This document shows, piece after piece, positions 1 through 64,000 of a stretch of DNA of 64,000 bases; position 1 is the first letter of the stretch, and each line of letters starts with the position of its first letter. Both the position numbers and the translations under genes were made by a program. Origin of the DNA: a virus; the IMG/VR virus record IMGVR_UViG_3300035698_014170, positions 1 through 64,000 of that record, one strand, 5' to 3'. The notes under the pieces are model-generated. The model did not search any database and was not told the DNA's origin. It saw nothing but the letters and a program-made list of their open reading frames with translations.

Positions 1-104
1 GAGCATTTAGTCAAAGAGGCTAATAGATTTCACAGGGTAGGCGAAGTCCCTAAATTGAGTAACGAGAAGCCGAAAGAAAATGAATTTCAGAAAGGAGAAT
101 CAGA

Positions 105-407
105 ATGAAATATCTAATCTTAATCCTGTCCTGCCTCTTGTTCCTGTCGGGCTGCGTAGGCGACTATTATCTACACGTCTACACAGACCCAGATGGTATT
201 GAGCATGAGGTCAAGCTCGGCACGTTGCGGGCACATACCAACCTAGAGGCTAGCAATGTAGGTATAGTCCTCCCAGACGGGGCTATATTCGTAGCTGGTG
301 CGTGGAATAAAACTGCTGACCCTAATTCAGCCTTGGCGTGGGGAATGGCATTTAGTGAAATGATTAAGGCTTGGAACTATTCTGGCGTATTGAGAGGCGG
401 TATATAG
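105..407 (+). CDS. Putative lipoprotein, hypothetical
   Basis: Hydrophobic signal with lipobox LSGC; AGGAG RBS upstream. Confidence 0.6.
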   Translation: MKYLILILSCLLFLSGCVGDYYLHVYTDPDGIEHEVKLGTLRAHTNLEASNVGIVLPDGAIFVAGAWNKTADPNSALAWGMAFSEMIKAWNYSGVLRGGI

Positions 408-740
408 ATGTGTATTAAAGTAATTCAGCATATTAAAGACGATATGGGATGTGCAAACGATTGTCCTATGAAAAACAAAAGTCCTTACAAAATTAGTAAA
501 TGTACTTGCTATAAAAAAGACGTGATAGTTGAAATACTTCGTAGAAGCACTGAGAATGATAATCTGAAAGAAGAGCTAAGTAAAAGGAGGAAGTTTGATA
601 ATGACATAGCCAGATTAGGAATGAGAGCAGTAACAGACAGCACTACGGACGAGGCTGAGGAAAATGGAATCGCAGATAGACTTCGTGGGTTTATAGCCAC
701 GGCAAGGAAATTAGACATTGAATTTAAAGGAGATATGTAA
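408..740 (+). CDS. Hypothetical phage protein
   Basis: ORF abutting neighbours; ENDNLKEEL coiled-coil segment. Confidence 0.6.
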   Translation: MCIKVIQHIKDDMGCANDCPMKNKSPYKISKCTCYKKDVIVEILRRSTENDNLKEELSKRRKFDNDIARLGMRAVTDSTTDEAEENGIADRLRGFIATARKLDIEFKGDM

Positions 741-985
741 TGGCAGAGCAAATAGACAAATTAGCTCATTTTATTATGGCAAATATAGAAGGTGAGCCAT
801 CTAAGAGCGAGGGTGCTGGTGATACTGCAATTAGGATAATCGAGCAACTCCAATCCAAGAATGATAATCTAAAAACCTTATGGAACCAATACGCCGACAA
901 CAAGGGCAGTCAGGTAGCAGGATCATGTTTCCGTGCTATGGACAAGGCTGTTAATCCAGAGACATACAAGAAAGAAGATGAATAA
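740..985 (+). CDS. Hypothetical phage protein
   Basis: TAATG coupling, AAGGAG RBS. Confidence 0.65.
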   Translation: MAEQIDKLAHFIMANIEGEPSKSEGAGDTAIRIIEQLQSKNDNLKTLWNQYADNKGSQVAGSCFRAMDKAVNPETYKKEDE

Positions 986-1172
986 TGAAAATTCGAACAC
1001 TTTTTTATAGATCGAAGTGGTTTGATGGAAAAGTCATAGATAAGGCAAGTGCAGATAATCTTTTACTCGGATTAGCTCAACATCTTAACGACGAGTATTC
1101 TACTTTTTACGAACATAAAACAATTGCAACTATTACAAATGCTTATAAAAAGGTACGAGGATAATATTAAAG

Positions 1173-1379
1173 ATGCACTATAAAATGTTACATGTTTGTA
1201 AAGACGAAGAAACAATTCCTTCCGTTTGTGAATGGGAACATGTACAATGTAGTTTTGCTGAGTTTTGGAATAGAAGTTGTGGAGGCTGTCATTCGTTTAT
1301 TGAAGGAGGTCCGTTCGAAAACGATTATAATTTCTGTCCGAATTGTGGTAAAAAATTAAATTACAAGAAGGAGCAGTAG
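1173..1379 (+). CDS. Small zinc-ribbon protein
   Basis: SCGGC ... YNFCPNCGKKL motif common in phage small proteins. Confidence 0.65.
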   Translation: MHYKMLHVCKDEETIPSVCEWEHVQCSFAEFWNRSCGGCHSFIEGGPFENDYNFCPNCGKKLNYKKEQ

Positions 1380-1380
1380 A

Positions 1381-1566
1381 ATGAATGAGCAAGAGAAAGA
1401 GTTATGGATTGGAACATTTGTTGGCATGCTTTTAATTATTGTGATTTGGATATTGTCAGCAAATGCTGTAGAGAGTTCAAAAATTGAAAAAGGATACTTA
1501 ACGTATAAGAGCGTAACTTATTCGGTAACCCAATATGATACATTAGATAAACCAGAAGGTAAATGA
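1381..1566 (+). CDS. Small membrane protein (paralog of 28993..29181)
   Basis: Single TM helix then KGYLTYKSVTYSVTQYDTL. Confidence 0.6.
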   Translation: MNEQEKELWIGTFVGMLLIIVIWILSANAVESSKIEKGYLTYKSVTYSVTQYDTLDKPEGK

Positions 1567-2090
1567 TGCTATGTAAATTAAGATTTTATAATGCTATACA
1601 AGCGTTAGAATACGGCAAGAAACTGAATTTTTCCGATCAAATTATTTTTGCTGTAAGTAATCCTCTTACTCATTCAGAGTGGGAGTTTTCGGAACGTTAC
1701 GATAAGAAAAGTTTTTCTGCTACCATGCGTGACGGAGTAGACTGTTGTAGGTTTACAACTATTGATTACACTTTGCATCCTGAGCGATGGACAACTATCT
1801 TGATGTACTTCACAGATGAAGAGGAAGATAGGGCTTGGGATAAGGCGTTAGAATTAGAAGGCAAGAAGTACGATAAACTAGGTGTTCTTAGTCTTATGCA
1901 TAAAGACAATAAAACATTTCTTATCAAACCTAATCCTAATATGTATTGGTGTAGTGAGACTGGAGGAGAGTTATTTGCTGCTGCGAAGAATCTATTTTGT
2001 ACTGGTTGGTTTATTCCAGACACAATGACACCTAATGATTTGTTCTTCGCAGTTTATTCGTTTTTGAAAATAGGAATACAGGAAATTTAA
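1563..2090 (+). CDS. Permuted papain-like NlpC/P60 (YiiX/YebB-type) amidase/peptidase
   Basis: Early His (THSE), GKKYD motif and late YWCSE catalytic Cys in permuted order. Confidence 0.7.
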   Translation: MMLCKLRFYNAIQALEYGKKLNFSDQIIFAVSNPLTHSEWEFSERYDKKSFSATMRDGVDCCRFTTIDYTLHPERWTTILMYFTDEEEDRAWDKALELEGKKYDKLGVLSLMHKDNKTFLIKPNPNMYWCSETGGELFAAAKNLFCTGWFIPDTMTPNDLFFAVYSFLKIGIQEI

Positions 2091-2106
2091 TTTAAGGAGA
2101 TGTAGT

Positions 2107-2770
2107 ATGTCACATTTTACTGTTTTAGTATTGAAGAATATTATAAAATACGGAGTTAGTAATATAAGTGAAGCAGAAGGCGACAGGGTTGTAACCAGTT
2201 TAATGGTAATTTTAGAAGATATCGAAACAAAAAACGTAGAAATGAAAAGATTAGAAGATTGGATAAGAGTAAAAATAGCGTCTTCTTGTATTGATGATAA
2301 TATATGTGGTGCAGATTGCGGAACTTGTCCAGTACTTAATAAACGATTAGACGATATTAAAAAAGGATGTAAATCAAAAGGCTGATATTAAATTAGAAAC
2401 AAATAATTGGGTTCGATGTGACGATGCTGTTAATACGCCTTTACAAAAAGGTAAGCTATATCAGATAATCAAAACGTGCGATAATAGTAGGACAGTACAA
2501 TTAAAAGGCTCCAGTTGGTTTGCTATGTATCGATTTAGTTATGTTAAGCTGTCCGAAATGAAATTTGACGAACTTAACGATTGTTGTTGTTCAGAAGAAG
2601 AGAAATTAAAGAAACAAATCAAGTTGCTTAAAGCAGATAACGATACGTTAAAAGAAGCTTTAGGTAGTATAATAGACGAAGAGTACGGTTTAATGTCTTT
2701 TTGTGATTCTAATGTAAAATCTGATATCTTAGAAACAGCAGAGAAGGCCCTAGAGACAGTAGTTTTATAG
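2107..2770 (+). CDS. Hypothetical protein, probably one gene split by an indel at A6 2359-2364; middle part paralogous to 5104..5421
   Basis: Frame of 2525 ORF is open back to about 2351 without a start codon and reads WVRCDDAVNTPLQKGKLYQI, similar to VKCLDATNVLLTLTKGQLYEV. Confidence 0.5.
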
Positions 2771-2902
2771 ATAGTCGATTTGAAAATTAGTTTCTTATAT
2801 TTCAGTAGATACTATTTATATATATAATGTACGCAAGAATACTATATACAGAGTTTGTTCTGTTTTTAACATTTAAGGTTTAGAACTAAAAACAAAGGTT
2901 TT

Positions 2903-4858
2903 ATGGACAATAAAAAGAACGAATTATCTTTATTAAACAAATTATTCCCAGCTCCTTCTACAATAAGCACAGATTCATTTTCTACATTATCTACTGGCGA
3001 CGGCCTTAGATCTTTATCAGACGACGAACGTATGCTATTACGTAAATCGGGTATAACAAATAAAGATTTACAGTTAGCTGTACAAAGAGAACTTGAAGTA
3101 AATTATGATAGGGCTATAATTTATAAGGATGTGGATAGAGCTAGAGAGCACTGGATGATGAGCAGTGCATTATCACTCTTTGCAGATACATGTTCTGGGT
3201 TAAACTCTTTACAAAATGCTTCTGCTTGGATAACAAGTGATTCTACAAAGTACGTAAACGAACTTACTAAGCTTTTTGATAGAATCGGAGTAGAGGAAAA
3301 GATATATGATTGGACTTGGTCTACTGCTCTTTATGGAGATTTGTTTCCTAAGATAGAAGGACGTCCAGGTTACGGTGTTATATCAGTAGATGATAAGAGC
3401 CATCCTATTAATATGTCCCGAATAGATGTAAACGGAGTACTAATAGGATTTTTTGATTCATCTCTTGGTGGTGGTAATCAATCTTCTGTTCAAATCGTTC
3501 CCCCGTGGGAGTACGTACATTTCCGTCTTCTTGGTGCTAAAAGAAGGCGTCCTACATCTAATGACCCCAATTACCAAGAATACAGATCTGTTCATCTAAT
3601 GACCCATGATACCAGACAAGCCAGTGATTGTTACGGAGCATCAGTTCTTATAGATGGTATACCTGTTTGGAAAAGATTAAGATTAGCAGAAGACAGTATC
3701 CTACTTACTAGGCTAACAAGAGGTCTTATGAGATACATTTATAAGATCAAAGTAGATAGCTGGGAATCAGAATCAGTGGCTGAGTTAATGGACGAATATG
3801 TAACTATTTTAAAAAGAGCTAGAGCTATTTCTACCGACGAAGACAATCCAGATTACTCTAGCAAGTTTGGTATTATGAGCAGCTTGGAAGATCTGATACT
3901 TCCTGTTTGGGGAGACCAAGGTGATATAACTATTGATAAGATAGGCGGCGATCCAGATATTCGTTGGATCGTAGACATTGATAAACTAGAAGAGCAGCTG
4001 GCTATGGCATTGAGAGTACCATTAGCACTGTTAGGCGGGAGTGCAGACGATGCTACCGGTGCGCTTGGTTCTGAGTCTATATCTAAATTAGACATCCAAT
4101 TCAGTAAGACATCGAAAAGACTTCAAAGAGCTATAAAAGAAGGTCTTACAAGGATTTGCCAAATACATCTAGCTTATATGGGAATGGATCCAGATTCCAA
4201 GTTATTCGAAGTCCATCTAAACGAAACATCGTCCGCAGAAGAAGAGCAATTAAAAGACACACTTGATACAGGTGCAGACATTATCGATAAGTATATGGAC
4301 ATGTTTAATAGGATGCAAGAGAACAATCCTCTTATGGAATTTGATCAAATTGAATTCTTTAACTACATGAATCAAAAGATACTTAAGTTGAATGATCTTG
4401 ATATAAATGATTATATTACAATTAAAGAAGTTGCAGAGCCAGTTCGAGAAGTCGAACCAGCAGATATAGGACCTGCTACAGGAATGGGCGGAGAAGATCT
4501 TCCAGAACTAGAACCAGCAGGCAAAGAAGGAACAGAAGAAGCAGAAGCACTTCCTTCGAATATGGCTCCTCCAACAGAACTTCCAGTAGAACGAAAGAGT
4601 CGTAATAAGAGTACAAAGTCAATTATTTCAGAGTATCTTAAGAAACAAGACGAGGAAAAGGATAAGTTATTAAAAAGACAACCTGTTATGAATCTTGATC
4701 TAACTGCTGCTCTACCTATTAAGAACTCTTATTCAAAGGGTATAATGAATGAGAGCACTTGGACAGATCTTTATGGACATGCAAAAGTAAAAGTAGTTAT
4801 TAATGAAAAGTTGCATGAAGACGAGAACAAAGGTAGTATAATAAAGATAAAGGATTAA
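2903..4858 (+). CDS. Portal protein, T4 gp20-like
   Basis: PWEYVHFRL, YGASVL, WKRLRLAEDSILLTRLTR..RYIYKIKV, EDLILPV, ALRVP motifs; acidic C-terminal extension. Confidence 0.9.
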   Translation: MDNKKNELSLLNKLFPAPSTISTDSFSTLSTGDGLRSLSDDERMLLRKSGITNKDLQLAVQRELEVNYDRAIIYKDVDRAREHWMMSSALSLFADTCSGLNSLQNASAWITSDSTKYVNELTKLFDRIGVEEKIYDWTWSTALYGDLFPKIEGRPGYGVISVDDKSHPINMSRIDVNGVLIGFFDSSLGGGNQSSVQIVPPWEYVHFRLLGAKRRRPTSNDPNYQEYRSVHLMTHDTRQASDCYGASVLIDGIPVWKRLRLAEDSILLTRLTRGLMRYIYKIKVDSWESESVAELMDEYVTILKRARAISTDEDNPDYSSKFGIMSSLEDLILPVWGDQGDITIDKIGGDPDIRWIVDIDKLEEQLAMALRVPLALLGGSADDATGALGSESISKLDIQFSKTSKRLQRAIKEGLTRICQIHLAYMGMDPDSKLFEVHLNETSSAEEEQLKDTLDTGADIIDKYMDMFNRMQENNPLMEFDQIEFFNYMNQKILKLNDLDINDYITIKEVAEPVREVEPADIGPATGMGGEDLPELEPAGKEGTEEAEALPSNMAPPTELPVERKSRNKSTKSIISEYLKKQDEEKDKLLKRQPVMNLDLTAALPIKNSYSKGIMNESTWTDLYGHAKVKVVINEKLHEDENKGSIIKIKD

Positions 4859-4887
4859 AAATAAAGGATTAAAAGGATTAAAAAGAT
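4811..4887 (+). promoter_or_regulatory. Putative promoter/leader (AGTATAATAAAG + repeated AAAGGATTAAAA RBS) overlapping the portal 3' end
   Basis: TATAAT at 4837-4842 followed by three AAAGGATTAAAA copies before ATG; same pattern at 5062-5106. Confidence 0.5.
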
Positions 4888-5103
4888 GTATAAAGTAATA
4901 AGTTGGTTTGTTATTTTAGTTCCTGGTTGTTTAGCACTAGCTATTGGAGTATTTGTAATTTCAGTTTGTTTGCATCATGGTATTTGTTTGATACGTGGCA
5001 AAGAGGATTTATGGTTAGATAAATGGTAAACGTTTTTACACATACTTTTAAATTATAAGTTAGTATAATAAAGATAAAAGAATTAAATTTAAAGGATTAG
5101 AAG

Positions 5104-5421
5104 ATGTCAGATAACAAAAGATTAATAGTAAAGTGTTTGGATGCTACTAATGTATTGCTTACATTAACAAAAGGACAATTGTACGAAGTATCTGAAATGA
5201 ATGCTTACGAGCTTAAAGTTGTAGGCTGTGATTTTTGGTATTCGAGATCAAGGTTTGCGTGGTTAGATAATTCGGACATATTAACAATTAAACAAATGCT
5301 TGATCAAGTTACCGAACAGCGAGATAGTTTACTTAGTGCTCTTAAAAAAATTACTGCTACTACGACGAAAGTCATTGAGAAGATAACCGATTCGAATGAT
5401 ATGATTGAGAGCAATAGTTAA
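5104..5421 (+). CDS. Hypothetical protein (LTKGQLYEV small beta-domain + coiled coil)
   Basis: RBS AAAGGA; paralogous segment upstream of 2525. Confidence 0.6.
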   Translation: MSDNKRLIVKCLDATNVLLTLTKGQLYEVSEMNAYELKVVGCDFWYSRSRFAWLDNSDILTIKQMLDQVTEQRDSLLSALKKITATTTKVIEKITDSNDMIESNS

Positions 5422-5446
5422 AATGTTAAGAAAAATAAAAAAGTTC

Positions 5447-5519
5447 TTGATTTTTTCTTTTAATCGTGTATAATAAGGGAGTAGGCAAAAGTTAATAATT
5501 TTAGAAAGGATTGAAAATG
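5447..5519 (+). promoter_or_regulatory. Sigma70-like promoter plus conserved leader
   Basis: TTGATT-N16-TATAAT preceded by A-tract, then AAAAGTTAATAATTTTAGAAAGGATTGAAAATG, nearly identical to 27178-27211. Confidence 0.65.
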
Positions 5520-5735
5520 TGCGGACCTAATTATTTAAATGAATGTAAAGAATGTGAAAATTGTCCTGCAAAGGGAAAAAGGAAACGTGTTGGCGAAGGT
5601 GCTAAGTATAAGTTTAAATGCAATAGAGGCGTATTAAAGCCAGTAGCAGGTCCAAAGGAATCTTGTTATATGTACAAATTTTTAGACGAAGATGGCAAGC
5701 TCCATTACAACGATTTAGGACAGCTAGTCAAATAA
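5517..5735 (+). CDS. Cys-rich hypothetical protein
   Basis: ATG at 5517 after AAAGGA. Confidence 0.55.
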   Translation: MCGPNYLNECKECENCPAKGKRKRVGEGAKYKFKCNRGVLKPVAGPKESCYMYKFLDEDGKLHYNDLGQLVK

Positions 5736-5969
5736 GGTAAAGTAAGTGGAAGATTCTACAACAGAATGTGTATTAGAATACGGTAAAAGCTATCGTAAGT
5801 GTTTTGATACTAGAGAACAATTTGATAAGTTTATGTCAATACATCAGTGTGGCGGAATTCTTTCTACTTCTGAAGGACGTTTTACAATAAACGAAGGAAA
5901 GATAGTGAAAAGTCAGTATAATAAAGGAAAAGATTAGAAGATGAAAACAGGCAAGATAGGAATAACAAA

Positions 5970-6251
5970 ATGGAAATAGGTAAAGATACAATTGTAACTA
6001 AAAAGTCGTCCGAAGCACTTTTATTAGACTCTAAAAAGAAGAAGATGAACGAAGACAAAACAGAAGAAATATTTAAACCTTCGACAATTGATCAAGTAGA
6101 GATGTTGTTGAAAAGAGCTTCAGGCAATTCAGGATTGGACACTAGGTCAAAGAAGTCACTTATGCTAGAAGCACTTGACATAATTTCGAAGTCTAGAAGC
6201 AAAGAGAAGAAAGCTGTAAAGGTACAGAGTAAAGATGCACTTATTATTTAG
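5970..6251 (+). CDS. Hypothetical protein
   Basis: ORF track, co-directional. Confidence 0.5.
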   Translation: MEIGKDTIVTKKSSEALLLDSKKKKMNEDKTEEIFKPSTIDQVEMLLKRASGNSGLDTRSKKSLMLEALDIISKSRSKEKKAVKVQSKDALII

Positions 6252-6275
6252 TGAATTCGTTTAAAGGATAAGGAA

Positions 6276-6616
6276 ATGGATAAAAAGAAAGATAGGCATC
6301 AAGCTGTGAATTCCGTTTACAAAGAAGTTTACGGAAAAGGAAAACCGGAAACGTATGTTCCTGCTATTGAAATAGATGTCAAAGGAAAAGTATGCTCTGG
6401 TAAATCAACTATTTGTGAGTTTATTAAAAAGCTTTAGAAGAAGGCGGCTTTACTAATATTGAAGTTCGAGGCGAAGAAGAGAACAGAGTGTCGTTTGGTT
6501 TCAGTTACGAAAATAGAATGAAATGTTTTAATAAAGATATAAGTATCAAACTTACTACGAAGCAGTTACCTCTTCATACAGTAGAAGAGATAGACGATTA
6601 CTATGTACATGTGTAA
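6276..6616 (+). pseudogene. P-loop-containing small protein, frameshifted at A5 6426-6430 (probable sequencing error)
   Basis: IDVKGKVCSGKST Walker A; adding one A gives IKKALEEGGFTNIEV... to stop at 6616. Confidence 0.6.
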
Positions 6617-6627
6617 GGAATTAACTA

Positions 6628-7026
6628 ATGATATTCGAATTTAACTGGAATTGGTTCGAAGACTATTGTCCTAACTTATTTGAACATCCTGATAAGACAG
6701 CAGAAGAGTTCGAAGTTGATTGTAAAAAAGCTTTAAGAGAATGCTTTGATGAATATATGAAAGATCAAGATGCTTGGGTAGGTGTAAATGATTGGGTAGA
6801 ATTTGCTTGTGGCACTCTTAAAAGTTATGGATATATACCAGTTGTAACAGTTTCGTACGGATTGTTCGGCGGATACATAGTAGACAAACATTCTAAAGAT
6901 AGTAAATTGTTAAGAGATTTTCCAGAAGAAATTCAAAAGATGGTTAAACATAATGAAGCATACAGAAAGATACATGATGTTAAATATTGTGTGGAATATA
7001 ATGATGCTAAATACAGCACGGAGTAA
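6628..7026 (+). CDS. Hypothetical protein
   Basis: AAGGA RBS, 132 aa. Confidence 0.6.
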   Translation: MIFEFNWNWFEDYCPNLFEHPDKTAEEFEVDCKKALRECFDEYMKDQDAWVGVNDWVEFACGTLKSYGYIPVVTVSYGLFGGYIVDKHSKDSKLLRDFPEEIQKMVKHNEAYRKIHDVKYCVEYNDAKYSTE

Positions 7027-7030
7027 GAAG

Positions 7031-7618
7031 ATGTTCAATAAGCTATTTGGAATACTTAATGAAGTTGATTTGTCTGATACTTCTAAGGTTGCTCATTTTT
7101 TAGACAGGACGAATAATCATATTAATCTTGTTAAGCAGGCAGCACTTAGGATAGTAGAGACTTATCCAGAATACGCAGAGTTGCTTAGTCAAGTAGATAC
7201 ACACGACTCTTCTAAATTTAAAGAACCTGAGAAGACTCCTTACGTAGAATTGACATGGCAGAAGAAGATTGGTAAAGGTAAGAATCCTAACGTTACTGGA
7301 AATGAAGATATAACGAACGCAACTCTCCATCATATTAAATATAATAAGCATCATCCTGAATATTGGTTAGAAGATAAGACCAAAGCTAATCTTAATAGTA
7401 CGAATAGAGACGAATCGATCGAATGTGTTGATGCGACTAATATGCCCACAATATCAATAGCAGAGATGGTTAGCGATTGGCAGGCGATGTCAGAAGAGTT
7501 AGGTACGAACACAGCTAGAGAATGGTACGACGGTGTAAAGGATGTCCGTTGGCATTTCAGTGAAGAACAGAATCAACTTATCGATAAGCTACTGACAGTA
7601 TTCGAAGAAGCTAATTAA
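7031..7618 (+). CDS. HD-like hydrolase (DUF5662-like) with N-terminal leader ending LNE
   Basis: H..LV, HDSSKF, HHIKYNKHHPEYW, MP....EMVSDWQAMS motifs; likely start 7031 (MFNKLFGILNE). Confidence 0.7.
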   Translation: MFNKLFGILNEVDLSDTSKVAHFLDRTNNHINLVKQAALRIVETYPEYAELLSQVDTHDSSKFKEPEKTPYVELTWQKKIGKGKNPNVTGNEDITNATLHHIKYNKHHPEYWLEDKTKANLNSTNRDESIECVDATNMPTISIAEMVSDWQAMSEELGTNTAREWYDGVKDVRWHFSEEQNQLIDKLLTVFEEAN

Positions 7619-7785
7619 AAAGAAAAGGAAAAGAAAATGGACGAAGAAAAAGATCTTATTACAATGTTAAGAGAATGTTATGAATCAGCATTGGCAAACC
7701 AGGCTATTGATTTAGCTGTTGAAATTGCTCTTAAGATACATGAGATAGGAAGCTAGAAGGAATTTTTAAATCTAGTAAAAAGAAA

Positions 7786-8121
7786 ATGGAAAAGCATAAA
7801 CTCGATTGTACGTGTACTTATTGTAGAGGAAAAGATAAGTTACATTTTGGTCTTAACATTCCTATTCATTGGAATAGCTGGAATGCATGGTATGTGATTA
7901 AAGTATGGAGAGGCTGTTATATTCGTTGGACAAACAGTTGGTTTAAAAAGGTTGGAATAGATCGAAGGACTGGACTGGAAAATAAAAAGTATGATTGCCC
8001 GTGTTTAGAGATAGCAGGGATGTTGAATTTTACAAGTAAAGGAAAACCGATACAAGATTGTTGTATATGTAAAGGAACTGGTTATGTTCCTGATAGTAAA
8101 AATATGAGCTTAAAAATTTAA
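7786..8121 (+). CDS. Cys-rich hypothetical protein with CxxCKGTG motif
   Basis: CTYC and CCICKGTG. Confidence 0.5.
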   Translation: MEKHKLDCTCTYCRGKDKLHFGLNIPIHWNSWNAWYVIKVWRGCYIRWTNSWFKKVGIDRRTGLENKKYDCPCLEIAGMLNFTSKGKPIQDCCICKGTGYVPDSKNMSLKI

Positions 8122-8130
8122 AGGACGAAA

Positions 8131-8574
8131 ATGAAAAAGCTTAATTTTGATGATCTGAATAAAAGTGAATTCCAAACAGTAGTAGAAAAGATCAACGAGA
8201 TAGTTGATCGGGTGACCGAATTTGAAAAAAGGATATTCAAATACTACATAGAGCCAGACGCAGACTTAGAAGCCAATCTTATCGAAGTTTTAGGATTAGA
8301 AAAACAAGACGATAAGGAAACAAAAGAAGAACATGAGTTTTGTAATCTTATAGCAAAAGTTAAAGTTTTCGATGTAACAATGAAAAGATTTATGTGCATG
8401 AAGTGTGGTAAGCCTGCAACAGGTAGAGCAAGTATTAATACTACAAATCCTGAAGTATTGCGTTGGTTTAGTCCAAGTGGATGTCCTATAGATAATAGAT
8501 CATTTCCTTTATGTGATGCTTGTGCTAAGGAAGTAGAGAAAATAGCCGACGGAAATATTAAGGATAAGGAATAA
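8131..8574 (+). CDS. Hypothetical zinc-finger protein
   Basis: CMKCGKPA ... LCDAC. Confidence 0.55.
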   Translation: MKKLNFDDLNKSEFQTVVEKINEIVDRVTEFEKRIFKYYIEPDADLEANLIEVLGLEKQDDKETKEEHEFCNLIAKVKVFDVTMKRFMCMKCGKPATGRASINTTNPEVLRWFSPSGCPIDNRSFPLCDACAKEVEKIADGNIKDKE

Positions 8575-8578
8575 AATA

Positions 8579-8842
8579 ATGGAAGTATTAGGAGAAATTA
8601 CGTCCGGAGTAGCAGCAGAGTTAAATGGCAAATATTGGGGATGTCAGTACGAAGATGGCTACAGTCGTACTTATGGTTTTGGTCCTATAGATAATGCTAA
8701 GATTAGTGTCCCTGAGTTTTGTACTAAACCAGAAGCTATGACTTACGATACAGATTTTAGAAGAAAAGAGTTAGCTAAAGCAACTTTAGTACGTATTTCT
8801 AGAGTAGCTCATTTTAATGTGGAAGAAATTAAAGATGACTGA
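8579..8842 (+). CDS. Hypothetical protein
   Basis: RBS and coupling to neighbours. Confidence 0.55.
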   Translation: MEVLGEITSGVAAELNGKYWGCQYEDGYSRTYGFGPIDNAKISVPEFCTKPEAMTYDTDFRRKELAKATLVRISRVAHFNVEEIKDD

Positions 8843-8994
8843 TAACGATGAAATAACTTTAAAGCATATGACTGTAGAGCAATATAAAAATAGTATTTGT
8901 ACTCCTATTAAATCGGGAATGCAATTCAGTGAAGTAAATATCGATACGACAAAAGAACTTAATATGGAAGCTGCACTTACTGGGAGATCACATC

Positions 8995-9549
8995 GTGGCA
9001 GATGATAGTACTAGAAATGAAGCTATGAACTTTCTCCTTAAGGAAGGTTCTTCTACAACTAAAACTACGAAGAAGGAAGAGGCTCCTTCATATACATTAT
9101 ACGAAGACAAAGAAGATAATTCTCAGGAAAATAAAAAAGATTCACTTATTGAGAAGTTAGCAGCATTAGAACATGACCAGTGGATGGAATGGGCTAAGTC
9201 AATTATGAAGTCAGAAAAGTTATCTGCTGATCGAATAGCTCGCTGGGAAAAAGAATGTTTTATGCCTTACGAAGATCTATCTGAAGAGATGAAAGAATTC
9301 GATAGGGAATGGGCGTATAAGGTAGTTGACATTACGGGCAATACAAATAGCCCCGATGTACAAGAACACTCAGTACACGCAGAGTACGAGCCCCTTAAGG
9401 GTAGTATAAATGAAGACTTACCAGACCTAACTAACGCTTTTGAAGAAGTAATTGATAAGAAGACAAAAGATTGTTCCGAAGAGATTGAAGTTGTTCGTGA
9501 ACGTTATACAAGCAACATTAGATTTGATATAATAGAAGGAATGTTTTAG
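8995..9549 (+). CDS. RyR-like domain protein with acidic linkers
   Basis: LAALEHDQW ... PYEDLSEEMKEFDR matches the RyR repeat pattern. Confidence 0.6.
   Translation: MADDSTRNEAMNFLLKEGSSTTKTTKKEEAPSYTLYEDKEDNSQENKKDSLIEKLAALEHDQWMEWAKSIMKSEKLSADRIARWEKECFMPYEDLSEEMKEFDREWAYKVVDITGNTNSPDVQEHSVHAEYEPLKGSINEDLPDLTNAFEEVIDKKTKDCSEEIEVVRERYTSNIRFDIIEGMF
9337..9398 (+). repeat. Dispersed ~62-bp element, copy 1 (in frame in CDS, most diverged)
   Basis: Gapless alignment to copies at 15300, 22522, 29547, 40498, 56921. Confidence 0.6.
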
Positions 9550-9929
9550 TGATTGACTTTGATATATTTAACAGATTAACAGAAGCAGAAAAATGCTTTA
9601 AAGATACTAGATATGATTATCTTTTTCCGGCAATAGAAGGTTGTGTAGAAGCAGGACAATATGATGAGGCAGGAAGAATGCTAGACCGTTTCCCTACTAA
9701 AAAAGAACTTCTTGACACTCTTACTGAGAAGCTTGTAAATAAATCTGTTTATAAGACATTTTAAAGAATATCTGAAAACAAATACAGTGACGATACTGGT
9801 ATGTTAAAAGGGTTTAGTAGTCTTTTAACACATGCAGCAATAGAGGTAGAAAAAGGTAATAAAGAATATAGAGCTCTTTATCCTTTAATCTATGAAAGAA
9901 TAGGAAAAATATTATATAGGAGCAAATAA
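9549..9929 (+). CDS. Hypothetical head-associated protein; in-frame TAA at 9762-9764 (probable error)
   Basis: Frame continues RISENKYSDD... to TAA overlapping next ATG at 9929. Confidence 0.55.
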
Positions 9930-10450
9930 TGAGTACTGATTTACAAGACGCAGTTGATTTTATTAACAGTGAATTGAATAACGAAGGTGTTGTATCAAAC
10001 ACAGACGAAGATTCCGAAGAAGTAGCTATTAAGAAGTTGACGGAGAAGGGTAAAGTAAAAGAAGATTTAGATATAGAGAGAGGCAAAGAAGAAGAACAAG
10101 ATTTTGTAGAACAGGATTCAGATATAGAAAGAGGTAACGAAGTTTCTGAATTAGACAGTTATATTAATAAAGAAGCTCTTCGTATAGCTTCAACTATAAC
10201 TAGAAAAAATTTAGTAGATATAATTACGAATATGCTAAAATTATCTATTGAAGGTATATATGTAAACGGCGGAGGTCTTGCAGATGTACTTAACACAGCA
10301 GAGGAAATAGTACAAGCGTCAGGTTGGGCAATAGATGAAATGGAGGATTCTTGGGATGAAATTAAAGACGAAATGGAATCAACGTTGCTAGGCGACGGAA
10401 ATGATAATGACGACGAAACTTACGAATCTAAGAAAACAACTAAAAAATAA
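9929..10450 (+). CDS. Acidic prohead core-like protein
   Basis: Highly acidic; shares EGxVSNTDEDSEEVAIKKLTE with 12986 ORF. Confidence 0.55.
   Translation: MSTDLQDAVDFINSELNNEGVVSNTDEDSEEVAIKKLTEKGKVKEDLDIERGKEEEQDFVEQDSDIERGNEVSELDSYINKEALRIASTITRKNLVDIITNMLKLSIEGIYVNGGGLADVLNTAEEIVQASGWAIDEMEDSWDEIKDEMESTLLGDGNDNDDETYESKKTTKK
9983..10045 (+). repeat. 63-nt direct repeat, copy 1 (copy 2 at 13064-13126)
   Basis: Near-identical DNA with mostly synonymous differences. Confidence 0.9.
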
Positions 10451-10477
10451 CTAGAATAATTATAAATAGGGATTCAA

Positions 10478-10810
10478 ATGTTGAATGATTGTATTAATAC
10501 ATGCAGATACGTATTAGGCGCTACAGGAATAGGTACAATGGTAATGGGAGTGACTGCTCCTACTGGTAACGATATTTGGCCTAAGGTCGTTGCAATAATG
10601 GGTGGATTAGTAGCTACAATGTTTTCAGTAATGTTCGGTACATTTATTAAACATATTTATAGTCATACTGAGAAAACAGAAGAGCTTATAGACAATAAAC
10701 TTAATACACAGTCAAGAATATGTACTGCTGAGTTAAAAAATTCTATTCGGGACGCAATAGTCGAAGGAATAAAAGAAGGCGTACAACAATCGCACTTAAA
10801 TAAAGAGTAG
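10478..10810 (+). CDS. Membrane protein, possible holin
   Basis: Two hydrophobic segments and charged C-terminus. Confidence 0.4.
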   Translation: MLNDCINTCRYVLGATGIGTMVMGVTAPTGNDIWPKVVAIMGGLVATMFSVMFGTFIKHIYSHTEKTEELIDNKLNTQSRICTAELKNSIRDAIVEGIKEGVQQSHLNKE

Positions 10811-10820
10811 GATTTAAGTA

Positions 10821-11126
10821 ATGGATATTAAAACAGCAATAGATTGGATAATTAATTCGTCTGGTCTGACGTATAATCAAATGCTTGGAATAACAATAGC
10901 CGATGTTCGTACAAGATTTCCTAATAAAGATATGTCTAATACATTTATTAAACATGTGTTAGCTTTTGTTAGAGCTTATGCACAAGGTCAGAAAGATCAA
11001 TTTGACCTTGATACTATTAAAACTCAGGTTACTACTTGGCTAGATAATAACTTTCCCGGCAACGAGATCGAAAAAGGTAGATTAAATGATAAGCCTTATA
11101 TCAAAATATGGCTGGAGGGTAAATAA
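10821..11126 (+). CDS. Hypothetical protein
   Basis: Coupled to next gene by TAATG. Confidence 0.6.
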   Translation: MDIKTAIDWIINSSGLTYNQMLGITIADVRTRFPNKDMSNTFIKHVLAFVRAYAQGQKDQFDLDTIKTQVTTWLDNNFPGNEIEKGRLNDKPYIKIWLEGK

Positions 11127-12649
11127 TGGCTGAAGTATTAGAAGGTAAAGAAACAGTATTCTTTGTAGGAGGTACCGGAAACAAAACTGGGACCTCACTT
11201 GCCGGAGGATGTACAAGAGCTTATTACGATGCTAATATAGCAGAGTCTGGTGATCTTAGTAAGATAATGGGAGATGATGGCGCATGTTTAATTACTGCAT
11301 CAGGAGTCACTTATAATAATACAACAGGAGTTTTATCGTCGGCTAGTGTAGCAGCAGTAGCAGAGGCTGGTATGGTAGCTCTTGTTATAGGAGGTATGTT
11401 AACTCCTGGTGAGTATGAGATACTTTCAGTTGTAGGAGATACTGTAATAATAGATGCCGGGCTTTCTCTGGGGGGCGACACCTCTGTTACTGTAAATTTA
11501 GGAGGGGCTTTTGATACAGCAGTAACAGGATTTGCTAATTTGAATGCTTCAAGTTATAGTTTGTGGCTGTTGGATAACAAAGACGAAGCAACTATGGGAA
11601 CAGTGACAACATCGGCTGCCGGTTCACTAGCAGCAAATACATACTTATATTGGATTGGATTTAATACAACGCCTCCTATTAATTTAGATGAGCCTTCAGG
11701 AGATACGGACTATAACGAAACATTAAAAACAGCAGGAACATATTATTCTTCTGCATTAGGTATATTGATAAATGGCGGAACAGCAATTATAGGCACTAAA
11801 GTTTCAAAAAATACTTCGGCACAAGACTTCGCTTTGAACCTATCAAATGTTTCAAATATGGTAATAAAAAACATAGCAATTACCCACGCAACAGGCAACT
11901 CGTTAATTTTCCAGTCCGGTCCGACTCAAGGACTACAATTCTTAGATTGTTCGTTATCAACTTTTAATGAGTTTAATGTCGCTAACGTAATGCTATCATT
12001 ACTTATAAAAGGTACCTATATTGGAGATCTGAATACATCTTTTAACGGTACATTTCGACACAACAATAAAATTATAAGTTCAGTATTTGATCTAAAGACA
12101 AAGATTGGTATAGCAAGCGATAACATAGAAGTACAAAACTGCTTATTTGTAGGAGGGAGCAAAGGAATATCTGCCGATAGTTTAGGAGGAGTGAAGAATT
12201 GTATTTTTTATAATCAAACAACTACCTGTATTAGTTTTGAAGGCTCAGGCTCTAAAAACAATATTATAAATAATATTTTTGTACCTCAAGCAACTAAAAA
12301 TGTCTTAGACATAACGTCAGCAGGAGGTGGGTCAGTAGGACTATTTAGTAATAACATATACTATGGAGCAGACGGATCACCACTGGCAAATCCATTCGAC
12401 GATGTCGGCAGTGATTTTATTCCGTATGGCGGAGGTAATCAGGCAGTAGATCCTATGTTTGTTGATCCGGCTAATAATGATTTTAGAGTTTTTTCTGATT
12501 CGCCAGCAGTTGGAGCAGGGATGCGAGGTTTATATCCTGGAGGAGATTCGATTGGAGGTTTTCAACCCGAAACAAATTCAACAGGGTTTGGTAAATTCCG
12601 GGGTACAAATAGATTTGGTGAAGTATATAAACGTTGTAATCAAATATAG
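11126..12649 (+). CDS. Virion-associated beta-helix (pectin lyase-like) protein
   Basis: NCLF/NCIF/NNIF repeats and DPMFVDPANNDFRVFSDSPAVGAG terminal motif. Confidence 0.7.
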   Translation: MAEVLEGKETVFFVGGTGNKTGTSLAGGCTRAYYDANIAESGDLSKIMGDDGACLITASGVTYNNTTGVLSSASVAAVAEAGMVALVIGGMLTPGEYEILSVVGDTVIIDAGLSLGGDTSVTVNLGGAFDTAVTGFANLNASSYSLWLLDNKDEATMGTVTTSAAGSLAANTYLYWIGFNTTPPINLDEPSGDTDYNETLKTAGTYYSSALGILINGGTAIIGTKVSKNTSAQDFALNLSNVSNMVIKNIAITHATGNSLIFQSGPTQGLQFLDCSLSTFNEFNVANVMLSLLIKGTYIGDLNTSFNGTFRHNNKIISSVFDLKTKIGIASDNIEVQNCLFVGGSKGISADSLGGVKNCIFYNQTTTCISFEGSGSKNNIINNIFVPQATKNVLDITSAGGGSVGLFSNNIYYGADGSPLANPFDDVGSDFIPYGGGNQAVDPMFVDPANNDFRVFSDSPAVGAGMRGLYPGGDSIGGFQPETNSTGFGKFRGTNRFGEVYKRCNQI

Positions 12650-12661
12650 GAAAATAATAAA

Positions 12662-12970
12662 ATGACATTCACGACAATATATAGACCAACAGGAAGAACA
12701 TATTATTGCAGGTTCGTAAAACAGCTTGATAATAGTATTTGGGACGACGTAGCAGAAGCTTTGTCTACTACTACTACCTGGGCAAATAGTGTAGTAGGGA
12801 TATCTGAATTTAATGCTGCGGGCCAATATCCTATCGTTATTCCTACTGATCTTATTAAAGGAATTATATATGATGTAATAGTATATAGACAAGCAGGTGC
12901 TAATCCTGCTAACACAGATTTAGTCGATAGTGGTTATGAATTAAAATACGGCAGTGAATTTGGTTTTTAA
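12662..12970 (+). CDS. Putative virion structural protein
   Basis: GQYPIVIPT...YDVIVYRQAGANPANTD pattern; structural context. Confidence 0.5.
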   Translation: MTFTTIYRPTGRTYYCRFVKQLDNSIWDDVAEALSTTTTWANSVVGISEFNAAGQYPIVIPTDLIKGIIYDVIVYRQAGANPANTDLVDSGYELKYGSEFGF

Positions 12971-12985
12971 TATTAGGAGCATAAA

Positions 12986-14488
12986 ATGGACAATTTAATT
13001 AGTAAAATGTTAGACGATAGTGACGAACTTCAGGACAAGTTAGTAGAATGTCGGGGTATAGAAGAAGGCATTGTATCGAACACAGACGAAGATTCTGAAG
13101 AAGTAGCTATTAAGAAACTGACAGAAGAAGAAACAGAATTTGAGACTAACACAGACACAGAAGCAGATATGTCCGGCGATGTAAACGCAGAAGCCGAAGA
13201 AGATCATAGTGAAGAGGGCGAAGAAGTAGATAAAGAGTACTTCGGTAAATCAGGAGACACCTATTACTATTTAATAGGCAATGAATCTGACAGCGGTGTA
13301 GTAGAAGATCTTCAAATCGTTGACCAAGAAGGCGAAGTAGTTTATAGTGCTAAAGATAATGAAGCAGAGATAACCAATGTAGTTGATTTCATTATCCAAG
13401 CAATACAAGAAATGGACATAGAAGATATATCTTATGATGTGTTTGAAAAATACATTATGCCTAAGTTAGTTGAGCCAGAAGAAGAGGAAGAAGAGTTTAG
13501 CGAAGATGAGTTCGGCGAAGAAAATGAAGAAGATATGATACCTGACGAAGAGGATACGTTCGAATCAATTAGTAGGACTAAGTATGTTTACAAAGATAAA
13601 GATTACGAAGTTGCTTTGCTTCCTGAGAACAAAGTTCGAGTAGGCGGAAAGATATTTACTTTATCAGAAGATACATTAAGTTTTTATAATATTAAAGAGA
13701 GTAAAGTAAACTTTGAAAGTTTACGCGATCTTGCTAAGGATATGTTAAGAGCGATGGACGAAAGTGAATTAAAGGAATTAAAAGAAGGTTACGAAGAAGC
13801 AGGTGTAAGAGATGGAACTGGTCCTAACAAACGTTCGCCTCGAAAAGGCATGGGTAGAAGAAAAGCAGCTGGGGAGACTTGTCCTGCTGAGGTAGACGAA
13901 GAGGGTTATAATCCTTCTGGAGTAGGTTCAAATGTTTGTAGTAAGTGCGGCGCTAAAATAGGCGAACCAAAAGATGGAATATCTGTTTGTCCTAACTGCG
14001 GTAATAAAAATAGAATGCTTGGCAAGAATGAATCAAAAACCAACGAAGGTTTTGAAAGTATCGAAGCAGCCGAAAAATTTTTAAATGTTAATGGTTTAAA
14101 GCGTGCAGAAAATACCACGGAAGAACAAATAATGGAAGCTGCTTACAGTATTAGAAAACTTCAAAACACTTTTATTGAAAAAAAGGAAGCAAATATGAAG
14201 AAAACAAATGAAGATATCACAACTGATGTAAAAGACCTTCAGAAGAAAGCAGAAGCAGCGGTCAAAGACGGCGATTATACGAAAGCAGCAGATTATGTTA
14301 GCCGACTTGCTAATGTTGAATCGTCTGTAGGAACAGTTGAAGATGAGTCAGCTGTCGTAGAGCCAATTGCAGATGAAGCACCTGAAGCATCTGAAGAAGA
14401 TGTAGTTGAAGAGGAAGAAGTAGCAGAGGATGTAAAAGAACAAGTAGACTTCTTAGACACATTACTAGAAGAAGGTATGAATAGATAA
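12986..14488 (+). CDS. Acidic prohead core/scaffold-like protein with zinc ribbon and RDGTGP motif
   Basis: Very acidic; many xxE/S sites (NESKTNE, KTNE); directly upstream of protease. Confidence 0.6.
   Translation: MDNLISKMLDDSDELQDKLVECRGIEEGIVSNTDEDSEEVAIKKLTEEETEFETNTDTEADMSGDVNAEAEEDHSEEGEEVDKEYFGKSGDTYYYLIGNESDSGVVEDLQIVDQEGEVVYSAKDNEAEITNVVDFIIQAIQEMDIEDISYDVFEKYIMPKLVEPEEEEEEFSEDEFGEENEEDMIPDEEDTFESISRTKYVYKDKDYEVALLPENKVRVGGKIFTLSEDTLSFYNIKESKVNFESLRDLAKDMLRAMDESELKELKEGYEEAGVRDGTGPNKRSPRKGMGRRKAAGETCPAEVDEEGYNPSGVGSNVCSKCGAKIGEPKDGISVCPNCGNKNRMLGKNESKTNEGFESIEAAEKFLNVNGLKRAENTTEEQIMEAAYSIRKLQNTFIEKKEANMKKTNEDITTDVKDLQKKAEAAVKDGDYTKAADYVSRLANVESSVGTVEDESAVVEPIADEAPEASEEDVVEEEEVAEDVKEQVDFLDTLLEEGMNR
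13064..13126 (+). repeat. 63-nt direct repeat, copy 2
   Basis: Matches 9983-10045. Confidence 0.9.
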
Positions 14489-14518
14489 ACAGTTATTGCT
14501 ATTAGTTAGACAGAGACA

Positions 14519-14598
14519 GAGACAGAGACGAAGAGCACGACGTCTTGGATACAGATCTAATGCTGATCAGTGAAAAGGTTCGAATCCTTTCTGTCTTT
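14519..14598 (+). ncRNA. tRNA-like RNA (non-canonical cloverleaf)
   Basis: GAGACAG/CTGTCTT closing stem, perfect T-arm AAAGG-TTCGAAT-CCTTT, two additional hairpins, no canonical D or anticodon loop. Confidence 0.6.
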
Positions 14599-14603
14599 TA
14601 AAT

Positions 14604-14611
14604 TATAAATA
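14604..14611 (+). promoter_or_regulatory. Possible T4-type late promoter TATAAATA
   Basis: Exact motif 26 nt upstream of protease start; also at 10461; weak evidence in AT-rich DNA. Confidence 0.3.
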
Positions 14612-14636
14612 CTTAGAACAATTTTAGGAGCATATA

Positions 14637-16721
14637 ATGTTATTATCAGAAACAACGTTTACTAAAGGAAAAATAGTTGAAAGTGCACAACAGGAATTGC
14701 CTAAAGGTGTTCTTTGTAGAGTAATATATCCAATTTGTAATATTGGGGAGAAGAATCAGAATAATAGAATATACGAAAAGGATCTTTGGGAAAGAGTTAT
14801 TTCCGAAGACCGTGTGATAAGAGTCATGGCGGAAAGAACTTTGTTCGGACAAGCGGAGCACCCTGAAGAGACTCAATCCGATCTTCAATTAACATCTCAT
14901 ATTATTACAAAGACTTGGATAGACGAAAGTGCTAATAAAGTATACCAGGAGATGGACGTACTTAATACGCCTTGTGGTAAGATAATTAACACATTATTAG
15001 AAGCAGGTTGTTTAGTCGGTGTAAGTACAAGAGCAGAAGGCGAGTTAGAAGAAGTTACTGAGGGCAATGAAACTCATTATAAAGTATTGTCTGAGTCTTA
15101 TAATTATGTAACGACTGACTTCACTGCCGATCCAAGTACATTTAATGTTAAGCCAGTTAAGTATGAATCAAACGTAGTACAAGAAATTAAACAAGGTTTG
15201 AAGTCTAAGAAACTTGATAAACATTTTGCAACAGTATTACTTGAATCTATGAAGAGTAAAGAAGCAAAAGCAGTACTCGAATCAATTGGCAAAATAGATG
15301 GGGCTATAAATACCCCAGGAGATAAGAATAACGCAGTACACGGGTTGTCAGAAGGCCTAATTGGGAAGCTAATCCGCATTAAAGAAGGTAAATATAAAGG
15401 TTCTTACGGAGAAGTTAAATCAATCAACGAAGAGGATGTAACAGTCACTTTATCGAACGGTGCAGAGATTATTACTAATACAAATCGTATCGATATGGAT
15501 GCAGTTCAGATTAATACAACTCAAGCAAGCGGAGGCGATACAGTTGAGCCTTTAGAGATTGAGGCAGAAATAACTCCAGCAGAACCACTTGAGGATATGG
15601 GCGACGGCGAGATGGAAGGTCCTGAGGCATTAGAAGACGAGATGCTTAGTGAACCTGAGGATATAACTTTCGAATCTAAAGAAGCTGGTGATAAACCAAA
15701 TTGGCCTAAAGAAGAGCAGTCAGATAAAGAAGAAGAAGAAGATCTTCAAGACGAAGCAGACGCTAAAGATTATAAAGAAACAGATGAATCTAAAACTAAC
15801 GAAGTATTAGAATACAGTATTAACTATAAGAATTCTGCTGGTGAGTCTAATATTTTTGATAAAACAGTCCGGGCTGCTAATACAATCGAAGCCGCAGATA
15901 AAGCACAGTTACTTATTGGAGAAGATAATAAGATTGTTTCTCTAAATGTAGTTGCTTCTGAGAAAGTAAACGAAGTAGAGTTTGACGGACGATATGGAGA
16001 CGACGTATTAGATGATACTAACGATGGTTTGGATCATAGTAAGGACGAAGAAGCAGTTGAGAAAACTGAATCCATTACAAGCACTATTCGCGATCTTAGA
16101 ATTTCCGAAGCTGGTATAAGAGCAGAACGTGAGAAGGCAATCGAACTATTAGAATCTGCAGAGAAGTCTTTAAAAGATGTAGATAGCTCGAAAGCACTTG
16201 AATTCAAAATGCTTAGCACTAGATTAAAAGAAGCGCAATCAAAAGATTCTGTTGAAATAAAAGCTCTTTGTAAAAAGCTAGAAGAGAAAACTTCTGTCAT
16301 TAATAAAGTGAAGAAGCAAGTAGAAGGGTTGAAAGCTTCTTATAATGTCGATTTGCTTAAGATAAAAGAGCAAGTACAGTCTCATAAAAAAGATGTACTA
16401 AAGGTAACTGAGGCTTATAAAGTTAAAATAGCTAAAGAAGAAAAGTTACTCGACGAAAAATATAGACACAAATTTATTAAGAATTATGTAGCAATAAAAT
16501 TAGAATCAACTGGATGTAATCCTCACAGTTCTACTCGGGCACTTCTCGAGAAGAAGAAGACAGTAAAAGAAGTCGATGAAACTTTTGACGAAGTTCTCGA
16601 TGTAATGCGTCAGAATGCACTTCATTCCCGCAAGTTAACAGAAATTATTGTCAATAAGAATGAGAAGATAGATCCAGAAATTAAACGGATTGAAAACAAT
16701 ATAAACGGATTAAACTTTTAA
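14637..16721 (+). CDS. Prohead protease (T4 gp21-like) fused to scaffold-like coiled coil
   Basis: NQNNRIY, GQAEHP, SHII, LNTPCGKII, GVSTRAEG, DFTADPS motifs; KOW-like insert; long C-terminal coiled coil. Confidence 0.9.
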   Translation: MLLSETTFTKGKIVESAQQELPKGVLCRVIYPICNIGEKNQNNRIYEKDLWERVISEDRVIRVMAERTLFGQAEHPEETQSDLQLTSHIITKTWIDESANKVYQEMDVLNTPCGKIINTLLEAGCLVGVSTRAEGELEEVTEGNETHYKVLSESYNYVTTDFTADPSTFNVKPVKYESNVVQEIKQGLKSKKLDKHFATVLLESMKSKEAKAVLESIGKIDGAINTPGDKNNAVHGLSEGLIGKLIRIKEGKYKGSYGEVKSINEEDVTVTLSNGAEIITNTNRIDMDAVQINTTQASGGDTVEPLEIEAEITPAEPLEDMGDGEMEGPEALEDEMLSEPEDITFESKEAGDKPNWPKEEQSDKEEEEDLQDEADAKDYKETDESKTNEVLEYSINYKNSAGESNIFDKTVRAANTIEAADKAQLLIGEDNKIVSLNVVASEKVNEVEFDGRYGDDVLDDTNDGLDHSKDEEAVEKTESITSTIRDLRISEAGIRAEREKAIELLESAEKSLKDVDSSKALEFKMLSTRLKEAQSKDSVEIKALCKKLEEKTSVINKVKKQVEGLKASYNVDLLKIKEQVQSHKKDVLKVTEAYKVKIAKEEKLLDEKYRHKFIKNYVAIKLESTGCNPHSSTRALLEKKKTVKEVDETFDEVLDVMRQNALHSRKLTEIIVNKNEKIDPEIKRIENNINGLNF
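15300..15361 (+). repeat. Dispersed ~62-bp element, copy 2 (in frame in protease linker)
   Basis: GGGGCTATAAATACCCC...AATAACGCAGTACACGGGTTGTCAGA. Confidence 0.8.
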
Positions 16722-16742
16722 TTAATTATAGAAAGGTTTCTT

Positions 16743-18269
16743 ATGAAATCTGGTATGAAAAATCTTGTTGAGAAGAGATTAGCTCAGATCAACGGTCGCC
16801 AGACTCAGCTTGCTGAGAATTGGTCACCTTACATTAACGCTGTAGATAAATATATGCAAAGTTCTCGTAACCGTAGTCTTACTATTTACGAGAGACAAGT
16901 TATTGGTCAGTGTTTAGAAAATGCTCTAGATGAGCACGGACTTCGTAAAGGTAAAATGTTTGAAGCAACAGACGAAGGCGATATTTCGTTTTTAGGCGTA
17001 CAGCTTCCAGTTATTGCAGCCATGCTTCCAACTCTTGTAATGAACGATATTGCAATCGTTCAGGCAATGGATCGTAGAACTGCTTCTTTGTTCTACTTCG
17101 ACGCATTGTATGGTAGTGATAAAGGTGCTATTGAAAGTGGCGATACGATGTTAAGCGCACGTACTGGTCACGATCGTACTACTTCGGGTCGTCGTTATGC
17201 GATGGCAATGGTAGAAGACGAAACTTTGTCAGATGCAGCCGGCGATGCCGATGTTTATACTGGCACAGTAGACTATGCACCTGGTGTTAAACGTGGCACA
17301 GTTGTTGTAAAAGACAGTGACGGAAATGAAATTGCTAGTGATAGAGCAACAGATGGCATTATCGCAGCAACAGACTCTTCTGGTGTTACAGGTACTATTA
17401 CTGCTGCTGGTGATTACAGTATTGATTTTAGTACATATAGTTTAGGTTCAGGTCTTGGTGCTGTTATTAGTTATCAGTATCAGTATGATTTGCCTTATGA
17501 TAGTGATTGTTGTGATTATAAGGGTGTTCCGGAAGTAAACTTCCAGGTAACGCAGGCTAATCTTGAAGCCATTGATTTTCCAATTCGTTCTAAATATTCT
17601 ATTGGTGCAAGTATTGATCTGCTTAAAGCACACGGAATAAATTTAGAGACAGAAATTGTAAAATATCTTGGCGGCGAGTGTAAGTTCACAATCGATCATT
17701 ACGGTATTGATTTAATTAATACTGCTGCTGAAGATGGAATTTATATTCCTAATGCTGCAGGAACTGATGTTCTTCGTAATCCGGCTGCTTCTATTACACA
17801 GTGGGACGCAGACGTAGGTAGCGGTGAGCCTTGGTTGTGGAAAAAGCATGAGATAATTGACCGCTTTGAAGAAGGTTCAAATAATATATTTGCAGCATCG
17901 TTGAGAGGCGTTGCCACTTATATTATTGCAGGTAACTCAGTTGCAAGAGTTATTAAACAGCTTCCTAACTTTAAGCCAAGTGCAATGCCAAAGGTTCCGA
18001 CTGGTCCTATGAATATAGGTACGCTTGACGGTAGAACTGTTATTCAGGATCCGTTCTTAACATCAACTCGTTATGTTATGGGTTACAAAGGCGACAACTT
18101 CCTTACCGGTAGTTTTGCTTATTGTCCATATATTCCGTTGTTTGCAAGTCCGACTCTTGTTACTTCTGATCTTTATGCTCAGAAGGGTTTCTTAAGTAGT
18201 GCTGGTTTCAAGGTTACCAACCCTGCGTTGTTAACTTATGGTACTATTACTGGAACTTATTTTGGATAA
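16743..18269 (+). CDS. Major capsid protein, T4 gp23-like
   Basis: CLEN, MFE-AT maturation site, DIAIVQAM, FYFD, DLLKAHGINLETEI, GYKG, AYCPYIP motifs. Confidence 0.95.
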   Translation: MKSGMKNLVEKRLAQINGRQTQLAENWSPYINAVDKYMQSSRNRSLTIYERQVIGQCLENALDEHGLRKGKMFEATDEGDISFLGVQLPVIAAMLPTLVMNDIAIVQAMDRRTASLFYFDALYGSDKGAIESGDTMLSARTGHDRTTSGRRYAMAMVEDETLSDAAGDADVYTGTVDYAPGVKRGTVVVKDSDGNEIASDRATDGIIAATDSSGVTGTITAAGDYSIDFSTYSLGSGLGAVISYQYQYDLPYDSDCCDYKGVPEVNFQVTQANLEAIDFPIRSKYSIGASIDLLKAHGINLETEIVKYLGGECKFTIDHYGIDLINTAAEDGIYIPNAAGTDVLRNPAASITQWDADVGSGEPWLWKKHEIIDRFEEGSNNIFAASLRGVATYIIAGNSVARVIKQLPNFKPSAMPKVPTGPMNIGTLDGRTVIQDPFLTSTRYVMGYKGDNFLTGSFAYCPYIPLFASPTLVTSDLYAQKGFLSSAGFKVTNPALLTYGTITGTYFG

Positions 18270-18287
18270 GCTGTAAAAGATACGATG

Positions 18288-18318
18288 GGAGGGGCATTAA
18301 TTTGTCCCTCCTAATTTT
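18288..18318 (+). terminator. Hairpin terminator after major capsid gene
   Basis: GGAGGGGCA/TGTCCCTCC stem followed by TAATTTT. Confidence 0.65.
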
Positions 18319-18355
18319 AAAAGAAAGATTAAAATTAATTTAAGGAAAAAGAAAG

Positions 18356-18922
18356 ATGATAGAAAGAAATATAAAGGCATTGATAGCTTTTAATTTAAAT
18401 ACTCAGTTAGAACAAGTCAGTCTTAAAAAGGACGAAGTTAAAAGAGTTAAGTTCCCTAACGAAGATAAGTATAAAGCTCTTTTATCGTTGAATACATTCG
18501 AAGAAGCTCGTAATGGAACACCAGTAGTTAAAGAAGAAAAAGTAAAATCTTTAGAGAATAAAATAGTTGTTGTAAAAGAAATCCCTGCTACTGATAATAT
18601 TGCTGATAATGAAATTAATGCATCGGATGTAAAAGAAATAGGACAACTTTGTGAGAACTGTAGCATACCTATGGTATTATCAGGCGAAACTTATTCAGAA
18701 GAAGGACATGTTTATAGTTTTGTTTGTCCAATGTGTAAGAACGAAAAGGAAGTAATTGAAACTAAAGAATTGGAAGCAATCAAAACTAAAGAAGCAGATG
18801 TAGAAGAAATAAAAGTCGAAGAAATAGTAACAAAAACAGATCCTAAGATTTGTCCAATTTGTGGAAAAGGCAAGAGAAAAAATTCAAAGTATTGTGCAAC
18901 GTGTTCTAGTACTCGCAAATAA
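18356..18922 (+). CDS. Hypothetical protein with two zinc ribbons
   Basis: CENC..CPMC and CPIC..CATC. Confidence 0.6.
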   Translation: MIERNIKALIAFNLNTQLEQVSLKKDEVKRVKFPNEDKYKALLSLNTFEEARNGTPVVKEEKVKSLENKIVVVKEIPATDNIADNEINASDVKEIGQLCENCSIPMVLSGETYSEEGHVYSFVCPMCKNEKEVIETKELEAIKTKEADVEEIKVEEIVTKTDPKICPICGKGKRKNSKYCATCSSTRK

Positions 18923-18934
18923 AAGAAAAGAGAT

Positions 18935-20725
18935 ATGGCATATACATTAAAAATAACAGTTGATAATACAAGGGTTGGCGGTGATTTATCTGGTTATCCG
19001 GCCCTGATTACCGAAGCGAATCTGCCCGATAGTTTTTGGGCTAATGCTCAACTGGACGGTTCTGACATCTGGTGCAATCTGGCCGATGGTACAAAGCTTA
19101 AAAGAGAAATCGCTTATGTAAATGTGGCTAACGAGAAGTTAGAGATGTGGGTATCTCTTCCAACTCTCTCTGGATCGGTTGATACTGAATTTTTTATAAA
19201 CTATGGTAATTCAACATTATCAGAAACTAACGATTTGGATACCTGGGATCCAAACCATAAGCTGGTTTATCATTTCGGAAACGAAGTTGATGGAGTACAG
19301 CCTGACTCATCTCAAGGGAATAATGACGGCGATATAGTTCGCGGTATTTCAAATGTAGAGAGCATTGAAGCTTTGAAATCTCCTGACGTTAGTGCCCATC
19401 AGGGCGTGGCGTGGGATGGAACATATTACTATGCGATTGATACGGGATCAGTGACTAAATATACAGCCGATTGGGTGCAAGTAGGCTCTGTATATTCAAC
19501 TCTTTTTGCAGATGTCGAGAATGAAATCGGGCATGAAACCACCAATGACTATAACCATAATGGCGATGGCTGTCATTATAATGGCAAATTATATATACCA
19601 TTGCAAGGTACAGGTACTAATTTAGGTGGAACTGGAACTTCACAGGCAATTGCAATTATAAATACTAATGGCTCAGGTGAAATGGCATACGATTCCGCTG
19701 AGAAGCTTTGGGATAAAATGTCACAGCGTTACGAGGTTGACGGTATGTACATTGATGGTACATCTGCTTATATTGTTTCGTATGTCAATAATACCACTCA
19801 CGAAGATTCTAAACGAATTAGAGTATGGACGATTGCAGATTGGTCAGAAGGAATTGACATAACAATATCAAGCGGTACTAAGTACATGCAAGGAATAACA
19901 GGCTACAAGGGAGGATTTGCAATTACTTCTGGGTCTGCTTCACTTTATCAAGTGGATTCAGACGGTACTAGAATGGGTCATATTTTATGGAGTAGGACGC
20001 AGGTCGGAGACGGAGATATTGAGGGTCTTTGTTATCGTAACGACATCGATTCGTTATGTGTTTTATGCGATCACATTTCCGATCATAATGGAGATAGTTA
20101 TGTTTATGCCCTTCAACCAACTAATTTAGGTATAGCTGATTTTGATAATGATGGGACTGGTGTAAGATATGTAGATGTACCGTCAGCAACATATTTTGAA
20201 GGATTGTCTGCTATAACTATGGAATGCAAAGCTAAACTTGATGATATTACTGATAGCCAGAGATTTTTATGGTCTTATCCAGGTCTTAGTTTTGAGCCGG
20301 ATCCAAAAGGGACAAATCATGGTATTGCTTTTCACGACGGAAGTGCTTGGAAAAATAGTTCAGAGTTTCCAATAGATGTAACAGGAGTTTGGCATCATTT
20401 TGCTGTTACTTGGAATAAGGATGTTGATAGCGGGGCGTTTAAGTTTTATTTAGACGGTGTCTCTATCGGAGGTTCGGGTAGTCGCACAACTGTTTTAGGT
20501 GTTGATTATAATGATTTCTTTATAGGAACAGGACATGCGACACTTTCTGATCAACTTGATGGTTTGATGGATGAATTTAGAATATCAGATAGTCAGAGAT
20601 CGGCCGATTGGCTCTTAACTGAGGTAAATAATCTAACTGCTCCTGCTGATTTTTATGCAGCCGAATTGTGGCAAATTCCTGCTAGTCAAAGGTGCAATAA
20701 TTTACTTGGAGGTTTAGTAGGATGA
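18935..20725 (+). CDS. DUF2341 + beta-propeller-like + LamG (concanavalin A-like) virion protein
   Basis: DGSDI..KLKREI..EMWVSLP..FFINYGN; HQGVAWDG; WHHFAVTW..FYLDG..DGLMDEFRISDSQRSADW. Confidence 0.8.
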   Translation: MAYTLKITVDNTRVGGDLSGYPALITEANLPDSFWANAQLDGSDIWCNLADGTKLKREIAYVNVANEKLEMWVSLPTLSGSVDTEFFINYGNSTLSETNDLDTWDPNHKLVYHFGNEVDGVQPDSSQGNNDGDIVRGISNVESIEALKSPDVSAHQGVAWDGTYYYAIDTGSVTKYTADWVQVGSVYSTLFADVENEIGHETTNDYNHNGDGCHYNGKLYIPLQGTGTNLGGTGTSQAIAIINTNGSGEMAYDSAEKLWDKMSQRYEVDGMYIDGTSAYIVSYVNNTTHEDSKRIRVWTIADWSEGIDITISSGTKYMQGITGYKGGFAITSGSASLYQVDSDGTRMGHILWSRTQVGDGDIEGLCYRNDIDSLCVLCDHISDHNGDSYVYALQPTNLGIADFDNDGTGVRYVDVPSATYFEGLSAITMECKAKLDDITDSQRFLWSYPGLSFEPDPKGTNHGIAFHDGSAWKNSSEFPIDVTGVWHHFAVTWNKDVDSGAFKFYLDGVSIGGSGSRTTVLGVDYNDFFIGTGHATLSDQLDGLMDEFRISDSQRSADWLLTEVNNLTAPADFYAAELWQIPASQRCNNLLGGLVG

Positions 20726-21759
20726 ATTATATAGGTGATTTTACTGTTGATTATACTAATCTTACATTCTTTTGGAATACAAACGACAAAGCTGGGGCAA
20801 GTATAACAAGGGCTACGGATGGAACTGTTAAAGTTATTCGAGATGATGACACAGATTGTACTGGAACAAGTGTTACGGATACTGAGGATAGTCCGGATAC
20901 TGGAATCCATAAGTGTGTTATAGATTTAAGTGACGGGGCTGATTATATAATTGGTCATGATTATTTTGTTTGGATTGACGGTGCTGTAGTAGACGGCGAA
21001 ACAGTTAATGCTATGATAGCTCATTTTTCTATTTTTAATAGATATTCAGCTACTGGCACCGCTGCAGTATCAATAGCAGTAAACAGTTTACATAATTTTG
21101 ATCCGAATAACGATCAAGTCGATGTTGCGGCTGTAGGCGGAGCTGGATTTGCCGATGGTATTAATGATTTTAAAGCTACAAGTGTGGAGGTTACTAATTT
21201 AACAGCTATAGCGTCAGCAGTTTGGAATGCACTAACATCTGGTTTCTCTACTGCAAGTAGTATAGGCGAAAAGTTGAAAAATTGGACTGTTGGATTAGTT
21301 ACAAGTAATTCCGATAAAACAGGTTATTCCTTAGCAGTCGATCAAAGTGCTGTAACAATCGGTACTGTTACAACTAATACGGATATGAGAGGAACAGACG
21401 ATGCAGCTACTGAGGCTAAGCAAGATATAATAGATACAGTCGTTGACGCAGTTAAATTAAAAACAGATAAGTTGAATTTTAATACAGATAACGATGTATA
21501 TTCAATACCAAGAGGAACAGGTGCAGGAGCTGTCACATTAAGTTATTATGTTTATACCGACGAAGCTGCAAAAACTGGTCCAATAGCTGATTGTAAGGTC
21601 TGGATAACAACTGATGTTGCTGGTACAAATATTGTAGCATCTGGATATACAGATAACTACGGGAAAGTAATATTTTATGTTGATCCTGGGACATACTATA
21701 TATGGCGCAAGAAATCGGGATATAATTTTACTAATCCAGATACAGAAATAGTTTCATAA
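20722..21759 (+). CDS. Virion structural protein (decoration/fibre-like)
   Basis: Thr/Asp/Ala rich; IASAVWNA motif; C-terminal Ig-like TDNYGKVIFYVDPGTYYIWRKKSGYNF. Confidence 0.6.
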   Translation: MNYIGDFTVDYTNLTFFWNTNDKAGASITRATDGTVKVIRDDDTDCTGTSVTDTEDSPDTGIHKCVIDLSDGADYIIGHDYFVWIDGAVVDGETVNAMIAHFSIFNRYSATGTAAVSIAVNSLHNFDPNNDQVDVAAVGGAGFADGINDFKATSVEVTNLTAIASAVWNALTSGFSTASSIGEKLKNWTVGLVTSNSDKTGYSLAVDQSAVTIGTVTTNTDMRGTDDAATEAKQDIIDTVVDAVKLKTDKLNFNTDNDVYSIPRGTGAGAVTLSYYVYTDEAAKTGPIADCKVWITTDVAGTNIVASGYTDNYGKVIFYVDPGTYYIWRKKSGYNFTNPDTEIVS

Positions 21760-21769
21760 GGGGTAAAAA

Positions 21770-22519
21770 ATGGTAGATAAATACGGCGAAGGTAGTGTAG
21801 CAACAGGCAACGATCTTACGCCTATCCGTCAAATGGATAAGTACGTCGATTGGATAAAAACAGAATTTCAACCTCTTACTCTTGCTACTCCTGATGCAAC
21901 AATCGAACAATGTGTAGAAAATGCAATACGCTATTGGAATACTCATAGTGCTTATAAGATCAGTACTATGGTTGATTACGCACTTAGTCAGGTGAGAGCA
22001 CAGATACCTACGGATTTTAAATCAGTTGTACAAGTATATCCAGGTAGTGCAACACAATGGATATTAAATGATCATCCTCTTTGGACTTTAACAGGCGTAG
22101 CTATATTAGATAACGTTACTTCTGATTTAATAATAATGTCAGAAGCTTTTAGAAATTATCGAACTTACATAGGTACTGATTTTAGATGGACGTTTGTTAA
22201 ATCAGAGACTCCTAATGTTGATGGTGGATATCTTTATTGTGAGAATCTTCCTAAATCAAATTCGTCGGTGTTTGTAGTAGGTACAAAAAGGATTACAAAT
22301 ACTGAGGATATTAAACAAGAATATATACTAGATTGGGTACTCTCCTATACTTTGTCTTTGGTAAAACTTATAGAAGGAAATACTTTAAGAAAAGCTGGAA
22401 TTGTTAATATAAAGAACGATGGTAATGATTTAGTAAACGAAGGTAAGGAAGAGAAAAAAGATTTACAAGAAAGGCTAGCACGAGATGGCCGTTGGGTTTC
22501 ATTAGCCCGTCGTTGTTAG
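21770..22519 (+). CDS. Neck/head-tail adaptor protein (gp13-like)
   Basis: IEQCVENAIRYW, WVLSYTLSLVKLIEG..LRK, DGNDLVNEGKEEKKDLQERL. Confidence 0.75.
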   Translation: MVDKYGEGSVATGNDLTPIRQMDKYVDWIKTEFQPLTLATPDATIEQCVENAIRYWNTHSAYKISTMVDYALSQVRAQIPTDFKSVVQVYPGSATQWILNDHPLWTLTGVAILDNVTSDLIIMSEAFRNYRTYIGTDFRWTFVKSETPNVDGGYLYCENLPKSNSSVFVVGTKRITNTEDIKQEYILDWVLSYTLSLVKLIEGNTLRKAGIVNIKNDGNDLVNEGKEEKKDLQERLARDGRWVSLARRC

Positions 22520-22521
22520 AA

Positions 22522-22583
22522 GGGGCTATAATTATACCCTTCTTAGAATTAAACTTAATACAAGCAGAGTATAAGCCCCTAAA
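22522..22583 (+). repeat. Dispersed ~62-bp element, copy 3 (intergenic)
   Basis: GGGGCTATAATTATACCC...AAGCCCCTAAA. Confidence 0.85.
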
Positions 22584-22656
22584 TAGAACGTATATAGAGA
22601 ATGTAAACAGTTTGTTAGACTACATTCTAAGCTTGTTTTTAAGGATTAATAATAGA

Positions 22657-22830
22657 ATGAAAATTAAAGTATTCAAAGACGAAGAAGACAAATGGTATTG
22701 GCACATTCTTGCTCGTAATAATAAAGTATTAGCAGTATCTGAATCATATGAAACTAGACGTAGTTGTATAAAGACAGCAGAAAAAGTAGCTTGGTCAGAT
22801 CCGATGAACATAATTATTGACGAGAAATAA
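22657..22830 (+). CDS. YegP/DUF1508 family protein
   Basis: FKDEEDKWYWHILARNNKVLAVSESYETRRSC; true start at 22657. Confidence 0.8.
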   Translation: MKIKVFKDEEDKWYWHILARNNKVLAVSESYETRRSCIKTAEKVAWSDPMNIIIDEK

Positions 22831-24030
22831 ATGAACGAATTCGAATACGTATTAGAATCCTTAAAAACAGCTAGAGAAAAGTATCTCAATACTGGAAAGA
22901 TTTCTAAGGATTACTTTGGTTATTTATTAGAACAAGATCCTTCTAAAAATAAAAAATATCTCGAATGGATGTGTAAACAAATAGTTGACGGATATAACAG
23001 ACTCGAACATCTTAAAGATACAATACAATACTTCGATACCCTTGTTAATAAGAATAAGATTAAAGAAAAAGATATTAATTATTACAAATCTGTAGAAGAC
23101 GTTGAAGAAGTAATAGCAGATGTTAAGGATAAGCTTTCAAAAACAGAAGTTAAGAAATCTGTTAAATTAAAAGAAGCTGATAAAGTATATGAAGACGATA
23201 GATTAGTTGTTATAAATCCTCATACGCATAAAGCTGCTCAGTTATACGGCAAAGGAACTCAGTGGTGTATAACATCCGAAGACGATCATTATTGGGTTGA
23301 GTATACATTACAAGAAGGAGTTGAATTTTATTATGTTATATTTAAAAAGGACGTTGAAGGAGCTAGTTGGCCGAGTACTTTATCTGCTGAATTTAGTAAA
23401 GGCGATAAATTTGCAATAGCTTTATTTCAATCAGAAAATAATGTAGAAGTTTACGATGCAGAAGATAAAAAAATAGATATAATGGCTGGTAAGACAGGTT
23501 CATTTAATCCAATACGAGAAGTTGCTCAGATGTTTGATATACCTGAAGATATACTCGTACCTAAGGATTTAAATGATTGGTTAGACGAAAAACTGGAAAA
23601 GGGACTTGAAGGTCTTGAGGAATATGTAATTGACCAGTTAAAGTATAATTATCAGTTACAATCGACAGCGGAAATTGATCAGGAGAGTTATGAAGAATAT
23701 GGTTCATTAGTCGATTCAAGTTCAGGCGAAATTATCCCTTACTTATTTCTAAAAACGGAACTTACAGATAATGATTTTGAGGATATGGCATCAGGGATTA
23801 TAAGTTGGGCGTCGGATGAAGGTTTAGTTGAAGAAGTATACGATGCAGAAGATATTTCTGACATGCTCTTTATAGATAGTGTGGCTATAACAACAGCTGT
23901 TCAGGAACTTAACTACGGAAGTACGTCACTTCCGGAAAGTGAAGAACGAAAACGAATGGATATCGAAGGTCAGCAAAAGATGGAATTTGCAAAAGAAAGT
24001 ATTGCTATAATCGAAAGTATAGGTTATTAA
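22831..24030 (+). CDS. PcfJ-like domain protein with N-terminal leader
   Basis: DPSKNKKYLEW, KDINYY, KVYEDD..VVINPHT..AAQLYGKGTQWCIT. Confidence 0.65.
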   Translation: MNEFEYVLESLKTAREKYLNTGKISKDYFGYLLEQDPSKNKKYLEWMCKQIVDGYNRLEHLKDTIQYFDTLVNKNKIKEKDINYYKSVEDVEEVIADVKDKLSKTEVKKSVKLKEADKVYEDDRLVVINPHTHKAAQLYGKGTQWCITSEDDHYWVEYTLQEGVEFYYVIFKKDVEGASWPSTLSAEFSKGDKFAIALFQSENNVEVYDAEDKKIDIMAGKTGSFNPIREVAQMFDIPEDILVPKDLNDWLDEKLEKGLEGLEEYVIDQLKYNYQLQSTAEIDQESYEEYGSLVDSSSGEIIPYLFLKTELTDNDFEDMASGIISWASDEGLVEEVYDAEDISDMLFIDSVAITTAVQELNYGSTSLPESEERKRMDIEGQQKMEFAKESIAIIESIGY

Positions 24031-26935
24031 TGAACGAATTATTCGAACAAATATTATTAGAAACCGACTATAAGGGCGTAGTCCGCAAGCAAAGATCTAT
24101 CAATCGTTTGTTTCCTGATTGGAGTGATAAGGTTAAAGGAATTGCTAAGATGGGCGGACTTCGTATGAAGTCTTCTAATGAAACGGAATGGTATTTTAAA
24201 ATACATAGTGGCACAACAGCAGGTAAAACATACGATGTTCATCTTCAATTTAAGAATGTTCAGAATTATTATCCAAGCATGTTAAGGATAGAAGGCTTTG
24301 GGTTAAGGATAAAAGTAGAATTGATCGTAGAAAACTTGCAAAGAAGATGCTTTATAACGTAGATATTGCATTCGATTGTTCTTGCCCAGCATTCCAATAT
24401 TGGGGCGGTGCTTATATTACTTCTCTTCCTAAGTACGCAGCAAAATATGGAGATGCAGAAACCAGGGCTCCTAATGTTAGGAACCCAAAACAATATGGAA
24501 TGGTGTGTAAACACCTTCAGAATCTGATAAACGTACTTCCTTTTTATGAAAGTACTATGGCACAGTGGCTTACTCAATTTTATGACAAGCAGATAACTGA
24601 GATAGAAGCAAAAGCTAAAGAGGAGTATGGTTCGTTCAAAGCAGCTGGAGCTGAATTAGGTAAAAGAAAAGAAGAACCTGCTGAGCCAGAAGTTAAAGTA
24701 AAAGAACCTGGTAAAACAATGCGTACTAGTATTGTTAAGAATAAATTAAAAGATAAGGGATTAATAGATAGGATAGTAAAAGAAGGCGTAGAAGATAGAC
24801 TGGGAAACTGCTATCCGTTATCAGGAAGATATGTTCAAGCTCATCTTGATGCTATATTAGTACATGGTTCAATTAATGGTATAAGGTTTACGGGAAAAGA
24901 TTTAGACAATCCTCATGCATGGGTTGAAGAAGGCGACGAAGTATATGATCCAGTTTGGGATAAAAGACTTCCTAAAGAAGCCTATTATGGGATAATGCAG
25001 GCTAAAGTAATTAAGAAATACACGGACGAAGAAGCAGCCTTAAAAATGATTAGATCTCAACATTGGGGTCCTTGGGATGATATAAAAGAAGCTTGGCAAA
25101 AAGTAGGAAGAAAAACTTATAGCAATCAAGTAGGTAAATATTTAATAACTTTACGACCAGATCGTCCTACAGCAAAAATGCCTTGGGGAAAATCTTATTC
25201 TATATTTGTAGCAGAGGTTTGGCCAGGCGAAAAGAATGTTTGGAAAAAAGTTGAGAACTTTATGAGTGTAGGTTCTCTTACTCAAGCCAAAAAGAAATCC
25301 GAAGAATGGTTAGTAAGTAACGGGTTAAACGAAGATTTAAATTTTCGTGATACAACGGATATCCCTCATTATGATAGTATGATTAAGAATCCTGAGTATT
25401 TCAAAAAAGAAAAAGGAGCAGAATTTGAGATAGTAGAAATGTCTCCTAATGATTATCTTTCTATAGTTATAGACGGAATGTGGGCTGGGTCTGCTAATCT
25501 TCGAAGAGATTATAAAAACGATAAAAGTATTTTTACAAGAATATTATTAAAAGGTAGACTTAGAGATATTAGAAAATACGCTAAAGAATTTTGGAGTACT
25601 GTTTCTGACGTTCATATGCCCTTTCTAGATTTCGGAGTATCTAATTGGCTTTCACAAGAAGGACTTCATCGAGCAATAGTAGCTAGAAAACAGAATATTT
25701 CTACAATGCCTGTTTTAATTGTTTTTACTAACGTTTCCAAAAAAGAAATAGTTAAAAGGTTTCCAAAATTAGGAAAGTACGTTACGAACGAAAGTATAAT
25801 AAAAGAGGCTTTTGAATATAGTTGTGGTTGGATTACTCCGCAAGGAGAGTATGAAGGCATAGGTAGATTGAGTCATAGTGATTTCGCAGAGCTGTATATG
25901 GAAGAAAAAGGGATTTCCTACTCAGTAGACGATGAACTTACTATTTTCGGTAAGGTTTCCAGATATATTCGAGTTACAGCATCCAAGGATTCTTTCAGTG
26001 AAATAAACTTTGAAATTATATCTCCCAAGGTTACTGTAGCCCAATTATTAACTATACAGGAAAAAGCTGTAAACTATGAATCAGTTTATTGGGAGGATAT
26101 AATTAGTAGGGAGTATGGAGAAGATTTAAAAACATTCGTTATTTATATACGAAATACATATTTAAACGAAAGTATAATAAAAGAGACAAGAAGGCAAGAA
26201 TTGTGGATTAGTAAAGGTATTTACGGCTCTAATATAGATCCAGCTATAAAAACAGCTTCTGTGGAAGAAGTAGCTCGTACAGCTGGAGAATGGGCTGGAC
26301 GCGAATGGCGTAGAAGAACTGCTTTAATAAAAAACGGAGAAAGTGTAAATCCTACATGGGGCGATCCTGATAGTAGGGTATCTTGGTCTGACATAATTGC
26401 ACAGCTCGACGAGGCCGGCGTGACAAAACGTCCTGAAATACAAAAAGCTTTGAAACCTTTAGGCGGAAGAATTAGAGAACTTTCTCAACCTGTTTTTAAT
26501 AAAGCTAAGAAAAATGCTAACGAAAGTATAATAAAAGAGGACGCAGCAGAAGCTACTGCTTTTGCAAAAGAAGTTATGATAGCTCTTGAAGCTAATGACG
26601 ACGCAGCTTTAGAAAAAGCATTAGGATTTGAACCTGGCGAAGAAGAAGCGGTTATGTCAAAAGCAGATAGTTTAGTTAAGGATTTAAATGGAATGATTGC
26701 TAATAATAAAAGTTTACAAGAAAGTAACGCTTTTCAGATTGTCTCTTATAACTCTTTAGGAGAATTAACTATTTTATCTTCTAAAGGCGTAAGATATCTT
26801 ATTAGTAAAGTTAATCCTTTTGTTCATAAAAAAATTAAAATGTATCTTAGTCATAAAAATTATGGTCCTGCTTGGCAGATGTTTAATAAATTTCCTGTAG
26901 AGAGACTTGAAAATGAGAACAGTAAAACTAGATAA
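24030..26935 (+). CDS. Polyvalent polyprotein: SWIM Zn finger, papain/transglutaminase-like, ParB/Srx-like, GWITPxG, KTSC-like modules; one-base indel near 24260 joins the two tracked ORFs
   Basis: CSCPAF..CKH; GNCY..LVHG..HAWVE..YDP; QEGLHRA..MPV; three NESIIKE linkers; downstream frame open from about 24260. Confidence 0.75.
25787..26539 (+). repeat. Three exact 21-nt repeats AACGAAAGTATAATAAAAGAG (NESIIKE) at 25787, 26165, 26519
   Basis: Direct reading; all in frame; separated by unrelated sequence. Confidence 0.95.
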
Positions 26936-27137
26936 AGGGTTAAAAGATTGGTTAAGAGCGTACGAAATGGAAGAAGATCTTAAGTTTCGTAGAGGAGACT
27001 ACGATGTGCCCTTATATTATTCGGATAAACAGGAAGACGATAAACAATAAGTACTCATATAGGTCTTTGTATAATAAAGAGTTACTACGTTTTTAGCAAG
27101 ATTTTAAGGAAAAGTATAAAAATTAATATTTTTTTTC

Positions 27138-27211
27138 TTGGACTTTTAGAATAATAGGTTATAATAAGTTTAATTAGAAAAGTTAATAATTTAGAAAGGA
27201 TTGAAAAGATG
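27138..27211 (+). promoter_or_regulatory. Sigma70-like promoter plus conserved leader
   Basis: TTGGAC-N16-TATAAT, leader matches 5487-5519. Confidence 0.6.
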
Positions 27212-27451
27212 GAAAATCATAAGGCAGGAAAGAAAATCGATAAACGAACAATAAAATTGGGGACCTACGTAAGAGTTCAATATGACGATGCTGTATGTGA
27301 TGGTTTGGTTATTGAAAATTATCGAGACGAGACTAGCATGAAAGTGTTTTTTCCGACCGACGGAGTAATCGATACTGTCTCCCGAAATCAAATTTATAAA
27401 ATCGGAAATACGGCAAAATTTGATTTGATAAACTCCGGACTGTGGGATTGA
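27209..27451 (+). CDS. Hypothetical SH3-like small protein
   Basis: IKLGTYVRVQY..DGLVI pattern; strong RBS. Confidence 0.55.
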   Translation: MENHKAGKKIDKRTIKLGTYVRVQYDDAVCDGLVIENYRDETSMKVFFPTDGVIDTVSRNQIYKIGNTAKFDLINSGLWD

Positions 27452-27977
27452 CAAATTGAAAAGGATAGAAAGTTGAATTTATTGAAAGGATAGATAAGAT
27501 GGTTACTAAAGGAAAATGGAAAAGTGTATATCATAAACAATCAGATACTTTTATTGTTATCGACGAAAACGATATGGTTGTAGCTAGTCATTGCACCGAA
27601 CCCGATGCCTGTTTTATAGCTGCTGCAAAGGAATTAGTAAAAGAGCATGGATGATATAAAAAAGCTTTAGAAAATATTATTCCAATCGGCAGCTGTGTAC
27701 GATATTATGACAAAACAAAAGAAATACCTGCGATACATAAGAAAGCTAGAAATAAAAACGGAGCTTTTTTAACGAAAAATAAACAATTTTCTTTTGAGTC
27801 AGGTTGTTATAATTACGAATCTATTAATTCTTTTATTGAACAACAACTAAAACCAAAAATTAAGGACGGTAAAACATGCATTTAATTTTAGCCTTAGAAA
27901 CTACTAGTCTTGTTCAAATTACAATAGCCGTTTGGATGATTGTTATTGCTTCTTTTGCGTCTTGGAGACCTTAAAAA

Positions 27978-28808
27978 ATGTTCGATAGTTTAGCAACAAA
28001 TTTAATTCATTTAAAAGAAGATACATCTATGTCGTCAATATCGTTTTTACCTTCTGGATTAGGAACAGTTAAATCGGCTATTGCTTCTCTTGCAAAACAA
28101 ATGCCGGAATGGGATATTGAAATACTGGAAAGTGACGACGGTAAGAAAGTTTATTTTGGCGAAAGTCTTTGTATAGATGTCCCAAACGAACATTGGATAG
28201 ATTTTTTAAGCTTATTTGATAACTGTGATATAACGAATAGGCGTATAAATCTGAGTACTGCATTAAACGAAGCTATGGAAGAAGAGCTATCAGATCTTCT
28301 AAAGAATTTGAAGCCACAATTAATTAGAACGTTTTCAGAAGCGCCTTTAGACGAAGTACAATTGGATTTGAATAGATGGAAGAATAGATTTGGAATTGAT
28401 AAATACAAAGCACAAAACGTTCTTGTATCTTATCAGAATAAAAAGAACGATCTTCGGAAACTTTATAACGGGTTGCTAAAAGCTTACAAAACTGATAGGG
28501 GCAATCTTGAGATGCTTATCGAAGCATTAAAAGGTAAAACGTCTCTTGCACCGTTTGAAGTATTTAATGATCATAAATTCATATACGGAGCTAGAGTATT
28601 TTCTAGATTTCACGGAGTGAAGATTTTGTTCGAAGCAACAGTAAGTCCTGAGTTTAATATGTCCGAATCTGTTTATATAGATGATCCAGATGTAATAGAT
28701 ATCTTAGAAGAACAGCCTAGAGGATATAAAATTGTAGGGAACGTAGTATATCCAAAAGGTCAACGGTTTGCAGAAACGTTTTATAAAATATTGGAAGAAG
28801 CTATATAA
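27978..28808 (+). CDS. Hypothetical protein
   Basis: 276-aa ORF, GGAG RBS; internal LKE, LNE sites. Confidence 0.65.
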   Translation: MFDSLATNLIHLKEDTSMSSISFLPSGLGTVKSAIASLAKQMPEWDIEILESDDGKKVYFGESLCIDVPNEHWIDFLSLFDNCDITNRRINLSTALNEAMEEELSDLLKNLKPQLIRTFSEAPLDEVQLDLNRWKNRFGIDKYKAQNVLVSYQNKKNDLRKLYNGLLKAYKTDRGNLEMLIEALKGKTSLAPFEVFNDHKFIYGARVFSRFHGVKILFEATVSPEFNMSESVYIDDPDVIDILEEQPRGYKIVGNVVYPKGQRFAETFYKILEEAI

Positions 28809-28992
28809 TGGATGAGATAGAAAGAGCAGCTTTTGAAATGTTCGGAAGTTCGAGTATTCCTAGGAATGCCGGAGAAGAGTATGCCGTAAGGCAAACAACT
28901 GAACAACATTCTCCTAATTGTAAATGTTCAATGTGTATTTACGAAAACGAAATGGAACAAGCTTAGTATAATAAGAATAAAGGAGTGTAAAA

Positions 28993-29181
28993 ATGAGTAA
29001 AATGAATGGTTTTTTAATCAGTTTAATTACATATTTGTTCGGACTTTTTATAGGGTTTTTAATACTTAATTCTGTCACTGATAAAGCTATACAAAAAGGT
29101 TTTTTTATAAAAGATAATAAAACGTATAAAGTTGTATTATACGACGATTTAAAAACTCCAGATGTACGAGGTGTAAAATGA
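28993..29181 (+). CDS. Small membrane protein (paralog of 1381..1566)
   Basis: TM helix then KGFFIKDNKTYKVVLYDDLKTP; own TATAAT and AAGGAG. Confidence 0.6.
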   Translation: MSKMNGFLISLITYLFGLFIGFLILNSVTDKAIQKGFFIKDNKTYKVVLYDDLKTPDVRGVK

Positions 29182-29366
29182 GTAGACCCGATTTTGTAAC
29201 AGAAGAACATTTAGATTATTTAGACGAGTTAAGAGAATCAGGTGTAACGAATATGTTTGGAGCAGCACCTTATTTAAGAGAAGCTTTTGATATTTCAAAT
29301 AAGGACGATAGAGCAGGGGAAATTCTTGATTACTGGATGAAATCATTTGGAAAAGAAGGTAGGTAG
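29178..29366 (+). CDS. Conserved small phage protein
   Basis: YLDELRESGVTNMFGAAPYL motif widespread in phages. Confidence 0.7.
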   Translation: MSRPDFVTEEHLDYLDELRESGVTNMFGAAPYLREAFDISNKDDRAGEILDYWMKSFGKEGR

Positions 29367-29467
29367 ATTAATATGAATAAGCCAAGAGAACAAATTGACG
29401 AAATATTTGATATTGCCTTAGAAGTAATAGAAGCTGCAGAAGATATAGATAAAAAGTTATACATTAT

Positions 29468-29541
29468 TGCGGGGTAGAGCAGTCTGGCAGCTCAAGTGCC
29501 TCATAAGCATTAGGTCGTCGGTTCGAATCCGACCCCCGCTA
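29468..29541 (+). tRNA. tRNA-Met(CAT), initiator-like
   Basis: GCGGGG/CCCCGC stem with 1:72 mismatch, loop CTCATAA, GGTTCGAATCC. Confidence 0.9.
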
Positions 29542-29546
29542 TTTAC

Positions 29547-29608
29547 AAGGGTATAATTATACCAATTAGAAATAATAACGCAGTATACGGGGCGTCAGAG
29601 CCTTTAAA
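29547..29608 (+). repeat. Dispersed ~62-bp element, copy 4 (between tRNAs)
   Basis: GGTATAATTATACC perfect palindrome...AATAACGCAGTATACGGGGCGTCAGAGCC. Confidence 0.85.
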
Positions 29609-29629
29609 TAAAAAATGTACAGAAGACAT

Positions 29630-29702
29630 TGCAGAGTAAACGAGCGGCTTCAGTTACAGGACTTTGACTCCTGGTACGTCAGTTCGAATCTGACCTCTGC
29701 CG
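29630..29702 (+). tRNA. tRNA-Gln(TTG)
   Basis: CAGGA-CTTTGAC-TCCTG anticodon arm; GTCAG-TTCGAAT-CTGAC T arm. Confidence 0.85.
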
Positions 29703-29707
29703 TTAAT

Positions 29708-29778
29708 GTGGATATAGCACAATGGTAGTGTTCCTGGCTTCCAACCAGGGGATGCAGGTTCGAATCCTGTTATCCGCT
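29708..29778 (+). tRNA. tRNA-Gly(TCC)
   Basis: CCTGG-CTTCCAA-CCAGG; canonical D and T arms. Confidence 0.92.
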
Positions 29779-29784
29779 TTTTAT

Positions 29785-29856
29785 TGTGGAGTAGTTCAAT
29801 GGTAGAACGCTCGGCTGTTAACCGAGAAGTTGAAAGTTCGAATCTTTCCTTCGCAG
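29785..29856 (+). tRNA. tRNA-Asn(GTT)
   Basis: CTCGG-CTGTTAA-CCGAG. Confidence 0.92.
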
Positions 29857-29868
29857 ATGTTTTAATTC

Positions 29869-29942
29869 GCTGGTGTATCCCAATTGGCAGAGGAGACAGT
29901 TTTAGAAACTGTAGAGTGTAGGTTCAAATCCTACCACCAGTA
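29869..29942 (+). tRNA. tRNA-Leu(TAG), short variable loop
   Basis: ACAGT-TTTAGAA-ACTGT; discriminator A. Confidence 0.88.
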
Positions 29943-29946
29943 TTAC

Positions 29947-30019
29947 GGTCCAGTAAACCAACGGCAGAGTTAACGAACTTAAAATTCGTAAAGTGTAGGT
30001 TCGAATCCTACTTGGACCA
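29947..30019 (+). tRNA. tRNA-Leu(TAA), short variable loop
   Basis: ACGAA-CTTAAAA-TTCGT; discriminator A. Confidence 0.88.
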
Positions 30020-30024
30020 TTTAC

Positions 30025-30100
30025 CTAAGTGTAGGCTAGTTTGGAAAGAGTCGCTCGCCTTGGAAGCGAGATCACGCTGGTTCGAATCCAGCCACTTAGA
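30025..30100 (+). tRNA. tRNA-Pro(TGG)
   Basis: CTCGC-CTTGGAA-GCGAG; C1-G72, A73. Confidence 0.9.
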
Positions 30101-30357
30101 TTATTTAATTAAAGGAGTAAAAAATGAAACTAAATATTAGAATGTTTATTGCAGCAGCCGGAACAGTAAGTTTCGGATCTTTAGGTACAATGATGCTCTT
30201 ATTAAAAATCAACCTAATGTTAATTTTAATTTGATAGGAGTTTTCTTTATAATAGCTGCTATAAGATTTCTAGCAGGCATATGGGAATAGATATAAATTG
30301 TTAGGATATATATAACTATCCACTAAATAGATATAAATTATTGGGAAATATAAAACT

Positions 30358-30795
30358 ATGAGTATAAGAAAAAAAATTATTGAAGCAAAAGATGTTTCGA
30401 TTTATAAGAAACTTTTAAAAGTACTTGGAGATTATTCTACTTCGTTTCCTGCAACTGGAGTTACTGGATTATTTGATGTAGCAATTGAACAAGGCAAGAA
30501 GATACTTCCGAATGATAAACAAGCACTAGATATAATTGATTGCCTTTTATCAGACGAATCTAATCCTGCCGCTGTTCAAAAGTTTCTTAATTGCAGATTT
30601 TCAGATCTTCCAATTGAATATCGTCCTATTTCTAAAAAAGGAAATAAACATGAGGTAGCTTCTTGGGAAAGAAACGGAATAGTAAGTGACAGAGCAAAGG
30701 CACTTATAGATTTTGGAGTAGTAGGTAAAAAAGGTAAATGGTCAGATATAGACGGACAGAGTGTAACGCTTGTTGATATATCTAAAGAAGAATAA
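30358..30795 (+). CDS. Hypothetical protein with short leader MSIRKKIIE
   Basis: 145-aa ORF heading a run of leader-bearing genes. Confidence 0.6.
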   Translation: MSIRKKIIEAKDVSIYKKLLKVLGDYSTSFPATGVTGLFDVAIEQGKKILPNDKQALDIIDCLLSDESNPAAVQKFLNCRFSDLPIEYRPISKKGNKHEVASWERNGIVSDRAKALIDFGVVGKKGKWSDIDGQSVTLVDISKEE

Positions 30796-30831
30796 TTATC
30801 GTCAAAAAATTTAATAATTTAAGGAACAATA

Positions 30832-32895
30832 ATGAGCAATAGTGAAATTAATCCAGTTGATTTATTTGAATGTCTTGTAAATGATAACGGCATCAAAGTT
30901 TTTACCGAAGGCAAAGCAGAAATTGAAAATTCACTAGACCGGTTAGCTAAAGTTTCTGGTACAGAATTGTCAGATATTTGGTTAGTCGAAGTAGCAGGTA
31001 AGAAAGTTCCCGAAAGTAGACTAGACGTAATCGACGATATAATGCATTCTAAATACAGTGCAGAATACGACAGTTATCTTAAAGGCGAAACTGGGTTAGC
31101 AGAAAGAAAAAATCGTTTCAAAAACTTAAGAATATCTGAAGCAGGATACAACAAAGGCGATACTGTTAAAGTCGTTAAAGATAGTGAATGGGGTCAATGG
31201 CTTGTCAAATATTATGAAAATGGTAAATATTCAGAAGATAAGACATCTTATCACGATGATAAAGAAGATGCAGAAGGAACAGCAGAGTTTACTCGTAAGA
31301 AAATTGCTACTGCTAACGAATCTACAGAATCAGAAGAAACAGCTCCTGCTGAATTAATTGAAGAACCAGAATTAGACTCTGAAGATGTATCAATGGAAGA
31401 CGGGGAAAAAACTCCTGATAAGAAAAAACAAGATGGTATGGACGAAGTGTCTGATAAAGAGTTGGAGCAACTTATTGATAAGAAAAACGAATCTACTGAT
31501 TCGATGGATAATAGATTACAGAAAATGTTTACTGAGGATAAAATAGAAATTCTTCAAAAGAAAATTGATCGATTAAATGCTCAAGCAAAAGAAACAGATA
31601 GCCAGCAACAAGGTACTAGAAAATCAAGTCGAGGCTACGGACTTCAAAATATGTACGGAGAGATAGATAAAGCAGAAAAGGAAATTGCTGTTCTAAAAAA
31701 AAGATTAGGAGAATCTATTAACGAATCTGTGCAAGAATTAATAGGAGAAGTATCTGGTATAACACAGTTTGAACAGAAGATATTGAATTGGGCAATTGAA
31801 AACAATGTGATAGATAACGAATTTCCTTCTTATAATGACATGATGTATGCAATTTCTCGTCATCCTAAAGCAGAAAAACAATCGTTGTCTTCTATAGGCG
31901 ATAACGAAGTTCGATTAGCCGATAACGCGGACGTATCAGGAATGTATTTAAGATATATTTTAATGCCTAAAGCAAAAGAAGCTTTTAAACACAGTTACTC
32001 AGATACCGAATCTTGGTTTGATGTAGATAAAGAAGGCAATCCTACTAAAGAATCTTTACATATTTGCAACGATTGTAGTAAGACGTTTAGGAGTAAACTT
32101 TCTGAGTGTACGCATTGTAAATCAAAAAACGTAGAAAAAATAGTAGAAGAAATATCAGATCAACTAGCCTTAGGTACAAAGATTGAAATGGAACATACGG
32201 ACGACAAAGAAGAAGCTGCTAAAATAGCAATTGACCATATTCAAGAAGATCCTGATTATTATACAAAACTTAAAAAGATGGAAGCTGGCGGTTGTGACGA
32301 ATCTAAAGTAAACGAATTTGACGACAATAAAGACGGATATACAGTAATTGCAAAAGGTATAGCAGATAAAGATTCAGCAGATGAACTTGCTAATACTCAT
32401 CAAGCCACTGTTATACAAGACGAAGAAGATGAAAAGAAGTTCGCTGTAATCAAAAAGACAGACGAATCTAAAGTAAACGAAGACACTCGTAATACTGTGA
32501 TTACAGCTTTTGATCCACATGGTTATAGTTTATCGGCTGAAGAAATAGATAAAGATACAGGCACTAGAACTCTTACTCTATCAAAAGGCGCCGAAGAATT
32601 AAAAATACAGATTATGCCTACTCAATCAGACGCATACGAAAGCAAAGTAAAGGAACGTGATCAAGGTAGTCCTCTTAATACTAATAAAATAGATTGGGGA
32701 GATAAGGAAGAGGTTCGAGAACTTTTCGTTGAGAATTTTGGCGAAGATTTTGATCCTGCTAATCTAGTAACAGTAGAAGACAACGATGTTAAAACAGCTG
32801 TATATATAGATTACAGTGGAAGAGTTGAATATTACTTTGTTTATTGGAACACTAATTATAATGATCTTCCTACTATTAAGAAGATAAATTTTTAA
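30832..32895 (+). CDS. Second modular polyprotein incl. DUF5661-like domain and zinc ribbon
   Basis: LGTKIEMEHT...IAIDHIQEDPDYYTKL; CNDC..CTHC; linkers ESINES, DESKVNE x2, YESKVKE. Confidence 0.7.
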   Translation: MSNSEINPVDLFECLVNDNGIKVFTEGKAEIENSLDRLAKVSGTELSDIWLVEVAGKKVPESRLDVIDDIMHSKYSAEYDSYLKGETGLAERKNRFKNLRISEAGYNKGDTVKVVKDSEWGQWLVKYYENGKYSEDKTSYHDDKEDAEGTAEFTRKKIATANESTESEETAPAELIEEPELDSEDVSMEDGEKTPDKKKQDGMDEVSDKELEQLIDKKNESTDSMDNRLQKMFTEDKIEILQKKIDRLNAQAKETDSQQQGTRKSSRGYGLQNMYGEIDKAEKEIAVLKKRLGESINESVQELIGEVSGITQFEQKILNWAIENNVIDNEFPSYNDMMYAISRHPKAEKQSLSSIGDNEVRLADNADVSGMYLRYILMPKAKEAFKHSYSDTESWFDVDKEGNPTKESLHICNDCSKTFRSKLSECTHCKSKNVEKIVEEISDQLALGTKIEMEHTDDKEEAAKIAIDHIQEDPDYYTKLKKMEAGGCDESKVNEFDDNKDGYTVIAKGIADKDSADELANTHQATVIQDEEDEKKFAVIKKTDESKVNEDTRNTVITAFDPHGYSLSAEEIDKDTGTRTLTLSKGAEELKIQIMPTQSDAYESKVKERDQGSPLNTNKIDWGDKEEVRELFVENFGEDFDPANLVTVEDNDVKTAVYIDYSGRVEYYFVYWNTNYNDLPTIKKINF
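32296..32481 (+). repeat. Two exact 21-nt repeats GACGAATCTAAAGTAAACGAA (DESKVNE) at 32296 and 32461
   Basis: Direct reading. Confidence 0.95.
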
Positions 32896-32905
32896 TAGAA
32901 AGATA

Positions 32906-33223
32906 TTGATGCATTTATTTCACGATAGTTTAGATAACGAAGTTGATTTAGATAACTTAGCTACTTATCCTGCTGAATGGTATAGGTTAACTGCTTACGA
33001 ATTATTCGATATGGCTTGGGCGGAAGCAGGTAAATCATTAATTTATATGAAATATTTTTATCCTAATTTTGATTGGTCCGGACAAGACGAAAACGTAAAT
33101 ATATTATGTATAGAATTACGAGATAATTATAAAGAACGTTTTTGTGACGATACTCCAGAAAATCGTTTATGGTTTATGAGTTGGATTTTTAGATTTCAAA
33201 CTGAGGTAGAAAATCAATGTTAG
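32906..33223 (+). CDS. Hypothetical protein
   Basis: ORF overlapping next start. Confidence 0.55.
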   Translation: MMHLFHDSLDNEVDLDNLATYPAEWYRLTAYELFDMAWAEAGKSLIYMKYFYPNFDWSGQDENVNILCIELRDNYKERFCDDTPENRLWFMSWIFRFQTEVENQC

Positions 33224-33834
33224 AACTTTTAGAACAACTTATAAAAGAACAAGATGTCATTATGAATGAATTAAGTGGTAAAGGATTTAAAAAAGCTTTA
33301 GCCACTGGTATAGTAGGAGCATCTACTGTATTAGGCGGATTACAAAATACTGCACAGGCATCCCCTCCTTCCGACGCTAAACCAATATATAATCAGCCGA
33401 GTTACTCGGCACCTTTACATAAAGATGTGTCAAAGGTATCTGCCGGTGCAGTAATTATTAAACTCGATCCAATATGGAGAATTGAATCTTCTAGAGGAAA
33501 AAATCTTTGGAATAAAAGGACAAGAGCAAGAGGACATTTTCAATTTGTTGAAAAGACATGGAACGAATGTGTAAAAAGAATGGGTAAGGATTGGGATTGG
33601 TGGACTGATTCGATGGATTACAAAAAAAGCAGTCAAGTCGCTGATTATTATTTAAACAAAAGAATTCCTCAGATGATAAGGTATTATAAAATTCCTGATA
33701 CAATCGAAACAAGAATAGGTGCGTATAACTGGGGAATCGGAAATACGTTAAAAAGTTATAGGAAATACGGCGATAATTGGTTACAACATTCTACAAAAGA
33801 GACTATAGATTACGTAAGAAAGTATAAATTGTAA
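33217..33834 (+). CDS. Lytic transglycosylase (SLT/lysozyme-like) with leader and Gly/Ala-rich hydrophobic segment
   Basis: IESS catalytic Glu, ARGHFQF..TW, AYNWGIGN, ETIDYVRK. Confidence 0.85.
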   Translation: MLELLEQLIKEQDVIMNELSGKGFKKALATGIVGASTVLGGLQNTAQASPPSDAKPIYNQPSYSAPLHKDVSKVSAGAVIIKLDPIWRIESSRGKNLWNKRTRARGHFQFVEKTWNECVKRMGKDWDWWTDSMDYKKSSQVADYYLNKRIPQMIRYYKIPDTIETRIGAYNWGIGNTLKSYRKYGDNWLQHSTKETIDYVRKYKL

Positions 33835-35160
33835 ATGAAAAAACTAATAGAACACTTAATAAAAATTCAAGAAACTTTTGATAGAAAAACTATAGTTGCT
33901 ATCAATAAAGTTTATAAAGACCACGAAAGAAGACTAGATCCAGATTCTGAACAAGTGAAAACTGCACTTCAAGGCTTAAAAAGTTATTACATTAATTATA
34001 TTGATTGGTGGGCACAAGGACACGGAAAAAACGAATCTTTTAAATTAAAAATGGCTTATACTAAAAGATTAGAAGAAATACAAGATAGTTTACAGTCGGG
34101 AGATATCAAAGCTCAAATTATTGCATTAGATAATGCTATAAATCAATGGCATATCGATTTTCCAGTAATCGAACATTTAAGAATGGAATTAGAAAATTTA
34201 GAAGAAGATGATATTTTAAGTAGTGAAATCGAACATGTAATAGACGATACATACGATATATTACGATCGTTAGGACGATTACCTAAAAAAAGTCCTTATG
34301 TTCTTGAATCTACAATTGATTTTCCTCGTAAAGAACTTTGTCCGGCTATTTGGTTAAAAGAAAATAATAGATATGTTATTAAACCGGAAGTTAAGGAAAT
34401 TATCTTTAATTTATTATCAGAATACGGTATAATAAATGTAATAGAGATAGCAGAAGAAATTCATATAACTGGATCAATCGGCACCGCCCAATATCTTGAC
34501 GATACTGATATCGACGTACATGTTGTAGCAGATGCTAGTAAAATTGAAAACGCCGAAAATGTTCAAAAAGATATATTTAAATACTTTAGGAAAGAAGAAA
34601 ACACTGTTTATATCGATCAGCACCCTATAGAAGTTTATTTACAATTTGATCCAAAGCAAGAACTTCTTTCTGATGCTGTTTATAATTTGATAGACGATAA
34701 ATGGATAATAGGTCCTAAAATTGTACCTGCTAGTTACGATCCTTATGAAGATTTTAGTGATGTACTTCAAGATGTAAAAGATTTAGCAGGTGAAGCAGAT
34801 AAAGAATTTGGCGAATTAAAAAGAGATGCCGTTGATTACAGTATAATAAGTAAAGCAATTGAAAATTTAGACGGAGCCGATCAAAAAGCTCTTCTTACTA
34901 AATTGAAAGATAAACTTTATGAAATAGAAAACGATATAAGTAAATTAAAAGGTCTTAAAAAGAATTGGATTCAAATGCGTAGAAACTCTTCCAAAGGAGA
35001 TGGTAAAACTCTTACTTGGAGAGAAGACAATGCAAAATTCAAATATTTGCAGCGATATCATTATATGAAAACAATTTCAAAACTTGAGCAAATACTTAGT
35101 GATAATAAAATAGAACCAGAAGAATTAAATACTATTCGTCAGATGATGGGAAGTAATTAA
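33835..35160 (+). CDS. Pol-beta-superfamily nucleotidyltransferase with N-terminal extra module
   Basis: ITGSIGT...DTDIDVHV, HPIEVYLQ, AVYNL..KWI. Confidence 0.8.
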   Translation: MKKLIEHLIKIQETFDRKTIVAINKVYKDHERRLDPDSEQVKTALQGLKSYYINYIDWWAQGHGKNESFKLKMAYTKRLEEIQDSLQSGDIKAQIIALDNAINQWHIDFPVIEHLRMELENLEEDDILSSEIEHVIDDTYDILRSLGRLPKKSPYVLESTIDFPRKELCPAIWLKENNRYVIKPEVKEIIFNLLSEYGIINVIEIAEEIHITGSIGTAQYLDDTDIDVHVVADASKIENAENVQKDIFKYFRKEENTVYIDQHPIEVYLQFDPKQELLSDAVYNLIDDKWIIGPKIVPASYDPYEDFSDVLQDVKDLAGEADKEFGELKRDAVDYSIISKAIENLDGADQKALLTKLKDKLYEIENDISKLKGLKKNWIQMRRNSSKGDGKTLTWREDNAKFKYLQRYHYMKTISKLEQILSDNKIEPEELNTIRQMMGSN

Positions 35161-35636
35161 TGAGTAAGATGATACCTCAAAGATCAATTGATGCACTACG
35201 TGCCCAGATTAACGTATCGTTAGCGAATTTTGGGATTGACTGTGATCTATATGTTCCGACAAACCTTGCTACTACTGAAATCGACGATATTTATCAAGCC
35301 CCTGCTGATTATGTATTTGATCATTATACAACTACTTGTTTTATTGAATGGAACCCTAATATTTTTAGACTAAAAGCTAGGGGGCTTTACGTAGACGGCG
35401 AATTACCTATTATTGTGTATATCCCTTATAAAGCTACTGATGATAGTAACGAAGAAGTAGACGTAGATGTATTAAGACATAGTTATATATCAATTGATCC
35501 TCAGTTTATTCCAGATGATTATGAAGGTGCTGAGGAATTTGAATTAGTTGACATAATCGTAGACAAATTTCATGATGCTGCGATTGTAAAATCATTTAAA
35601 GCAGTTCCAAGGAGATATGAAGATGCTTCTGGATAA
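35160..35636 (+). CDS. Putative head closure/neck protein (gp14-like)
   Basis: FGIDCDLYVP motif, LKARGLY; position before tail terminator. Confidence 0.55.
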   Translation: MSKMIPQRSIDALRAQINVSLANFGIDCDLYVPTNLATTEIDDIYQAPADYVFDHYTTTCFIEWNPNIFRLKARGLYVDGELPIIVYIPYKATDDSNEEVDVDVLRHSYISIDPQFIPDDYEGAEEFELVDIIVDKFHDAAIVKSFKAVPRRYEDASG

Positions 35637-35647
35637 AGGAAAAGAAA

Positions 35648-35848
35648 ATGATAGTAGACAAAATTGTAAATACATCTTTTGGAAATGTCGAAATACGTTT
35701 AATAGATAAAACTTTGGTAAACATAAAACCAAACGAAGCTTTAGAAAAAGTAGATGTATTTAATGTAAATGAGCTTATTTCAAACGGTAATTTATTGATT
35801 GATTTAGGTGAAGACGGATTAAAATTCAGAACAGGTAAAAGGAGCTAA
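35648..35848 (+). CDS. Small hypothetical protein (paralog of next gene)
   Basis: MIVDKIVNTS..IKPNE..VDVFN. Confidence 0.55.
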   Translation: MIVDKIVNTSFGNVEIRLIDKTLVNIKPNEALEKVDVFNVNELISNGNLLIDLGEDGLKFRTGKRS

Positions 35849-35850
35849 TT

Positions 35851-36057
35851 ATGAGAGTATCAAATATTAAAAACGTATCAAAAAAAGGTGTTACGCTTAA
35901 GACGGTTAGTAAGATGGAAATATTTTTACCGCCGGAGCAAGAATTTGAGGATATAGATGTGACTAATTTAAAAAAGCTAGGTGAAAAGGTGTCTTATGTT
36001 TCGGATTTAACAGAAGTAAATCGTGGGAAAAGGGGTAGAGCTGTTCTTCATAGCTAA
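35851..36057 (+). CDS. Small hypothetical protein
   Basis: MRVSNIKNVS..LPPEQ..IDVTN. Confidence 0.55.
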   Translation: MRVSNIKNVSKKGVTLKTVSKMEIFLPPEQEFEDIDVTNLKKLGEKVSYVSDLTEVNRGKRGRAVLHS

Positions 36058-36176
36058 TTCACAATATATACATTGATTTAGTTTTTATCTTTTAACAGAT
36101 TGAAAAATTAATAAAGCCATATTCGTCCTTATACTTAATTAATATACTATACTAATTTTAAAGAAACAAAAATAAC

Positions 36177-36455
36177 ATGAAAAAATTGAAAAAAATTGAA
36201 ACTTTATCTGAGTTTAAAAATTATTCTCAATTGTTAGCCGCTCACCGTATATTAGGCGAATATTTAAATTTAAAAGAAGTTTTAGCAGAAATTCGGGATA
36301 ACACATCTTGTAATTTTTCTAAAATAGAACCAGAATCATTTGCAGAAGGATGGATTAAAGAAAACGTTATTACAAAAGACAAAGATTGGCCGGATAACGT
36401 ATTCAAATATTTTATGGAACTTTTTGTAGGTTATAATCATAATCAAGAGGAATAA
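36177..36455 (+). CDS. Hypothetical protein
   Basis: ORF track. Confidence 0.5.
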   Translation: MKKLKKIETLSEFKNYSQLLAAHRILGEYLNLKEVLAEIRDNTSCNFSKIEPESFAEGWIKENVITKDKDWPDNVFKYFMELFVGYNHNQEE

Positions 36456-36457
36456 AA

Positions 36458-37375
36458 TTGTCTAGTTTTCTTAAAACAATTGATATAAGTATAAGAACCG
36501 CTTTATTCGATAAGTTCGGAGATCTCCTAGATCTTATTGATGTAAACAGAGGTGTTCTTCTTTATCCAAAAGAAATAGCTTTTAGAATGATATCTGAGAA
36601 GAAGGGGAAGTCTATCTCTGAATTTATAAATGTTTGGAGAACAAGGACTGCGCCTTCGTGGAAGAGACAAAGAACTCCTGTAGCTCGCCGAGGAATGACA
36701 ATGGATTATACCGACAGTACAGGTACTAATACCACTGTTGTTAAAGCAATGCCAGTCGATTTAGAGTATAATGTTTGGTTTTGGACAAAAGATATTGAGA
36801 ATCTTAATCTTATAGCAGAGAAATACCTTTTTTGGCAGCAGGATAATCCCAACCTCAATTTATATTATAATACTGATTATCCTGCTGACCTTGATTTACA
36901 TTTTGGTGAAATGGTAGACGAATCAAATGTTCCTAATATGTTAGATCGTGGTAACCATTTCTGCATGCGAGTACCGATTACAATAGATGGTTGGATATTT
37001 GCAAGTGATGATACATCCAAGGTTATTCAAAAAATTGAGATGGTTTTATATGATTCTCAAAATTTAACAGATTATAAAGAATGTATATACGAAGCAGATG
37101 AATATGATTCAGATACTGAAGCTGCTTTAAGATTATACGAAGAGCACATGTTTGGAATATTAGCAGTAGACGTTGATAAAAGTACATTTACTGTAAACAG
37201 GGCATCTGCTGACGAATTTGTAGTAGATAGTACTCTTTATATCGATGACAGTACTGGAAACGACGGAGTTTACACAATTGTATCCGCAGTAGACGGAGCT
37301 GATAATACAGTAGTAACAGTATTAGAAGAAATCGAAGACAGTACTGTTGACGGAAATATTAGCATAAAAATATAA
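36458..37375 (+). CDS. Tail terminator / sheath stabiliser (gp15-like)
   Basis: PVDLEYNVWFWTK, ITIDGWIF; immediately upstream of sheath. Confidence 0.65.
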   Translation: MSSFLKTIDISIRTALFDKFGDLLDLIDVNRGVLLYPKEIAFRMISEKKGKSISEFINVWRTRTAPSWKRQRTPVARRGMTMDYTDSTGTNTTVVKAMPVDLEYNVWFWTKDIENLNLIAEKYLFWQQDNPNLNLYYNTDYPADLDLHFGEMVDESNVPNMLDRGNHFCMRVPITIDGWIFASDDTSKVIQKIEMVLYDSQNLTDYKECIYEADEYDSDTEAALRLYEEHMFGILAVDVDKSTFTVNRASADEFVVDSTLYIDDSTGNDGVYTIVSAVDGADNTVVTVLEEIEDSTVDGNISIKI

Positions 37376-37403
37376 AATAATTTTTGAATTTGGAGAACAA
37401 ATA

Positions 37404-39130
37404 ATGGGAACTTATCTTAGCGCTGGCGTATATAGTAAAGAAAAAGATTTATCACAAATAGTACTGAATATTGCTACTACTACTACTGCTGCGTTATGTG
37501 GTTGGTCGCCAAAAGGTGACGTAGACGATATCAAACTTATTACAAACCAACAGCAATTTATAGAGGAATACGGCAAACCCGTTAATACATCGGGGAACTA
37601 TTTTCATTATACTGCTTTAGCTTTTCTTGAGAAAGGTAATAAGCTTTGGTGTAAAAGAGTAGAAGAAGACGCAGAGTATGGCGGGTATGGAATTAGTAAT
37701 GCTGTTCTTGCTGGAACGAACGAAACATTTAGTGACATATCTAACGATTTTGATGCAATCATGGATAGCGGATATGCAGGTTCTTTAACGGACGCAGATT
37801 GTTTATTCATGATTATGGGTAAAGATCCTGGCGTTTGGAATGCAAGAATAAGTGTAGCAGTCGATAAACTAGTGAATACTACGGAAAGTTGGGATACTGG
37901 AGCTCCTACAGCAGTAGCAGATGCAATTGTTCCAGCCGAAGTAGATCAGTATACATTTAGAATTAAAGTGTACTGGGAAAACGACGATGGAGATGACGAA
38001 TTAGTCGAAACATGGGTAGTTTCTAGAAAACATAAAATTAACGGTTACGGCAAACAACTTTATCTTGAAGATAGAATTAACGGCTACAGTGAGTATATTT
38101 ATGTACAGGACAATACTGCACTTGCTGATACTCGAATGCCAGATGGTTTTACCACTCAAGTTAATTTAGGAGCAGGATCTGACGGTACTGCTTATGCTTC
38201 TCTTGCTAAAACAGTTATAGCAGGTGCATCTGCCACAAGTACAGGTTGGTATGCTTTTCAAATCCAGCAGTTGTCGATATCAGAATTTTGTTAAACGGCG
38301 GAGAAACTGGTGACGGTGTAACTACTGCTGTTCAAGATGCAATGTTAGCAATAGCAGAAGCAAGAGCAGATTGTATTGCAATAATGGATATGGATTACGA
38401 TGAGATGGGTGCAGGTGTAGACGATGCTATTACTTGGCGGAAGACTGTTAATAACATGAATTCAAGTTACGCAGCACTTTATGCTCCTTGGGTTAGAATA
38501 AACGATCCTTATAATGATGTATTAATGTACGTACCGCCATCAGGATATGTAGGAGCCCAATTTGCTTATAATGATTATGTTGCACAACCTTGGAATGCTC
38601 CAGCAGGTTTTAATCGAGGAATGTTAAATATTGTATCTGTGCAAGACATATTTACAGAAGGCGAAAGAGATGTTTTATATGAGGCTCAGATTAATCCTAT
38701 TCAAACGTTCAGAGGCGAAGGCGACGCAATCTGGGGTCAAAAGACAATGCAGACAAAATCTTCTGCTCTTAGTCGTGTAAATGTACGTAGATTACTTATC
38801 GTAATTGAAAAGGCGATGGCTATTAGTCTTAGACCGTTTGTATTCGAAAACAATAGTGAGTTAACTAGATTTAGAATTGAAGCTATGTTGATCGAATACT
38901 TAGATCTTTTATCTTCACAAGGTGCTTTCCAAACAGAAGCAGGCGATAACGGATATCTAGTTGTTGTAGATACTACTAACAACACAACAGCAGTAATAGA
39001 TAGGAATGAGCTTAAAGTTTCGGTTTTTGTGAAACCTGCGAGAACGGCAGAATTTCTTGAACTCTCTACGGTTGTTACCAGTTCTGGGGCCAGCTTTGAT
39101 GAGCTCACTTCTCGTGGAGCTTTACTGTAA
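37404..39130 (+). CDS. Tail sheath protein (gp18-like), split by one-base deletion at T4 38255-38258
   Basis: YLSAGVYSKEKDLS start; SSYAALYAPW, PPSG, PWNAPAGFNRG, INPI, WGQKT, RVNVRRL, FENN. Confidence 0.92.
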
Positions 39131-40029
39131 TGAGTGTTAAAAAGAAACGAAAATCTTGGACTAAGGAAGCTTTAGAAAAACGAAGTCTAACTATCCGAAA
39201 TAAATATAAAAACGGATATGTTTCTCCTTTGTTAGGTTCTACTTCAGCAAAGTTAGGAAAAACTTACGAAGAGATTTATGGTGTAGATCAAGCTTTAGAA
39301 TTAAAACAACGGTTACATAAATCACATATAGGCATTTCGACGTCTCGTAAAGGAAAAACTTACGAAGAGATTTATACCCTTGAAACAGCTAACAGATTTA
39401 AGAAACGAATGGTCGAAAACAATCCTTCTAAAGCTCGTATAGGTAAAACACATAAAGAGTTTTTTGGAATTGAAAAAGCTAAGGAAATAAGTAAGTTAAT
39501 TAGTAAAAGTAGAAAAGGGAAAACTTACGAAGAGATTTATGGAGTTAAACAAGCTACTAAACTAAAAGAAAACTTGCGAAAGAAACAAAAAGCTTGTTGG
39601 GCTAACGTAGATTATAAGGAATGGCACGGGAAATTAACAGCAAAATCTCAACATGTAAAGCCTAACAAACCCGAAACCATTTTATTAAATCTTCTCAATA
39701 TAGTTCTTCCAAATCAATATGAATTTGTAGGGGACGGCGAAGTGTGGATCAACGGAAAGAATCCTGATTTTATTAATGTAAACGGCCAGAAGAAATTAAT
39801 AGAGATGTTTGGCGATCATTGGCATTCAGAGGAAATTCAAGGCGTTCCAACAGAACAACATGTGAAGGAACGTAAACTAATTTTTTTCAATCGTGGATAT
39901 GAAACTCTCATTATTTGGGAACATGAATTAAAAGATTTAAAAACTGTAACTAATAAAGTATTAAAATTTAATAAAGGAACCAAAAATGTCAGACATGTCG
40001 ATAAATTCGCTCAAGAACAGTTTAACTAA
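39130..40029 (+). mobile_element. Free-standing homing endonuclease: GKTYEEIYG repeats + Vsr-like PD-(D/E)XK nuclease
   Basis: GKTYEEIY x3 plus a variant; PNKPE, NPDF, LIEMFGDHWH, GYETLIIWEHEL. Confidence 0.8.
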
Positions 40030-40489
40030 TCCTGCAAGGGATTATCTTTGGGAAGTATTATTTTCCAATCCGAAAGGCGGAGATACAGAAACTTTGTTAC
40101 TTAGATGTCAGTCTACCAGTATTCCTGGCAGGTCTGTAGGTAAAATACCTATTCCGTATAAACAGAATGCCCCGATTCAATATCCAGGAAAGATTACGTA
40201 CTCGCATAATTGGCCTTGCACATTTGTAGAAGGCGAAGATCGTGAGATGTGGAATGCTTTTTACGATTGGGCTCAGTCTATAATCGACGACGAAACAGGA
40301 CTCGGATCTTTTAATATTAAAACTGATATTTATCTTAGTCTTTTAAACACAGACGGCTCTAGTCCTATGAAAATCAAACTCGTTGGTTGTTTCCTCGAAT
40401 CTCAGGAAGATATTGCTGTGTCGTACGATAGCGAAGGCGCTATTAAAATAGCGGCAGCGTGGAGTTATGATTTTTGGACTAAAGCATAA
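39986..40489 (+). CDS. Tail tube protein (gp19-like)
   Basis: NPARDYLWEV, CQSTSIPG, YPGKITY..WPCTF, WSYDFW. Confidence 0.9.
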   Translation: MSDMSINSLKNSLTNPARDYLWEVLFSNPKGGDTETLLLRCQSTSIPGRSVGKIPIPYKQNAPIQYPGKITYSHNWPCTFVEGEDREMWNAFYDWAQSIIDDETGLGSFNIKTDIYLSLLNTDGSSPMKIKLVGCFLESQEDIAVSYDSEGAIKIAAAWSYDFWTKA

Positions 40490-40497
40490 TTATTAAA

Positions 40498-40571
40498 GGG
40501 GCTATAATTATACCCGTTATCAAATTAAACGTGTTGTACGGGATGTCAGACCCCTTAAACAAGCACTTAAA
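40498..40571 (+). repeat. Dispersed element, copy 5 (intergenic)
   Basis: GGGGCTATAATTATACCCGTTA...GTCAGACCCCTTAAACAAGCACTTAAAGGA. Confidence 0.9.
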
Positions 40572-40580
40572 GGAAGATAC

Positions 40581-41189
40581 ATGTCTTTACTAAATAATAT
40601 TTTTGGATTTCCAAGAATTGGCGTTCAACGCTCTTATCTTTGGGATTGTATACTACCAGATGTTTGGGGTGCAGGTATTCTTGGAGTAGCTGTTTCTAAG
40701 TTTTGTCAAGAAGTTAAAATCGGCAACTATAATATCGATGATGTATCGGAAATGAAAACTGGGGCTTATAAAAAGTTTTTTGCAGGCAATATGAATATTT
40801 CAAATCCTACGATGACTTTTATAGCCCCAGTACCCGATATTGTGTCTAATTATTTTCATACTTGGAAGAAGAAAATTATTGACGACGAGGGTTTTTATCA
40901 CAAGGCCTCTAATTATAAAAGAAATGTTTATGTGGTATTATACGATAGAACAGGTATTCCGGTTAACATGCTCACATTAGTTGGAGCATTTCCAAAATCG
41001 TTTCCGTCTTGGAATTTAAGTTACAACGGACAAGATTTAGTGAAATACGATGTGGAATTTAAAGTAGACAAGATTAAAACTGGATTGTCTGCTTTTGGAT
41101 CTTTCGGATCTGATGCATCTAAAGCATTAGGAGAAGCAGGAACAGCTGTTAAAACAGGAATAAGTAAAGCAGGCAGTTTATTTAATTAA
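40581..41189 (+). CDS. Tube-like baseplate/tail tube initiator (gp54-like)
   Basis: QRSYLW, YFHTWK, YKRNV, GAFPKS..LSY tube-fold motifs. Confidence 0.75.
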   Translation: MSLLNNIFGFPRIGVQRSYLWDCILPDVWGAGILGVAVSKFCQEVKIGNYNIDDVSEMKTGAYKKFFAGNMNISNPTMTFIAPVPDIVSNYFHTWKKKIIDDEGFYHKASNYKRNVYVVLYDRTGIPVNMLTLVGAFPKSFPSWNLSYNGQDLVKYDVEFKVDKIKTGLSAFGSFGSDASKALGEAGTAVKTGISKAGSLFN

Positions 41190-41209
41190 TTAAAAGGAAA
41201 GAAAGAAAA

Positions 41210-41902
41210 ATGAGTGAACAATACATACCTATCACATTACCTTCTAAATGTTTAGCATATGAAGATGTCAATCCTGACGATATTAAAATCAGACCTTTCA
41301 AAGGTAAAGACGAAGCGTTAATAGCAGAACTTAATATAAACAATTTTAAAAAGAAATTTGCTACAGTTATTGAAAATGTACTACAAGGTATCGAACCCAA
41401 GAAATTGACTACGGGTGATACAACGTACATAATGTTATGGGAGGCTATTAATTCTTACGATCAAAATTATTCGGATAGAATAGTTTGTGAGGGCTGTTTA
41501 CAAGAAGTAAACGTAACGTTTGATTTAAGTAAGATAAATAATGTCGAATTACCTGACGATTTTAAACAACCACATTCTGAACAATTGTCCGATAAAGAGA
41601 TTAAGCTTAGATTACTTACGTTAGAAGACGACATTTCTTCTTTAGATTGGTCTAAGAACGGTAAATCAATATATCTTTATTCGTACGCAAGATCTATAGT
41701 TGACGATAGTTTATCGATTATAGATAAAATCAAATTATTAGAAGATATGGGCACTAAAGATTTAGATGTGATTAAAAAATTCCACAAACAGTATGCACAT
41801 GGTCCAGATATGGCAAGCACTTACAAGTGTCCGCTATGTGAATACGAGGGTAAGCTAGAGCTTCCCTTTCGATACGACAAACTTTTTTCGTTTGACGAAT
41901 AG
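41210..41902 (+). CDS. Baseplate hub/tail assembly chaperone (gp26-like)
   Basis: ITLPSK, IKIRPFKGKDE, LTTGD, CEGC, LRLLT, CPLC. Confidence 0.8.
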   Translation: MSEQYIPITLPSKCLAYEDVNPDDIKIRPFKGKDEALIAELNINNFKKKFATVIENVLQGIEPKKLTTGDTTYIMLWEAINSYDQNYSDRIVCEGCLQEVNVTFDLSKINNVELPDDFKQPHSEQLSDKEIKLRLLTLEDDISSLDWSKNGKSIYLYSYARSIVDDSLSIIDKIKLLEDMGTKDLDVIKKFHKQYAHGPDMASTYKCPLCEYEGKLELPFRYDKLFSFDE

Positions 41903-42059
41903 TTTAGAATATATATTCGAAAGAAAGTTTAATTTTCAATACAGGATGAATTTATCTTTTTCAGAATACGATAATACACAATTAAAAGAACTTGATTGGA
42001 TGTACGGACGTTTACTTCAACAAAAGCAAGAAGAAGATAAATTATTAAAAGGTAGATAA
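41868..42059 (+). CDS. Chaperone C-terminal extension in +1 frame (gp51-like)
   Basis: Open frame FDTTNFFRLTNSLEYIFERKFNFQYRMNLSFSEYDN..ELDWMYGRLLQQKQEE, stop overlaps next ATG. Confidence 0.65.
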   Translation, partial: FDTTNFFRLTNSLEYIFERKFNFQYRMNLSFSEYDNTQLKELDWMYGRLLQQKQEEDKLLKGR

Positions 42060-43624
42060 TGGCAAAATTAGACGACATAACGATAGGCAATTATCAAATA
42101 GCCGCTAGTAAAATTGCTAAACAATATATACCATACTACAGAAATTTATCTTCTGTATATTCAGATGTAAAAACTGGTATTGGGAAAGTAATTAAAGATC
42201 AAACTGTTCGATTAAAAGAAGTACTTCCTTTACTAGCAAGAGTATCTGGCAGAGGCGGAACAGCTGTTACTAGAAAGGAATTGAAAAAATTAGATTCTTT
42301 ATTAGAAGAAATTAGTACTGCACATACTCAAGTTAAGGAATGGACAAAAGAAAGTGAAACGTTAAGAGAAAATTCAAAAAATTCTACTAAAGATTTAGGA
42401 GTAGCACCAGAAGATCTTCGTTCTTCTGTAAGTTCTTTTAAGGAAAAACAAACTCAAGATAAAGGCGGTATTTCTAAAGAAGCGCTTGGTTTAATCGGAG
42501 GCGTTACAAAAGCGTTAGGTTTAGGTTCTCCGGGCAAAGCAGTTGGCGTAGCTGCAATGCTTCCTTTTTTAAGTCCTATAATCGGTCCGTTTATTAAACC
42601 CGCTTTAGCAGCGTACGAAACTTTACGCGGACTTAAAACATCGGGCGGCGGAATAATACGTGGAGTAACAAAGCCTTGGCGCAGCAGAAAAAAATCTTTT
42701 TTTGATTCTGAATCCCCTGCAGTAGATTCAATAAGTAGATCTCCGTCTACTTCTGATAGAGTTCCTGGAATATCCCCTGCAGTAGGCGGAGCTTTTAGAA
42801 CATTGACCAGACGAAAAAAAGAAGAAGCTACAGCCCCTTTATTTTACTTTTTTAATAAAAGGGCTTATAAAGCTGGTTGGACAAGAGATGTTCTTTCAGC
42901 TTTGAGAGGAAAAAAAACCGAAGGGGCTATTTCTTCTTTTAAAGATTGGCTTGCTTTAGGAGCCGGAGCAGCTCTTGGAAGCAGTTTATTAACGTTTTTA
43001 GGAACAGCAGGAGCAGTAGCTATTACTGTAACCACTGCTTATTTAACAGGAAAACATATTTTATATCCACAATTAGAAAAATTAAAATGGTTTCAAGATC
43101 TTTTAAATTTTTCTGGCAAGTTAGAATCTTGGCGAATACGATTATCTGATTGGGTCGAAGCAAAATTACCTCAAATTCCGAATGCTCCGAATGCTCCTTC
43201 TTTGGAAGAACGAAGAGAAGAATTTTATAAAAAGCCTTTCAAAGAGCGTTTTCAAACCAGTCCTTTGATGGTGGGTATTCGAAAAAATTTAGGAAAATTA
43301 TCTCTAAACAGTGTAACTCCATTACCAAATACTTGGCCAGGAAGCGGATACAACAATCGCGGCGTTTATGATCCTGCTGAAGGTCCTTATATTTCGCCAC
43401 AAGAATCTTTTCCTGAAGAAACTCCAGAAAATGCGAAAAAATTAGAAGCTATGTTGAACGAAATAAAAAACATGAATGTTGGTCTTCAAAATGCTATAAA
43501 TCAACGCCCAAGTAGTGGCGGTGGAGCAGGCGGTCCTGTTTTACAACCGACTCTTGTTGGAGATAACGACGACGTTATGATGAGTAATTATAAAAATGCT
43601 TTAAAATGGTTAGATGAGAATTAA
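42059..43624 (+). CDS. Tape measure-like protein
   Basis: Follows chaperone; helical, Gly/Ala-rich hydrophobic segments. Confidence 0.6.
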   Translation: MAKLDDITIGNYQIAASKIAKQYIPYYRNLSSVYSDVKTGIGKVIKDQTVRLKEVLPLLARVSGRGGTAVTRKELKKLDSLLEEISTAHTQVKEWTKESETLRENSKNSTKDLGVAPEDLRSSVSSFKEKQTQDKGGISKEALGLIGGVTKALGLGSPGKAVGVAAMLPFLSPIIGPFIKPALAAYETLRGLKTSGGGIIRGVTKPWRSRKKSFFDSESPAVDSISRSPSTSDRVPGISPAVGGAFRTLTRRKKEEATAPLFYFFNKRAYKAGWTRDVLSALRGKKTEGAISSFKDWLALGAGAALGSSLLTFLGTAGAVAITVTTAYLTGKHILYPQLEKLKWFQDLLNFSGKLESWRIRLSDWVEAKLPQIPNAPNAPSLEERREEFYKKPFKERFQTSPLMVGIRKNLGKLSLNSVTPLPNTWPGSGYNNRGVYDPAEGPYISPQESFPEETPENAKKLEAMLNEIKNMNVGLQNAINQRPSSGGGAGGPVLQPTLVGDNDDVMMSNYKNALKWLDEN

Positions 43625-43626
43625 TT

Positions 43627-44529
43627 ATGGCTATCTTTTCACATGCGTTTAATAACATTAAAGATGCAGTAACCGGAGTATTTAAATCAAATACTAGTCC
43701 GATAGCAAGAGATTTTTTGGGCTATTTGGGTACGGACATACCTAACGAATACTTGGTAACTATAACTGACGACTTACCTACTTCTTATATAGGAGAAGGT
43801 AAAAAAATAACAATTAAAGCTCCTATTCAAGAAAAAATAACTACTAGAACAGAATCATCTTGGTCGTCTTTAACTGCGTCGTCTTTTATTACAGATTCTT
43901 ACGGAGTTTTAACACAAGCATTAGCAGGCCGTTCACTTGTTAGTAGATTTGCAAGTAGAAGAATGTGGTCAGGTACTTCGCCGTTAGATTTTACGTTAAG
44001 TTTAAAGTTTGAAGCTATAAATAATACAAATAAAGAAGTAACAGAACCTATAATGGAGCTACAACGTATGGTACTTCCGTATATTGGAAGTAACAAAAGT
44101 AAAGAAGCAACTGAACTTAGTTCTAAAACAGGATTAGGAAATGGATTTTTCTTACATCCTCCCGGTCCGAACCCTTTTAATATACCTGGTATAGAAAACG
44201 TACGTTTATTAAAACATATGTATGTTTCTGATCCAGGCGAAATTATAAACATAAACGTAGGTAATTTACTGACGTTAAGAAAGGTCATAGTTAAAGACGT
44301 TAGTATAGATTATTTACCTAAGTTTGAAAAAGGCGGAGCTACTATTGGTGCAATTGCTACAATTCATTTCCAAACTTTTGAAATTATGACAAAAGAATCG
44401 TTAGACGAAATGTTTAACATATCTGCTACTACAGTTTTGCCTAGTCAAAGTCCTGTAGCTCCTATAGGAACACCTCCTGGTGGAATGAACGATGTTATTA
44501 GTAGAGACGGAAGGACAGCGTTAGCATAA
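43627..44529 (+). CDS. Baseplate tube-cap-like protein (gp48-like)
   Basis: WSGTSPLDFTLSLKF, VIVKDVSIDY; synteny. Confidence 0.6.
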   Translation: MAIFSHAFNNIKDAVTGVFKSNTSPIARDFLGYLGTDIPNEYLVTITDDLPTSYIGEGKKITIKAPIQEKITTRTESSWSSLTASSFITDSYGVLTQALAGRSLVSRFASRRMWSGTSPLDFTLSLKFEAINNTNKEVTEPIMELQRMVLPYIGSNKSKEATELSSKTGLGNGFFLHPPGPNPFNIPGIENVRLLKHMYVSDPGEIININVGNLLTLRKVIVKDVSIDYLPKFEKGGATIGAIATIHFQTFEIMTKESLDEMFNISATTVLPSQSPVAPIGTPPGGMNDVISRDGRTALA

Positions 44530-44530
44530 T

Positions 44531-44836
44531 ATGAATAGAACAAAATTTTATAATACAGCTGTTGTAAACAATGTAAAAGAAGTAGACCATCTATACAATA
44601 CTTTGTCTTCTTTCAAGATAAAACACTCTCCTTCTTATTATAGGACAAATTCTCACGATGTAGGACAGCCGGATTTAATCAGTAAAAAATTGTACGATAC
44701 TGAAAGATACTGGTGGGTTATTTGTTTAGTGAACGATATAAATAATCCTTTTACAGATATAGAAGAAGGAACAATTTTACAAATTCCAAGTATTTTAGAC
44801 ATATACGATTTTTATCAAAAATATAACGTACGATAA
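44531..44836 (+). CDS. Baseplate wedge LysM-like protein (gp53-like)
   Basis: PDLISKKLY..YWWVICLVNDINNP..GTILQIP. Confidence 0.85.
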   Translation: MNRTKFYNTAVVNNVKEVDHLYNTLSSFKIKHSPSYYRTNSHDVGQPDLISKKLYDTERYWWVICLVNDINNPFTDIEEGTILQIPSILDIYDFYQKYNVR

Positions 44837-46119
44837 TGACTATAAAACAACATACAAGTCCGTATTACTTAAATATTAAGTTTGGAGAATCTGCAGGATT
44901 TACTAAAACAGATTCTAAAAGATTAAATTTTCAACTTAATCCTATCAATACTTTATATATCATACAAGATATTAATAGGGTACTACCTTCTTTTCGATTA
45001 AAATTCCAAGATCCGGCATCTGAATATTCACAATTAACTCCTTTTGATAGTAAACAAAATAAAATTAGAATTAGCTTTAATCGTAATAAATTTCCAGAAG
45101 ATCCGTCTACGTTTGATTTTGATATTTACAGGACATTTCCTACTTCAGATTTTGTATACGACGTTGAAGGACTTTTACAGGTTAAAAATTTATATTCTCC
45201 TAGCAAAACTCGAGGATTTAGTAAAAGATATCCGGTTTCAGATCATTTAATTGATATAGTATTAAACGATTTAAAAATTAAAGATTATGATATAAGTCCT
45301 ACTCTTGATAAAGTGTTCAAAAATATTGTTCAACCCAATTGGACAAATATCGAATTATTAGAGTATTTAAAAAAGAATCTTTTAGGTACAAATTCTGAAG
45401 CAGGATATTTTTGCTTTATTCGTACAGAAAAAGATAAAAGAGTATTTGTTTTCCGATCATTAAAAGAATTGTATAGTCAGAAACCAAAATATTATTTTTC
45501 TAATAGTACAAGTGCTTTTGGAGACGGCGGAGCACAAAGAGTTTATTATCCTATTTTAGATTTTAAAGTGTACGATAATTGTAAGCTTTTAGGAACTAAA
45601 GGCACAAAAAGTCTTAATTATTCGTATTTCGATTACAATTCTTCTTCTTTTAAGCAACAAACTGTTAAAGCTAAAAACAATGCAAACGAATTTTTACCTC
45701 CCTCTTATACGAGTACAGACGATTTCTTATCTTTAACTAAATATTTTTTAATAGACGGAAACGACGACGACGTAGGTATAGGTTTAGATCATGCTGGTCG
45801 ATCGTCAGAATTTGCCTCTAATTATAAAGGACGTGCTAAAAATATATTTTATAAGAGACTGAATAACCTATCTAAGTTTTGGATAACTTCTTGGGGGATA
45901 GAAGACGTATCTCCTGGGGATGTTGTTTCAGTAGAATTTGTAGATTCACCAGAATTAATAAGTATTCATCAATATAACGGAAGTTGGTTAGTTGAAAGAG
46001 TAGTACATTTATTAGGGCCTAATTTTGGAACTAGATTGTTATTAACAAGGAGCGGAGTAGATACTTCTGCAGATACAACATTACTAACAGTAAATCAAAA
46101 AAATATTATTTCAAAATAG
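44836..46119 (+). CDS. Baseplate hub protein (gp27-like)
   Basis: QPNWT, PGDVV, YNGSWLVERVVH..TRLLLTR. Confidence 0.75.
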   Translation: MTIKQHTSPYYLNIKFGESAGFTKTDSKRLNFQLNPINTLYIIQDINRVLPSFRLKFQDPASEYSQLTPFDSKQNKIRISFNRNKFPEDPSTFDFDIYRTFPTSDFVYDVEGLLQVKNLYSPSKTRGFSKRYPVSDHLIDIVLNDLKIKDYDISPTLDKVFKNIVQPNWTNIELLEYLKKNLLGTNSEAGYFCFIRTEKDKRVFVFRSLKELYSQKPKYYFSNSTSAFGDGGAQRVYYPILDFKVYDNCKLLGTKGTKSLNYSYFDYNSSSFKQQTVKAKNNANEFLPPSYTSTDDFLSLTKYFLIDGNDDDVGIGLDHAGRSSEFASNYKGRAKNIFYKRLNNLSKFWITSWGIEDVSPGDVVSVEFVDSPELISIHQYNGSWLVERVVHLLGPNFGTRLLLTRSGVDTSADTTLLTVNQKNIISK

Positions 46120-46346
46120 TTCTTTGATTATAAGTGTTTATACATTATAATATATTTAAGATGAATATACTTATAAACATTTTGTTATTTCTTTTAAGAT
46201 GCGTAGGATGGACATGTTGTTTTCTTTTTGCAACTGTTCTAGTAGCATCTATAATTTTAATAACTGTATCGATAGCACCTTTAGCAATTTTTATAGGCAT
46301 ATTTGCGTTTACTATATACGCAAATGTAACAAATTAGTAGGTAAAA

Positions 46347-46871
46347 ATGAACAATTCTGATAAGTATAATGGTATCTACAGAGCAAAAGTCTTAATGACT
46401 GACGCCTTAGAGGACGATAAATTAGGCAGAGTACGTTGTGAAGTCTATCCGATGCTTGTAGGTGTAGATACAGCAACGGATTTAGACAATGTTGAAGGAA
46501 TAGTAACCACTCAATTACCTTGGGCTATTCCGGCTATGCCTTTGTTTGCCGGAGCGTTAACTGCTGGATCAGGTTCGTTTGTGATACCTGAAGTTGAGTC
46601 ATTTGTTTGGGTCTTTTTTGAAGCAGGCGATATTTATCAACCCGTTTATTTTGCAGAAGCTCAAACAGCAGGAGCAGGAATACCTTCCGAAAGACTTACA
46701 GATTACCCTTATACAAAAGTTTGGAAATCTGCTGGAGGCGTCATTATAACGATTAACGATAAAGAGGGAAGTGAAAAAATTAACGTATTACATCCTTCTG
46801 GTTCGAATATTCAAATAGACAGTGGCGGAAACATAAATATTAGTGGAACAACTGTAAATATTAATACTTAA
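46347..46871 (+). CDS. Baseplate spike, gp5/gpV OB-fold
   Basis: GIYRAKV..D..LGRVRC, LPWAIP, IPEVESFVWVFFEAGD..PVY. Confidence 0.9.
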   Translation: MNNSDKYNGIYRAKVLMTDALEDDKLGRVRCEVYPMLVGVDTATDLDNVEGIVTTQLPWAIPAMPLFAGALTAGSGSFVIPEVESFVWVFFEAGDIYQPVYFAEAQTAGAGIPSERLTDYPYTKVWKSAGGVIITINDKEGSEKINVLHPSGSNIQIDSGGNINISGTTVNINT

Positions 46872-46879
46872 GAGATAAA

Positions 46880-47427
46880 ATGGCAGAATTTCCAACACCT
46901 GGTGCATCAAAAGATACTTGGGGCAAAGAACTCCAAGAAGTTTGGCTCGTACAACACGATATGTACGGCCATCATCCTGGATCTCCGATTCAAATTGATA
47001 ATTATCAAACTGGAGCAAAGCAGTATTTTACTGGTGCTACTGTAATTCCTTATGGCGATACTATTCCTGAAAGCACTCAAGGTAGTAAAGTAATGGAACT
47101 CGATTTTACTCCTATAAGTGCTTTGAATAAATTAAAATAGATGTTGTAGCTATATTTGCTAATACCGGAGCTCATTTATGTGCAGCTTTATTTAAAAACT
47201 TAGATCAATATGCTTTAGCTTGCTCGTATGCAAATAAAAACGCCAGTTGGCCAGATACATACTCTTTTTCTCATTTTATGGTAGCAGACACTATCGAAAA
47301 AATAAAATTCAAAGTTTATGTAGGCGGAAATGGTACGACTACTACGTTTAATGGTGACAACAATAATATAGCCATGTACGGCGGTGTAATAGCATCTAGC
47401 ATCACCATTACGGAGATTCAGGTATGA
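46880..47427 (+). CDS. Tail fibre-like protein, split by one-base deletion at A4 47134-47137
   Basis: Restored frame KLKIDVVAIF...FKVYVG...SSITITEIQV ends at ATGA overlap with PAAR gene. Confidence 0.65.
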
Positions 47428-47747
47428 GTAAGAAAATAGCTTGTGTTGGTGATTATTCGAGTCACGTAGGAGTTGTGATTACATCTAATCAAGACGGTAA
47501 ATTCAGAATCGGATACAGTGATAGAGCTTTTGGTTCAGGTGTTGCAGGTTCAGGATCTTTTGGCGGAGCTATCCCAGCTGTCGAAGGTGCAATGCATAGT
47601 TGTCCGATACCTGAACATGGAATCACTGCTATCAAAGCTGTTACAACGAAAAGTTATAAAAATGGTAAATTGATATTAACAACAAACGCTTTTGCAGGTT
47701 GTGGAGCCTTAATTTTACCTTCAGATAGAAAGGTATACGTTGAATAA
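47424..47747 (+). CDS. PAAR-like spike tip protein
   Basis: IACVGDYSSH, HSCPIPEHG, NGK, AGCGALI. Confidence 0.85.
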   Translation: MSKKIACVGDYSSHVGVVITSNQDGKFRIGYSDRAFGSGVAGSGSFGGAIPAVEGAMHSCPIPEHGITAIKAVTTKSYKNGKLILTTNAFAGCGALILPSDRKVYVE

Positions 47748-48127
47748 TGGCAATTAAAGCAACTGAAATTTGGTCAGATTTGCATCAGGGTTTTATTCCA
47801 GATGCTCAAGGAAAGTTAAAAAAAGTTATTAATATAGGAGCAGTTAAGACTTCTATTGATAATATTATGCGTACTTCAAAAGGGGAACGTGTAATGCTTC
47901 GTGATTTCGGCTCTGATCTTAAAACCATGTTATTTGAAAATATAGATGAATCTCTTGTAAGCACAATAGCAGAAGAAATTAAAACTGCTATAACGACTTG
48001 GGACAACAGAGTTATTGTAAATTCTGTAAACTTTGAAACAGATGCCGATCGAAACGAAGTTCGTGTAACTATACAGTTTATAGTACGAGGATATGACGAG
48101 ATATTTAGTCTCGATACTATTGTATAA
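47747..48127 (+). CDS. Baseplate wedge gp25-like protein
   Basis: SIDNIMRTSKGERVMLRDFGS..LFE..WDNRV. Confidence 0.92.
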   Translation: MAIKATEIWSDLHQGFIPDAQGKLKKVINIGAVKTSIDNIMRTSKGERVMLRDFGSDLKTMLFENIDESLVSTIAEEIKTAITTWDNRVIVNSVNFETDADRNEVRVTIQFIVRGYDEIFSLDTIV

Positions 48128-48138
48128 GAAAGATAAAT

Positions 48139-49902
48139 ATGTCAAATGAATTAAATTATGTAAATTACGACTTCGACGATATAGTTGAGCAATTAGAAAA
48201 TCGTCTTTTATTATCTGACGCATGGAAAGATACATACAAATCTAGTACTGGACAGATGTTAATAGAATTATTAGGTTATGTATCTAATCTAACTTTGTAT
48301 TACATTGAAAGAAGAGCAGAAGAGTCTTATATTGATACTGCTCAGAATAGAAGTAGTATAATTAATCTTGTTAAATTGTTAAACTATCAACCTAAAAGAG
48401 TTGTATCATCTACTGGCATACTTACTTTTTATCTAAGTGAAGCTAATGCCTATAATATATCTATTCCTAGATGGACAGAATGTCAGACAGCAGCAGGCAT
48501 TAAATTTTTAACGTCTGAAGAAGCTACAATTATAAAAAAGGGAATATCAGTCGAAGTAAATGCAATTCAAGGCGAATTAGAAACTCTTTCCGCAACAGCT
48601 GATGGAACAGCAGATCAAGAATATTCAATCGAAGAAACAACAGTTGAAGATTCTTCTAATAATGATTCTTTAATTGTAGTAGTAGACGGAGTTACTTGGA
48701 CTAAAGTATCTTCATTTTTACGTAGTGAAAATACCTCTACCCATTATAGAGTTATTACAAATCTAGACGATACCGTTACTATTAAATTTGGAAACGATGT
48801 TAAAGGAAAAGCTCCTGAGAATGGTTTGACTATTGCTATAACATATGTATTAAGCAAAGGGTTAGACGGAAACATATATACTGATAATGCCGTTACTACA
48901 ATAAACGTTGCTATTACCAATGCTAATTCGGACGCAGTAACAAATATTAGCGTAAGTAACGATGCAACAATAGTTACGCCTACGTCTACTGTAACTAGAT
49001 CTTTTTTAGGAGGAGATGATCGAGAATCTGCCGAAGAAATAAGATATGAGGCTCCTAGAGTCTTTGCAACGGGAGATCGTGCTGTTACTAAAAATGATTT
49101 TATAGCAATCTTAGAAAATACAGCTGATATAGCAAACGTAAATGTTTGGGGCGAATTAGAAGAAGCTGAAGATGCAGGCGAAGATTCAGATTATGAGATG
49201 CTCAATAAAGTTAAAATGTGTATAATATTGGTGAATTGGCAAACAACTGAAGCCCCCTTCGAAGCAACGTTATCAGAAAATTTGTATGATCGATCAATGA
49301 TGACAGTTAAGTACGAGTTTGTTGACCCTGTTATTCTAAATGTAATTGTTAGCTTTTCGTCTATTGTAACAGCGTTAGGTTCGTCTTTAACAGACGTACA
49401 AAATACAGTAGAATCGACTTTAACCAACGAATTTGAATTAGGCGTTACAACTAAATTAGGTACAGCAATTAGATATAGTAACTTAGTTAGAGCAGTAGAT
49501 GCATTAGACGATGTAGAATATCATACAATGACTTTAGAAATTTATAAAGCGCTAGAAGCAGGATACGATTCTAATTACGATTACGGCGAAATACTTGACG
49601 CAGTAGAAATTAAAACTGAATCTGTAAAAATATATGTAGGAGATACTCTAATTGCAGTAGACGACGGAGTAGAAGGATTTACAGACGAATCTTCTGATTA
49701 TTCCGTATCAGGTGATATCGATTATGATACAGGAGTAATAGGTATTGATATAGCCGAATCCGTAGGCAGTGAAGTAGTATCGGTCAGATACCGTCAAGAT
49801 AACTCTGATAATAACAAAGATGGGGACATCATTACAGATCGTTTCGAAATATGTAAGCTTCACGACGTAGAAGTAAATTCAATTTCGATTATTGAAAGTT
49901 AA
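48139..49902 (+). CDS. Baseplate wedge gp6/J-like protein
   Basis: YVNYDFD, ESYIDTAQNRSS..LNYQP, IKFGN..GKAP, GGDDRESAEEIR..AP..DRAVTKND. Confidence 0.92.
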   Translation: MSNELNYVNYDFDDIVEQLENRLLLSDAWKDTYKSSTGQMLIELLGYVSNLTLYYIERRAEESYIDTAQNRSSIINLVKLLNYQPKRVVSSTGILTFYLSEANAYNISIPRWTECQTAAGIKFLTSEEATIIKKGISVEVNAIQGELETLSATADGTADQEYSIEETTVEDSSNNDSLIVVVDGVTWTKVSSFLRSENTSTHYRVITNLDDTVTIKFGNDVKGKAPENGLTIAITYVLSKGLDGNIYTDNAVTTINVAITNANSDAVTNISVSNDATIVTPTSTVTRSFLGGDDRESAEEIRYEAPRVFATGDRAVTKNDFIAILENTADIANVNVWGELEEAEDAGEDSDYEMLNKVKMCIILVNWQTTEAPFEATLSENLYDRSMMTVKYEFVDPVILNVIVSFSSIVTALGSSLTDVQNTVESTLTNEFELGVTTKLGTAIRYSNLVRAVDALDDVEYHTMTLEIYKALEAGYDSNYDYGEILDAVEIKTESVKIYVGDTLIAVDDGVEGFTDESSDYSVSGDIDYDTGVIGIDIAESVGSEVVSVRYRQDNSDNNKDGDIITDRFEICKLHDVEVNSISIIES

Positions 49903-49904
49903 AA

Positions 49905-51929
49905 ATGGGAAATAGTGTAAACCTTTTAAATCTTGTTCCTCAGAAGTTTAGAGATTCTCAGATACTTATAGCTTATCTATCTGCTATGGGCGACGAGCTT
50001 ACTAATATGACTTTAGCTGATTTTGAAGCTGCTCAATACACCCCTACAGCTGCAGCAGCTTTGATGGTTTCTAATCCAGATACTTTAAGCTATAACGTAG
50101 GCAATTGGTTTGATTTAATAGACGGCCTCGAAGATTTTTTTAATCCTAGAACAGTAGATATAAAATATTTAAGAAATTTAGCTGCTTTAATTGGTTTAAA
50201 ATTATTACCAGAAGATACTACATCTGAAAGTATTTTAAGAGCTTCTGTTGTCGAAGCAATTGATTGGTATAAAATAAAAGGGACTTACGAATCATTAATT
50301 GTAATTGGTTTAATTAATCAAATTTCTTTTAATATTTGGGATATGTATACCGATTCAACTTACAATACGTTTAATAAAGTGGAATGGTTTGTAGGAGCAG
50401 AAAACGAAAATCCTGCAAGTTATCCTTATCCTACGTATTTTAAATCTCCTCATTTTGGATTAGAAGTTATTTTAAACAAAGTGTACGATGCAAAGCCAGA
50501 TTTAGGCGCTCCGAATGTTCATTTATGGTATCCTTCGTATTGGACGAATATATTAAATTACGTTGAAAGAACCAGACCTGTACATACAGTGCCTCATTAT
50601 ATGTTATTTCTTAATCCTCAAACTAACGAAAACGGAGAAATAGTTATAGTAGACGGCGATATTCAAACAAAAGCTACTTTGAATTGGGTTAGTGGCATAC
50701 AATATTTCGACGAGAATATTACTACATATAATTTACCTTATGGATATCCGTTGGATTCGTCTGACTTACCAGAAACGCCTATATTTAAAGATAATCAAGT
50801 TTACGGATACGGATTGTACGGCGGAAAAGTTACAGAAGCAGATTGGACTTGGGATGAAGGCGCTGATAGTGAAAGCGACGCAGAGTATAAATTAGATACG
50901 CCTTCAGGCATAACAACTGAGTTTATCGATACTTGGAAATTAGGAACTGGAAGTAAAGGTAAAAATTTACCAGTAGATTTAAGCACAGATTTAGTTGCAC
51001 AATACAAGTTAAATGACAATCTTGATACAAATGTTGTTTTAGACGATTCTGGTTATTCAAACAATGGTACAGTTGTAAATGACGGAAACAATTACGCATC
51101 TGAGCAATATAATGTGGACGGTAAAATAAACGGTTGTTTCGAGTTTGACGGAATAAACGATTACGTCGGAGTAGCTTCCAATGTAATACCTTCGTCAGGT
51201 GATTGGACAATTGCAGGTTGGGTTTACTGCGAAGGAAAATTAGCAGGCACTACTGATGATTTTGGTACTGCCTTCGGCTCTGCTGCTTTACCAACAGATA
51301 TAAAAGGCTGTATTGTCAGTACAAGTGCTGCAAACGGTTTATATGTTACAATAGGAAACGGCACTTCGTCAGGTAGTTTCGGGTTACTTTCCGATATATC
51401 CACAACGAATAAACAGAAGTGGTATCATATTATTCTTACATACGACGAATCTACAACTACGACAAGAGGGTATGTTAACAGCGAATTAGTAGACGAGTTA
51501 GTTCAGGAATACGCAGATTCAGGCGAAGGGGCTTTTAGAATAGGACATTCTGTAAATTTGTATCCACTAACAACTTTTTGGTACGGTAAAGTAGACGATG
51601 TTAGGTCATATAGTAGAATAATAGATGCAGAAGATATTGCAACGCTGTATAATTCTGGTGACGGTACAGAGATGCAAAAATTTGATTTAGAAGATACTTC
51701 CCCTACTGAAGATACTTTAACTGCGTCAAATATTATAGTAACATCTGAAGCTGTAACAATAGAATTTACTGTTCCAAAAACTACGATTTTATCAGGGGTA
51801 TCTGAATTAGGTATATATACAGACGGCGGCGAAGCGACTGAAAAGTTAGTAGTAGCTAGTTTGTTTCCAGATATTTATAAATCTACAGACGCCGAATTAA
51901 GAGTACAAATAATAATAGAAAGAGAGTAA
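49905..51929 (+). CDS. Baseplate wedge gp7/gpI-like protein with inserted LamG domain
   Basis: YLRNLAALIG, WYKIKGT, RPVHT; LVAQYKLND..FDGINDY..WYHI..GKVDDVRSY insert; ELGIY..FPDIYKS end. Confidence 0.75.
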   Translation: MGNSVNLLNLVPQKFRDSQILIAYLSAMGDELTNMTLADFEAAQYTPTAAAALMVSNPDTLSYNVGNWFDLIDGLEDFFNPRTVDIKYLRNLAALIGLKLLPEDTTSESILRASVVEAIDWYKIKGTYESLIVIGLINQISFNIWDMYTDSTYNTFNKVEWFVGAENENPASYPYPTYFKSPHFGLEVILNKVYDAKPDLGAPNVHLWYPSYWTNILNYVERTRPVHTVPHYMLFLNPQTNENGEIVIVDGDIQTKATLNWVSGIQYFDENITTYNLPYGYPLDSSDLPETPIFKDNQVYGYGLYGGKVTEADWTWDEGADSESDAEYKLDTPSGITTEFIDTWKLGTGSKGKNLPVDLSTDLVAQYKLNDNLDTNVVLDDSGYSNNGTVVNDGNNYASEQYNVDGKINGCFEFDGINDYVGVASNVIPSSGDWTIAGWVYCEGKLAGTTDDFGTAFGSAALPTDIKGCIVSTSAANGLYVTIGNGTSSGSFGLLSDISTTNKQKWYHIILTYDESTTTTRGYVNSELVDELVQEYADSGEGAFRIGHSVNLYPLTTFWYGKVDDVRSYSRIIDAEDIATLYNSGDGTEMQKFDLEDTSPTEDTLTASNIIVTSEAVTIEFTVPKTTILSGVSELGIYTDGGEATEKLVVASLFPDIYKSTDAELRVQIIIERE

Positions 51930-51932
51930 ACT

Positions 51933-53390
51933 ATGGTAGATTATCCAATTCCAGTTGATGGCGAAACAACTGAATGGGGAGATGATTTAAACAATCATCT
52001 AGCTGTAAATATTAATCCTGCAAATGGAAAAATAGAAAATCTTCAATATGTTAAAGACCCCTGGCATGATGTGCGAGCGTATGGTGCAATAGGAGATGGC
52101 ATTACGGATGATGCTACAGCAATAAAAGCGGCCATAGCTGCTGCCGTTACTGATGGAGGTGGTATTGTATTTTTTCCAGTAGGTACATATATTGTCAAAT
52201 CTACGATTGACTTAAATTCAGATATTCATCTCGTTGGTGCAGGTAGAGATTCACTTATAAAGGCACACTCCGATTTAGCTGGATTTGTTTTTCAGTGTGT
52301 TGGTACTAATGCGGCAAAGAAATATAATATGTCAGTTGAAAGGCTACTGATTGATGGAGACGACCAAACGAATGTAACTGGCGGAATACTGTTAGAATAC
52401 ACTGTTCGTTCTATTATTAGAGATGTAAAAGTAGTAAATATGGACAATGTTGCTGCAATAGGAATTAGTCTTGTTGGGGAAACGTGGAATAACATATTCG
52501 AAAGTTGTAATGTACAGCTTGGTAGTTCTGCTGCAACTGGACCAGTAGGAGATACTGGATTTAAGGTTGTTGGTGGTAATCATACTAATATTACATGGAT
52601 AAATTGCATGGCTCATTTATGTAATATTGGATTCGGCGTTGCAGACCAAGTTTCATATTCCGGAAATTTTATTTGGGACAATTGTACCGCAAATTGTGTT
52701 GCAAATTCAACACGAACTAATACTGGTATAGCCGGATTTAAGATAGGAAACTCATTAAACGGATGGGAAATTAGGTCTCCTCATATTGAATGGTGGGATG
52801 ATGCTGGTGAGTACGGAATTATAATTGATGGAACTGCTCGTTCTGGAATCATACAGACTCCAAGTTTGTATGCGTGTGACACTGGTATTTATCTTAATGA
52901 TTGCTCTGAAATATTTGTCAATCTTCCTAATTACAACGGGGCTACAAATGGATATAAAGCTATGGATATAACAGCTACTGCTAAACAAATTAGACTTGGT
53001 GGATTTACAAAATATACAACACCTGTAGACGAAGCAAGCACTTATGCTACTGGTGCAACAATTATATTTGATGATAGTGCATATTTAGATGTTGTAACTT
53101 TTCCTGTATCTGACGCAACACCAGATATAGGGATAGGTAATTTTTTCCAGACTGCTGATACAACGACAATTACAGATTTTGATAATGGTTGGGAAGGAAA
53201 AGTAATTACCGTCCTTTGTAAACATAGCTTGACGTTTGATTTTACTACGGCCCAAGACGTAAACCATAATCTTAATGGCAGTTCGGCGGATATAACTGCC
53301 GACGCTGGCGATATATTGAAGTTTTTATGTGAAGACGGGTTGACGTGGCATTTAATATCTAATTTAGACGCAAGTGTAGATAATAACTAA
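51933..53390 (+). CDS. Tailspike-like pectate lyase 3 beta-helix protein
   Basis: DVRAYGAIGDGITDDATAIKAAI..GGIVFFPVGTY. Confidence 0.85.
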   Translation: MVDYPIPVDGETTEWGDDLNNHLAVNINPANGKIENLQYVKDPWHDVRAYGAIGDGITDDATAIKAAIAAAVTDGGGIVFFPVGTYIVKSTIDLNSDIHLVGAGRDSLIKAHSDLAGFVFQCVGTNAAKKYNMSVERLLIDGDDQTNVTGGILLEYTVRSIIRDVKVVNMDNVAAIGISLVGETWNNIFESCNVQLGSSAATGPVGDTGFKVVGGNHTNITWINCMAHLCNIGFGVADQVSYSGNFIWDNCTANCVANSTRTNTGIAGFKIGNSLNGWEIRSPHIEWWDDAGEYGIIIDGTARSGIIQTPSLYACDTGIYLNDCSEIFVNLPNYNGATNGYKAMDITATAKQIRLGGFTKYTTPVDEASTYATGATIIFDDSAYLDVVTFPVSDATPDIGIGNFFQTADTTTITDFDNGWEGKVITVLCKHSLTFDFTTAQDVNHNLNGSSADITADAGDILKFLCEDGLTWHLISNLDASVDNN

Positions 53391-53412
53391 ACGGAAATAA
53401 TGGAGCGTAAAT

Positions 53413-53542
53413 ATGTCTGATATGGTAATTTATATTCCGGTTCACGGATATATTTGCTGAAATTATACAAAGTTGGTCGACATCCGATTATTGTCTTGAT
53501 TTCAACTCGGACGGAATAGTTAATTTTATGGACTATGTATAG
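53413..53542 (+). pseudogene. Tiny dockerin/EF-hand-like peptide gene, frame broken near 53448-53455
   Basis: GGAG RBS + ATG; second frame encodes CLDFNSDGIVNFMDYV. Confidence 0.45.
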
Positions 53543-53612
53543 GTGGTACAATGAAAAACAATTATTTACTTATAACAGACATTAAAAAATTAGATAAATT
53601 TAGGAAATTATT

Positions 53613-54452
53613 ATGAGCACAGAATTAACAAATCAAACAGTAACTCTTCTTTATCTAACTCCGGCAGATAGCCATAGAGTAAATTTGAGATTTCAAGATA
53701 TTAGACAAGTCGGAATATACTCTGGAATGTATTTAACAAATCCGTCTGCTTCTAATGTATCGATATCTGCTGGCGTATGTGAAATATCTAATGGGGCTTA
53801 TCAAGTTCGTGTCAAAACAACTTCAGAAACTTCAGGAATAGTCGGAACATCGGATCAATATATAGTTCTGCAATGGGATTATTCTGGAAACGAAGACGAC
53901 GATGTTTTAATTGCTGATTGTGTAGTTACTCCAGGCGATAACGATATTGTTGTAGGTAAAATAGTAGACACGGCCGGATCATTTTCTTTTGATTACGGAG
54001 ATACTGCTCATCCACGTACTCAACCAAACACAATGGATTTATTCTTAAAAGTAGAAGCTCCAGATTCGTCAGATCTTGTTAGTAGTCCAATGAAACCTAG
54101 AGTAAGAGCTGGAAGAATTCAAGCATCCTCTGAAACAATAGATATTGCAGACGGTCAAACAATTTCTGCGTTCTCTAAAGTTGCTGGAATAACGTATGGA
54201 TTAGTATATGTAGACGATTCTGGAACTCTGCAGATTGTTAATAACACTGTACATACTACTATTCCAGATTACGACGGAAAACGTGTATTAGCCGAAATAA
54301 CTCTTCCAGATAATACTTCTGTAATTACTTCAGATATGATTAAAGATGTTCGAAATTTTGTGTCGAATAGAACAGGATACGTATTAGAGGTTAGAGACAG
54401 TGATCCTATAGGCGGCGATTTATTTACTGGTAGAATTTGGATGATTGTGTAA
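53613..54452 (+). CDS. Tail fibre/baseplate-associated protein
   Basis: VSISAG, LAEITLP..ITSDMIKDVR, DP..GRIW motifs. Confidence 0.65.
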   Translation: MSTELTNQTVTLLYLTPADSHRVNLRFQDIRQVGIYSGMYLTNPSASNVSISAGVCEISNGAYQVRVKTTSETSGIVGTSDQYIVLQWDYSGNEDDDVLIADCVVTPGDNDIVVGKIVDTAGSFSFDYGDTAHPRTQPNTMDLFLKVEAPDSSDLVSSPMKPRVRAGRIQASSETIDIADGQTISAFSKVAGITYGLVYVDDSGTLQIVNNTVHTTIPDYDGKRVLAEITLPDNTSVITSDMIKDVRNFVSNRTGYVLEVRDSDPIGGDLFTGRIWMIV

Positions 54453-54453
54453 A

Positions 54454-55239
54454 ATGGCAAATATAAATAGTTTGATAACTAGTTTTACAGGTTATGATTA
54501 TAATACTTACGATCGGTCTCAGCGGTATGAATCTAATGCCAATTGGTTTGGCGACGGTAGTGGAAATGGGTATAATGCACCTAGTGTACTTAAACTTACA
54601 GACGGACATACTCCTTTAGGAATAGGTACTACAAAATCTTCCATAGTAACAAGTCCTCGGAGTACTGAAAATTTTTGTTGGGCATGGGGAAATGGAAACG
54701 AATTTCGAATTAATGAATATTTTGAGTCTAATACATTCGAATATCCTGCGGTTTTAGATAATGTGGAGATACAATACTCGGCATTCGGAGTAGTAAATAG
54801 AATGAGTTTAGAGTTTTCTGCTTTTGATAGCAAAACCGAAACTTGGACTGATTTGGCAAAATTGAATATAGTAGATCCCAACACTTGGACAGCCCAACCT
54901 ATCGTATCTAGTACGTTAACACTACAAGCAACGAATGTAACAAAAGTTAGAATCTTTGTAGCAATAACGGGAAGAAGTAATGCAGGACCGCGTGCTATTT
55001 TTGATTTGGTAAACTTTAATGGGGCAATCATTGAAAATAGTAAAATAAGAGTATGTGACGGCGTAGAAAAATATAATTGGGCACAGCATCCTATGGGAGC
55101 AGATACTAGTTGTTTAAAATACTACGACGGAGATAATATCAGACACTTATATTTAGTGGATATAGGCGATGAAAGAGCAACACCTATAGTTGTAGAAACC
55201 TCTGAAGGTTTAAAGGCAATTGCTAGAGGACTTAATTAA
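54454..55239 (+). CDS. Putative tail fibre/carbohydrate-binding protein
   Basis: Beta-rich; synteny with tail fibre genes. Confidence 0.5.
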   Translation: MANINSLITSFTGYDYNTYDRSQRYESNANWFGDGSGNGYNAPSVLKLTDGHTPLGIGTTKSSIVTSPRSTENFCWAWGNGNEFRINEYFESNTFEYPAVLDNVEIQYSAFGVVNRMSLEFSAFDSKTETWTDLAKLNIVDPNTWTAQPIVSSTLTLQATNVTKVRIFVAITGRSNAGPRAIFDLVNFNGAIIENSKIRVCDGVEKYNWAQHPMGADTSCLKYYDGDNIRHLYLVDIGDERATPIVVETSEGLKAIARGLN

Positions 55240-55269
55240 ATTTACAATATTTTATAGAATCGGCGTAAT

Positions 55270-56253
55270 ATGGGATATACAACAAAACATAGTAGATTAA
55301 ATAAAAGAGCAAAGCGAGTAATTCGATCAAATCGCGGAACTTCTATAAATAACATACTTTCTGCTAATTCTTGGAAAGATCGACGTTGTTATATAATAGC
55401 TGGCGGTCCTTCTTTAAAAGATTTTGATTTTAGTAATATGAAAGACGAATTAACTATCGGAATCAATAAAGCTTTTACTAAGTATCCGTGTACTATTAAT
55501 TACAGCATGGATCCTAAGTTCTATAAATACATCTCCGATCCTGGAATATCTGATTCGACTAGAGCTGAAATACATCGTCAATGGTTAGCTTATAAAGGTA
55601 TTAAAGTATTTGTAGACAACAATTCTAAAAATGTATTATTTGATCCTTCTATATATTTAGTAAAAAAATTACATAAACCTACTGTTAGTTTCGATGTTGT
55701 AAAAGGAATATACAAAGGTACAAATAGTGGTGTCGGTGCTTTAATGTTAGCAATTGCATTAGGTGCTAATCCTATATATCTCGTAGGAGTAGATTTAAAA
55801 GTAGACGTTGCAGATAGAGCTACTCATTGGCATAGAGGATATCCCAAACAAAAAATAACTGACTTTGAACGCAATTTACTTAAATTTAAAGCAGACTTCG
55901 AATTGATCGCCCCAATTATCAAAGCAGCCGGAATAAAAGTGATTAATTTAAATTCTGATTCTGCGTTAGAATGTTTTCCTAAACAGGTTGTCGAAAATAC
56001 TAGAAAAGTAGACACAGTTAGAGCTATTAATAAACGAACTGCTCTTTTAAAATCTGTAAATTATGATATACTGAAGTTAAGTAAGGAAATAATAACTTCG
56101 CCTAGTTTGATTGAAAAGAAAATCGAATTTGAAAAGAAAGAAAAAGAATTTATTTGTCCTATATGTAATAAATCTTTTACGACAGACTTAGGTTTAAAAA
56201 TACACATAGGTCGAGTACACTCTGACGACATTGGAAATGGGAAAGAAAAGTAA
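55270..56253 (+). CDS. Maf/DUF115 (MptE-like) putative glycosyltransferase 1 with C-terminal C2H2 zinc finger
   Basis: IIAGGPSL, TIGINK, NSGVGAL.LA..LG..IYLVGVDL, THWH.GY; CPIC..F..GLKIHIGRVH. Confidence 0.7.
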   Translation: MGYTTKHSRLNKRAKRVIRSNRGTSINNILSANSWKDRRCYIIAGGPSLKDFDFSNMKDELTIGINKAFTKYPCTINYSMDPKFYKYISDPGISDSTRAEIHRQWLAYKGIKVFVDNNSKNVLFDPSIYLVKKLHKPTVSFDVVKGIYKGTNSGVGALMLAIALGANPIYLVGVDLKVDVADRATHWHRGYPKQKITDFERNLLKFKADFELIAPIIKAAGIKVINLNSDSALECFPKQVVENTRKVDTVRAINKRTALLKSVNYDILKLSKEIITSPSLIEKKIEFEKKEKEFICPICNKSFTTDLGLKIHIGRVHSDDIGNGKEK

Positions 56254-56914
56254 GTACATTTCAGAAATCTTTGCGTCCGATTATTTAAAAAATAAAAGAT
56301 GTTTTTTATTAGCAGGCGGACCTTCACTTAAAGATTTTGACTATTCACTTCTTCAAAATGAATTCACAATCGGAATCAATAAGACTTTTATGACTTATTC
56401 TCCTACCATCAATTATTCTATGGACTTAAAATTCTATAATTATATCTCACAACCTGGGATAACACAAGAACAAAGAAAAGCACATAATAAATGGAACGGT
56501 TATGAAGGGATTAAAGTTCTTTTAAAACCGCTTAGAGATGAACCACTTGCAGAAGATATTTATTTAGTTCAAAATTTAAAAAAGAGATCTTTATGTTTAG
56601 ATATAAAGCAAGGGATTTACTCTGCTAAAAACTCTGGCTTTGGTGCTTTAATGCTAGCAATAGCATTAGGATGTAAAGAAATTTATTTATTAGGTTATGA
56701 CTTAAAACTTGATAATCGAACCACTCATTGGCATAAAGGTTATCCAAAACAAGAACCAGAAGTATATGAAAAGACTTTAAAGAAATTTATTAAGAGTTTT
56801 GAAGAATTCACAGATGTTATAAAAGATAACGGGATTAAGGTAGTTAATTTAAACGGATTTTCGGCTTTAAGTTGTTTTGAAAAGAAAGATATACGTTCAA
56901 TTTTAAAGGTGTGA
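56237..56914 (+). CDS. Maf/DUF115-like putative glycosyltransferase 2
   Basis: Same motifs as upstream paralog. Confidence 0.7.
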   Translation: MGKKSKYISEIFASDYLKNKRCFLLAGGPSLKDFDYSLLQNEFTIGINKTFMTYSPTINYSMDLKFYNYISQPGITQEQRKAHNKWNGYEGIKVLLKPLRDEPLAEDIYLVQNLKKRSLCLDIKQGIYSAKNSGFGALMLAIALGCKEIYLLGYDLKLDNRTTHWHKGYPKQEPEVYEKTLKKFIKSFEEFTDVIKDNGIKVVNLNGFSALSCFEKKDIRSILKV

Positions 56915-56920
56915 TTATTT

Positions 56921-56994
56921 GGGGCTATAATTATACCCGTTACTGATTTAAACCCAGTACAAGGAGTGTTAGACCTCTTAAACAAACACTTAAA
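56921..56994 (+). repeat. Dispersed element, copy 6 (intergenic)
   Basis: GGGGCTATAATTATACCCGTTA...GTTAGACCTCTTAAACAAACACTTAAAGGA. Confidence 0.9.
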
Positions 56995-57003
56995 GGATGT
57001 TAC

Positions 57004-57654
57004 ATGGAAAAAAAAGAAATGTATATAGTAGCAGGCGGACCTTCTTTAAAAAACTTTGATTTTAATCGTTTAAAAAATCGTACCACTATCGTTGTCAATA
57101 AATCTATATTCGATGTCCCTAATTCAAATTATTTTATAACAACCGATTATACGTTTTTAAAAAAAATTAAAAAACAAAAAGATCAATTCGATTCAATTGA
57201 GTGTACGAAAATATTTATAGCAGATCTTCATTATCCTTACATCAAAGAAAAAAACGGACGAATTACTGATACAAGAAGTAAATTAGTATACGAATTGCAA
57301 GACTTTGACGTTGTAATCAAATCTAAAAAAGTAGAGGGGATTGGTTATAGGTACAACGAATTTCGAACCGGATTAAATTCTGGATACAGTGCATTACAAT
57401 TAGCTGTACTATTAGGATATGAAAAAATATACTTATTAGGCGTAGATTTAACTAAACAAAACATTACTCATTATCATGGAGGATATGGTGAACCGGCAAA
57501 GAAATTTAATGCCAAGATAAATACTTATTTAAACTATTTTAAAAAAGGTTTAGAACAAATTAAACGCGATAAAATAACAGAAGTATTTTCTTGTAGTCCG
57601 AATAGTGCGTTGAACAGCACAATCGATTATGTAAATATCAATACGTTAGTATAG
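57004..57654 (+). CDS. Maf/DUF115-like putative glycosyltransferase 3
   Basis: IVAGGPSL, NSGYSALQLA..LG..IYLLGVDL, THYHGGY. Confidence 0.7.
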   Translation: MEKKEMYIVAGGPSLKNFDFNRLKNRTTIVVNKSIFDVPNSNYFITTDYTFLKKIKKQKDQFDSIECTKIFIADLHYPYIKEKNGRITDTRSKLVYELQDFDVVIKSKKVEGIGYRYNEFRTGLNSGYSALQLAVLLGYEKIYLLGVDLTKQNITHYHGGYGEPAKKFNAKINTYLNYFKKGLEQIKRDKITEVFSCSPNSALNSTIDYVNINTLV

Positions 57655-57663
57655 GAAAAGCAT

Positions 57664-58611
57664 ATGAATATAAGTGAAAATACAAGTAAAATAGAGATAG
57701 CTAAAAAAGGATATTGTGAAGGTAAATATATTGTAGGCATGGGAAGAGCTCATAAATGCTGTAATCCGCATAGTAAAATTTTCAATTGTACAATGTACGG
57801 TACTTTCAATGTAAAATTGAAGTCTGGAAATATTAAAGATTTTAAGCCTTGTATTACAAATAATGTAAAATCATATTGGTTTGTAAAACTTATACAACAT
57901 AAACAAGTTTGGCAAGGGTGGGCAATTCGAGATCATAAGAGTAAACAGGCTACAAATGTGTTAGAATTGTTATCAAAAGAGAAGTTTCCAAATTGTTTAA
58001 AAGAAGAAACATTTGGCGTAGTCATCTTAGAAAAATGGGAAGACACTCAAATTAAAGAGTGGGCTAAAGATCAATATTGGTTTCAAGGTTTTCCTTTTGC
58101 CGCTGAAATAAGATCAGATAGTGAACATGTTTGGAATACCATAAATAGAACAAACACAGTACGTCCAATTGATTGGGCGAATAAAACTGTTTTAGATATA
58201 GGTGCACATACAGGTTATTTTTCTTTTAAAGCAAGTGAATTAGGCGCAAATGTTACTGCGATGGAACCTAATAAAAGTAGTTTAAGTATGGGTACGACGA
58301 TTCAAGAAAATATAATTCAACAAGATGTTAAATTTGTTAAAACTGTTCCTGAAGACAGATTCGATAATATTTTATATCTTAGTGTGCATCATCAAATTGA
58401 TCCGAATTATGCGTCTTTAGAACAAAAAATAAAAGACTTGAAAGCAAAAACAAAATTAAATCTATTTGTTGAATTGATAATGCCCCCGATGTTCCCTAAA
58501 AATAAATCATTGTCCGAAGAACAAATTGATAAAATTGTTGGCGGAAAAGTTTTAAACCGTTATAAGCATAACGTTCGCGGAATAAGAAAAATTTATTGGA
58601 TTAAGAAATAA
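57664..58611 (+). CDS. Class I SAM methyltransferase with N-terminal extra domain
   Basis: VLDIGAHTGYFS, LYLSVHH. Confidence 0.75.
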   Translation: MNISENTSKIEIAKKGYCEGKYIVGMGRAHKCCNPHSKIFNCTMYGTFNVKLKSGNIKDFKPCITNNVKSYWFVKLIQHKQVWQGWAIRDHKSKQATNVLELLSKEKFPNCLKEETFGVVILEKWEDTQIKEWAKDQYWFQGFPFAAEIRSDSEHVWNTINRTNTVRPIDWANKTVLDIGAHTGYFSFKASELGANVTAMEPNKSSLSMGTTIQENIIQQDVKFVKTVPEDRFDNILYLSVHHQIDPNYASLEQKIKDLKAKTKLNLFVELIMPPMFPKNKSLSEEQIDKIVGGKVLNRYKHNVRGIRKIYWIKK

Positions 58612-59444
58612 TGTACAAAATCATTTTACCTGCTAGTGGACCAAAACCTACGTATTATGCTGCGTATGTTGGATATATCAAAAAGATACTTGAATATAAT
58701 AATATTTCTTACAAATTAGAAGGAGTAGTTAATCAAGGTACAGTTATTTATCCTACAGCTACAAAATTTTTAATGATAATAAATGGTAAAAAAATAGTTG
58801 TAGATTATTCTGATAACTTAGACTGGATGCTTAATTGGAACGAATTTGACGCGTATTTTAAGTTTCATTATTCAAAAAAATACCATCAAAGTTATAAAAC
58901 GATGTACCCATTTTCGCCCATTAGTTTTTATAATTGGAAGCAGTATTTTAAGCTAGAAAAAGAAATAAAATATACTTGTAATACAGGTTTAATTCTTAAC
59001 AAACAAACTCCTGGTGGCAATGCGCTAGAACGAAGAAAAGAAGTGCAAAAATTATTAAAAGATAAGTATGGAGAATCTGTAGATTTATTTGGTAAAACTC
59101 CTCAAATAGATTTTTGGAATATTATAAATAATTGTTTGATTCAAATTTTTGTACCTGGATGTCGAAATGATATGATGGATCGAGGACAACTGCAATGTAT
59201 GGCCTACGGATGCTGCACTATTTCTCCTAAAATAGTAGACGAACTTCCAGGAAAAGAATTTTTACAGATGGTACATTATATCCCTTGTGCTAGCGATTAT
59301 TCAGATCTTGTTGAAAAAATTGAATGGTGTAAAACTAATAGAGAAAAATGTATTGAAATAGGAAAAAATGCAAAACAATTGTTTTTAGAAACATCAACAC
59401 CTGAGAAATTATGGCAATACATATTGGAAAAGGTTAAAATATGA
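58611..59444 (+). CDS. GT-B glycosyltransferase (Glyco_trans_1_2-like)
   Basis: HYIPC..DYSDLVEKIEWC..IGKNAKQ. Confidence 0.7.
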   Translation: MYKIILPASGPKPTYYAAYVGYIKKILEYNNISYKLEGVVNQGTVIYPTATKFLMIINGKKIVVDYSDNLDWMLNWNEFDAYFKFHYSKKYHQSYKTMYPFSPISFYNWKQYFKLEKEIKYTCNTGLILNKQTPGGNALERRKEVQKLLKDKYGESVDLFGKTPQIDFWNIINNCLIQIFVPGCRNDMMDRGQLQCMAYGCCTISPKIVDELPGKEFLQMVHYIPCASDYSDLVEKIEWCKTNREKCIEIGKNAKQLFLETSTPEKLWQYILEKVKI

Positions 59445-60232
59445 AAACACCATTACTTTCTATTGTAATGCCGTATTATAATAGAGCAGATCAACTTCTT
59501 TTAACATTAAAAACAATTGAATGCTCTTCCAAAGCAAACGATATTGAAATTATTATTTTAGACGACGGAAGTGATAAAGAACATAGGTCAGAAAAAGTTG
59601 CTGAAAAATCTTCTTTAAATATAAAGAATTTTTATTACTTAAAAAAACAGAAAACTTGGAAAAATCCTTGCTACCTATTTAATGAAGGCTTTAAAAAAGC
59701 TTCTGGAGATATTATAGTCATTCAGAATCCAGAATGTTTTCATGTAGGAGATGTTATTAAATATGCTATTGAAAATACAAACAATAATTATTTGACGTTT
59801 TCTTGTAAAAATATTAAAGAGAATAACAGTGCTAAGCTTCTTAAAATATTTGGTACATCAGAATACACTACTTACATAAATAAAATAAAAGCTGTTACAA
59901 GTTCTTGGTATAATCATCCTAAATTTAACCCAACAAAATATCATTTTACTTCTTCTATTTCTAGAAAAAATTTAAAGGAATTAGGAGGGTTTGATTTAAG
60001 ATACAAAGACGGCCATTCCTTTGACGACGACGAATTTCTTACAAGAATAAAAAGATCTCCGATTAATATAGTCGACGCTCCTTCTGAAGTATGTTTTTCA
60101 GTGCATCAATGGCATTCTTGTACAAGACCTTTAAATGGAAACAAGGATGAGGGGTGGAAACGAAATTACCAACTTTTTGAAAATGTTACTAAAAAAGAAC
60201 AGGATTGGAAAGCAAATGAATCAACAAAATAA
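59441..60232 (+). CDS. GT2 family glycosyltransferase
   Basis: SIVMPYYNR, IIILDDGS, GGFD.RY..DDDEF, HQWH. Confidence 0.9.
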   Translation: MKTPLLSIVMPYYNRADQLLLTLKTIECSSKANDIEIIILDDGSDKEHRSEKVAEKSSLNIKNFYYLKKQKTWKNPCYLFNEGFKKASGDIIVIQNPECFHVGDVIKYAIENTNNNYLTFSCKNIKENNSAKLLKIFGTSEYTTYINKIKAVTSSWYNHPKFNPTKYHFTSSISRKNLKELGGFDLRYKDGHSFDDDEFLTRIKRSPINIVDAPSEVCFSVHQWHSCTRPLNGNKDEGWKRNYQLFENVTKKEQDWKANESTK

Positions 60233-60842
60233 TATACAGGAATGGTGGAAACACAATCACAATGTCAATTCATCTAGTTTGTTATCAGGATCGGTAGGAA
60301 ATGTAATATGGAAGAGACACGAAATAGATCATAAACTTGTGAAAGGATTGAAAGTTTTAAACATAGGCGTAGGTACAGGTGCTTGTACACACGAATTAAG
60401 TGAAAGAGGCATTGATGTTAGTGTTTTAGATATTTGTGAAAACGCTTTTAATAAAATAACTGAGGTTGTAGAAAAATGTTATTTAAGCAGTAAATTGCAG
60501 AATCTTCCCGTTAATTATTTTGATTTTGCTATATCTCATCTTGTTTCTCAACATGTTTCTGACGAAGAGCTTACACAACAGTTTATTCATGTGCTGAAAA
60601 GTTTAAAGTCAAAAGGTATTTTTTCAATACAATATGCTGATATACTTGAAAGAACAAAGGATGACGAAGAGTATAGATCCAGTAAGCAAGTATTGAAATG
60701 TCAAAAATATGGAGGTGTTATTAGGTCAGTAAAACATATGCATCAAATTGTTAGTACTTGTGATGGAAAAATTGTTAGTGAACCGCCTCCAAGAAAACTC
60801 AATTCAGCAATATGGCGTTATATTCATATAAGGAGAATGTAA
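60216..60842 (+). CDS. Class I SAM methyltransferase
   Basis: VLNIGVGTG, LDI, FDFAISHLVSQH, LKSKG. Confidence 0.8.
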   Translation: MNQQNNIQEWWKHNHNVNSSSLLSGSVGNVIWKRHEIDHKLVKGLKVLNIGVGTGACTHELSERGIDVSVLDICENAFNKITEVVEKCYLSSKLQNLPVNYFDFAISHLVSQHVSDEELTQQFIHVLKSLKSKGIFSIQYADILERTKDDEEYRSSKQVLKCQKYGGVIRSVKHMHQIVSTCDGKIVSEPPPRKLNSAIWRYIHIRRM

Positions 60843-61681
60843 TGATACCTAAAAAAATATTTTTCTTTTGGGGAGGCGAGGGACTATCTTGGATGAGATA
60901 CATGAGTTTGTTTTCTTTCAAAAAACTTAATCCAGATTGGGAAGTAACCCTTTGTATTTCGACAAACAGTTTAGTCTGTTCAAAAAATTGGTCCACTAAA
61001 GAAATTCAAGATTATCATACTTTAGATAGGAATAAAAATAATTACTTATATAAACTACAACAACACGATATAAAGATACTTAATATAAATAGTAGTCTAA
61101 ATCATTTAAAAGATGTTAATCCTATTCATCAAAGCGATATTTTTAGATGGAAACGTCTTTCAGAAGAAGGAGGATTATATGCAGATACGGACATTTTGTT
61201 TGTAAAACCTATCAAAGAATACTATCATAAAATTCAAACAACTGATATAATTATTTGTTATCAGAATACTTATCATTCAATCGGATTCTTAGGTTGTTCT
61301 AAGGATAATTCTTTCTTTTCTTATGTATATAACGATTCTTTAACAAGATTAAATAATCCTAAGTATACTTCAAATTATCAATCTTTTGGAAGTCATCTTT
61401 TAAAAACATGTGGCAGCTATGCTAGGATAAAAATAAATTATTCAAACCATAAACTTTACAATAATCCTATGGAGATTGTTTATCCTTTTCTATGGAAAGA
61501 AACAAATAAAATTTTTGAAGAATGCAATACAAATCTTCCAGAAAAATGCCTAGGAATACATTGGTTCGGAGGAGCTCCAGATTCTCATAGGATGAATATG
61601 CTGTTAAATCATGAAAATTATAAAGATTTTAATAATACATTTACCTATTTTGCTAAACAATTAGAGGAAATAAATGAGTAA
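60842..61681 (+). CDS. DxD glycosyltransferase (GT32/OCH1-like)
   Basis: MIPKKIFFFW, SDIFRW..L..GGLYADTD, GIHWFGG. Confidence 0.88.
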   Translation: MIPKKIFFFWGGEGLSWMRYMSLFSFKKLNPDWEVTLCISTNSLVCSKNWSTKEIQDYHTLDRNKNNYLYKLQQHDIKILNINSSLNHLKDVNPIHQSDIFRWKRLSEEGGLYADTDILFVKPIKEYYHKIQTTDIIICYQNTYHSIGFLGCSKDNSFFSYVYNDSLTRLNNPKYTSNYQSFGSHLLKTCGSYARIKINYSNHKLYNNPMEIVYPFLWKETNKIFEECNTNLPEKCLGIHWFGGAPDSHRMNMLLNHENYKDFNNTFTYFAKQLEEINE

Positions 61682-62789
61682 AAAGTTAATAATCGTCTCC
61701 GGAATAACTGGTTCTGGTAAAACAACTTATACTAATAGTTTAGAATATCTTCATATTCATTTTGATGAAATTTTTAGTTATCAAACAAATGTTTTAAACT
61801 ATGAGGCTATTAAAAATTTAATTATAAGAAATTCAGATTCTGATACTTTTGTATTAGATGCCTACATGTTTCATCTTGATTTGGATCTTGTAAAACTTAA
61901 AGAAGTGTTAGAAGGCTTGATAGATGTTTATGAAATTCATTTTCTTTATACGAACTTAAAAGATTTGTATGCCGCACAAGTGTACAAAAATGTTTTAACA
62001 AAAACTTATGAAGCGCCTGAAACATTTGAAAAACAAGCTCAAAAGAATACAAGAGGATCATATAGATTAGCAAGATATATTATGTCTGCATACGAAAGAA
62101 AAGTTGTAGAAGATTTGAAGTTTATATATAGATATAGATCTGGTTATAGTTATCAAAACAAAGCACATTTTTTAAGGACATTAGGCACGGATAGACAAGA
62201 ATTATTAGATTTTATTAAATTAACTGTAGCAGATTGGAAGTATCAAACAATAGAACTTCATGGAAAGACAGAGGTTCCTGGATATTCCGAATCATCAATT
62301 TCTTGGGATAATATACTTAAAACAGGAGTACAATTCTCAGGTAAATCTGTTTGTGAAATAGGATGTTTTTTCGGCTACTTTTGTTGTAAGGCTGAAAAAG
62401 CTGAGGCTTCAAAAGTAGTAGGATATGATCAATCTTGCACAGTATTGGATGTAGCTAGAAAAATAACAGCTTACAATGATTTGGATAGCATATTTGAAGT
62501 AAGAACTATTGACGGAGATTTTGCTTTCCCAGAAAAATTTGATATTATTTTGACATTGAATATGCTTCATCATATTCGAAAATTATGTGATGAAACAACT
62601 TTTACAAAAATCGTAAGGGAAATCTTTTTAAATTGCAAAGAGGCAGTGTTTGAAATAAACGAAAACGAGATAGATATAATTACTGGAGAAGGAAAAAAAG
62701 AAGGTTTTGCATTAAAAAATTCTGTTGTCTCGCATAGAAAAACACAATACGGTAATAGATCTATTCTTTATTTTTTAAAGGAAAAATAA
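61674..62789 (+). CDS. P-loop kinase fused to SAM methyltransferase
   Basis: GITGSGKTT at N-terminus; YQTI, VCEIGCFFGYF, FDIILTLNMLHH. Confidence 0.75.
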   Translation: MSKKLIIVSGITGSGKTTYTNSLEYLHIHFDEIFSYQTNVLNYEAIKNLIIRNSDSDTFVLDAYMFHLDLDLVKLKEVLEGLIDVYEIHFLYTNLKDLYAAQVYKNVLTKTYEAPETFEKQAQKNTRGSYRLARYIMSAYERKVVEDLKFIYRYRSGYSYQNKAHFLRTLGTDRQELLDFIKLTVADWKYQTIELHGKTEVPGYSESSISWDNILKTGVQFSGKSVCEIGCFFGYFCCKAEKAEASKVVGYDQSCTVLDVARKITAYNDLDSIFEVRTIDGDFAFPEKFDIILTLNMLHHIRKLCDETTFTKIVREIFLNCKEAVFEINENEIDIITGEGKKEGFALKNSVVSHRKTQYGNRSILYFLKEK

Positions 62790-62790
62790 A

Positions 62791-63870
62791 ATGAAGAGTG
62801 TAGTTACTATAACAGGCATCCGACCAGATTTTATTAGAATGTCCGAAATTTTTAAAAAATTGGATGAGAATTTCAATCATATTCTTATTCATACGGGACA
62901 ACATTATGATAAAATGTTATCAGATGTGTTTTTTGAAGAATTAGAAATCCGCTCTCCAGATTATAACTTAGGAGTCGGAGGTTCTGGTAAAGAGCATTTT
63001 CATCAAACAGCAGAAATTCCTGTAAAAATTATTGAATTGTTTCAAAAAGAAAAAATCAATCCAGATATTATTTTATTTCTTGGTGATTCTAATTCTGTAC
63101 TGTGTGCTCCAGTTTTAAAGAAACAAGGATACAAAATAGGTCACATAGAAGCTGGAATGCGATCATATGATAAAAGAATGTTCGAGGAAATAAATAGGGT
63201 GGTTTGTGATCATTGTAGTGATTTATTGTTTGTTTACCATGAAGATTACAAGAAACAAGCCCTTGAAGAAGGGGTTAACGAGGAAAACATATTTGTTGTA
63301 GGTAATACAATTGTAGAGGTTTGCACCCCTTATTTGAAAGAGTTCGATTATTCTAGTAAAAGTAGGGATCTTATTTTATTAGATATTCATAGGCCTGAAA
63401 ATTTTAAGTATCCTACTAGACTTCAAAATATATTTGATATGGCAAATACTTTAATGAATACTTATAATAAACCAGTTAAATGTTTATCATTCGGAAGAAC
63501 CGTACAAGCCATAAAAGATTTACGGATAAAAACAGGCGAAGTTGAATTTATAAATTTATTATCTTATAAGAACTTTTTACATTTACAAAACGACGCTTTA
63601 TTTACTATTTCAGATTCGGGAACTGCTCAAGAAGAAGCTGCAATATTTCAAACACCTGTTCTTGTACCAAGGGATTTTACAGAAAGACCTCAATCAATTC
63701 AAAATAATTGTTCTTTTATGGTAGATGTTAATAATTCTCCAGAAATGGGACCTGTATTACGCTGGTTGGATACTGTATTAAAGGCTCTTTTTATAATAAA
63801 TTCGAGCTGGTTAGGAGAAGGAAATACTTCTGATAAAATAATTAAAATTTTAAAAAGGTATATGAAATGA
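62791..63870 (+). CDS. wecB: UDP-N-acetylglucosamine 2-epimerase family (non-hydrolysing)
   Basis: GIRPDFIRM, HTGQHYD, GDSNS, HIEAGMRS, EEINR, HRPEN, SDSGTAQEE, TERP. Confidence 0.9.
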   Translation: MKSVVTITGIRPDFIRMSEIFKKLDENFNHILIHTGQHYDKMLSDVFFEELEIRSPDYNLGVGGSGKEHFHQTAEIPVKIIELFQKEKINPDIILFLGDSNSVLCAPVLKKQGYKIGHIEAGMRSYDKRMFEEINRVVCDHCSDLLFVYHEDYKKQALEEGVNEENIFVVGNTIVEVCTPYLKEFDYSSKSRDLILLDIHRPENFKYPTRLQNIFDMANTLMNTYNKPVKCLSFGRTVQAIKDLRIKTGEVEFINLLSYKNFLHLQNDALFTISDSGTAQEEAAIFQTPVLVPRDFTERPQSIQNNCSFMVDVNNSPEMGPVLRWLDTVLKALFIINSSWLGEGNTSDKIIKILKRYMK

Positions 63871-64000
63871 AAGTAGCTGCTTTTCTACAACTGTATAACG
63901 AATTAGAAAAAGGTAATCTTGTTCGATGTTTAAACAATTGTTCAAAATGGGCAGATGATATTTACATTTACGACGATTGTTCTACTGATGGTTCTCAAGA
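63867..64000 (+). CDS. GT2 family glycosyltransferase (partial, runs off window)
   Basis: MKVAAFLQLYNE..NLVRCL..ADDIYIYDDCSTDGS. Confidence 0.8.
   Translation, partial: MKVAAFLQLYNELEKGNLVRCLNNCSKWADDIYIYDDCSTDGSQ

What the first reader, a model, noticed from the sequence alone, without database searches (positions are those of the whole stretch)
24030..26935. Polyprotein of unrelated effector modules joined by identical DNA-encoded protease-site linkers
Seen: after repairing one base near 24260 the gene encodes about 970 aa: leader MNELFEQILLE, SWIM finger domain, then modules bounded by IVKE, IKE, LNE, NESIIKE x3 and LQE: a papain/transglutaminase-like domain (C..H..HAWVE..YDP), an unknown domain, a ParB/Srx-like domain (QEGLHRA), a GWITPQG domain, two unknowns and a KTSC-like tail. 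The three NESIIKE linkers are the exact 21-mer AACGAAAGTATAATAAAAGAG (25787, 26165, 26519) with no synonymous change while the 110-120 codons between them are unrelated. Established: T4 gp21 cleaves after Glu in (I/L)xE sites of head proteins; polyvalent proteins exist in phages. Inference: a cassette-like cargo array packaged as one chain, cut by the prohead protease into separate enzymes for injection, with the linker DNA acting as a recombination joint for gain, loss and shuffling of modules.
Basis: partly seen in the sequence, partly recalled or inferred. Interest (0 to 1): 0.88.

Follow-up and report, generated by a model that had tools for sequence, protein, structure and literature searches.

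The report
Phage cargo polyprotein with protease linkers
An uncultured phage with a T4-type head encodes one long chain of eight unrelated small protein modules joined by a short tag that fits the cutting rule of its own head protease, so the chain is probably packed into the capsid and cut into separate proteins, though no cut has been measured.

Summary
Window 24030-26935 is one gene of about 968 codons, broken by one missing base at 24261-24265. The 21-mer occurs exactly three times, and the modules between the copies are unrelated.

The chain has three parts: an 11-residue leader ending LLE, a conserved SWIM-type domain, and seven cargo modules. All seven module edges, set independently from where homologues start and stop aligning, lie within 5 residues of an [ILV]-x-Glu.

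The family is large (1830 metagenomic hits) and sits in a fixed slot of a T4-like head gene block. Cargo length varies from 200 to 1943 residues. Relatives carry Tad3, a 2H phosphoesterase, SLT lysozyme, ParB_N and DUF5662 as cargo. The joint ES-(0-2 residues)-[ILVMF]-x-E is about fourfold enriched in relatives. The three closest relatives differ from the window by whole modules, with edges at the joints.

I read this as head-packaged cargo cut by the phage's S77 protease (confidence about 0.6). Cutting, packaging and injection are all unmeasured. The KTSC call is not supported. The recombination-joint idea is plausible but has no direct support. This scan has already reported the same theme on other DNA (at least 18 genomes). 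I found no paper describing it.

The parts
24030..24062 (+). Leader MNELFEQILLE, ending L-L-E. Candidate capsid-targeting and cleavage propeptide.
   Evidence: All 78 of 78 N-terminal SWIM-type relatives have [ILV]xE in the leader. In 76 of 78 the Glu lies exactly 7 residues before the RKQ motif. Five neighbouring genes have similar leaders.
24261..24265 (+). Frame break: one base missing (CAG|GAA) relative to intact relatives.
   Evidence: The site is not covered by any laid contig, so a sequencing error and a real mutation cannot be told apart.
24063..24784 (+). Conserved SWIM-type domain (CxC at 24377, CxH at 24506), a long helix and a charged spacer ending IVKE.
   Evidence: 1830 hits, most on this part. 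AF2 model of relative P0001: pLDDT 92-98 over residues 11-210. BFVD matches include proteins named SWIM-type. ZSWIM8 Z 5.4 is weak. Pfam SWIM E 0.26 in the window.
24785..25090 (+). Module 2: papain/transglutaminase-like fold with conserved Cys, His and Asp. Ends DIKE.
   Evidence: 21 homologue alignments start at q161-184 and end at q251-292, medians 176 and 276. Stand-alone proteins of 100-118 aa exist. Invariant C9, H44, D55. pLDDT 71-96. Best fold rows: LapG Z 6.5, TglA 6.0, SpvD 5.1, staphopain 5.0.
25091..25333 (+). Module 3: small four-strand-plus-helix domain, function unknown. Ends GLNE.
   Evidence: Aligns to P0001 residues 263-342. In the P0001 model: strands 274-315 and helix 321-334, pLDDT 63-73. 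Only weak fold rows, Z up to 5.4.
25334..25807 (+). Module 4: ParB/Srx-like candidate (QEGLHRA). Ends NESIIKE.
   Evidence: Homologue alignments span q354-520. pLDDT 86-96 over model residues 190-335, dropping at the linker. Weak fold rows: PadC, sulfiredoxin, Osa. No Pfam or PDB sequence match.
25787..25807 (+). Exact 21-mer linker, copy 1 (NESIIKE).
   Evidence: Bridged by a Logan contig covering 25752-25988.
25808..26185 (+). Module 5 (GWITPQG), function unknown. Ends NESIIKE.
   Evidence: Aligns to P0006 residues 234-364 (q518-647, E 2e-16) and to P0011. Similar W-x-x-x-x-G modules recur in relatives. One weak lead to small viral proteins from the atlas. Low pLDDT.
26165..26185 (+). Exact 21-mer linker, copy 2.
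26186..26539 (+). Module 6, function unknown. Ends NESIIKE.
   Evidence: The stand-alone 113-aa protein P0116 aligns over q645-753 and starts and ends where the module does. No PDB sequence match below E 0.5.
26519..26539 (+). Exact 21-mer linker, copy 3.
   Evidence: Bridged by a Logan contig covering 26468-26618.
26540..26722 (+). Module 7: acidic helical segment ending SLQE.
   Evidence: Shared with P0002 (q757-893) and in part with P0040. One X1 contig stops resembling the window at 26721 and runs on unlike it.
26723..26935 (+). Module 8: C-terminal three-strand-plus-helix domain with the stop codon. Shared by many relatives.
   Evidence: Alignments start at q819-824 in P0001, P0004 and P0036. 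No KTSC or other Pfam match.
14637..16721 (+). Prohead protease (S77, T4 gp21 type), the proposed cutting enzyme.
   Evidence: PF03420, 41.6 bits against a cut-off of 27; phrog_207 E 4.1e-31.
16962..16964 (+). Glu74 of the gp23-like capsid protein (KMFE|A), the likely propeptide cut.
   Evidence: Glu is invariant in 16 of 16 clade capsid proteins, with I/L/V/M two residues before it. The T4 gp23 propeptide is 65 residues (PMC9026906, passages read).

Best explanation
The gene encodes a head-internal cargo polyprotein.

Proposed mechanism:
1. A short N-terminal leader and/or the conserved SWIM-type domain take the chain into the prohead core. This is how the capsid targeting sequences of T4 internal proteins work.
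2. The phage's own S77 (gp21-type) prohead protease then cuts after Glu in [ILV]-x-E. The cuts fall after the leader and at the seven joints.
3. This releases the SWIM domain and seven small proteins of 61-158 residues. They stay in the capsid and enter the cell with the DNA.
4. Some cargo is enzymatic or anti-defence in kind.
5. The joints also mark where modules are gained and lost between relatives.

Shown here: modular build, joint motif, edge coincidence, synteny, module gain and loss.
Inferred: head targeting, cutting, retention, injection and recombination at the joint DNA.
For: 1. Enzyme and setting. The window has an S77 protease, a gp23-type capsid protein and a T4-type portal. In 20 of 25 related IMG/VR loci the gene sits between homologues of window genes 21770 and 27978, downstream of protease and capsid genes.

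2. Cutting rule. T4 gp21 cuts after Glu in L/I-x-E, and 10-19-residue propeptides target proteins to the core (PMC9026906, passages). The clade's capsid protein has an invariant Glu with I/L/V/M at P3 in 16 of 16 sequences, at residue 74 in the window.

3. Leader. 78 of 78 N-terminal relatives carry [ILV]xE in the leader. Window genes 22831, 27978, 30832, 33217 and 33835 start with similar leaders.

4. Edges. The 893-residue translation has 18 [ILV]xE sites. Seven lie within 5 residues of the seven module edges defined by homologue alignments. None of 20,000 random placements of seven edges did as well. Stand-alone homologues begin and end at the edges.

5. Joint motif in relatives. ES + 0-2 residues + [ILVMF]-x-E occurs 78 times in 150 relatives, against 18.1 in shuffles (maximum 30 of 200). 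P1' is mostly Ala or Ser. Pfam-defined SLT (P0036) and DUF5662 (P0007) domains are each flanked by such joints on both sides.

6. Cargo kinds in relatives: Tad3 (P0076, E 1.1e-33), 2H phosphoesterase (P0083), SLT, ParB_N, DUF5662.

7. Module gain and loss. P0001 lacks modules 2, 4, 5 and 6. P0002 joins ParB directly to module 7 through one ESSIIKE. P0040 joins module 3 to the second half of module 7 through NESIINE.

8. Leader and linker are interchangeable. The stand-alone ParB module P0053 has its own leader MFDELLEQLRE|A.
Against: - No cut, packaging or injection has been measured, and there is no cultured relative. tblastn against 50,697 phage records found only the papain-like module, in phage Barnyard.
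- Plain [ILV]xE is not enriched in relatives (922 against 991 in shuffles). Only the ES-prefixed form is enriched.
- Four of the seven window joints (IVKE, DIKE, GLNE, SLQE) and the capsid site KMFE lack the ES prefix.
- The leader Glu sits at a fixed distance from RKQ. It could therefore be structural.
- The gene is frameshifted in this contig, and the site could not be checked in reads.
- Five of the seven cargo modules were modelled at low confidence.
- All PDB fold matches are below the level the tool calls reliable.
- P0002 and P0040 come from contigs of 1236 and 1654 bases and may be cut.
- The chain carries its own papain-like module, which could do the cutting.
Confidence: 0.6

Rival explanations
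1. Uncut polyvalent protein. The chain acts as one multidomain protein, packaged or not. The ES..E stretches are merely favoured flexible linkers.
For: Polyvalent phage proteins with 2-15 domains are described (PMC5512222, abstract and passages). Model confidence drops at the ends of the two confidently modelled modules, where the joints lie, as for any linker.
Against: A neutral linker need not keep Glu with I/V/L at P3 and Ala/Ser after it across 150 relatives. It also need not mirror the N-terminal leaders or the invariant capsid Glu. Stand-alone modules carry leaders of the same form.
Confidence: 0.15
2. Self-processing. The papain-like module 2 cuts the joints in cis or trans, as proposed for the peptidase domains of polyvalent proteins.
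For: Module 2 has conserved Cys, His and Asp and papain-like fold rows. Iyer et al. propose internal peptidase domains that release the other domains (PMC5512222, passages).
Against: Relatives without this module keep the same joints: P0001, P0036, P0051, P0057 and P0064. The module also occurs as a stand-alone protein of 100-118 aa.
Confidence: 0.08
3. Not head cargo. The SWIM protein is a neck, tail or non-virion late protein, and the joints are cut by another protease or serve another role.
For: PHROG 1722, labelled 'tail protein', matches residues 6-60 (E 1.1e-6). The gene lies between head and tail genes. The SWIM fold gives no functional match.
Against: The PHROG label is untested and the match covers only the zinc-finger stretch. 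The leader form and the Glu rule fit the head protease.
Confidence: 0.07
4. Dead gene in this genome. The frameshift is real and the chain is not made in full. This does not exclude any of the readings above for intact relatives.
For: One base is missing at 24261-24265. There is no canonical slippery heptamer at the site (read from the sequence).
Against: The 862 codons downstream remain open and 60-62% identical to relatives. Cover in the public runs is thin, at depth 2-3 per contig, so a base-calling or assembly error is at least as likely.
Confidence: 0.1

Closest known systems
T4 internal proteins IPI-III and Alt: capsid targeting sequence plus gp21 processing (PMC9026906, passages read)
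   Same: Short N-terminal propeptide ending hydrophobic-x-Glu. A gp21-type protease is encoded nearby. The cargo is variable and non-essential in appearance and includes anti-defence functions. T4 IPI is tabulated as a Type IV restriction enzyme inhibitor and described as blocking restriction cleavage of the T4 genome (PMC9026906 passages).
   Different: T4 cargo proteins are separate small genes, each with its own leader. Here up to seven unrelated modules hang on one conserved SWIM-type domain and are separated by internal sites. No sequence similarity to the T4 proteins was seen.
phiKZ and SPN3US head and ejection proteins cut at several sites by a gp21 homologue (PMC9026906 passages; PMC7411985 and PMC10052503 seen in the search listing with abstract starts only)
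   Same: Many internal head proteins are cut after Glu in a short motif, some at several sites, and the products are ejected.
   Different: Those are not described, in what I read, as chains of unrelated portable modules with one repeated joint. Jumbo-phage genomes; no SWIM anchor.
Polyvalent proteins of phages and conjugative elements (Iyer et al. 2017, PMC5512222, abstract and passages)
   Same: Several unrelated effector domains sit in one phage polypeptide near virion genes and are proposed to be released by proteolysis. ParB-like, 2H and lysozyme domains are listed there as phage-type components.
   Different: Release there is ascribed to an internal zincin-like peptidase domain. No such domain or LPD family was matched here. 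Here the joints fit the head protease.
Phage P1 Dar proteins (DarA, DarB, DdrB), as summarised in PMC5512222 (passages); PMC12810830 seen in the search listing only
   Same: Head-packaged, proteolytically processed anti-restriction cargo.
   Different: Separate large proteins loaded in a set order. No repeated joint.
MuF-domain polymorphic toxins of temperate phages
   Same: A conserved head-associated N-terminal domain with a variable C-terminal cargo.
   Different: One cargo domain per protein. No protease-type joints.

Membership tests
T4-type capsid-targeted, gp21-processed internal head proteins (a functional class) | The phage encodes a gp21/S77 prohead protease. | tested here: met
   PF03420, 41.6 bits (cut-off 27); phrog_207 E 4.1e-31.
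T4-type capsid-targeted, gp21-processed internal head proteins (a functional class) | Short N-terminal propeptide ending L/I-x-Glu. | tested here: met
   MNELFEQILLE. 78 of 78 relatives carry the equivalent.
T4-type capsid-targeted, gp21-processed internal head proteins (a functional class) | The protein is present in the prohead or virion and is cut by the protease. | not testable with these tools
   Needs virion proteomics or co-expression.
Polyvalent proteins (Iyer et al. 2017) | Two or more unrelated effector-type domains in one phage polypeptide near virion genes. | tested here: met
Polyvalent proteins (Iyer et al. 2017) | Signature domains of that set (zincin-like MPTase, LPD families, DarB-type dyad). 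| tested here: not met
   No such Pfam family in the window protein or among 115 relatives. The paper's own supplementary alignments were not seen.
SWIM zinc finger (PF04434) | CxC...CxH pattern and a match to the family model. | tested here: inconclusive
   The pattern is present. Pfam E 0.26, 11.3 bits against a cut-off of 19.6, in the window. 1 of 115 relatives at E 8.1e-4. BFVD matches named SWIM-type. ZSWIM8 Z 5.4, rmsd 3.6, 96 residues aligned.
Papain/transglutaminase-like cysteine peptidase fold | Conserved Cys, His and Asp on a papain-like fold. | tested here: inconclusive
   C9, H44 and D55 are invariant in 8 of 8 sequences. Most of the top 20 VIA rows, and all of the first 19, align to this module. 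Many are cysteine peptidases or transglutaminase-like enzymes, but the best is Z 6.5 (LapG, rmsd 3.2, 84 aligned), under the tool's reliable level. No Pfam match.
ParB/Srx fold | Match to a ParB_N or Srx model or fold. | tested here: inconclusive
   Foldseek PadC E 0.13, sulfiredoxin E 0.24, Osa E 0.65. VIA Osa Z 4.0 over model residues 181-334. No Pfam or PDB sequence match. The ParB_N match in relative P0101 is in a module not shown to be homologous.
KTSC domain (PF13619; accession recalled) | Match to the family model. | tested here: not met
   No KTSC match for the tail or for P0040 at E up to 10, nor among 115 relatives at E up to 0.001. The fold was not tested on its own.

The most novel reading that the evidence does not exclude
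The joints are a cassette system at two levels. As peptide, each is the head-protease cut site. As DNA, the 7-codon stretch ending in the Glu codon is a short homology at which modules are swapped, lost and gained. Phages of this clade would then reshuffle a capsid-delivered set of first-minute effectors (Tad3, 2H, SLT, ParB-like and many unknown folds), rather as integrons reshuffle gene cassettes. The unknown modules would be a catalogue of new injected anti-defence proteins.
Probability: 0.3. Interest if true: 0.8.

Novelty: new variant of a known kind. Interest (0 to 1): 0.62.

Why it matters
If the reading holds, a simple sequence rule marks proteins that a large uncultured phage clade delivers with its DNA. 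The rule is a leader or ES..[ILV]xE joint next to a gp21-type head gene block. Those proteins are where first-minute counter-defence would be expected, and one relative already carries a Thoeris inhibitor domain. Dozens of unknown small modules would become candidates for function tests. It would also extend the T4 capsid-targeting principle from single proteins to polyproteins. That has a practical use for loading foreign proteins into capsids.

Tried and rejected
Searches that gave nothing:
- blastn of the gene against 50,697 phage records: no match.
- First IMG/VR scan with the single protein: no relative.
- PDB sequence searches with the whole protein, module 6 and the ParB module: nothing below E 0.5.
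- Word-based protein searches: only 7 and 2 hits, so they added little.
- Exact 21-mer: 0 matches in IMG/VR and 2 in JGI metagenomes. One lies in a ribonucleotide reductase gene of a 476-kb contig and one in a 30-codon frame. Both look like chance, so there is no outside copy of the joint DNA.

Read laying:
- Cover was thin and patchy. No true contig covers 24142-24334, so the frameshift could not be checked.
- No joint-skipping record was seen.
- The runs are labelled salt lake metagenome. X1 holds 0.38 of the sampled words, and 11 of its 14 laid contigs are at least 99% alike. It may be the source sample, so I draw no habitat conclusion beyond that.

Readings rejected:
- Internal promoters or translation starts at the 21-mers. 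The sigma-70 scan found 12 sites against 11.1 expected, none at a linker. No consistent start codon follows the copies. The second gene's 21-mer has no TATAAT.
- Tandem duplication as the source of the repeats. The modules are unrelated.
- A programmed -1 frameshift. There is no slippery heptamer, and the 78 relatives that carry the N-terminal part read straight through.

Other notes:
- The atlas lead for module 5 (small viral proteins, with Amidoligase_2 on 16-32% of members; score 0.91, recognition 1563) is too weak to use.
- No literature search found a description of this architecture.
- Supplementary files of PMC5512222 (domain alignments) were not opened and could hold some of these modules.


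Full report
WHAT IS THERE

The window is the first 64 kb of a single 87,340-base contig with 33.6% G+C. It carries a T4-type portal (PF07230), an S77 gp21-type prohead protease fused to KOW motifs, and a gp23-type capsid protein. The capsid protein is at most 28.9% identical to that of any of 1933 matching cultured-phage records.

The finding's gene is two ORFs one base out of register: 24030-24362 and 24347-26935. The second frame is open from 24254. Intact relatives read straight through. One base is therefore missing at 24261-24265, and the whole gene has 968 codons.

The 21-mer is exact at 25787, 26165 and 26519 and occurs nowhere else, even with three mismatches allowed. Its flanks are no more alike than random AT-rich DNA, and the modules between the copies share no similarity. 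With this genome's codon usage, three independent copies of NESIIKE would share all codons with P = 1.2e-4. Contigs from public runs bridge copies 1 and 3. The repeats are therefore unlikely to be an artefact of one assembly, with the caveat that these runs may include the window's source sample.

THE FAMILY

A full HMMER search of 1.84 billion representatives gave 1830 hits at E up to 0.001. Most hits cover only the first 150 or so residues of the frame-B translation. That region sits about 80 residues into proteins of 101 to 2325 residues. This conserved part contains CxC...CxH.

In relative P0001 it folds with pLDDT 92-98 over residues 11-210. It matches uncharacterised phage proteins in BFVD, some named SWIM-type. 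There is no convincing PDB match. The best row for this domain is ZSWIM8 at Z 5.4, which is weak.

In 20 of 25 related IMG/VR loci the gene lies between homologues of window genes 21770 and 27978, downstream of protease and capsid genes. Its length there ranges from 200 to 1943 residues. The picture is a conserved anchor in a fixed slot of the structural block, with a hypervariable tail.

MODULES AND EDGES

I aligned the 150 best hits and 25 locus ORFs back to the window protein.
- 21 alignments to the papain-like module have median start q176 and median end q276.
- The ParB-like module spans q354-520.
- Module 5 spans q518-647.
- Module 6 spans q645-753 and matches a stand-alone 113-residue protein end to end.
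- The C-terminal domain starts at q819-824.

The protein has only 18 [ILV]xE sites. Seven of them (IVKE, DIKE, GLNE, ESIIKE three times, SLQE) lie within 5 residues of the seven edges. None of 20,000 random placements of seven edges matched that.

In the 716-residue model the two well-supported modules are confident: pLDDT 71-96 for the papain-like module and 86-96 for the ParB-like module. Confidence falls at the linkers. The other five modules had shallow alignments and low confidence.

WHAT THE MODULES ARE

Module 2 has invariant Cys, His and Asp. Its fold rows are dominated by papain/transglutaminase-like enzymes: LapG Z 6.5, TglA 6.0, SpvD 5.1, staphopain C 5.0, PeiW 5.0. All are under the level the tool regards as safe.

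Module 4 gives only weak ParB/Srx rows: PadC, sulfiredoxin and Osa.

The tail is not KTSC by Pfam. Modules 3, 5, 6 and 7 remain unknown.

Relatives show what else rides on the anchor. Among 115 scanned:
- inteins in 11
- DUF5662 in 4
- Tad3 in 1 (P0076 residues 714-820, E 1.1e-33)
- SLT in 1 (P0036)
- a 2H phosphoesterase in 1 (P0083; its Acb1 score is below cut-off)
- ParB_N in 1 (P0101)
The domain of window gene 22831 is fused to the chain in P0004 and P0025.

THE JOINT

In 150 relatives the pattern ES + 0-2 residues + [ILVMF]-x-E occurs 78 times against 18.1 in shuffles (maximum 30 of 200). Within it:
- ES[ILV]xE occurs 37 times against 4.8.
- ES.[ILV].E occurs 22 times against 4.6.
- Plain [ILV]xE is not enriched (922 against 991).
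- P3 is I, then V, then L. P1' is mostly A or S.

In P0036 and P0007 the Pfam-defined SLT and DUF5662 domains are bracketed by such joints.

In the window's genome ES.[ILV].E occurs 8 times against 1.9 expected. The copies are confined to the scaffold-like gene 12986, this gene, and gene 30832.

All 78 relatives that start with the anchor have [ILV]xE in a short leader. In 76 of them the Glu is 7 residues before RKQ.

The clade's capsid protein has an invariant Glu with I/L/V/M at P3 in 16 of 16 sequences. It falls at residue 74, just before the conserved core. This is comparable to the 65-residue T4 gp23 propeptide. It also fits the L/I-x-E rule of gp21 (PMC9026906, passages).

GAIN AND LOSS OF MODULES

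The three closest relatives differ from the window by whole modules.
- P0001: anchor, module 3, a short piece, tail.
- P0002: ParB module, one ESSIIKE, module 7, tail. The 8 joint residues align to both window copies.
- P0040: end of module 3, NESIINE, second half of module 7, tail.
P0002 and P0040 come from short contigs.

More distant relatives place the papain-like module last (L002, L004, P0005, P0007) or put modules in front of the anchor (L005, P0021).

Exact DNA repeats at joints recur:
- a second window gene has its own 21-mer twice (32296 and 32461, DESKVNE)
- L005/L010 share 27 bases (SLAAQFHES)
- L014 has 54 bases
- L017 has 15 bases
In the other five locus ORFs with repeats, four had low-complexity acidic tracts and one (L019) a 16-base match away from any joint (25 ORFs examined).

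One X1 contig follows the window up to 26721, one base short of the SLQE Glu codon end, and then runs on unlike it. This is a single low-depth record and only a hint.

READING

The simplest account is T4-style head cargo extended to a polyprotein. The leader and/or anchor take the chain into the prohead core. The S77 protease cuts after the leader and at the joints. The pieces stay with the DNA and are injected. I put this at about 0.6. Every functional step is inferred.

Rivals:
- an uncut polyvalent protein
- self-processing by module 2, which is weakened because relatives without module 2 keep the joints
- a role outside the head
- a dead gene in this genome

The DNA-level claim, that the joint is a recombination site, fits the codon identity and the module indels. 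The 21-mer was not found beside other modules elsewhere, so the claim stays open.

KNOWN OR NEW

The components are known:
- T4 capsid targeting sequences and gp21 specificity (PMC9026906)
- multi-site processing in phiKZ-like phages (same review)
- polyvalent phage proteins released by an internal peptidase (PMC5512222)

I found no paper describing a SWIM-anchored cargo chain with head-protease-type joints. No cultured phage carries the anchor by tblastn.

Earlier follow-ups of this scan reported the same theme in other genomes: 19 findings in at least 18 genomes hold the search words. One reports ESL[K/N/D]E linkers. Those are unchecked AI notes and I did not use them as support. The notes on this genome repeat what I had already seen.

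Noticed in passing
window 30832-32895: A second polyprotein-like gene with its own exact 21-mer twice (32296 and 32461, DESKVNE) and a third near-copy (ESKVKE). It has a DUF5661 match and a leader ending LFE.
   Followed up: partly
window 22831, 27978, 30832, 33217, 33835: Five further genes around the finding start with short leaders ending hydrophobic-x-Glu (MNEFEYVLE, ..IHLKE, ..DLFE, MLELLEQLIKE, ..IKIQE). Gene 33217 has an SLT-like motif. Relatives fuse the 22831 domain and an SLT domain to the SWIM chain.
   Followed up: partly
relatives L014, L017, L020, L023, L024 and 11 of 115 representative proteins: Inteins, some with HNH or LAGLIDADG endonucleases, interrupt the SWIM domain at or next to its zinc-binding Cys residues, just before the CKH in several. 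This suggests the anchor is an essential, strongly conserved gene.
   Followed up: partly
window 16962-16964 (capsid protein Glu74): Invariant Glu with I/L/V/M at P3 in 16 of 16 clade capsid proteins, just before the conserved core. Likely the propeptide cleavage site.
   Followed up: yes
window 12986-14488: Acidic scaffold-like protein upstream of the protease carries two ES.[ILV].E sites (DESELKE, DESAVVE) and a Cys-rich ribbon.
   Followed up: no
relatives P0018/L005, P0021, P0051, P0057, L014, L017: A module of about 120 residues with F/W-W-L-L-x-D/N-G-x-x-I/V-P-V near its start and ..L.Y.L.YG near its end is the commonest cargo, often in 2-4 copies per chain. Function unknown. Window module 5 (GWITPQG) may be a distant member.
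   Followed up: no
L081 (JGI contig Ga0316206_1000015): The same 21-mer, also coding NESIIKE, sits inside a ribonucleotide reductase gene of an unrelated 476-kb contig. Taken as a chance match.
   Followed up: yes
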